Of a stretch of DNA of 26,656 bases, positions 1 through 26,656 are shown piece after piece. Position 1 is the first letter of the stretch; every line of letters begins with the position of its first letter. Made by a program: the position numbers and the translations under genes. This DNA comes from Chthonomonadales bacterium. Its GTDB lineage: Bacteria > Armatimonadota > Chthonomonadetes > Chthonomonadales > Chthonomonadaceae. Where the stretch lies: the NCBI GenBank assembly GCA_038217285.1, contig JBBQPO010000051.1, positions 1 to 26,656 of the forward strand, in the 5' to 3' direction. The notes beneath the pieces were generated by a model, which saw only the letters and a list, made by a program, of their open reading frames with translations, was not told the origin of the DNA and did no database searches.

Positions 1-270
1 ATGTACTCCGGGCCGGTCTCAAACCGGAACGCGAACAGGAAGCGCTCGCCGCATGGCATCAGCGAACACCGTAGAGGTATTCTGCCCTTTTGCCGGGAAC
101 GTACCAGAGCGCAGGAACGTCGTCCGCAGTTGGGTTTAGTCACCATAAACTACGGAAATAGGGCTCCGATATCACTCCTCTCTGACCACGACGCAGCCAC
201 AAGTAGTTCGACGTCTACATGAATTTACCGGAAACTAGAGTACCTGTATATCCCCGGAGGACAAGTTGGT

Positions 271-849
271 TTGACAGAATTCACCGGTTCGATACTTGCA
301 CTTCAAACCGCGCCACGAACCCTCGTTGGGTATCACGGCTGCTCACAGGAAACTGCCGACCTTATCTTCGCGGAACAGCGGTTTCTTCCCTCCACGCGAG
401 CCTATGACTGGCTTGGTGAAGGTTTCTACTTTTGGGAGTACGCGCCTTATCGCGCCCTGGAGTGGGCAAGGCAGAGATGTAAGAAAGAAGGTGGCGTCCC
501 TGCTGTCATCCGAGCGACCATCAAGCTGGGCCGCTGCCTGAATCTTCTGGATATCGAGCATATCCCTGGACTGAGTGAGATGTACGACTCGTATATGGAA
601 ACTGTCGGAGCGGCACAGTTGCCGCAGAACACGGAGCGGGGAGCGCACTTTCTTGATCGGGAGATCATTGACGGCTATTGTCGCGCCATCGTCCGGCGTG
701 CTGACAAGCCTCTACAGACCGTCCGAGGCAGCTTTGCCGAGGGTGCCCCGATCTATCCAGGATCGAAGATATTACAGAAGGCGCACACACAGATTGCCGT
801 ACGTGATACGACTTGCATCTTGCGAGCATCTCTGGTACAATTCCCCTGA
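271..849 (+). CDS. Hypothetical protein, probable ADP-ribosyltransferase-like fold (DUF3990/PARP-like)
   Basis: 192 aa ORF, TTG start after GGAGG (256-260). Motifs GYHGC...YDWLGEGFYFWE...ALEWA...HTQIAVR resemble the H / aromatic / terminal-strand pattern of ART-like domains. Confidence 0.6.
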   Translation: MTEFTGSILALQTAPRTLVGYHGCSQETADLIFAEQRFLPSTRAYDWLGEGFYFWEYAPYRALEWARQRCKKEGGVPAVIRATIKLGRCLNLLDIEHIPGLSEMYDSYMETVGAAQLPQNTERGAHFLDREIIDGYCRAIVRRADKPLQTVRGSFAEGAPIYPGSKILQKAHTQIAVRDTTCILRASLVQFP

Positions 850-891
850 TAATGAGCGTTTTCACGTTCGAAAGAATGATTGGAGGTTGCC

Positions 892-1095
892 ATGAAATAC
901 AGAAAAGGAGATCCACGTAGCCCAGAAGTAATCAAGGCGGCTATCGAGATGGTACGTCAGATGACGCCGGAGGAAGCGTTGGCATTTTTCACCTACCGGA
1001 CGCCGGGAGTAGAGGAAACCGACATGACCGGTATGTTCTCCGAGAGCCAGCCACAAAAAAAAGTCACTATAAAGCATTCCGTCGCCGCTAAGTAA
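892..1095 (+). CDS. Small hypothetical protein (67 aa), possible partner/antitoxin of the upstream ART-like protein
   Basis: GGAGG at 882-886 then ATG at 892; 42 bp after the previous stop; followed by a terminator. Confidence 0.55.
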   Translation: MKYRKGDPRSPEVIKAAIEMVRQMTPEEALAFFTYRTPGVEETDMTGMFSESQPQKKVTIKHSVAAK

Positions 1096-1121
1096 GCGAT
1101 TTCAATATTTCTGCATTCCAC

Positions 1122-1149
1122 CCCGTCTTTTTTTGAGACGGGTTTTTTT
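1122..1149 (+). terminator. Rho-independent terminator
   Basis: Stem CCCGTCTT/GAGACGGG followed by T7. Confidence 0.8.
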
Positions 1150-1441
1150 GTTCCTACATGTCAAGTCTGAAAACAGAATCCGCTTTCTTGGAGAATTTCG
1201 ATGTTCGCAACTATTCGCGGGACACTGATCGAATTCCTGTCCGCTTGATTTCTCATGGAAGCGGGTCTGCGGCTAAGTTGCATATTCCCGAACCGCACTC
1301 GCAGACCGTTTCGCGTGCAGCGCGTTCGCGTTTCGACGTGGCCGCAGAGATAGGTAGCTAGACCACCGAAGCAATTATCAACACCGAACCAAATTAAGGA
1401 GGAACAACTGTAAGCGAAGCCGAATCCAGTGCCAGACCATT

Positions 1442-1610
1442 ATGATAACATCCGAACGACAACTCGAAAACGAAATCGTTGGCAAGCTCGTGGATTTGAA
1501 GTATGTGTACCGGGCGGACATCAGAGATAGAGCCGCGCTGGAGCAGAACTTTCGAGAGCAATTCCAGGCCCTCAATAGGGTCCATCTTACGCATGGCGAG
1601 TTCAATAGGC
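1442..1610 (+). pseudogene. hsdR: N-terminal fragment of type I restriction endonuclease subunit R, truncated at the IS end
   Basis: SERQLENEIVGKLVDLKYVYRADIRDRAALEQNFREQFQALNRVHLTHGEFNR resembles HsdR N-termini; the resemblance stops at the IS inverted repeat. Confidence 0.7.
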
Positions 1611-3181
1611 CTAGCAGTCTGTCGGAGAGACTCGTCAGATATTCTCTCCACCCCTGAAAAGCCTGTGTTTGTTCAGGCTGGTCGGCTGATCCATTCCTCG
1701 GAGTTTCCGCAAAACGTCGCGAAACGTCCGAAAGGATCGAAAAAAACCCTCTTGCGGACCTATCCCGACCACTTTAAGCGTTCGACAAGACGTGCAAGCG
1801 CCGCAGGTTGTACGCCAAGCACACCAGAAACCATTCGCCCGCCGCAGACGCCAGACCCCGTAAGGAGAATTGCCGGAAACCCAACACCTCCTTGATCTGA
1901 CCGAACATGGGCTCAATCGTGCATTTACGACGCCGATAGATCGCCTTGCCAAGCGCGGTGCGCAACTTGTAAGCCATCTTCTCCCGCGGCGTCGCTCCTT
2001 CCGGAGGAGCGGGACCTGCCTCTGCAAAGTAGGCTTCCCAGCCTCCGGAGTGATCCGCCCGTCCGGTGGCAATGTAGGCTTCAATGGCGCGTGCTTCCAA
2101 GGTGGAGAGAGTGGCGGAACCGAAGAAGCCGCAGTCCAGAGCCGCCGCCTTCGGAGAACCGAGTTCTTCGGGAATGCTGTCGAGAGTGGGAGCGGCCTCC
2201 TGTTGGTCGTTGGCATGGTTGGAAAGGGAGGCACCCACGATGAAAAGCGCCTCTTGATCCACAGCAGCCTGGACATTGTAGTGTTGGTCGAAACCGTCGT
2301 CACGACTGTTTTTCATGATCCGGCTCTGGGGATCGGTGAAGTTGTACTGATCTTTGTCGCGTGGTCCTGGCGTAGGAGGAGCAGGCAGTTTCTTGCCGGT
2401 GTGCTTCTCCTGGTCGTCACGGGAACGCATCTTGGCTTCGTACTCGGCTTGTTCGAGGATCGTACGCTCAGCGGCGCGGGCTTCCAACACCGTTCTCGCC
2501 TCGGCCATACGTGCCAGACGGTCTTTGCGCCGGGTGATCTCCTTGGGCAGATCCATGCCTTCGGGCAAGGCACTCTTATCGGCTTGCTCGGCGAGGAGGA
2601 AGAGTTGTCGGACTTCCTCTGCCAACTTGGCTTCGATCTCTTTTAGGCGTTTGTAGGAGACGGCCTTGCTCTTGGAGGCATCGGCATGGATCTTGCTTCC
2701 ATCGAGGCTGATGTTACCGACCTTGAGTAAGCCCATCTCCTGAGCCAGGAGAAGGATCTGGACAAAGATGTTCTGGAGTTGGGGAAGGAAGGTCTTGCGG
2801 AAGTTGGCGATGGTGTCGTGATCGGGAGTGAGATTGCCTGCCAGGAAGCGGTAGGGAACGTTGTCTTTGCAGGCTTGCTCGATCTTTCTGGAGGAGAAAA
2901 CGCCGTTGGCATAGGCGTAGACCAGGAGCGCGAGAAGGACTTCGGGAGCATAGGGAGCTGCTCCTCGCTTTGCATAGTGCGCATAGAAAGCCGCGAGGTC
3001 CAGATCCTCGACGACATCGGCGATGAAACGGGCGAGATGATCTTGGGGAAGACAATCGCCCAATCGGACGGTCGTTTCGAGAGCCTCTTGATAGTTAACG
3101 GTGATGAATTGTCTGCTCATGCTCATAAGTGTGGCATATTCAAGGACGGGGAGAGATGCCGTCTCTCCGACAAACTGCTAG
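1611..3181 (-). mobile_element. IS1182-family insertion sequence including CTAG flanks
   Basis: Terminal inverted repeats CTAGCAGTCTGTCGGAGAGAC (1611-1631) and GTCTCTCCGACAAACTGCTAG (3161-3181), 20/21 match. CTAG at both ends is a likely target duplication. Encloses a transposase. Confidence 0.9.
1774..3126 (-). CDS. IS1182-family DDE transposase
   Basis: 450 aa. LPQDHLARFI, YAYANGVFSSRKIE, PDHDTIANFR, DGSKIHADAS, NFTDPQSRIM, YNVQ, YRRRKCTIEPMFGQIK..LGFRQFSLRG motifs. Confidence 0.93.
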   Translation of the reverse strand: MSMSRQFITVNYQEALETTVRLGDCLPQDHLARFIADVVEDLDLAAFYAHYAKRGAAPYAPEVLLALLVYAYANGVFSSRKIEQACKDNVPYRFLAGNLTPDHDTIANFRKTFLPQLQNIFVQILLLAQEMGLLKVGNISLDGSKIHADASKSKAVSYKRLKEIEAKLAEEVRQLFLLAEQADKSALPEGMDLPKEITRRKDRLARMAEARTVLEARAAERTILEQAEYEAKMRSRDDQEKHTGKKLPAPPTPGPRDKDQYNFTDPQSRIMKNSRDDGFDQHYNVQAAVDQEALFIVGASLSNHANDQQEAAPTLDSIPEELGSPKAAALDCGFFGSATLSTLEARAIEAYIATGRADHSGGWEAYFAEAGPAPPEGATPREKMAYKLRTALGKAIYRRRKCTIEPMFGQIKEVLGFRQFSLRGLASAAGEWFLVCLAYNLRRLHVLSNA

Positions 3182-3428
3182 GAGCATGTCGGCGATAGCG
3201 ATGTTGGTGTAGCCCTGGCCCTTGAGGAGCAGACAGGGCAATCGCTCGCGCAAGCGAGGAAATGTGACATAGAACTTTACTGCCGTGTTCATACGGACCT
3301 TGTCTCCCGAGCGCTGAGCGAACCAAAGCATCTGGTCTGTGGAGCGACTCTGGTTCTGCTCGCGTAGTGACAGCAAAAGGGTCGAAGACGTTCCGGGCCG
3401 ATGTGCGTCCGAGCAGGAGCAGAAGATC

Positions 3429-4565
3429 GTGAGCAGCGGAAAACTTCGCATTGGGATCGTGGGCAAGCGCGGACTGGCCTTCGTATCGGGGTTCCGGGCC
3501 GTGCCGGAGGTCGAGGTGGCGGCACTGTGCGACCTCGATCCCGGCCTACTGCGCGAGGAAGGCGAGCGGCACGGCATCGCACGACATTTTACGGAGTTCG
3601 ACGCGATGCTGGAGGCAGTCGATGCCGTTGTCGTGGCGACTCCCATGCCGCTGCATGTGGCGCAGAGCGTGATCGCGCTCCAGGCAGGCAAGCATGTGCT
3701 CTCCGAAGTGACCGCTGCTGTCTCGCTCGACGAGTGCTGGCGACTGCGGGACGCCGTGCAGGCTTCCGGCAAGACCTATATGCTGGCGGAGAACTACTGC
3801 TACTTGCAGCCGAACGTGTTGATTCGCGAAATGACGCGGCAGGGTCTGTTCGGAACACCCTATTTTGGCGAGGGTGAGTATCTCCACGAGGTGCGGGCGC
3901 TGCATCATCATGCCGACGGTAGTCCCACCTGGCGCGCCTTGTGGCAGGTCGGCGTCAACGGCTGCACCTATGGCACCCACAGCCTGGGTCCGGTGATGCA
4001 GTGGTTCACCGCCGCCGATCCGAGCGAGCGCATCGCGACCGTGACCTGTCTCGGCACGGGCCGCCACACCGACCCCGCGCACCCGCACGACGACACCACC
4101 CTGATGCTCTGTCAACTCCGCAGCGGCAAGCTCATCAAGATCCGGCTGGATATGCTGTCGAATCGCCCGCATCTGCCCACCTACTACTCGCTGCAGGGCA
4201 CACAGGGCGTCTACGAGGCCGCGCGCTTTCCCGGCGAAGAAGGGCGCCTCTGGCTCGGAGAGAATCGGCCCGAGGAGCACCGCCGGTGGCAGCCGCTGAG
4301 CGCCTTCGAGGAGCATCTCCCCGCCCGATGGCGCGAACGCGCGAAGGAAGCGGCGCAGGCTGGACACGGCGGCGGAGACTATCATATCGGCCGCGAGTTC
4401 GCGGAGGCCTTGCGCGACGGCACCCCACCCCCGATAGATATCTTCGATGCCCTGGAGTGGACCGCCGCCGGCCTCTGCTCCCAGCTCTCCATCGCCAACG
4501 GCGGCCTCCCCATACGCGTCCCCGATTTCCGTGATTCAAATCAGCACCCGCTCACCCTGGATTGA
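3429..4565 (+). CDS. Gfo/Idh/MocA family oxidoreductase
   Basis: LRIGIVG, DAVVVATP..H, GKHVLSEV, ENYCY, YGTHSLGP, GHGGGDY motifs. GTG at 3429 after AGGAG preferred over the 3339 start. Confidence 0.9.
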   Translation: MSSGKLRIGIVGKRGLAFVSGFRAVPEVEVAALCDLDPGLLREEGERHGIARHFTEFDAMLEAVDAVVVATPMPLHVAQSVIALQAGKHVLSEVTAAVSLDECWRLRDAVQASGKTYMLAENYCYLQPNVLIREMTRQGLFGTPYFGEGEYLHEVRALHHHADGSPTWRALWQVGVNGCTYGTHSLGPVMQWFTAADPSERIATVTCLGTGRHTDPAHPHDDTTLMLCQLRSGKLIKIRLDMLSNRPHLPTYYSLQGTQGVYEAARFPGEEGRLWLGENRPEEHRRWQPLSAFEEHLPARWRERAKEAAQAGHGGGDYHIGREFAEALRDGTPPPIDIFDALEWTAAGLCSQLSIANGGLPIRVPDFRDSNQHPLTLD

Positions 4566-4575
4566 ACAGAGCAGG

Positions 4576-4676
4576 AAATCCCCGTGAGGGGATTTGGGAT
4601 CAGCGCGGAGCGCATTCCTATTTTGCAGGAAGAAATCCCTGGGGGAATAGGGGATTTGGAATGCCGCAAAGCGGCG
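4576..4676. repeat. Two tandem REP-like palindromic units between convergent genes
   Basis: AAATCCCC-gtga-GGGGATTTGG (4576) and AAATCCCT-gggggaata-GGGGATTTGG (4633); related copy at 19154-19220. Confidence 0.6.
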
Positions 4677-4704
4677 ACTTCTTAAGGAATACAAGAGAAG
4701 AGGA

Positions 4705-6315
4705 TCAGGTTCTCTGTGCGTTGGAATCCTTGCCTTTTCGGTGGGATAGATGCCAGGCCCCTCCCCAGAGGATAGCATAAGCAGCGACAACGAGGACGGG
4801 AGAAAACTCTCTGATGGGGAGGCTGGCCCACGTCGGGGCGGCGAGCAGGTGTGTCATCGAGATGATGTAGGCGAGCAGAGTGTCCAGCACTTTGTCGAGG
4901 GGGAGGGATAAGATCGGCACGACCGTTCCCAGGGCTGTCGCGAGGAAGCCGAGGCCGATTATCGGCAGCACGACCGGTACGATCAACAGGTTGGCGACGA
5001 CACCGACCACCGGAATCGCGTGGAAGTAGTAGGCGACGAGCGGCAGCGCCCCGATCTGCGCCGCAAGGGCGATCAGGAAAATATCCAGCGCGAACTTCCC
5101 GACGACGCCCGACGGTCCGGATGGGAGCGCCTCCTCCGGCACGCTCTTCCGGAGGCGCTTCATCAGCGGCATCAGGAACGCGACAGTGATCACGATACCG
5201 AACGAGAGCTGAAATCCAGTATCGAAGAGACTCTGCGGACTGCCTACCAGTAGAATCAGCGCGGCCAGTGAGAGGGTGTTGGGCAGGCAGGGTTCGCGTT
5301 CCAGCAGCATTCCGCCGAGAAAGACCACGGCCATGATCGTGGCCCGCGTCATGGCGACACGTTCGCCGGTCATCGGGATATAGAGCGCCAGACAGAGGAG
5401 AGTCAACAGGAGAGCAGGGCGGGGCAGCAGGCGCACTCCTCGAAACAGTCCGAGGAGCAACGCCATGACCAGCCCGACATGAAGGCCAGCGGTCGCCAGA
5501 ATATGCGTGGTCCCCGTTCGCTCAAAATCTTCGCGCAGTTCCGCAGGCAGATTCGCCCGATCCCCGAGCAGAATTCCGCTGAGAACGGTCGCGCGTTCCG
5601 GTGAAAAATGGGTGTGTGCATAACGCAGCACGGCCTTTCGCAAGGTGTAGGCCAGGGTCAAAAAGGAGCTGCCGCCCTGTCCTGCTTCCGTGACGACATG
5701 CCAGTCGGTGGGCCGCAGAGCAAACAGTGTCGCATGGATTCCATTGTGGTTCAGATAGGTACGATAGTCGAATCCGCCCGGATTGCGTGGGCCTGGGGGC
5801 AACTCCAGCCGCCCGTATACTGAGATCGTATCGCCATAACGAGGCAGGTTCTGGGATACGGATGTATCCTGTTGTTGAGAGGGTAATGTGATACGTAGTT
5901 CTACCTTCCCGGTCACAGAGCGCATCGCACCGTCTGGGGCTGTCAGGGAAGGCGAGCTCTCGGCGGCGGTAGTTCGAAGGGTCAATCGTGCGGAGACGGG
6001 GCCAGCATCCGACTCTCTCTGCAACAGTTCGATATCGGAGTCTACGACGCCTGTCAACGTGATAAGGCAAGGAGCGGCATTTGCGATGTCGTTTGCCGCC
6101 CATCGGGTATGCAGGCCATAGTCCAGACTGCCGACCAACCCGACGGCGAGAGCGAGAGCGTACGGCAGCCAGACCGTGCGGCGCGTCAACAGCAGCATTC
6201 CGCTCATGCCAGCCAACGCCGCCAGGCCGCCCCAGACCAGCCACGCGGCCGACGCAGCCGCCAGGATACCTGCTCCAAATGCCAGCGTAAACACGACCAG
6301 GGGACGAAGCGTCAC
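4705..6315 (-). CDS. comEC: ComEC/Rec2 family competence membrane protein (DUF4131/OB + competence domain, no C-terminal MBL domain)
   Basis: RNPGGFDYRTYL, GILLGDR, FERTGTTHILATAGLHVG, RATIM, GFQLSF, ANLLIVP; multiple TM segments. Confidence 0.9.
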   Translation of the reverse strand: MTLRPLVVFTLAFGAGILAAASAAWLVWGGLAALAGMSGMLLLTRRTVWLPYALALAVGLVGSLDYGLHTRWAANDIANAAPCLITLTGVVDSDIELLQRESDAGPVSARLTLRTTAAESSPSLTAPDGAMRSVTGKVELRITLPSQQQDTSVSQNLPRYGDTISVYGRLELPPGPRNPGGFDYRTYLNHNGIHATLFALRPTDWHVVTEAGQGGSSFLTLAYTLRKAVLRYAHTHFSPERATVLSGILLGDRANLPAELREDFERTGTTHILATAGLHVGLVMALLLGLFRGVRLLPRPALLLTLLCLALYIPMTGERVAMTRATIMAVVFLGGMLLEREPCLPNTLSLAALILLVGSPQSLFDTGFQLSFGIVITVAFLMPLMKRLRKSVPEEALPSGPSGVVGKFALDIFLIALAAQIGALPLVAYYFHAIPVVGVVANLLIVPVVLPIIGLGFLATALGTVVPILSLPLDKVLDTLLAYIISMTHLLAAPTWASLPIREFSPVLVVAAYAILWGGAWHLSHRKGKDSNAQRT

Positions 6316-6374
6316 CGACCTCTCCTCTCACCGCGCCAAAGACAGAGCCGCCGATGAACCGGCGTACCAGGGAG

Positions 6375-6403
6375 ATTATAGGTCGGCAAGCGGCCAGAGT
6401 CAA
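6375..6403 (-). promoter_or_regulatory. Sigma-70-type promoter for comEC
   Basis: Minus strand TTGACT (6398-6403) - 17 bp - TATAAT (6375-6380). Confidence 0.7.
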
Positions 6404-6421
6404 GCGCGTCTGTTCGCCCTG

Positions 6422-7117
6422 CTAACTCAGGCGGCAGATGGGGCAGATTCGGTAAGGCGTTTTGTGGAGGGAGTCGCAGCGAGGACAGACCTTCCAGTGG
6501 TGTTCCAGACGCCAGTGACGCAGGCGGGCTTCGAGGGTAATGCGGCGGGCGATACTCTCCCGAGCGTGTTCGTCCGTGATCGAAAAGAGAGCTTCCAGGC
6601 TGGCGCGAAGACGCTCTCGCTCGTGAGGTTCCAGAACCAGCGCGGCGAGCTCTTCATCGGTCGGGTTGTCCGGGTCGGCAGGCGGTTCCGGCGGCGCAAT
6701 GCCCTGCGCCCGGAAGATGATCTCGGTGATGACCTGCGCGCCGAGCAGGCGATTGAGGCCCAGCAGCAGGCGCGCCTTGTGCAGCATCAGCTCGTGGGAC
6801 CAGACGGAGCTTTTGGTGCGCACGAACAGCACGCCGTCGCGCACCGACTCGGCCTGCGTCGCGGCAGCGGCCTGCGCACCTACCACACGCGGCCAGTAGG
6901 CCAGCGCCAGGCTCTCCCGAATCTGGGTGGCGCTGTCCATGCGGTTGATGGCGTTCGCGAGCGCCGCCGCGATGGGACTGTTGCGCAGGGCGGGCGGCGT
7001 GGACTCACTCCGCGCTTCCGACGACGCTTTCCGGCTCTGCCAGGTCGGCCGCTTCTCCGAGCTTCGGTTCCGATCGGGGGAGGGTGGATTTTGAGGATCG
7101 GGGTCTTCGACTGACAT
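6422..7117 (-). CDS. dciA: DUF721/DciA family protein with C-terminal Zn ribbon (start uncertain)
   Basis: WPRVVG...A.....VRDGVLFV.T.SSVWSHEL...K..LL..LN is the DUF721 pattern; CPRC...CPIC at the C-terminus; typical position after recF. Confidence 0.8.
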   Translation of the reverse strand: MSVEDPDPQNPPSPDRNRSSEKRPTWQSRKASSEARSESTPPALRNSPIAAALANAINRMDSATQIRESLALAYWPRVVGAQAAAATQAESVRDGVLFVRTKSSVWSHELMLHKARLLLGLNRLLGAQVITEIIFRAQGIAPPEPPADPDNPTDEELAALVLEPHERERLRASLEALFSITDEHARESIARRITLEARLRHWRLEHHWKVCPRCDSLHKTPYRICPICRLS

Positions 7118-8366
7118 CAGGTGTTACCGTTCCGGCAAGGACCCGAAAGGTCGTCGCCTCGTCCAGGATCTCCTTCGGGAAGGAGCGTAAATTGGTGCAG
7201 GTCAGAAAGGTCTGGCCGCGACGGCGCACCCAGCTCAGAAGGTGCTTACGGCGGGCATCGTCCAGATCGCTCATCACATCGTCGAGCAGCATCACCGGCG
7301 GCTCCCCCACATAGTCCTCGATAAGCTGAAACTCGGCCAGTTTCAACGCCAGAACGACCGTTCGCTGCTGCCCCTGCGAGCCGTAGATACGGGCATCGGC
7401 GCCGTTGATGAGAAAAATCAGGTCGTCACGCTGCGGACCAAGCAGTGTCGTGCCTCTACGGGCCTCATCCAGACCTACCCCCCCTAAGGCCCGGCGAAAA
7501 GCATTTGCAATCGCCTCCGTGGCGCTGAGGGGCGATTCCGGACGAGTCTGCGGCAGAGTCGGTGTCTCGGACTCCGCGCTGGCCTGCGCTTCCGCCAGAT
7601 ATTGGTCTTCCGCCGAAGATTCCCGCAGCCTATCGGGCTCTCCGCACCGGGGCAGCGCAATGCTCGGCAGATAGCGCACTTCCAGACCCTCTTTGCCATC
7701 GGTCAATTCGCGATGAATCTGATCGGCCAACGGCGCCAGTCGCTCGATGTAGAAACGGCGCTTTTCGAACAGGGGCGCGCCGAACTGGATCAACTGCTGG
7801 TTCCAGACGTCCAGGCCGACCTCGTCCGGAGGCCGCGGCCGCTCCCGCAGCTCCCGCAGGAGACGATTCCGCTGCTCCAGCACCCGCTTGTAGTGGCCCA
7901 GGTCGTAGACGTATCGCGGGCTGATCTGAGAGATCTCCACGTTCAGATAGTGCCGCCGCGTGGAAGGCTCGCCCGTCACGATCGGCATGTCTAGGGAGCC
8001 GAAGAACACCGCATTGAACTGTCCCAGAATATCGACGACGCGGCTGCGTTTCAGGCCGTTGACCCTAACCGCCTTTTTGTCGCTCTGAAAGACCGATACC
8101 TGAATCTCGGCATCGCCCTCCCGCTCTCGCGAAACCTCCGCCGTCACATGGGCCATCTCCGATTCGCGAAAAATCATCTCCGATTCGCGACCGGCCCGGA
8201 AGGAGCGCGTGGTCGCCAGCAGGGAGAGGGCTTCCAGCACATTGCTCTTGCCCTGGGCGTTCGGCCCATGCAGAATATTCAGACCCTCTCCCGGCGTCAG
8301 ATCCAGCGTGGTGTAGTTCCGAAATCCACTCAGTTTCAGTTGGCAGACACGCATGACGCTTACCAC
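7005..8366 (-). CDS. recF: DNA replication/repair protein RecF (start 8366 GTG or 8354 ATG)
   Basis: FRNY, Walker A GPNAQGKSN, SFR, GPQRDD, signature GSQGQQR, Walker B LLDDVMSDLD. Confidence 0.97.
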   Translation of the reverse strand: MVSVMRVCQLKLSGFRNYTTLDLTPGEGLNILHGPNAQGKSNVLEALSLLATTRSFRAGRESEMIFRESEMAHVTAEVSREREGDAEIQVSVFQSDKKAVRVNGLKRSRVVDILGQFNAVFFGSLDMPIVTGEPSTRRHYLNVEISQISPRYVYDLGHYKRVLEQRNRLLRELRERPRPPDEVGLDVWNQQLIQFGAPLFEKRRFYIERLAPLADQIHRELTDGKEGLEVRYLPSIALPRCGEPDRLRESSAEDQYLAEAQASAESETPTLPQTRPESPLSATEAIANAFRRALGGVGLDEARRGTTLLGPQRDDLIFLINGADARIYGSQGQQRTVVLALKLAEFQLIEDYVGEPPVMLLDDVMSDLDDARRKHLLSWVRRRGQTFLTCTNLRSFPKEILDEATTFRVLAGTVTPDVSRRPRSSKSTLPRSEPKLGEAADLAEPESVVGSAE

Positions 8367-8414
8367 GCTCCGTTTCTCGTCGCACTCGGTTCTTCCAGGC
8401 TGTCAAAACAGAGA

Positions 8415-9075
8415 AGTTATTAACAAGTTATCAACAATACCAACAGAACGAACAGGCGATTCGAGATCTCTTCCGAGTACCACTTGGATTCTACGTTCGA
8501 TCCCGTTTCCCGGTTCAAATCGATTCTTCCCTCGCCCGCATCTCTTCCGTTCCCCATTCGGAATCCAGGGAACTATTCCAGAATTTCAAGAGTCATTTCC
8601 CAGAGCCCCTATGAATCAAGAATCAGTTATCTATGATCTATATAAGAGTCTGTGCTTATGATTAAGCGGTGAATAAGACTCATAACTAGGGGGATAGTAG
8701 ACGGGCGAATCGTATTTTTCAAACGATAGAATCAAATCGTTCTGCGACTCTGATAGATTCTGCTAGTTACCGATAACGCAATTGAGTCTACATCCGTCTC
8801 AACTACTAGGGGGATAGTTATTAACAATGGGCCGTCTTCGCTGTTAATAACTCGACTCATAACTGCCCACTTACTAACAGAGAACTGTTGACAGATTCGT
8901 TGACAGGCAGTTATGAGTCCCGCTGTTAATAACTTCGCCCCGACTCGGTTGAAACTGTTAATAACTATCCCCCTAGTAGCAATCCGCCCTTCGGGAAGTG
9001 CATGTTTAAAGCGTTAAACATGCACTTGTTCGCCCTTCGAATCGCCTTCCCTACTCCGCCTCTCTGTTAATAACT
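8415..9075. repeat. Non-canonical DnaA-box-like repeat AGTTATTAACA, 6 exact copies
   Basis: TTATTAACA core at 8417(+), 8818(+), 8842(-), 8924(-), 8956(-), 9065(-). One-mismatch variants TTATCAACA 8428 and TTACTAACA 8871. Confidence 0.85.
8996..9027. repeat. Perfect 14-bp hairpin downstream of dnaA (terminator or protein-binding palindrome)
   Basis: AAGTGCATGTTTAA-agcg-TTAAACATGCACTT. Confidence 0.7.
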
Positions 9076-9110
9076 TCCTCCTGGCACTGTATAACTTTGC
9101 GACTCAGAGT

Positions 9111-10652
9111 TTAACCCATCAGACTCTTAATCAACTGATTCACCAGAGCTTTCAGGCCGGGATCGGCCTGGAGCAGGGTGCGGATTCGCTGGCAGGCGTA
9201 GACGATGGTGGCATGGTCTCGTCCGCCGAATGCCGCTCCCGTGATGGAGGTGTTGAGCTCCGGCATAAGCTCACGACAGAGGTGCATGGCGACATGGCGC
9301 GCCAGAGCGATATCCTTATGGCGGCCCGGCCCCTTGATCTGCACGGAGGTCGTCTGAAACTGCTCCGCGACGGCGTCCACGATCTCATCGATGGTAACCT
9401 TTCGCACCCGGATCGGCTTGCCTATGAAGTACTCGCTCAGCACACCCTGCGCGACCTCCTGCGTGGGCGACTGGTTCATGATTGAACAGGAGGCAATCAG
9501 GCGCGTCAGAGCGCCTTCCAGCGTCCTCATATTGGACTGGATGGCATCGGCGATATAGAGCAGTACATCGTCAGGGACATCCACCCCTTCCCGTTCGCGG
9601 CATTTCTGAAGGAACGCGATGCGGGTTTCCAACTCCGGCGGACTGATATCGGCGATCAGGCCGCTCTGGAAGCGGGATCGAAGGCGTTCGTCCATTGTAT
9701 TCAGTTCACGCGGACTGCGGTCGCTGGCGAGCACGATCTGCTTCCCCGTCTGATAGAGCGCGCTGAAGGTGTGGAAGAACTCCTCTTTGGTCTGCTCTTT
9801 ACCGGCGATGAACTGAATATCGTCTACCAGCCAGACATCCACCGCGCGATGCTGACGGCGGAACTCTTCGATGACTTTCGCCCCGAGCGACGAGACATAG
9901 TGCTGCGTGAAATACTCGCCGGAGACGTAGGCGATTCGCATCTTGGGATGTCGGCGGCGGATGTCGTGGGCAATCGACTGCAGCAGATGTGTTTTCCCGA
10001 GGCCAGGGCCGCCGTAGAGAAACAGCGGATTGTAGACGTCGCCGGGCCGCTCGGCGACGGCGCTCGCGCTTGCGAAGGCAAGACGATTCGAGCGTCCGCC
10101 GCCTAAAAAGTTCTCGAAGAGGAAGCGGCCGTTCAGCGGCATGCAGGGGATTTCGGGCAGGTCGGCGCCGCGTCTGCCTTCGGTCTTGCGAGAGTTGGAT
10201 TTCGGGGTGGGGCGCGGCTGCACCGAAGGCGTCTGCAGGGGCGTTTCGGCGCGGGCCGCCACATGGGGAGGGTCTGCCTCCTCATCGGCTTCGGTATCGA
10301 GGGGCAGGGCCGTCTGAACCGAAGCGGTCGCCGACGCCTTGCGCGAACTCTCCGCCTGCTGTTCACGGGAGGAGACGACCAACTGGACCTGGAGGCCGGT
10401 GGTATCGAGGTGGAACTCCAGCGCACTGCGAATAGCGTTCAGGTGATTGTGTTCCAGGCGGTCCCGAGCGAACGCACTGCTGACTCCGAGGGTGACGACA
10501 TTGCCTTCGTAGGTCAGTGGCTGTATCGGCACGATGAAGCCCTGGAACATGGACGTGCTGACTTTGGAGGCAAGAAGATGCAGCGACAGCTTCCACGCGA
10601 TTCGGAGCGTGGCCGAGCGGTCTTCCTCTCCGAATTCGAGCTGTCCGCTCAC
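9111..10652 (-). CDS. dnaA: Chromosomal replication initiator DnaA
   Basis: YNPLFLYGGPGLGKTHL, DDIQFIAGK, EEFFHTF, SDR, RLRSRF, SNMRTLEGAL, FGGRDH; all four domains present. Confidence 0.97.
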   Translation of the reverse strand: MSGQLEFGEEDRSATLRIAWKLSLHLLASKVSTSMFQGFIVPIQPLTYEGNVVTLGVSSAFARDRLEHNHLNAIRSALEFHLDTTGLQVQLVVSSREQQAESSRKASATASVQTALPLDTEADEEADPPHVAARAETPLQTPSVQPRPTPKSNSRKTEGRRGADLPEIPCMPLNGRFLFENFLGGGRSNRLAFASASAVAERPGDVYNPLFLYGGPGLGKTHLLQSIAHDIRRRHPKMRIAYVSGEYFTQHYVSSLGAKVIEEFRRQHRAVDVWLVDDIQFIAGKEQTKEEFFHTFSALYQTGKQIVLASDRSPRELNTMDERLRSRFQSGLIADISPPELETRIAFLQKCREREGVDVPDDVLLYIADAIQSNMRTLEGALTRLIASCSIMNQSPTQEVAQGVLSEYFIGKPIRVRKVTIDEIVDAVAEQFQTTSVQIKGPGRHKDIALARHVAMHLCRELMPELNTSITGAAFGGRDHATIVYACQRIRTLLQADPGLKALVNQLIKSLMG

Positions 10653-10753
10653 CCTGGCCTCCGGTCTACGTCCGCTTGCCCGGTCATTCCGGAATGCGGC
10701 TCTCGCTGCTCACTCGTGTCTCTCATCGCGCACCACCGATACGAACCGGGCTG

Positions 10754-10783
10754 ATTATAGCAAATATCGACCCGCTTCCGCAA
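10754..10783 (-). promoter_or_regulatory. Candidate sigma-70 promoter for dnaA
   Basis: Minus strand TTGCGG (10778-10783) - 18 bp - TATAAT (10754-10759) with extended -10 TG. Confidence 0.55.
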
Positions 10784-10965
10784 GGGCGATTCAGGCTCCC
10801 TAACGCGGCCGCCTTGAAGATTTTTTGTTCGCATCAGGCCGTCTTGAGCAGGAGTTCCCCTCGGCTGCCGCGAACCACAGAAGAGTGTCGTACAGATGTC
10901 TTAAGCGAACTGCAAAGTGGCGGCGTCTGCCGGAAACGGCGGCTCAAAAAAGGAGAAAAGATTCC

Positions 10966-11580
10966 ATGTCCCTGCATCATAATCGTATCGTATTGGTCGT
11001 CGGATGGGGCGGAGTGCCTATGTTGGCAGGCCTGACGGCCCTGCTGTTGGCGGGCGCTCCGGTCGGTACCCGAGCGGAGGAAGCGCTTCCGAACGCGGCG
11101 GTGTCCACCGATGTGTTTGCGCGCGTCGTGCCGCTGACACTCGCCGCCACGGAGCGACGGGGCGGCCAGCTCGGGCCGCTGGACCTGATCCCCAAACCCT
11201 TCCCGCTTCATCTGCGGCTGGGAGCGATGCTCTCGCCGCGCACCAAGTTCGACGGCGGCATCGACGTGACGCTGGGACGCGGGATACTGCCGAGCTCTAC
11301 CACGCGCATCGATGCGGATGCGATCCTCTCCGCCAACTTCCGCGGTATCTCGACCCTGGTGCCGATCACATTGGACCAGATCTACTCCAAAGGACTGCTT
11401 GGCGGCAATCGTCTCTACTTCGGGGCGGGCCTCGGCCCGTACATCGCGGAGAGGACGCGTTTCGGGGGCAAACTGTTTATTGGCGCGGACCTCGCGGTCC
11501 GGATCGGGGTCGAGGGCGCGGTCCACTTCTCGGGCACCGGCAGTCCTCTGCTGACACTGCAGGCGCGCGTCGGACTGTAG
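10966..11580 (+). CDS. Hypothetical secreted protein, small outer-membrane beta-barrel-like
   Basis: AGGAGA RBS then ATG 10966; signal peptide-like N-terminus; alternating strands (LYFGAGLGPY, IGVEGAVHF, LTLQARVGL). Confidence 0.6.
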   Translation: MSLHHNRIVLVVGWGGVPMLAGLTALLLAGAPVGTRAEEALPNAAVSTDVFARVVPLTLAATERRGGQLGPLDLIPKPFPLHLRLGAMLSPRTKFDGGIDVTLGRGILPSSTTRIDADAILSANFRGISTLVPITLDQIYSKGLLGGNRLYFGAGLGPYIAERTRFGGKLFIGADLAVRIGVEGAVHFSGTGSPLLTLQARVGL

Positions 11581-11596
11581 TATGCCATATCGGCGA

Positions 11597-11645
11597 TGAA
11601 GCCAACACGACGTAGGGATCTGGTCCCTGCGTCGTGTTGGCTTCA
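11597..11645. terminator. Long hairpin between convergent genes (bidirectional terminator or REP-like)
   Basis: 22-bp arms TGAAGCCAACACGACGTAGGGA / TCCCTGCGTCGTGTTGGCTTCA with one G-U pair. Confidence 0.65.
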
Positions 11646-11682
11646 AGTTGTTTGCGCAGGGCGACTCTGCGTTAAGGCCGGG

Positions 11683-12054
11683 CTACTTGTTGTCTTTGTC
11701 GCCGCGATCTTTGAAGAAGAAGCTGATCACGCCGCTGAGGAGGCCCATCGCAACCGAGCCGATGAGGGCGGGCAGCGCCCCGTCCACACGATAGCCTGGC
11801 ACCACACCGCTCCCTGCCACCCAGAAGAACAGGATGTTCAATGCAAAACCCAGCAGCCCAAACGTCAGACAGTTGATAGGCCACGCGAAGAACATGATGA
11901 TAGGACGAAGGACGGCATTGGCGAGCGCCAGCCCGACGACGACAATCACCAGCGACAGATAGTTATGCCCATCGAAATGAATGCCAGGCACGAACATTGT
12001 CACCGCAAACAGAGCCGCGATGTTGGCGATCCAGCGCACAATCCAGTTTTTCAC
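11683..12054 (-). CDS. YvlD-like 4-TM membrane protein (phage holin superfamily IV)
   Basis: 123 aa; NAVLRPI....WPINCLTFGL..FALN pattern. Confidence 0.85.
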   Translation of the reverse strand: MKNWIVRWIANIAALFAVTMFVPGIHFDGHNYLSLVIVVVGLALANAVLRPIIMFFAWPINCLTFGLLGFALNILFFWVAGSGVVPGYRVDGALPALIGSVAMGLLSGVISFFFKDRGDKDNK

Positions 12055-12953
12055 CGCTTGATTCCTCCAGCGTTTTCAGGGGCCAACGGCGCTCTTCCGG
12101 AAGACGCGTGTAACACGAAATGCTCGACAGCCCGCGCGACGCCGTCCTCCCGGTAGCCGGAGGTCACATAGTCGGCGGCCGCGCTCACCTCGGGCAGGGC
12201 ATTGCCCATCGCCACGCCGACCCCGGCCCAGCGCAGCATCTCGATATCGTTCAGATGGTCGCCGACGGCCATCGTCTCCTCCTGCCGTACACCTAGATGC
12301 TTTGCTATGTACTCGACTCCGACCTGCTTGCTGACCCCCGGCACATAGATCTCGATGCCCCAGTTCAGTTCCGAACCCGACTGCACGACACTGACAGCCC
12401 CAGCAAGGTGCGTTCGCAGTTTTTCTACCAGGGGGCGCATGCGCTCTGGAGGGCCAAAGGCGCTGACGGAGACGGGCTCGAAGGGCAGTTCCTCCAGAAT
12501 GCGGGCGTAGGGCCGGTAACGCGGTATATCGGCCCACCGGCCCACCGTCATCTCCGGATGATAGAGCACTCGCGCACCTTCAAGGCCCGGCCTATCCGAG
12601 TCCTCGAAAACATAGGGCTCCGAACCGACCGCGACGATGGCGCGCACCACCTCCAGCGCCAGCGGGATCGGCATCAGATTGCGATAGAGGATCTCGCCGC
12701 GACCGGCGTGGGCCGCCACGCTCCCATTGGAGGCCACCAGGTAGCCATACGGCTCGCCCAGCGATTCGAGCACGGGCTGGGCGCGAAACCGAGTACGACC
12801 CGTGCAGAGAACGACATGACAGCCCTGCGCCTGTGCCGCTGCCAGCGCCACCGCCACGCCGGGCGAAACAGCCTCTTCCATTCCGACGAGCGTACCGTCT
12901 ATATCCAGAAACAGTGCGCGTATCTGCGGTGCGTGGGGGACTTGCTTTTCCAT
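12051..12953 (-). CDS. Cof-type HAD-IIB hydrolase
   Basis: [37 protein letters not shown] motifs. Confidence 0.93.
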
Positions 12954-13055
12954 ATAGACTCATTATACCTCTCCTCGCTTCGACCGGGAAGGAAATCAAT
13001 CGTTGGGAAGCCAAATACCTTTTACGGTATCCGGGATACAGCAAAGGAGCAATCA

Positions 13056-14159
13056 ATGGCCACAGGCACATCGCGCCGTCACTTTCTGACGGGCGCGCTG
13101 GGAAGTGCGGTAACGCTGGGAGCAGCGGCGAACGACGCCGGAGCACAGGAAGCGAAACCCAACCCGAAGGCCCGCATGAAGCTCGGGCATCAGCACCACG
13201 ACAGCGAGGCCGACCTGAAGATCATGGCGGCTCTCGGCGTCAATCATATCTGCAGTGCGCTGCCTTCCCGCACTATGGACGCCAACTGGACCGTCGCGGG
13301 CCTGACCCGTCTGCGCGAGCGTGTGGAAAAACATGGCATCGCCCTGGAAGCGGTGCCCTTGCCGATGAGCTCCGTCGCCATCGAAAAGGCGGAGATGCCG
13401 AATATTCTGCTCGGCAAGTCTCCGGAGCGGGATCGCGAGATAGATCAGATCTGCGAGATGATCGGCAACGCCGCGAAGGCCGGGATCTTCCTGCTCAAGT
13501 ATAACCTCACCCTGCTCGGCGTTCCGCGCACGGCCTCGACTCCAGGGCGCGGCGATGCCCGCTATAGCACCTTCACCTATACCAAGGCCGACTCCGACAC
13601 GCCGACGTTGGCCGGGCATGTCACCTCCGATCTCTACTGGGAGCGGGTCACCTACTTCCTCAAGCGTGTCATTCCGGTAGCAGCGGAGAATAGAGTCCGG
13701 CTCGCCTGCCATCCCAACGATCCTTCCATGCCCAAAAAGGGCTATCGCGGGATCGAATGCCCGCTCGGGACGGTAGACGGGTTGAAGCGGTTCATCGAGA
13801 TCGTGCCCAGCCCCTATCATGGCCTGAACTTCTGCCAGGGAACGGTCTGCGAGATGCTGACAGACCCGAATCGCGAGATAGCCGATGTCATCCGCTATTT
13901 CGGCAGCCGGGGCAAGATTTTCAACGTCCATTTCCGCAATATCAAGGGCCGTTTTCTCGACTTCTCGGAGACTTTGCCGGATAATGGGGACGTGGATATG
14001 CCCCGCATCCTGCGAGTCTACCAGGAGGTGGGCTACGACGGTATGATCATGCCCGACCATGTTCCGGTCATCGAGGGCGATGTAGGCGGCGCGCTCGCCT
14101 ATGCCTACTCCTTCGGCTATATCCAGGCCTTATTGCAGACGGTGCAGGGCACTGCCTGA
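13056..14159 (+). CDS. uxuA: Mannonate dehydratase family protein with Tat signal peptide
   Basis: AAGGAG RBS, ATG 13056; SRRHFL twin-arginine motif; [27 protein letters not shown]. Confidence 0.85.
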
Positions 14160-14185
14160 AAGCAGAGAGAGAAAGGGAAGAGCGA

Positions 14186-14956
14186 TTGAAATATCTGCGT
14201 GAGCGTGTATTGCGGCGCGAGGTGCTGGCAGGAACGTGGCTGAACCTGGGTTCCAGCGTGACGGCCGAGATTGCGGGTAAAGCCGGATTCGACTGGCTGC
14301 TGATCGATCTGGAGCATGGCTCCGGCGATGAGGCGCATCTGCTGGGGCAGTTGCAGGCGATCAGCGCCACAGACTCCGTTGGAATCGTGCGCATCGCCTG
14401 GAACGATGCCCCGCGTTTCAAACGCACCCTCGACCTGGGACCCAGTGGGATCATGGTTCCCTACGTCAACACGGCGGAAGAGGCACGTAGGGCCGTCGCC
14501 GCCATGCGTTACCCGCCGCAGGGAGTGCGTGGCGCGGCACGATTCACCCGGGCCGCCGGGTTTAGCCAGGAGTTCGACCGCTACTTTGCGGAAGCCAACG
14601 CCAACCTTCTGACTATCGTGCAGATCGAGACCCCGCAGGCGGTCGCGCAAGTAGAGGAGATCGCCGCCGTGGAAGGCGTGGATGTGCTGTTCGTCGGGCC
14701 GCTCGACCTGAGCCTCGGCCTCGGCATACCCCAGCAGTACACGCATCCGGACTTTCGCGCCGCACTGCACCGCGTCTCTGAGGCCGCGCGAGGGGCCAAC
14801 AAGGCGGCCGGCATTCTGCTTGGCTCGGCCGATCAGATCGCGCCGACGGTGGCGGACGGCTTTACCTTCCTGGCGGTCGGCTCCGACGGCGGCATGGTCG
14901 CGGCAGGCATGAAGAGCCTCCTCTCCGTCTTTACAAACGTTCGAAGCGGCTCCTGA
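14186..14956 (+). CDS. HpcH/HpaI family 2-keto-3-deoxy sugar-acid aldolase
   Basis: GFDWLLIDLEHG, LDLG..GIMVP, RYPPQGVRG, QIET, LFVGPLDLS. Confidence 0.93.
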   Translation: MKYLRERVLRREVLAGTWLNLGSSVTAEIAGKAGFDWLLIDLEHGSGDEAHLLGQLQAISATDSVGIVRIAWNDAPRFKRTLDLGPSGIMVPYVNTAEEARRAVAAMRYPPQGVRGAARFTRAAGFSQEFDRYFAEANANLLTIVQIETPQAVAQVEEIAAVEGVDVLFVGPLDLSLGLGIPQQYTHPDFRAALHRVSEAARGANKAAGILLGSADQIAPTVADGFTFLAVGSDGGMVAAGMKSLLSVFTNVRSGS

Positions 14957-15010
14957 GCCGACAAAGAGGCGTCGCCACAAGGGTTTCATTTTAGATCGGG
15001 AGGAAAGCAT

Positions 15011-15937
15011 TTGGACTTAGAACGATGGCGGGTCTCGCTGCATGGGGGGCATAGCGGCGAGTTTTGTGACCATGCCGAGGGAACACTACGAGAGATTTTG
15101 GAGGCCGCTGTCGCGGCGGGTTATCACACGTTCGGCGTGAGCGAGCATGTGCCGCGCAGTGCGGAACGGTTCCTCTATGCGGAGGAACGGGACCGGGGCT
15201 GGGATATGGCGAAGATCACGGCAGATTTCGAACGCTATTCCGCTGTTCTGACGCCTCTGGCGGAAGAGTTCGCGGATCGGTTGATCGTGCTGCGCGGCTT
15301 CGAGGCGGAGGTGATTCCGACCGAGACTTATGTGGAGCAGATGCGCGGCTATCGGGAACAGCGGCTGCCGGACGGTCGGCCTCTCTTCGACTACTGTGTC
15401 GGCTCGGTACACTATGTTCGGGAGCATCAGATCGATGGGCCGCCGGAGAGCTGGGTCAAAGCGGCGGAAGCCCTGGGGGGGCCGGAAACGCTGGCCGTAA
15501 TCTATTATGAGACGGTCGCGGAGATGGTAGAGGCTCTGCACCCGGAGGTAGTGGGGCATCTGGACTTAATCAAGAGAAACGCTGCCCTGGCAGGTTTTGG
15601 AGATTTTTCTCTCGATACGTCGCGCATCCGTCTGGCGGCGACCGACGCGTTGGAAGCGGTTCGCGCTCATCGCGGAATCCTCGACCTGAACACCGCCGGG
15701 TGGCGTAAAGGGTTGGGCGAGCCCTATCCGGCCCCCTGGCTGGTGAAACAGGCCCAGGCGATGGGCGTTCCTTTCTGCTTTGGCGACGACAGCCACAACA
15801 CGAAACAGGTAGGCGCCGGACTGGAGCAGGCCCGCCTCTATCTACGGCAATGCGGAGTCCCAAGCATCACCGTTCTCACCCGCGAACCCGGCGCTGGCGT
15901 CGGCGGGACACTGTTGCGGCAGAGTGTGGAACTGTAA
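15011..15937 (+). CDS. PHP-family histidinol-phosphatase (HisJ-like)
   Basis: SLHGGHS.EFCDHA, SEH, GFE.E, GSVH, GHLDLIK, NTAG.RK...EPYP, DDSH. Confidence 0.88.
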   Translation: MDLERWRVSLHGGHSGEFCDHAEGTLREILEAAVAAGYHTFGVSEHVPRSAERFLYAEERDRGWDMAKITADFERYSAVLTPLAEEFADRLIVLRGFEAEVIPTETYVEQMRGYREQRLPDGRPLFDYCVGSVHYVREHQIDGPPESWVKAAEALGGPETLAVIYYETVAEMVEALHPEVVGHLDLIKRNAALAGFGDFSLDTSRIRLAATDALEAVRAHRGILDLNTAGWRKGLGEPYPAPWLVKQAQAMGVPFCFGDDSHNTKQVGAGLEQARLYLRQCGVPSITVLTREPGAGVGGTLLRQSVEL

Positions 15938-15967
15938 GGGAGCTCAGGGCGGCGGTTCCGACAAAAT

Positions 15968-16019
15968 CAAACATAAAAATGAGCGTCCTGAAAACTCAGG
16001 ACGCTCATTTTTATGTTTG
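15968..16019. terminator. Bidirectional Rho-independent terminator
   Basis: Perfect 24-bp inverted repeat CAAACATAAAAATGAGCGTCCTGA-aaac-TCAGGACGCTCATTTTTATGTTTG between convergent genes. Confidence 0.9.
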
Positions 16020-16034
16020 CACAAGAAGCAGAAA

Positions 16035-16766
16035 CTACTTCTTGTTGCGGCGTCGGCGGCGCAGGGCCACCAGACCGGTAGAAGCGCCGGCAGCCAACAT
16101 CGCCCACGTGCCCGGTTCGGGTGTCGCGGGGGAGGAGTCCGTATAGGTGTAGCGGAGCGTAGCTGTCGCTGTGGCGCTGGTGCTGAATGAGGAGACGATG
16201 TTGCCACCGCCGGTTGCAGTGGACGTTCCCGTTGCGGACACGGGCAGGTCTACTGTGCCAGCGCCAAGAAAGTCCGTCAGGAGGGCACCGGTATAGATGG
16301 TAGGGCCACTCGTCTGACTGCCGGTAGCAGCGGAGGTAAAGCCACTGGTGCCACCGAAATCGATATTCCCATCGAATGCCGTCAGACTGCGTACTTGCGT
16401 ACCGACCGGAATAACCTGGGTGATCGCACCACCACCAGGACGAGTCAACGAAACGGTCGCTCGAAGCAGACCCGTCGCGGTAATGGGCGAACCGCCCGTG
16501 TTCTCAATTCGGATGGTTCCGTTGACCACACCTTGCAGTGTAATTTCGACGCCGGTAAGCGTCTGACCGACGCCAGGGGTGAACTGGTTGAAGGTAAAGG
16601 TTGAACTGAAGTCCGTAGTGGTTGGCCCAACGGTCAAAGACACCGGGCTCGTGAAGAAATCGGCGTGTGCCTGAGAGCATAAGCCTACTGCAACCAGAGT
16701 CACAAGTGCCTTCAGAGAGTAAGCGCGTGCATGATACATAAAATTCCCATTGTGTGTTCGGAGCAT
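16035..16766 (-). CDS. PEP-CTERM sorting-domain protein, choice-of-anchor E-like (start may be 16739)
   Basis: Signal peptide (AHA), Thr/Gly/Ser-rich body with FNQF and FDGNIDFGGTSG, C-terminal TPEPGTWAML-TM-RRRRRNKK. Confidence 0.9.
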   Translation of the reverse strand: MLRTHNGNFMYHARAYSLKALVTLVAVGLCSQAHADFFTSPVSLTVGPTTTDFSSTFTFNQFTPGVGQTLTGVEITLQGVVNGTIRIENTGGSPITATGLLRATVSLTRPGGGAITQVIPVGTQVRSLTAFDGNIDFGGTSGFTSAATGSQTSGPTIYTGALLTDFLGAGTVDLPVSATGTSTATGGGNIVSSFSTSATATATLRYTYTDSSPATPEPGTWAMLAAGASTGLVALRRRRRNKK

Positions 16767-16932
16767 AAATCCACCTTTCGATATGCAGGATATATCTTAA
16801 CAGTTGTGCTGTCCTGCTGGTATTTTGTGCGCCAACCAACCCTGGGGTCGGTCAGGGAAGCTGCGTACCTCTTTGATGACGAATGATCGCACACCGGGCG
16901 TAATTAGAGAATGATCTCCAAAATATTACTCT

Positions 16933-16948
16933 TGCACATTCCGTGCCA
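16933..16948 (-). promoter_or_regulatory. Sigma-54 (-24/-12) promoter for the PEP-CTERM gene
   Basis: Minus strand TGGCACG-GAAT-GTGCA versus consensus TGGCACG-N4-TTGCW; correct GG-N10-GC spacing and orientation. Confidence 0.75.
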
Positions 16949-17360
16949 AATCGCCTTGTGTCTCAGGATACCAGACAATTTTTTTCAAATCCCCTCAGAA
17001 AGTCGGTCTGTTGAAGGGAAAAGCAGCCCTAGAAGCGCAGCCGAAAAGTCGATTTTCTGTGAAAACCGTCAAAATGGCGGTGTCATATTTCCCGTGAAAG
17101 TGAGATTTGACGCTTCTACAAGCATCCTGGAGCCATGAGTTTTTGATCGTTTGCTGGCTAAAGGACTTTTCGGCCACGCTTCTAGCGAAAATACTGGTGA
17201 GTAAGAACGCCCCGCAACCCCGTTATGACGATTCTATTCGGGCAGGCCGAAGCGCCGTTCAGAAATCCGACTGTATATCCCAGAGTTTCGGCAAGGGTGA
17301 CTCCCGGACGCAGCAAGCATAGAGCCTGCGTGATTCGGCCAGAGTCATTGTTCAGGGATT

Positions 17361-18086
17361 CTACTTGGGATTGGTGGAGGGAATAGACGGCGGAGGCTTG
17401 ACCTCCTTATAATCGGTCGGGGGTGTCCAGACAAAGATACTATCTGGGATGTTGATATTCATCAGTTGGTCGTTTGCCGACTGTATCAGGGTGCCGTTTG
17501 CGGTCACAATCGTCAGTTTCAAGAACTGAGAGTTCTGTTTGTCGATTATAATGGTGACCTTAGCGTTCGCGCGTTCGGTTGGTACGCCTTTGGTCGGCAT
17601 GTCTGGTTTTAAGACAAAGGTGGCGCGGCCCTTCACGGTCGTTTCCGGTAACAATAAGAAACCATTTACAGGATTCAGTACCGCGAAAAATCGCGAAAGC
17701 ATATTTTCGTTTGGAATCTGCCCGCGCTGGTAGGCTTTCTCTGACCGGGAGTACATGAACAGCGATTTGCCATCGGTAACCATAGTCTTATCGGACGACT
17801 TGCTTCTCCCACTAATGGTAGCTGAGGTGACATTGTTCACGACGTACTTGTTCGGGGCCTTGAACCAGATCTTGATCGTTACGGTCTGCGTCCCTCGCTT
17901 GCCGTCGGGCCTCGTGCCTTTTTCAACACGCACGATGGTTCCTTGAAAGGATTTCGCATTAGCATAGATGTCGGTCATTTTCTTGTAAACGTCGCTGGCA
18001 GACTGCGCGCGGGCAGAGGACAGCGCAAAAATGCCGAAAACCACAGCCAGAACTACAGCACAGTAATTGACAGGCTTCTCTTTCAT
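17361..18086 (-). CDS. LolA-like / DUF2092 periplasmic protein (start uncertain, ORF extends to 18125)
   Basis: Signal peptide (ARA), KAPNK, VTDGKSLFMY, IDK, IPDSIFVWTPP patterns of LolA-fold proteins. Confidence 0.75.
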   Translation of the reverse strand: MKEKPVNYCAVVLAVVFGIFALSSARAQSASDVYKKMTDIYANAKSFQGTIVRVEKGTRPDGKRGTQTVTIKIWFKAPNKYVVNNVTSATISGRSKSSDKTMVTDGKSLFMYSRSEKAYQRGQIPNENMLSRFFAVLNPVNGFLLLPETTVKGRATFVLKPDMPTKGVPTERANAKVTIIIDKQNSQFLKLTIVTANGTLIQSANDQLMNINIPDSIFVWTPPTDYKEVKPPPSIPSTNPK

Positions 18087-18261
18087 AATGGTTGTCCGAT
18101 GCACAGCGAATCTCCGATTCGACATGTGGGATCTCTTTGTTGACGCTGCCCATCACTGCTGGTATCTGCCCTGCGTTATGGCTCGGCGGACCTGGAGGTC
18201 AGAGGTTCCCCACACCCGCAAAAACAGTTTAGGAGGGCGACTGTATTACCGCGATTGCCGT

Positions 18262-18765
18262 TCAAAAACCCGAAAGTGGAAGCTCCGAGCCTGGGTTCGA
18301 AGCGTCCGGCAGAGAAGGCCCGTTCGACCGGAAGCCGGCCTGGCCCTTGTCGCTGTCGAGTGGCGTCTCCCCATTTCCATACAGGAGGAGCGAGATCGTG
18401 CCACGCGGATTGGTCTGCGGAAGGACGGAACGGCGAATGTCGGTCGCCGTCTCCAGATGCCTTTTGACGGTGTTGTCCGGATCGTCATCCAGCCAGGTCG
18501 CTGCCGGCAGCAGAACGTTGTCGAAATAGAACAGTTCCATCTGGGTGTGCATCGGTCTCAATGCACCCATCGACGGCAGAAAGTTGATGTAGTCCATTTG
18601 GCGGGTCACCGGCGTGAGATGCAGCATCTCCTCGTCGATGGGTGCGAACGGCTGTTCCTGACAATCTGTCGGCGACGCAATGCCGATCAGCAACCCGAAA
18701 AGCGCCGCTCCGCAAACAACCTGCAAGCGCGACCGCCTGCCATCTCTTGTTGTCGAAACGCTCAT
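18262..18765 (-). CDS. Hypothetical secreted protein
   Basis: GAGGAGG RBS, hydrophobic N-terminus; upstream extended -10 TGcTATACT at 18815-18823. Confidence 0.5.
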   Translation of the reverse strand: MSVSTTRDGRRSRLQVVCGAALFGLLIGIASPTDCQEQPFAPIDEEMLHLTPVTRQMDYINFLPSMGALRPMHTQMELFYFDNVLLPAATWLDDDPDNTVKRHLETATDIRRSVLPQTNPRGTISLLLYGNGETPLDSDKGQAGFRSNGPSLPDASNPGSELPLSGF

Positions 18766-19153
18766 ACGAGCGTCCTCCTCACAAACACCTCGACCTTACA
18801 GGCATATCAACTATAGTATAGCACACTATTGACGGAATACAACCGAACAGACTGAAATTTTCACAAAGAACATGCCATACCTCCCATGCCTAAAGGCTTA
18901 TCTTGTCTCGTAGGGAAGGGGATGCCCTGGCAAAGAACGTCCGCCTCGCCCTTTCGTACTCTGCCTCGCTCCTTGAGGGGCGGGAAGTAAATCGCGAAGA
19001 GGAGGTTGCTTGACACGACAAATCTAAGGGACAAGATGAGATCTTAGGAGGAGAGGCTTCGCTTTGCACAGGCGGCAGCAGCGGAGTCAGAGGCAGGGCG
19101 ACAGGGAGGCGAGGCAGGCTATTACAGGACGTCGTGAGAGTCGGACAAGGGGG

Positions 19154-19220
19154 CTTCCACGGAAAATAGGACGCCGCTGCACGGCATACCCCAAATCCCC
19201 TATCCTAACGGGGATTTGGG
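19154..19220 (-). repeat. REP-like palindromic unit related to 4576-4676
   Basis: CCCAAATCCCC/GGGGATTTGGG hairpin followed on the minus strand by ATGCCG..GCGGCG-TCCTATTTT. Confidence 0.55.
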
Positions 19221-19246
19221 AGGATTTCCCCCCCCAGAACCGGGGT

Positions 19247-19993
19247 TCAGGCAGGCTGTTCGATCTCGTCCAGATTGAAGAGTTTGGCGGCGTTGTCATG
19301 GAGAATACGGCGGCGCTCCAGTGCGGAAAGGTCGGAGTCCTCGATCAGACCCAGCGCGGCGGCAGGGTCGAGTTGCGGGAAGCCGCTGCCGAACAGGACA
19401 CGGTGTCCGCCGATCGCTTCGACCGCCGCCGGAATACGCGCGCGGTCCAGACTGCCGGAGGTCTCTAGAAAGATGTTGACCGACTGCTGTGCGGCGGCAA
19501 TGGCTGTGCGCCAGTCCGCGCCGCCCATGCCCAGAAAGATGAACTTATGCATGCTGTAGGTCTTGGCCAGATGCAGCGCGACCTCCACACAGGCGGCGTT
19601 CGGGGTGAGAAGAAAGATCGGCTTCTGATAACGACGACAGGCGTTGAGAGTCTCGTCGGCGACCAGCGGATGCAGCGGTTCAAGCGGGTGTGTGGAGGTG
19701 AGAAGAACACCCAGGAAGCGCCGAGTGCCGAGCAGATCCCGAATGGACTGCAGAGAGGCATCGACGCGGTTCAGATGCGCTACCAGGCAGCCGTACAGAC
19801 CGGGACCCTGATCCAGCATAACACGCAGGATACGGTTGCCGGAGAGCGGATCGGCCTGCGCCGCCCGCGCCGCCATGAGAATAGTGCGCTCGATTCCCCG
19901 CGCCTGCATACTCTGCACCACCTGCCCGGCGTTCTGATTGATACCGGGCAGGACATACCCTTCGAGCGAAGCATGAATATCGAAAATTGCCAA
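19247..19993 (-). CDS. Amidohydrolase_2-fold protein with degenerate metal site
   Basis: IFDIH, NIFLETS, G.HRVLFGSGFP, ILHDNAAKLF; TTG start. Confidence 0.8.
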   Translation of the reverse strand: MAIFDIHASLEGYVLPGINQNAGQVVQSMQARGIERTILMAARAAQADPLSGNRILRVMLDQGPGLYGCLVAHLNRVDASLQSIRDLLGTRRFLGVLLTSTHPLEPLHPLVADETLNACRRYQKPIFLLTPNAACVEVALHLAKTYSMHKFIFLGMGGADWRTAIAAAQQSVNIFLETSGSLDRARIPAAVEAIGGHRVLFGSGFPQLDPAAALGLIEDSDLSALERRRILHDNAAKLFNLDEIEQPA

Positions 19994-20037
19994 CGGAGCG
20001 ACCCCCTGAAGAACGGTTTTGAAAACAGCCGATTCGA

Positions 20038-20766
20038 CTACTCCGGCAGAGACAGAACCCGGCGCGCATTGTCGGTAAGAATCTGGCGGCGATCCGATTC
20101 GGAGAGACCGGTGTAGTGCAGGGTATGCAGTCCGGCCGCGATGGGACAGGCGGGCGCTCCGGTACCGAACAGGAGGCGTTGCGCCCCAACGGTGGCGACG
20201 ACCTGCGCAATACAGCCCGGTGCCAACAGATGGGAGGTTTCGAGATGCCAGTGATCGAAACGCCGCAGCGCCGCGATCGCTTCGGCAAGGAGCGTGTAGT
20301 CGACGCCGGAGAGAATGACCGGGGCCGGATAACGGCCCAGGATCTCGGCGAGCGCGGTGATCTCTCCGATGCTGTTCACGCCGACCATCACCGGCATCTG
20401 GGCAGCCTGGAGAGCTTCCAGGAGAGAGGGAAATGGCGCGAATGAGACGGGCCAGCCCTGCTCACAGGGAAAGAAGCGCACCATGCAGAAGCCGTCCGCC
20501 CGGAGGTTTTGGAGAGGTGCCGGATCACCGAAAAAAGTGGTGGGATTGAAGGTCGCGACCGGCAGAAGAGCCGGGTGTTCCGCGCACGCGGCGCGGGTCG
20601 CTCCGTTTCCGCCTGTGGCGTCGAGCAGTACTCCCAGTGTGGAGAGCGTACAGGCCCGTCCCACGCTATATTTCTGCATCAGGGCTATCAGAGAGTCCAC
20701 GGTCATATCGGTGCTGGCAAAAGGCATAGGCCCGAAAAGCGTATTTATATCGACGATCTCGTCCAT
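20038..20766 (-). CDS. Amidohydrolase_2-fold protein with degenerate metal site
   Basis: ATG 20766 after GGGGAG; IVDINTLFG, VRFFP, LETS, GAQRLLFGTGAP, ILTDNARRVL. Confidence 0.8.
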   Translation of the reverse strand: MDEIVDINTLFGPMPFASTDMTVDSLIALMQKYSVGRACTLSTLGVLLDATGGNGATRAACAEHPALLPVATFNPTTFFGDPAPLQNLRADGFCMVRFFPCEQGWPVSFAPFPSLLEALQAAQMPVMVGVNSIGEITALAEILGRYPAPVILSGVDYTLLAEAIAALRRFDHWHLETSHLLAPGCIAQVVATVGAQRLLFGTGAPACPIAAGLHTLHYTGLSESDRRQILTDNARRVLSLPE

Positions 20767-21004
20767 CCGTGCTCCCCGTCCTGGGCGTGGCGCGTATCCG
20801 GATCGAGGGAGCAGCCCGGAAAGCCCACGGTTCCAGCACAACGTAATAACGCATTATGTCACGAATCCAGGCTGGATGCAACCATTATGTTTTCTGAGAG
20901 CTGCCTTTCAAGAGAAAACAAGAAACCCGATCCGCAGCCCCTTACCGCCTTTCGGCGACGGAGAGCACAGATCGGGCTACGGTGGGAGGATAACGCGCCG
21001 GGAG

Positions 21005-21346
21005 CTAGGTTTTGGGCCGCATAAGCTGCCAGAGACTGAACCCGAAGACCAGGATCAGAAGCAGACGGGAGACCAGTGGAGGCAGCGTCATCAGGGCGAA
21101 CAGTGTGAACCCTAGAACGCTTGTCACCACAAGAGCCACAATGAGGAAAGAGTGTTGTAGGGGTGGGCGTGAGTGCGGGTGGCTCCGAGAAGGCTGCAAA
21201 AGACCCCACTTTTCTTCATAGTTGGGCGTGAAATAGACCCAGATATGGAAAAGCAGGCTCAACGGCAGCCAGAAGCAGGAAATCACTCGGTCTTGCCAGC
21301 GCACTTCCGCGCGGCGATTTTGTTGGGACGACGCAGTAGGTACCAT
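21005..21346 (-). CDS. Small hypothetical membrane protein
   Basis: 113 aa with about three hydrophobic segments; start uncertain. Confidence 0.35.
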   Translation of the reverse strand: MVPTASSQQNRRAEVRWQDRVISCFWLPLSLLFHIWVYFTPNYEEKWGLLQPSRSHPHSRPPLQHSFLIVALVVTSVLGFTLFALMTLPPLVSRLLLILVFGFSLWQLMRPKT

Positions 21347-21702
21347 AGGTCACACTTCCCAGACTTGCAGAATTGCACCAGTACCCCGTTGGTTTACAGC
21401 AGAAACAGCGCAATCACTAGAACTGCCGTTCACAATTCGCCCAGTGGGCGGGGGTTCCTTCAACATTGCAGAGAGCCGAACAATAGCTCTCCAATAGGAG
21501 GGACGAAACTCTGCAGGGGAAAGTTCACTCGCTATGGCCATTTGAGAACTTTTTTTTTGTGAAGGTTACAAAAAGTTACAACGGGCAGGCTTGATGTACG
21601 GTCTGTGCGGCATTTGCGGTGACAACGAGAGAGACAGGCCGTCGTTGGGAGCCGACCTGTCTCGCCTGTTGCGCCTGAACCCGCAGCGAACGCGGGGTTT
21701 CG

Positions 21703-23307
21703 CTACAGCGTCACGAGCTGCGCCTCTTCCATGCCCGGGAAACCCCGAATCAGAGGCAGCAGCTCGGCCGGGATGGGCTCATCGACCATGACGACCATGA
21801 TGGCCCGACCCCCGCTGGTTTCGCGGCCCACGTGCATACCAGCGATGTTGATATGGTTGCTGCCGAGCAGCATGCCGACATTGCCGATGATGCCCGGCCT
21901 GTCGCTATGCTGCGTGATGATCATATGACCGGACGGCACGATATCGACATGGTAGCCGTCGATATGAACGATATGCGGCTCGTTGTCATAGACGGTCCCG
22001 CAGATCGTGCGGTCGCTCCCCGGCAGGTGGGCGCGCACCGAGAGCAGGCAGGTGTGGTCGGCGGTGGCAGGGCTGTGGGACTCCACGACGCGAATGCCCC
22101 GCGCCTCTGCCAGTGACGGCGCATTGACGATGTTGACGGTGTTCTCCGACAGCGGAGCCATGAGCCCTTTCAGAACGGCGCGCGTGATTGGAGCCGTTGG
22201 CAGGCCCGCGAAATCGCCGCTGAAGATCACTTCGACGGCGTTGATACGCCGGCCCGACTCCCCGGCGGCAAGGGCCAACTGCATCTGAAGGCTGCCGATC
22301 TTCGTGGCGAGCGTCTGGAAAGGAACGATGCGCGCGAGATCTTCGGCGGAGATGGCAGGCAGATTGACGGCGGTGCGCGCGGGGCGACCCTGCAGGACAT
22401 CGGCGATCTGTTCGCAGACGTCTACGGCGACTTTCGTCTGCGCCTCCTCGGTCGAGGCTCCTAGGTGCGGAATCAGGATATTGTTGGAGGGCAGGTCCAG
22501 CAGCGGATTGGTCGCCTCCGGCGGCTCCTTCGTAAAGACATCGAAGGCGATGCCCGCCACTTTGCCGCTTTTCACCGCCGTCGCGAGCGCCGCCTCGTCC
22601 ACGATCCCGCCGCGCGCACAGTTGACAATCCGCACCCCCTCTTTCATGAGCGCGAACTGCGGGGTCGAGAGCATATTGCGCGTCTCGTCGCTGAGCGGGG
22701 TATGAATGGTGATGAAGTCGCTGCGGCGCAGCAGATCGTCAAGCGAGACGGGTTCGACGCCCATCCGCCGCGTCATCTCCTCCGGCACGAACGGATTGTA
22801 GGCGATCAGCTCCACGCCAAAAGCTTTTAAGCGTTCGGCGACCGCATAGCCGATGCGCCCCAGACCCAGCACACCGACGGTCTTGCCGGCTATCTCCGTG
22901 CCGACGAACTTCTTGCGCTCCCATTTCCCAGCTCTCAGGCTGGCCTCAGCCTCAGGAATCCGGCGCGCCAGCGCGAGCAGCATCCCGACGGTGAGCTCAG
23001 CGGCGGCCAGGGTGTTGCCGTCCGGCGAGTTGACGACAAGAATGCCCTTTTTCGTGGCCGCTTCGACATCGATGTTATCGACGCCGACGCCTGCCCGCCC
23101 GATGATCTTGAGACGGTCGGCGGCGGCGAGAATGGCGGCGGTGACTTTTGTCTCGCTGCGCACTGCCAGAGCGTCGTACTCTCCGATGATCGCCAGCAGC
23201 TCTTCCGGTTTCAGACCATGTTTTACGTCCACTTCGACGCCCGGCGTCGCCCGCAATTTCGCGACCCCGACTTCGGCGAGGGGGTCGCTGACCAGTACTT
23301 TCGGCAT
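21703..23307 (-). CDS. serA: D-3-phosphoglycerate dehydrogenase (long form with ASB and ACT domains)
   Basis: RAGVGVDNID, AAELT, GLGRIG, NCARGG, PHLGASTEEAQ, DRPGIIG...NIAGM. Confidence 0.96.
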   Translation of the reverse strand: MPKVLVSDPLAEVGVAKLRATPGVEVDVKHGLKPEELLAIIGEYDALAVRSETKVTAAILAAADRLKIIGRAGVGVDNIDVEAATKKGILVVNSPDGNTLAAAELTVGMLLALARRIPEAEASLRAGKWERKKFVGTEIAGKTVGVLGLGRIGYAVAERLKAFGVELIAYNPFVPEEMTRRMGVEPVSLDDLLRRSDFITIHTPLSDETRNMLSTPQFALMKEGVRIVNCARGGIVDEAALATAVKSGKVAGIAFDVFTKEPPEATNPLLDLPSNNILIPHLGASTEEAQTKVAVDVCEQIADVLQGRPARTAVNLPAISAEDLARIVPFQTLATKIGSLQMQLALAAGESGRRINAVEVIFSGDFAGLPTAPITRAVLKGLMAPLSENTVNIVNAPSLAEARGIRVVESHSPATADHTCLLSVRAHLPGSDRTICGTVYDNEPHIVHIDGYHVDIVPSGHMIITQHSDRPGIIGNVGMLLGSNHINIAGMHVGRETSGGRAIMVVMVDEPIPAELLPLIRGFPGMEEAQLVTL

Positions 23308-23366
23308 CCGTTTCTCCGTTCCTTTACACTTTGCGGAGTCTTATTCGCTCCGCTTGCCTGCTCAGA

Positions 23367-23396
23367 AGGATACCGGAAACCGACAAGGCCTGTCAA
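23367..23396 (-). promoter_or_regulatory. Candidate sigma-70 promoter for serA
   Basis: Minus strand TTGACA (23391-23396) - 18 bp - TATCCT (23367-23372). Confidence 0.5.
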
Positions 23397-23425
23397 TCGC
23401 CGCTACGGCGCTAGAGAAAGGGATT

Positions 23426-25075
23426 TCAGCGTTTCGCACCGGCGGCGGTGAGCAGAGCGACCATCGGCTCCGCCCTTCGCAGGCGCGCTAGGGAAAGCGG
23501 GGTCTGCCCCTGGCTATTGACGACATTGACGTTCGCACCGTGTTTTAGCAGCAGCGTAATGTAGTCTGGCCGAGAGGAGTTAATCGCCGTTAGCAAGGGA
23601 GTATTGCCCTGGGCGTCCCGCGCATTGACGTCGGCCCCTCGCTCGATCAGGAGGGCGGCGATGGCGGTGATGTAACACTGCATTAGGGCGGTCCTGCCGG
23701 TGTGGTCGCGGGCGTTCACATCCAGGCCTTGGTCAAGCAACAGGCGCGCGACACCCACATCATGCATACCGCGCATAAGGGCATTCTGGCCGGAGTTACG
23801 CTCGGCGGCTCCCACTTTCGCGCCGTGTTCGATCAGCAGGCGCATCGTCTCCAGATGGGCGCCACTGGCGGCGGCGAGCAGAGGCGTTGTACCGAACGTA
23901 TCCTCCGCATTCACGTCAGCGCCGCGCGCAATAAGTAGTCCCGCGATTTCAGGCTTCGGCAGAGCGGCGGCATAGTGGAGCGGCGTATAGACCTTGCCTG
24001 GAGCGTAACCGTTGGGGAAGTGCGCAGGCGGGCGCTTCGCCGATGTCGGGGCGTTCGGCGGATTGACCGGAAGGTGCTGGTTCAGCAGGAATCTCACTAT
24101 TTCGGGTTTACCCGACTGTGCGGCATTGCAAAGGATGGTCCAGCCGACCTGTTGCTTTGTGGTTGCGTTGGTTCGATCCCAGAGGAATTTCAGCAGCGCC
24201 GGACTGCCGTACGCCGACGCGAAAACGAGCGGCGGCGTCGCGGGCAGGGCCTGTGGCGTCGGGCGCGGTCCTGGGCCGCTCAGAATGACGGTGGCGACGC
24301 CGTTGATGGTGACGAGAGAGCGTACCATCCCTCCGCTGGAAAACTGCACAATCGGACTGTTCCAAGGGAGTCGAGCTACTTTCAGGTCGCGCTCATCGGC
24401 CCCCTGCGCCAGCAAAGCCTGAATCGTCTGCTCACGACGATTCTCTACGGCCAGCGACAGCGCGGTATGGGACTGAAGGTCGATCTCGTGAATATCTTCG
24501 CCCTTCGCCAGCAGCAGGCGCACGTTTTGCGTCTGCCCCGTCCGGGCGGCGAACAGCAGAGGAGTCTCGCCTGTCCGGTTGTGCACATGCATATCTGCGC
24601 CCTTTGCCAGCAGCGCCTCCAGGATGTCTGGCGGCGGCTTTGAAGCGGCGTAAAGCAGGGCCGAGTAGCCGCTGTTGAGGCGAATGTTGACGTTGGCGTC
24701 ATGCTGGAGCAGTTCCGTGACTATCTCCGTGTCACCGTTGGTAACGGCGTACATCAGCACGGTCATGGTGTTATTGGCAGGGGGACGCAGGCTGCGATGA
24801 AAAAGCAGACGCACATAATCGACGATGCTGCCGAAATGATCTGGCCCTGCCGCAGGTTTTAGCGGGAGGTCGGGGTCGGCCCCGTTGTTCAGGGCGTACC
24901 GTACACCCTCCGCATCGTCCTTCATGAGGCTCTGCGTGAGCAGGTCGTTGGCGCGGTTCGTTCGCAGTGGGAGGTAGACCGCGACCAACAAAATCAGCGT
25001 GATCAGCAAGACAAGTAGCCGAAAACGGCTGTTGCGCTTCGGCTTTGGGGACTGTGGTTGGGTCGAATCGTCCAT
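23426..25075 (-). CDS. Membrane-anchored ankyrin repeat protein
   Basis: ATG 25075 after GAGG; N-terminal TM helix; many G.TPL..A...G...LL..GADVN repeats. Confidence 0.9.
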   Translation of the reverse strand: MDDSTQPQSPKPKRNSRFRLLVLLITLILLVAVYLPLRTNRANDLLTQSLMKDDAEGVRYALNNGADPDLPLKPAAGPDHFGSIVDYVRLLFHRSLRPPANNTMTVLMYAVTNGDTEIVTELLQHDANVNIRLNSGYSALLYAASKPPPDILEALLAKGADMHVHNRTGETPLLFAARTGQTQNVRLLLAKGEDIHEIDLQSHTALSLAVENRREQTIQALLAQGADERDLKVARLPWNSPIVQFSSGGMVRSLVTINGVATVILSGPGPRPTPQALPATPPLVFASAYGSPALLKFLWDRTNATTKQQVGWTILCNAAQSGKPEIVRFLLNQHLPVNPPNAPTSAKRPPAHFPNGYAPGKVYTPLHYAAALPKPEIAGLLIARGADVNAEDTFGTTPLLAAASGAHLETMRLLIEHGAKVGAAERNSGQNALMRGMHDVGVARLLLDQGLDVNARDHTGRTALMQCYITAIAALLIERGADVNARDAQGNTPLLTAINSSRPDYITLLLKHGANVNVVNSQGQTPLSLARLRRAEPMVALLTAAGAKR

Positions 25076-25177
25076 AGGGTCTTCCTCGCCGTTCGCACCT
25101 TCGTACAGAGGTACAGTTTCCTTCCTGTTTGGTCGTCCGGAGCCGTCGTCAGGTTCACCAAGCCTCTTTGAAACCGG

Positions 25178-25227
25178 AAAAACGTGGGAAAGAGCGCAGA
25201 GGCAGCGCCCTCTCTTTCCCACGTTTT
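25178..25227 (-). terminator. Terminator downstream of xylA
   Basis: 16-bp arms AAAACGTGGGAAAGAG / CTCTTTCCCACGTTTT just after the stop codon. Confidence 0.7.
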
Positions 25228-25237
25228 CTCTGACGCT

Positions 25238-26266
25238 TTAGCCCCGCAGCAGGTTACGCACGATAAACATCTCCAGGCCTTCGTAGTCCTGTGCTTCCAC
25301 ATAAGACTGCCACTCCTGACGGTCTATCTGCGCGGCGATGGCGACAAGGCGCTCGAAAATCTCCTTGCTGTTGGCCAGATGTTTCCACGCGAGCTCGAAC
25401 GACTGCGTGCGCATCGCCTTGACATCCAGCCCGATGACTTCGCCGTTCTTACCGTAGTCGTTGCGCATCAGCACATCTACGGCGTTGAAGGCGCGGCGCA
25501 GGTCCACGCTGCCGAAGCTCTTGTCCTGGTCGTATTTCAGGCCGTTCTGATCGTTCAGGTGGACGCCCCACAGTTTGTCATGAAACAGCGCGTAGGCCAT
25601 TTCGTCGGAGGGATCGAGGCCGAGCAGAATACAGTGCGCCGCCTCTATGAGCACCCCAACGCGCGACGGATCGGCGGTCTTATAGGCCAGCGCGAGGAAG
25701 TGGCCGGTACTGGGCAGATACATCAGGTCCATCGGCTCGTTCGGCTTCATCTCGGCGAGGATGCGGATTTTCGGGTCGTAGGCCAGGATCGCGTTGCAGT
25801 AGTCGAGCATGCGGCCAAAGGCAGTGACGGCGTCTTTCGCCTCCCGAATATAGGTGCCTTCGCGGGCGGGCCACAGCACCAGTCGGTCGGTTCCCAGCTC
25901 GTTGGCGATATCGACCGAGCGTTTGGCACGGTCGAGGGCCAGTGCGCGGGAGGTGGGGTTGTTGGCGGTGATACCGCCGTCGGCGAAGCGCGGGTCCTCC
26001 CACAGGCGCGGCGCGATGAACTCGACTCCGAGGCCGTGATCGCCCGCGATGCGCTTCAGTGTCTGACACGCCGACCCGATCTGCGCGGCGGGAACGTCCA
26101 TCGGCACGGCGTCGTCGTCGTGCAGTTGGACATACGTAAAGCCAAGTTTCTGGAGAATGCCGCATATCTCTGTGAAGTTGCGATCCGGGCGCACGGGCGG
26201 GCCGAACGGGTCGGCTCCGGGGTGCAGGTTCCAGACTCCGGCGGAGTATTGAAACTGAGTGTTCAT
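25238..26266 (-). CDS. xylA: Xylose isomerase family protein (short class I type)
   Basis: GADPFG, HDDD, W..REG, EMKPNEP, E..H, HLNDQ.G.KYDQD, D.K..R. Confidence 0.82.
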   Translation of the reverse strand: MNTQFQYSAGVWNLHPGADPFGPPVRPDRNFTEICGILQKLGFTYVQLHDDDAVPMDVPAAQIGSACQTLKRIAGDHGLGVEFIAPRLWEDPRFADGGITANNPTSRALALDRAKRSVDIANELGTDRLVLWPAREGTYIREAKDAVTAFGRMLDYCNAILAYDPKIRILAEMKPNEPMDLMYLPSTGHFLALAYKTADPSRVGVLIEAAHCILLGLDPSDEMAYALFHDKLWGVHLNDQNGLKYDQDKSFGSVDLRRAFNAVDVLMRNDYGKNGEVIGLDVKAMRTQSFELAWKHLANSKEIFERLVAIAAQIDRQEWQSYVEAQDYEGLEMFIVRNLLRG

Positions 26267-26566
26267 GGCGTCGTTGCTTTCCTTATTCCGAGGGGAAGAG
26301 ATCTCGCAGGAATTTCGGGTTGTCGCTGCGAATTAGAGCGTAAGATACGCTGCCCCTAACATTCGCCGCCTGCGGTCTATTCCCCTGTCTGTACTTTGAT
26401 AGGCTGAAAATGTCGCGAGGAGCCCCTACAGGCAATCATGGATCTGGAGTGGCAGTGTGTTCCTACCGGAAGGAGTTGTGGAGGTATAATTTGAAATGGC
26501 ATACTCAAGGCTAGGAGCAAGAACCGTCTATCTGAGGTTCACCTTATGGGAGGGGCGATCAAAGGG

Positions 26567-26656
26567 ATGCTAAACGGTGTATCATTATTTAGTGGTTGTG
26601 GTGGCAGCGATTTGGGTGCCAAGCGGGCAGGTGTAGACATTATCTTTTCCAACGAT
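26567..26656 (+). CDS. DNA (cytosine-5) methyltransferase, 5' end (runs off window; not in ORF track)
   Basis: MLNGVSLFSGCGGSDLGAKRAGVDIIFSND contains motif I FxGxGG; AT-richer sequence; TATAAT at 26485-26490. Confidence 0.8.
   Translation, partial: MLNGVSLFSGCGGSDLGAKRAGVDIIFSND

Follow-up and report, generated by a model that had tools for sequence, protein, structure and literature searches.

A GANTC-dense predicted replication origin and a solitary CcrM-type methyltransferase in Chthonomonadaceae (Armatimonadota)

Why should the spacer between dnaA and recF of an uncultured bacterium be packed with the target word of a methyltransferase from another phylum? The oriC of E. coli is enriched in GATC, with 11 sites in 245 bp, and is under control by Dam and SeqA. 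GANTC is the target of the m6A methyltransferase CcrM in Alphaproteobacteria; the Caulobacter origin carries about five GANTC sites, and the word also occurs at the ccrM promoter. To our knowledge, CcrM has been seen as characteristic of cell-cycle control in Alphaproteobacteria, and methylation-based sequestration of origins as particular to Gammaproteobacteria. Here we describe a stretch of 26,656 nucleotides (the window) from a soil or sediment member of Chthonomonadaceae (Armatimonadota), in which the dnaA-recF spacer is packed with CcrM-type targets, suggesting that this mark times replication there too. The window is contig C51 of a genome assembly of 6,210,036 bases in 459 contigs (95% complete), all of which was scanned.

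The GANTC cluster and its setting

A sequence-only reading of this DNA had listed 20 GANTC sites within 648 bp and two more, at 9122 and 9137, in the 3' end of dnaA, had noted that all four middle bases occur, and had counted about five sites in another spacer (16767-17361). A pattern search of the whole window verified every listed start, added a further site at 9183 in the dnaA 3' end, and counted five in the comparison spacer. The middle bases of the 20 sites divide into six A, five T, five C and four G, and their flanks share no common longer word. Across the window as a whole GANTC is not enriched (120 sites against 136 expected from shuffles), so the excess in the dnaA-recF spacer is local.

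The genome-wide sliding-window density that the same reading had proposed to check bears this out. Over 118,476 frames of 650 bp, GANTC averages 1.9 per frame (sd 1.43) and reaches its maximum of 20 in the dnaA-recF spacer, which is the densest such frame of the 6.2-Mb genome. The runner-up, with 12, falls in a CRISPR array on contig C73 that has GAATC in each repeat; this array (L205 1-1450) comprises 19-20 repeats of about 37 nt with one GAATC apiece, a case of the single repeated word from which the sequence-only reading had set the origin cluster apart. Dinucleotide-preserving shuffles of the spacer (n = 2000) contain 4.48 ± 1.99 sites and at most 11. Among all 136 word classes of the form XXNXX, GANTC ranks first in the spacer (z 7.9 against dinucleotide shuffles), followed by TANCA (z 4.1), TANTA (z 3.5) and ATNAC (within 3.5-4.1), all three of which owe their excess to the repeated DnaA-box word that contains them. 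When counts are divided by the genome-wide rate, TANTA stands higher (20-fold, 10 sites, versus 9.2-fold, 20 sites, for GANTC), because the spacer is locally A+T-rich. The density of GANTC in the spacer is 31 per kb, and helical phasing of the sites within this one origin is weak (p 0.04 to 0.11).

Genome-wide, GANTC occurs at 2.94 per kb against about 3.6 expected from base composition (a hand calculation), a rate near enough to expectation to argue against restriction-type avoidance of the word. A comparison of intergenic with coding DNA (2.93 against 3.09 per kb) is uninformative, as the stop-to-stop mask of open reading frames covers 97.5% of this G+C-rich genome. Two smaller groups of sites lie elsewhere in the window: five GANTC in 89 bp at 7534-7622, inside the recF coding region, the first three 10 and 12 bp apart, and five in 132 bp at 17230-17361, at one end of the 16767-17360 spacer and among the six richest ORF-free stretches genome-wide.

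By its flanking genes, DnaA boxes, base composition and relatives, we take the dnaA-recF spacer to be the chromosomal replication origin (Table 1), as the sequence-only reading had suggested. Leftward from the spacer the order is recF, a DciA-family gene and comEC, and no dnaN lies between dnaA and recF. Scored against TTATNCACA, which we take as the DnaA-box consensus, the spacer holds eight box-like 9-mers with at most one mismatch, the densest such cluster of the genome (eight in 750 bp; next best four), and all six genomic copies of the 10-mer GTTATTAACA lie within it. It is this pairing of DnaA and RecF flanks with the only dense box cluster of the genome that leads us to the assignment. 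The GC content of the spacer is 0.44, compared with about 0.6 around it. In a relative with a main contig of 4.86 Mb (G084), twenty 20-kb samples gave a mean GC skew of -0.015 on the side predicted to lie left of the origin or past the terminus and +0.017 on the right (one-sided Mann-Whitney p 0.006); the samples are coarse and singly noisy, and would place a sign switch no more closely than between about 0.92 and 1.25 Mb, with dnaA at 0.96 Mb. Across a sampled 400 kb of that genome no 650-bp frame exceeds seven GANTC, versus 22 at the origin.

Other elements were seen in passing. The copies of ACTAGGGGGATAG usually stand beside a DnaA box and may be a candidate site for an origin factor. A perfect 12-bp inverted repeat with a 4-nt loop lies at 8998-9025, about 90 bp past the dnaA stop; it has no T run and is partly conserved in relatives. 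A DDE transposase gene (DUF772, DDE_Tnp_1) occupies 1774-3126, 4 kb from the origin-side gene block.

Table 1. Features of the predicted origin and its flanking genes (window coordinates)
Feature	Position	Strand	Basis
Predicted chromosomal origin, the non-coding DNA from the dnaA stop to the recF start	8355..9110		Flanks, DnaA boxes, GC, conservation
Cluster of 20 GANTC, predicted CcrM targets	8458..9105		Count, genome scan, shuffles
Conserved core of seven GANTC (8646, 8677, 8707, 8729, 8746, 8756, 8784), spacing 31-30-22-17-10-28	8646..8788		Alignment
Two DnaA-box-like 9-mers (8417, 8428)	8417..8436		At most one mismatch to TTATNCACA
DnaA-box-like 9-mer abutting the GANTC at 8677	8668..8676		Sequence reading, box scan
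Two DnaA-box-like 9-mers (8818, 8842), copies of GTTATTAACA	8818..8850		Box scan
Two DnaA-box-like 9-mers (8924, 8956)	8924..8964		Box scan
DnaA-box-like 9-mer	9065..9073		Box scan
13-nt motif ACTAGGGGGATAG, copy 1	8685..8697	+	Three genomic copies, all in spacer; conserved in relatives
13-nt motif ACTAGGGGGATAG, copy 2	8805..8817	+	Genome word count
13-nt motif ACTAGGGGGATAG, copy 3, inverted	8965..8977	-	Genome word count
A+T-rich stretch beside box 8668, candidate unwinding element	8626..8667		Read from sequence; adjoining block is the best conserved of the alignment
dnaA, last 30 codons with GANTC at 9122 and 9137	9111..10652	-	TIGR00362, 439 bits, above cut-off
recF, with ATG 8354 taken as its start in place of the listed GTG 8366	7005..8354	-	TIGR00611, 315 bits
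dciA-like gene downstream of recF	6422..7117	-	PF05258 (DciA), 58 bits

A solitary CcrM orthologue and the array upstream of its gene

The reading had also supposed that this organism, with gene content that did not look alphaproteobacterial, might possess an orphan GANTC methyltransferase. Both suppositions stood: by the relatives of its DnaA the organism belongs to Armatimonadota (Chthonomonadaceae), and the genome encodes one solitary, full-length CcrM orthologue. The N6_N4_Mtase family has nine matches in the genome. The top-scoring protein, of 403 amino acids, is encoded on contig C164 and aligns over residues 35-385 with chain 6pbd_A of Caulobacter CcrM, at 447 bits (E 5.7e-133). It matches PF01555 with 237.8 bits, carries a DPPY motif in the context FADPPYNL, and keeps the C-terminal domain (PF18755, RAMA, 49.2 bits, residues 297-381). 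Its score against the NCBIfam CcrM equivalog NF050803 is 541.7 bits, below the cut-off of 830, and from sequence it is best described as an orthologue-like relative of CcrM that falls outside the curated alphaproteobacterial equivalog. At E 1e-80 it is the one CcrM-type match in the genome.

The neighbours of ccrM are pth (peptidyl-tRNA hydrolase), an ECF sigma gene and a 151-aa open reading frame with no Pfam match; none of these neighbours has a nuclease domain, and a distant nuclease gene is possible. With no adjacent nuclease and no genome-wide avoidance of GANTC, we therefore regard the protein as a solitary CcrM orthologue. Its full-length similarity to a solved enzyme predicts that it methylates the adenine of GANTC, and we consider it very likely that the GANTC sites of this genome are methylated by it.

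A second group of sites lies at the methyltransferase gene itself. When ORF-free stretches of the genome are ranked by GANTC content, the origin and the CRISPR array are followed by 223 bp upstream of ccrM, with six sites. Five of these stand at -113, -101, -91, -81 and -71 from the start codon (spacing 10-10-10-12 bp; contig C164:4270-4355, L001 2383-2468), and with the sixth all fall within 71-142 bp upstream. This is the only run in the genome of at least four GANTC at 9-12 bp. Six other runs, of three sites at this spacing, were set aside: they lie mostly in long open reading frames and are no commoner than those of words of like abundance. Along the strand of ccrM the units of the array have the form GAMTCA, and the five bases between them vary.

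Phasing of this kind, with GAMTCA units, recurs in most of the family. We compared 800 bp at ccrM from 20 other genomes: ten Chthonomonadaceae, five Capsulimonadaceae, three members of family f2 and two of f16. Runs of three to six GANTC at 10-12 bp are present in 7 of the 10 Chthonomonadaceae, two of the seven belonging to the genus of the window, and an eighth has in-phase pairs; the remaining two (G054 and G070) have no phased run, nor do any of the Capsulimonadaceae, f2 or f16 upstream regions (0/5, 0/3 and 0/2). The ECF sigma gene divergent from ccrM was considered as a partner and rejected, being kept only in two same-genus genomes among the 20 upstream regions. The directionality of GAMTCA, together with a longer word at Capsulimonadaceae origins (below), hints at a sequence-specific protein.

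Sites and enzyme across Armatimonadota

Orthologous spacers, a comparison that the sequence-only reading had proposed, share the enrichment. We examined 48 loci with relatives of the window's DnaA (the closest 81-90% identical). Their records are titled Chthonomonadaceae, Chthonomonadales, Capsulimonadaceae or other Armatimonadota, apart from an Acidaminococcales and one under the title Janthinobacterium. In 27 of them a 650-bp frame holds 13-38 GANTC, the frame nearly always starting at the dnaA end, and 16 more hold 8-12, including L024, which ends 33 bases past dnaA. The remaining five are L022 and L025, which end less than 400 bases after dnaA, the Acidaminococcales locus (L035), L014 and L056. 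All 27 cluster loci come from genomes with a CcrM match at E < 1e-100.

When 11 Chthonomonadaceae spacers are aligned, each GANTC from 8646 to 8784, and the one at 8915, recurs in 7 to 10 of the 10 other sequences, the outer sites being less conserved (0-5 of 10). At 8646, 8746 and 8756 the middle base varies and GA..TC is kept, and the spacing string of the core recurs in relatives. When the 711 sites of 40 related origins are pooled, a weak W on each side is all that their flanks share, and the gaps between neighbouring sites peak at 10-11 (111), 21 (27) and 30-31 bp (34), counts that overstate the phasing because the loci are kin. At Capsulimonadaceae origins, which in relatives of Capsulimonas hold up to 38 sites, most sites are embedded in the longer word TGTGASTC, at 10-16 per locus compared with 0-1 in Chthonomonadaceae. 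One Capsulimonas-type origin (L036 5600-5900) has about 34 GANTC in 400 bp, many of them as TGTGACTC, and no canonical DnaA box was seen in it on reading. Another locus (L018, genome G009) has 86 GANTC over 9.4 kb, at 8.4 per kb outside its densest frame.

An origin-type cluster of at least 12 GANTC is found in 18 of 21 Chthonomonadaceae genomes (assigned by record title or family label), the window's included, and such origins occur in Capsulimonadaceae too. The origin DNA of a relative, used as a query against five genomes, matched its core in G054 and G047 and had no match in G070, G202 or G005. The two matched cores contain 13 and 15 GANTC and lie away from dnaA: in G054 (L199, C1) the core is directly upstream of recF, and in G047 (L200, C26) dnaA is away from it. 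The array thus goes with the origin and not with dnaA.

To relate sites to enzyme, we surveyed 401 Armatimonadota genomes at a match threshold of E 1e-80. CcrM is matched in 134, including 30 of 31 Chthonomonadaceae, 20 of 21 in f2 and 27 of 29 Capsulimonadaceae (f29). No match at this threshold occurs in f6 (27 genomes), f11 (47) or f14 (23), and f8, f17 and f25 have a shorter form that lacks the C-terminal domain. In one case (G017/G354:C1:40811-42865) the CcrM match falls into two parts, which cover residues 22-148 and 142-383 and are separated by about 950 bp within one open frame of 778 amino acids, an arrangement that points to an inserted domain or element.

We then counted sites around dnaA, with 3 kb on each side, at 140 loci from 139 genomes, five further places being left out. 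Of these, 56 come from genomes outside Capsulimonadaceae that have a full-length CcrM match, 25 from genomes with the short form and 59 from genomes classed as having none; among the last, one proved to have a contig-cut ccrM fragment and one a short form. A frame of at least 13 GANTC occurs at 2 of the 140 (22 and 23 sites), both Chthonomonadaceae with CcrM, and at none of the 59 (maximum 12) or of the 25 (maximum 9). The remaining 54 of the 56 full-length loci have no dnaA-adjacent cluster; in family f2, two genomes carry 12-14 DnaA boxes next to dnaA and only 3-4 GANTC there. CcrM-positive sister families with no dnaA-adjacent cluster indicate that the enzyme alone does not entail one. The proposed co-occurrence of methyltransferase and GANTC-rich spacers holds in that clusters were seen only alongside full-length CcrM, and fails in the reverse direction.

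Individual losses point the same way. In G005 ccrM is a pseudogene, with fragments in two frames with stops and the N-terminal half gone; canonical DnaA boxes and the core persist in its dnaA-recF spacer, where about 480 bp contain 4 GANTC. In G202 (98% complete) a search at E 1e-5 still finds no CcrM, and the spacer, 220 bp long, retains the core and a single GANTC. A Capsulimonadaceae genome (G223, complete) has neither a CcrM orthologue nor a cluster beside dnaA. The sites are lost where the enzyme is lost, in two or three cases among genomes that are kin. G070, a complete Chthonomonadaceae genome of 3.44 Mb, encodes a CcrM-like protein with 54% identity and has no cluster at dnaA, at recF or among those of its close GANTC triples that were listed, the genome-wide number of such triples being 35 versus 111 for a reversed control word; its enzyme may serve another role.

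Candidate mechanism, rival readings and known systems

We propose that the predicted origin is under methylation-dependent control by CcrM acting at the GANTC array, a reading that we hold to be reasonably likely on the combined evidence of sites, enzyme and relatives. The steps are modelled as they are because origin control by Dam and SeqA in E. coli (PMC13076061) and methylation by CcrM in Caulobacter (PMC3973325) are established. CcrM would methylate the array; passage of the fork would leave the whole of it hemimethylated; this state, read by some protein or directly by DnaA, would block re-firing of the new origins; and CcrM would then restore full methylation and permit the next initiation. 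A second layer may operate through the array upstream of ccrM, five to six GANTC one helical turn apart, where the enzyme's own mark would feed back and probably set its expression. The available part of PMC13076061 summarises the mechanism of Dam/SeqA origin sequestration in E. coli, and that of PMC3973325 describes, for Caulobacter, a gradient of hemimethylation from origin to terminus in which near-origin sites are hemimethylated in most cells.

What might read the mark? SeqA (PF03925) has no match at E 0.01 in the 95%-complete genome, in a search whose positive control in E. coli matched. GcrA was not found either; the sole hit in the genome scores 23.2 bits (cut-off 26.9) and was dismissed as the helix-turn-helix of region 4 of an ECF sigma factor. 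The genome has no second RAMA-domain protein besides CcrM itself. The open reading frames upstream of dnaA (10825-12156) were rejected as readers, having no Pfam match and looking secreted or membrane-bound. That a dedicated new reader exists is possible, and we hold the idea only tentatively. We are similarly hesitant about a fuller version that would cover two Armatimonadota families, in which CcrM-marked GANTC arrays on one face of the helix would be read by a protein other than SeqA and GcrA, or by DnaA, and new origins and ccrM would both stay silent until remethylation.

Alternative readings differ in how much of this they would dispense with. That the cluster is a product of chance, base composition or repeats of one word draws on a spacer that is A+T-richer than its surroundings and does hold repeats, and is nonetheless next to negligible: none of 2000 shuffles, nor of a further 1000, reaches 20, the sites are not copies of a single word, and they are kept across genomes whose DnaA proteins are 53-65% identical. 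A more substantial proposal is that GANTC forms the core of a binding site for an origin protein indifferent to methylation, CcrM merely sharing the word. The directional GAMTCA units upstream of ccrM with their 10-bp spacing, the longer TGTGASTC of Capsulimonadaceae and the pooled gap peaks, which fit a protein array on one face of the DNA, would all suit it. Yet the Chthonomonadaceae sites have all four middle bases, mixed flanks and a drifting middle base, clusters occur only in genomes with CcrM, and where ccrM has been lost the sites have eroded and the origin core has not. We consider this explanation quite improbable.

DnaA as the sensor would retain the methylation and need no dedicated reader: m6A in GANTC sites that abut or lie inside box-like words would alter DnaA binding or duplex opening directly. 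The GANTC at 8677 touches the box at 8668, and GACTCATAAC (TTATGAGTC on the other strand), with three of its seven genomic copies in the spacer, aligns with TTATCAACA/TTATCCACC boxes of relatives, four of which have TTTTGAGTC words where the window has TTATTAACA. Further, TGTGASTC of Capsulimonadaceae shares TGTG with the complement of the box, L036 shows no canonical box on reading, and none of the reader homologues sought (SeqA, GcrA, a second RAMA protein) was found. Against these points, four of the eight positions that the box consensus specifies are different in TTATGAGTC, the majority of the 20 sites have no box beside them, and the array upstream of ccrM has no DnaA box. Direct sensing by DnaA is thus an unlikely account, if less so than a methylation-independent binding site, and we retain methylation-dependent origin control by CcrM as our preferred reading.

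Our data join a CcrM-type enzyme to a predicted origin as dense in sites as that of E. coli, in a phylum that has received little study, and natural losses tie the sites to the enzyme. A full-text search found nothing on GANTC in Armatimonadetes or on CcrM in Armatimonad*, subscription journals lying outside its scope. The available part of Gonzalez et al. 2014 (PMC3973325) reports that homologues of CcrM carrying the C-terminal domain occur in Alphaproteobacteria, in Helicobacter and in some Chloroflexi, and the searchable text of its supplement (one file excepted) contains no Chthonomonas, Armatimonad or Fimbriimonas. The main text of Blow et al. 2016 (PMC4752239) has no mention of Armatimonad or Chthonomonas; in its available part, a presence-absence argument supports origin clusters of motifs for four orphan methylases, namely GATC in Gammaproteobacteria, TTAA in Arthrobacter, CTCGAG in Nocardia and CTAG/CATG in Haloarchaea. 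A putative methylation-marked origin with a CcrM-type enzyme in Armatimonadota, lacking the readers known elsewhere, is new within this literature, and the GANTC-origin system is probably family-wide, with its own feedback array at ccrM. The locus offers a concrete place to seek a reader of methylated adenine other than SeqA, and suggests that methylation-timed replication may have arisen repeatedly from different parts. Should the one-face reader be real, origin sequestration would have been invented independently here, and m6A readers would gain a new class.

The nearest precedents each match in part. The clusters in the available part of Blow et al. 2016 (PMC4752239) likewise place a motif between dnaA and the next replication gene, with an enzyme correlated across relatives, but GANTC appears there only for Alphaproteobacteria and not at origins. 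Methylases of M.HinfI-type restriction-modification systems share the predicted target word and the catalytic fold, whereas here no nuclease gene is adjacent, GANTC is not avoided, and the gene is conserved across the family. With E. coli oriC and Dam/SeqA the likeness lies in an orphan N6-adenine methyltransferase and in the crowding of its short palindromic target at the origin, beside the DnaA boxes, at a GATC density of the same order as the 31 per kb seen here; the differences are a beta-class CcrM, another word, another phylum and the lack of a SeqA homologue, and sequestration is, for our organism, a prediction. Caulobacter provides the closest counterpart, an orthologous enzyme with the C-terminal domain and GANTC in both the origin and the region upstream of ccrM, whereas the system described here differs in its denser origin array, the absence of GcrA, its place in Armatimonadota and the array phased at 10 bp upstream of ccrM.

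Follow-up and report, generated by a model that had tools for sequence, protein, structure and literature searches.

The 744-bp spacer between dnaA and recF in this uncultured member of the Chthonomonadaceae (Armatimonadota) is, on the sequence comparisons described here, very probably the replication origin, oriC, and would carry a lineage-specific DnaA box in which the C at position 6 of the classical word is replaced by A. The spacer lies within a stretch of 26,656 nucleotides that was analysed as a whole and is referred to here as the window. An earlier note on this DNA had proposed a lineage-specific initiator box, and the proposal is now supported by the adjacency of the cluster to dnaA, the uniqueness of the cluster in the genome, the positions of the boxes in congeners, the presence of words one or two substitutions away in relatives, and a match between the box and residue 435 of DnaA.

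The spacer between dnaA and recF

The dnaA product is the sole DnaA match in the genome and scores 439 bits against the NCBIfam model TIGR00362 (cut-off 344). The gene adjoining the far side of the spacer is recF, and dnaN is absent between the two. Judging from the alignment, recF more likely starts at the conserved ATG (8352-8354) than with the GTG at position 8366; the spacer measures 756 bp with the ATG and 744 bp (8367-9110) with the GTG. The features of the region are listed below by position, with the number of invariant columns of each 11-nt site among five congeners.

6422..7117, minus strand: DciA (DUF721) helicase-operator homologue (Pfam DciA, 8.3e-16), downstream of recF
7005..8366, minus strand: recF (NCBIfam TIGR00611, 315 bits against a cut-off of 172; Pfam SMC_N)
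8415..8425, plus strand: box 6, AGTTATTAACA; 10 of 11 columns invariant
8426..8436, plus strand: variant box AGTTATCAACA, forming a tandem pair with box 6 at a start-to-start spacing of 11 nt; 8 of 11 columns invariant
8609..8648: least stable 40-mer, 72.5% A+T, nearest-neighbour dG -42.1 kcal/mol
8668..8676, minus strand: TTATTCACC, with C at position 6, right after a copy of AGTTATGAGTC (8677-8687, minus strand) and bordering the least stable stretch
8816..8826, plus strand: box 5, AGTTATTAACA, within the inverted module copy 8803-8826; 11 of 11 columns invariant
8842..8852, minus strand: box 4, AGTTATTAACA; 10 of 11 columns invariant
8869..8879, plus strand: variant box ACTTACTAACA, which holds TTACTAACA; 8 of 11 columns invariant
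8888..8906, plus strand: two TTGACAG direct repeats, 12 nt apart, kept in 5/5 congeners
8909..8919, plus strand: box-like AGTTATGAGTC, sharing AGTTAT with the boxes and containing GAGTC, a GANTC site
8924..8934, minus strand: box 3, AGTTATTAACA; 11 of 11 columns invariant
8956..8966, minus strand: box 2, AGTTATTAACA; 10 of 11 columns invariant, with TTATCAACA in congener G004
8956-8979, plus strand: 24-nt module TGTTAATAACTATCCCCCTAGTAG, which includes box 2
8996..9027: inverted repeat of 14 bp without mismatches around a 4-nt loop, lying between boxes 1 and 2
9065..9075, minus strand: box 1, AGTTATTAACA, 36 nt past the dnaA stop; 11 of 11 columns invariant
9111..10652, minus strand: dnaA, 513 aa (Pfam Bac_DnaA 8.8e-63, Bac_DnaA_C 3.4e-21, DnaA_N)

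The word AGTTATGAGTC is present in three copies (the third at 8854-8864, minus strand), with 9-11 of 11 columns invariant in the five congeners, and the TTGACAG repeats are candidate weak boxes, as their minus strand reads CTGTCAACA/G, two to three mismatches from TTATCAACA. The 40-mer at 8609-8648 is a candidate unwinding element, and the adjoining block 8640-8700 is conserved within the genus. The inverted repeat at 8996-9027 gives a consensus fold of 14 pairs in the five congeners, six of which carry changes on both sides that preserve pairing, and it may form an RNA hairpin that terminates the dnaA transcript, or a cruciform; an intrinsic terminator was rejected, as the repeat has no U-tract and a terminator scan was negative. 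No Rfam family was found in the spacer, the sole match being sub-threshold (21 bits against 90) and attributable to chance. DnaA-trios are 3'-GAT-5' repeats that follow a G+C cluster beside a box. A DnaA-trio or basal unwinding system was considered on account of the arrangement TGTTAATAACT-ATCCCCC-TAGTAG, which occurs twice as an inverted pair; however, it is unsupported, because the TAGTAG beside the two boxes amounts to two TAG repeats only, lies on the 5' side of the box, and is absent in congeners G001 and G004.

The box words are rare and confined to the spacer

The earlier note had counted six exact copies of AGTTATTAACA between 8415 and 9075, and exactly six were recovered in the window when both strands were searched, against 0.01 expected from 100 dinucleotide shuffles (maximum one; no shuffle with six). 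Across the 6.21-Mb draft genome (6,210,036 bases in 459 contigs), the 9-mer TTATTAACA is present in six copies, 6/6 of them in the dnaA-recF spacer; the draft is 95% complete, which leaves room for a further cluster in the remainder. The variants reported at 8426 and 8871 were found there as AGTTATCAACA (8426-8436) and TTACTAACA (8871-8879), both on the plus strand, and the latter is the only copy of its word in the genome. Together, the six exact copies and two variants occupy 661 bp of intergenic DNA directly after dnaA, four on the plus and four on the minus strand, and the genome has no other intergenic cluster of three or more boxes that occupy both strands.

Relative to the consensus TT(A/T)TNCACA, TTATTAACA has A in place of C at position 6, as had been claimed, and agrees at 8/9 positions; relative to the word TTATCCACA it agrees at 7/9, and the mismatches fall at position 5, which is free in the consensus, and at position 6. 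TTATTAACA is thus a variant and not a canonical DnaA box, and it does not match the stringent consensus. The spacer contains no TTATCCACA, in agreement with the earlier note, and at one mismatch only TTATCAACA matched, at one site, so tools based on the E. coli box would score the spacer poorly, as the note had anticipated. The pattern TTWTNAACA occurs 133 times genome-wide and forms clusters of at least three within 600 bp in the spacer only, while TTWTNCACA occurs 137 times and forms no such cluster anywhere in the draft. Among the eight spacer boxes matching TTWTN[A/C]ACN, seven have A at position 6. Canonical-type sites are not wholly absent, because the C6 word TTATTCACC at 8668-8676 (minus strand) is retained in 5/5 genomes of the genus. 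The 5' AG, described earlier as an invariant mark of the new box, is indeed present; however, it is not special to the A6 form, as boxes across the phylum are flanked likewise whether they have A6 (A at -2 in 103/129, G at -1 in 116/129) or C6 (70/104 and 83/104, respectively).

That the copies are chance matches, or functionless remnants of mobile or tandem repeats, is hardly credible: the box-bearing 24-nt module is present twice, as an inverted repeat (8803-8826 and 8956-8979), so some copies could stem from local duplication, but six copies are seen against 0.01 expected with none elsewhere in the genome, the boxes stand as conserved islands amid diverged flanks in five genomes, and there is no Rfam match.

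Conservation of the boxes in the genus and in other genera

The comparison of spacer motifs in relatives, which had been suggested as a check, returned the same boxes in the same places in four congeners. In the alignment of five genomes, 79/88 box columns (90%) are invariant, compared with 255/703 (36%) of the other spacer columns, and the changes within boxes fall mostly at position 5, where the consensus has N. Box 1 is invariant throughout, yet its flanks are unalignable among the five congeners. Exact 11-mers in the four congeners number 21, and 21/21 are beside dnaA.

At the homologous place in other genera, the spacer holds clusters of AGTTTTCAACA, TTATCAACA, TTATTCACC, TTATCCACC, TTATCCACA and TTATGCACA; such words differ from the box of this genome by one or two substitutions and form a graded series from the canonical TTATCCACA through TTATCAACA to TTTTCAACA. 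The box offsets after dnaA in the relative G013 (37, 146, 179, 261 and 285) are similar to those in this genome (35, 144, 176, 258 and 288), yet all of the box words differ. Copies of AGTTTTCAACA lie in the dnaA spacer in 8/8 cases in G019, 7/8 in G013, 3/3 in G023 and 5/11 in G015, and TTATTCACC is the main box in the genera of G022 and G024. Chthonomonas calidirosea, a cultured relative, has TTATCAACA boxes at its MAG locus L074, together with an identical RDHAT motif in the DnaA helix. Another genome of the phylum (G064) has 15 canonical TTATCCACA boxes, flanked by AG in 11 and by GG in four.

Position 6 of the box and residues 433 and 435 of DnaA

In E. coli DnaA, base-specific contacts are made by R399, P423, D433, H434, T435 and H439 (PMC2533591, PMC7561715), and helix 434-451 is described as reading TnCACA and Arg399 as reading TTA (PMC5742627). 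The helix-turn-helix of domain IV in the DnaA studied here aligns without gaps to the E. coli (1j1v) and M. tuberculosis (3pvp) structures, and the domain, at about residues 405-513, is intact. The recognition helix is RDHATIVYA (residues 478-486), in which Ala481 (codon 9210-9212) replaces E. coli Thr435 and Tyr485 replaces His439; the equivalents of R399, D433 and H434 are retained, and Thr replaces Pro423.

The association between protein and box was assessed in 101 distinct DnaA loci, 34 of which have at least three boxes near dnaA. Position 6 is A in 15/15 box-cluster loci with Ala435 (E. coli numbering), and it is C in 16/16 loci with Asp433 and Thr or Ser435 (plus one Asp-Tyr-Thr locus); the remaining three A6 loci have Asn433. 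Relatives of the G005 and G017 types are among those with Thr and C6. A rule by which either Asn433 or Ala435 goes with A6 leaves no discordant locus among the 34, the Asn433 half having been added post hoc. Ala435 occurs in 20/101 loci, six of which are without a box cluster beside dnaA. Each trait requires a minimum of six changes on the best tree; only two contrasts fall on well-supported branches, and one in the family-only set, so the association rests on few independent events. Furthermore, the clusters of family f20 and of the Acidaminococcales are small, with three and five sites.

Taken together, these comparisons support the view that the change from C6 to A6 goes with substitution at a known base-contact residue, Thr435 to Ala481. 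Because Tyr439 and the loss of Pro423 also mark this DnaA, Ala481 may be neither the only change involved nor the causal one. Two facts speak against a contribution from residues 439 and 423: M. tuberculosis DnaA has Tyr439 with C6 boxes, and Thr423 is family-wide. Tyr485, the equivalent of His439, was also considered as the determinant of A6 and was rejected, as M. tuberculosis combines Tyr with C6 and families f16 and f20 combine His with A6.

In the mechanism proposed, the six AGTTATTAACA copies and their one- and two-base variants are putative DnaA boxes that would be bound as TTATCCACA is elsewhere. Recognition of the 5' TTA, which is unchanged, would fall to the Arg399 equivalent in the minor groove, and that of the 3' part of the box to the recognition helix in the major groove, where A6 stands for C6 and Ala481 for Thr435. 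The smaller side chain may drop a contact that demands a C:G pair, or may accommodate the thymine methyl of an A:T pair, and through such an effect at position 6 the protein and its sites would have changed together, the change at residue 435 presumably causing the altered box preference.

The 11-mers might instead be sites of another protein, such as a transcription factor, a nucleoid or partition protein or a CtrA-like regulator, with a coincidental likeness to the DnaA box. The conserved unit of 11 nt (AG plus nine) exceeds the classical box, and the conservation of AGTTATGAGTC, TTGACAG and the 8740-8800 block means that more than one factor probably binds the spacer. However, the word matches TTATCCACA at 7/9 positions with its mismatches at the free position 5 and at position 6, relatives show all intermediates to the canonical word in the same place, position 6 tracks the DnaA helix residues in 34/34 loci, and the AG flank is also found on canonical TTATCCACA boxes in the phylum (e.g., G064); we therefore regard this alternative as very unlikely.

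The spacer as a candidate origin of replication

The position of the cluster directly downstream of the only dnaA of the genome argues for the origin reading, and unwinding would begin in the A+T-rich stretch near 8609-8648. The genome-wide distribution of the 11-mer against the GC-skew switch had been proposed as a check: all six copies are at dnaA, and the skew gave no origin signal. Within the 26.7-kb window there is only a local dip of the cumulative skew near 9000-9500. In the closed 6.15-Mb chromosome of the relative G019, the skew in twenty 20-kb samples stayed within about ±0.03, apart from two outliers, with no two-arm pattern. Over 400 kb centred on the dnaA spacer, the left side gave +0.002 and the right side -0.008, and long ORFs showed no change of orientation. 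GC skew, being flat in both the window and this relative, is uninformative in the lineage and was dropped as an independent marker of the origin, speaking neither for nor against it.

It is also conceivable, if improbable, that the boxes are real DnaA boxes while the spacer serves regulation or titration (for dnaA autoregulation, for control of the recF-dciA operon, or as a datA-like sink) and the origin lies elsewhere. Clusters of DnaA boxes outside oriC, at stable DnaA-binding intergenic sites, are reported for E. coli and B. subtilis (PMC2533591), and recF starts about 70 nt downstream of the tandem pair at 8415-8436. The skew lends the origin no support, no clear DnaA-trio array is seen in the spacer, and the six Ala435 relatives without a cluster beside dnaA indicate that origins move in this family. 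On the other hand, an origin needs boxes, and the 95%-complete genome has no second cluster of either box type. The 744-bp length of the spacer, its G+C content of 45% compared with 60% for the genome, its A+T-rich minimum and its boxes in both orientations also count against a purely regulatory cluster, as does the conservation of the spacer architecture across genera. The reading of the spacer as oriC with a lineage-specific box is therefore preferred.

A cluster of GANTC sites and a CcrM homologue

The spacer also contains a cluster of GANTC sites (8458..9043), 20 in 744 bp, or 26.9 per kb, about nine-fold the genome-wide 2.94 per kb. It is the top GANTC window of the genome, with 23 sites where the next has 14, and control patterns show no enrichment. 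Among the 21 sites in 8340-9130, 12 are kept in 5/5 congeners and four more in 4/5, and the enrichment recurs in most dnaA spacers of the Chthonomonadaceae and Capsulimonadaceae. In 40 further loci of the phylum no enrichment was found, whether a CcrM homologue was present or not, except in f1 and f29; many of these 40 loci are also without a box cluster beside dnaA.

The genome encodes a full-length CcrM homologue of 403 aa (G000:C164:3004-4212, minus strand) that aligns to residues 14-362 of the 366 residues of Caulobacter CcrM (6pbd_A, E 5.7e-133). Its score of 542 bits against the NCBIfam CcrM equivalog model is below the 830-bit cut-off, which counts against orthology. The homologue is present in 38/41 genomes of the order, and its sequence identity among them mirrors their relatedness; its neighbours are a peptidyl-tRNA hydrolase gene downstream, a gene for an ECF-type sigma factor upstream and a 177-aa ORF without a family, and no restriction enzyme was found among the neighbours examined.

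Origins marked by methylation include Caulobacter Cori, with CcrM and GANTC, and E. coli oriC, with Dam, GATC and SeqA. The spacer resembles both in that a short palindrome open to methylation, here GANTC, is more densely clustered in the probable origin region than anywhere else in the genome; it differs in belonging to another phylum and in that the CcrM homologue scores below the NCBIfam cut-off. To our knowledge, CcrM-type control of origins through GANTC has so far been tied to the Alphaproteobacteria, and the papers retrieved on armatimonads or Chthonomonas in this connection contain no mention of GANTC. The cluster and the conserved homologue thus raise the possibility of methylation-coupled control of initiation outside the Alphaproteobacteria.

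A joint reading of both lines of evidence is offered tentatively, and with somewhat more doubt than confidence: the DnaA recognition code of the Armatimonadota would have been rewritten repeatedly, through residues 433 and 435 and the change of C6 to A6 in the box, and CcrM-type GANTC control would act on the origins of the Chthonomonadales and Capsulimonadaceae. Thr435 would have become Ala in the Chthonomonadaceae, and Asp433 would have become Asn, with Ser or Ala435, in two other families, position 6 changing from C to A at every origin box with each residue change. The C6/A6 switch has apparently reverted in some genera, and still other families have boxes of the type T(T)GAGTCACA, with a GANTC site within the box.

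Comparison with known systems

Origin finders and searches for DnaA regulons default to the E. coli word and would miss the origin described here, as well as those of many other Armatimonadota, which may explain why only two consensus boxes are mentioned in the Fimbriimonas genome paper (PMC4072686). No variant boxes were described in the literature found on DnaA boxes in Armatimonadetes or Chthonomonas. The neighbouring genera that have C6 or A6 with matching Thr or Ala435 and Asp or Asn433 would serve as naturally occurring mutants for studying the DnaA-DNA recognition code, and could lead to a rule by which the specificity for a box is predicted from the protein sequence.

The spacer shares with the classical oriC of E. 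coli and B. subtilis (TTATCCACA, or TT(A/T)TNCACA) its asymmetric 9-mers in both orientations within a long, A+T-richer spacer beside dnaA, the 5' TTAT, the 3' ACA and the 5' G flank of the box, and a four-domain DnaA with R399, D433 and H434. Dissimilar from the classical origin, the box has A6 and not C6, DnaA has Ala435, Tyr439 and Thr423, the neighbouring gene is recF and not dnaN, and no DnaA-trio array is recognised.

Species-specific boxes are known, and the box word of T. maritima goes with altered residues of domain IV (PMC10225481, PMC6669920); in these accounts, however, the boxes of T. maritima and other species keep C at the equivalent of position 6, or are wholly different 12-mers. 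Here, a single core position is switched, and the switch is traceable in close genera, with intermediates, reversals and the residues at 433 and 435. The word TTATTAACA itself has been put forward as a possible DnaA box of three mycoplasmas, Mycoplasma hominis, M. mobile and M. arthritidis (PMC2751442), and the exact word is thus not unprecedented. In the mycoplasmas, as described in that source, the same 9-mer also lies beside dnaA, but in one or two copies upstream of the gene and in genomes of very high A+T content, in which it is not a rare word, whereas in this genome of 60% G+C six genome-unique copies are found downstream of dnaA, with comparative support.

A putative replication origin between dnaA and recF

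Exactly six copies of AGTTATTAACA are present in the window, against 0.01 expected, and they stand in the 744-bp spacer between dnaA and recF (8367-9110). They lie in both orientations, as the earlier note had read them; two are forward and four reverse. The variants AGTTATCAACA and TTACTAACA were likewise found where it had placed them. Its statement that the spacer has no TTATCCACA holds, a word search of the spacer having returned no copy; one canonical-type site, TTATTCACC, is present.

Features of the spacer and its surroundings
7005-8366, reverse: recF, bordering the spacer (start more likely at a conserved ATG, 8352-8354)
8415 and 8816 (starts), forward: exact copies of AGTTATTAACA
8426-8436, forward: variant box AGTTATCAACA
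8668-8676, reverse: canonical-type site TTATTCACC
8842, 8924, 8956 and 9065 (starts), reverse: exact copies of AGTTATTAACA
8871-8879, forward: variant box TTACTAACA
9111-10652, reverse: dnaA, bordering the spacer
Beyond recF, reverse (the strand of dnaA and recF): DciA and ComEC homologues

The genome-wide spread of the box word, which the earlier note had named as a check, was examined across the full draft (6,210,036 bases in 459 contigs, 60.4% G+C, the window being all of contig C51). All six genomic copies of TTATTAACA lie in the spacer, while canonical TTATCCACA has ten copies, one apiece in the six contigs listed. Furthermore, the relaxed pattern TTWTNAACA (133 genome copies) forms clusters of at least three within 600 bp only in the spacer, and TTWTNCACA (137 copies) forms none anywhere in the draft. 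Taking the sequence evidence together, we consider it very probable that this spacer is oriC, with the 11-mers as its DnaA boxes. The main rival reading, a regulatory DnaA-box cluster at this place with the origin elsewhere, is weakened by the lack of a second box cluster in the draft; GC skew cannot decide between the two, because it is almost nil in this lineage.

The putative boxes are conserved within the genus. In four congeners, whose DnaA proteins are 81-91% identical, the box word is kept at matching places, and all 21 exact 11-mers of these genomes adjoin dnaA. A five-way alignment has invariant columns at 79 of 88 positions in eight boxes versus 255 of 703 elsewhere in the spacer. 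Changes within boxes fall mainly at position 5 (T or C), where the classical DnaA-box consensus is free. Other conserved islands are AGTTATGAGTC (three copies in the spacer), two TTGACAG repeats, a block around 8740-8800, and TTATTCACC.

The G+C content of the spacer is 45%, versus 60% for the genome; its least stable 40-mer (8609-8648, 72.5% A+T) adjoins the conserved TTATTCACC and is a candidate unwinding element. Boxes 1 and 2 flank a perfect 14-bp inverted repeat (8996-9027). Its pairing is kept in five congeneric genomes, with compensatory changes in 6 of 14 pairs, and it has no U-tract; the repeat might mark where the dnaA transcript ends, or form a cruciform inside the origin. No dnaN gene stands between dnaA and recF, and a genome search for the beta-clamp families PF00712 and PF02768 gave no match in the draft; given 95% completeness, dnaN may simply be unassembled. 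An IS-type DDE transposase (DUF772 and DDE_Tnp_1) is encoded at 1774-3126 (reverse), 5 kb from the spacer, so the contig may differ from its counterparts in relatives by a rearrangement at the left end.

The DnaA recognition helix and box class

In E. coli DnaA, base-specific contacts are attributed to six residues (PMC2533591 and PMC7561715, secondary sources). The major-groove reader of TnCACA is helix 434-451, and the minor-groove reader of TTA is Arg399; a T435M mutant is binding-defective (PMC5742627). These residues were mapped by gapless alignment to E. coli 1j1v.

E. coli contact residues and their counterparts in the DnaA of the window
R399: Arg (in GPGRHKD)
P423: Thr
D433: Asp479
H434: His480
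T435: Ala481
H439: Tyr485

The contact map and this alignment thus suggest that the unchanged part of the box, TTAT, would face a conserved contact, and the changed part a changed helix. We propose that the 11-mers are read by a DnaA with a co-changed recognition helix; from the known role of the residue, position 6 could be less strictly held to C:G once the Thr435 side chain is lost, or the thymine methyl of an A:T pair could then be accommodated.

Boxes were classed by position 6 (A6, or C6 as in the canonical box), and a cluster was taken as at least three TTWTN[A/C]ACN in the 800 nt after dnaA. At the order level, 22 of 37 DnaA loci had a cluster: 13 with Ala435 and A6, nine with Thr/Ser435 and C6, and none discordant. 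The sample was extended to the phylum with one or two loci per family from 31 more families, selected from 149 genomes with a DnaA match, giving 101 loci after removal of duplicates (one further locus, with a truncated DnaA, was left out). Clusters were found at 34 of these. Ala435 went with A6 in 15 of 15 clustered loci (14 Asp-His-Ala, one Asn-His-Ala), and Asp433 with Thr/Ser435, plus one Asp-Tyr-Thr locus, went with C6 in 16 of 16. A6 without Ala435 was seen at three loci, each of which has Asn433; two belong to family f16 (7 and 10 boxes) and the third to an Acidaminococcales MAG (5). The Ala435 rule, set beforehand, therefore fits 31 of 34 loci, and widening it post hoc to 'Ala435 or Asn433' accommodates all 34. 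The remaining 67 loci, including six with Ala435, have no TTWTN[A/C]ACN cluster; among them are 20 Ser-His-Thr loci, whose boxes this pattern does not match. A domain III-only tree requires at least six changes per trait, and significance cannot be claimed for the association because well-supported branches carry just two contrasts.

Box words in other genera

Clusters of related words occur in the spacer after dnaA in other genera too.

Box words after dnaA in relatives
AGTTTTCAACA: G013, G015, G019, G023 and others
TTATCAACA: G011, G164 and a C. calidirosea MAG
TTATTCACC: G022, G024
TTATCCACC: G017
TTATCCACA (canonical): G005 and locus L035
TTATGCACA: sister family

Like the box word of the window, AGTTTTCAACA is nearly restricted to the dnaA spacer, which holds 8/8 of its genomic copies in G019, 7/8 in G013, 3/3 in G023 and 5/11 in G015. 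Although all boxes differ in sequence between G013 and the draft holding the window, they stand at almost equal distances from the dnaA stop (37, 146, 179, 261 and 285 versus 35, 144, 176, 258 and 288), for which a single trans-acting reader with a shifted preference would be the best explanation. The invariant 5' AG flank described in the earlier note is present, but it is not specific to this box, being phylum-wide and independent of position 6.

After dnaA, Capsulimonadaceae and related families carry T(T)GAGTCACA or TTGTGTCACA in 7-16 copies. These were seen in the first ~700 nt in L040-L069 and L140 (Capsulimonadaceae and 'Armatimonadales' MAGs), whose DnaA helix is K-S-H-T-A, with Ser at E. 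coli 433 and Ala at 436; GAGTC inside this box is a GANTC site. Genus G018 (L009, helix RDHTTIVYA) has nine AGTTTTCCCCCAAG 180-515 nt after dnaA, with no clean alignment to the 9-mer consensus. G065 (L130, family f21) has TTTTCCACA-type boxes upstream of dnaA and a (CTA)n/(TAG)n run downstream (7-mer CTACTAC, five times), which looks like a DnaA-trio array of textbook type, unlike the spacer of the window. The Acidaminococcales MAG (L056, Bacillota) has five TTATCAACA-like sites after dnaA and the helix R-N-Y-S-T (Asn433, Tyr434), so A6 boxes with Asn433 may also occur outside Armatimonadota. In the closed 3.4-Mb genome G007 (C1:1351910-1353438, reverse), DnaA is matched in two overlapping parts, covering query residues 1-295 and 278-511, which suggests a frameshift or sequencing error in dnaA.

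GANTC sites and a CcrM homologue

The spacer contains 20 GANTC sites, or 26.9 per kb versus 2.94 per kb genome-wide (about nine times), and is the densest GANTC window of the genome (23 sites; runner-up 14). GAWTC and GASTC each contribute, and six control patterns were not enriched in the spacer. Of the sites in the aligned region, 12 of 21 are kept in all five congeneric genomes.

The draft encodes a full-length CcrM homologue of 403 aa (C164:3004-4212, reverse; L079:1114-2325, reverse) that aligns to residues 14-362 of 366 of Caulobacter CcrM (6pbd_A; E 5.7e-133) and scores 542 bits against the NCBIfam equivalog model, under the 830-bit cut-off. The neighbouring genes examined comprise a peptidyl-tRNA hydrolase, a sigma factor and one ORF without a family; no restriction enzyme was among them. 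Of the 41 genomes of the order, 38 have a CcrM homologue, and the identity of these proteins tracks kinship; genus g28 has the gene 3-4 kb away from dnaA. Across the phylum, a match at 1e-60 is present in 71 of 161 genomes. GANTC-dense dnaA spacers are found at most Chthonomonadaceae and Capsulimonadaceae loci, and among 40 further phylum loci only in families f1 and f29. Control of the origin may be coupled to methylation, a hypothesis worth testing.

Comparison with known systems

For the Fimbriimonas genome, too, the skew is described as 'jagged', and no more than two consensus boxes are reported (PMC4072686). In M. hominis, M. mobile and M. arthritidis, the word TTATTAACA has been put forward as a putative box (PMC2751442), and a phage T5 preprint places it among non-consensus 'DnaA*' sites (10.1101/866236). 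No description of variant DnaA boxes in Armatimonadota was found in the literature searched. What is new here, beside these precedents, is a complete, genome-unique box replacement in a G+C-rich genome, together with an association between residue and box across neighbouring genera.
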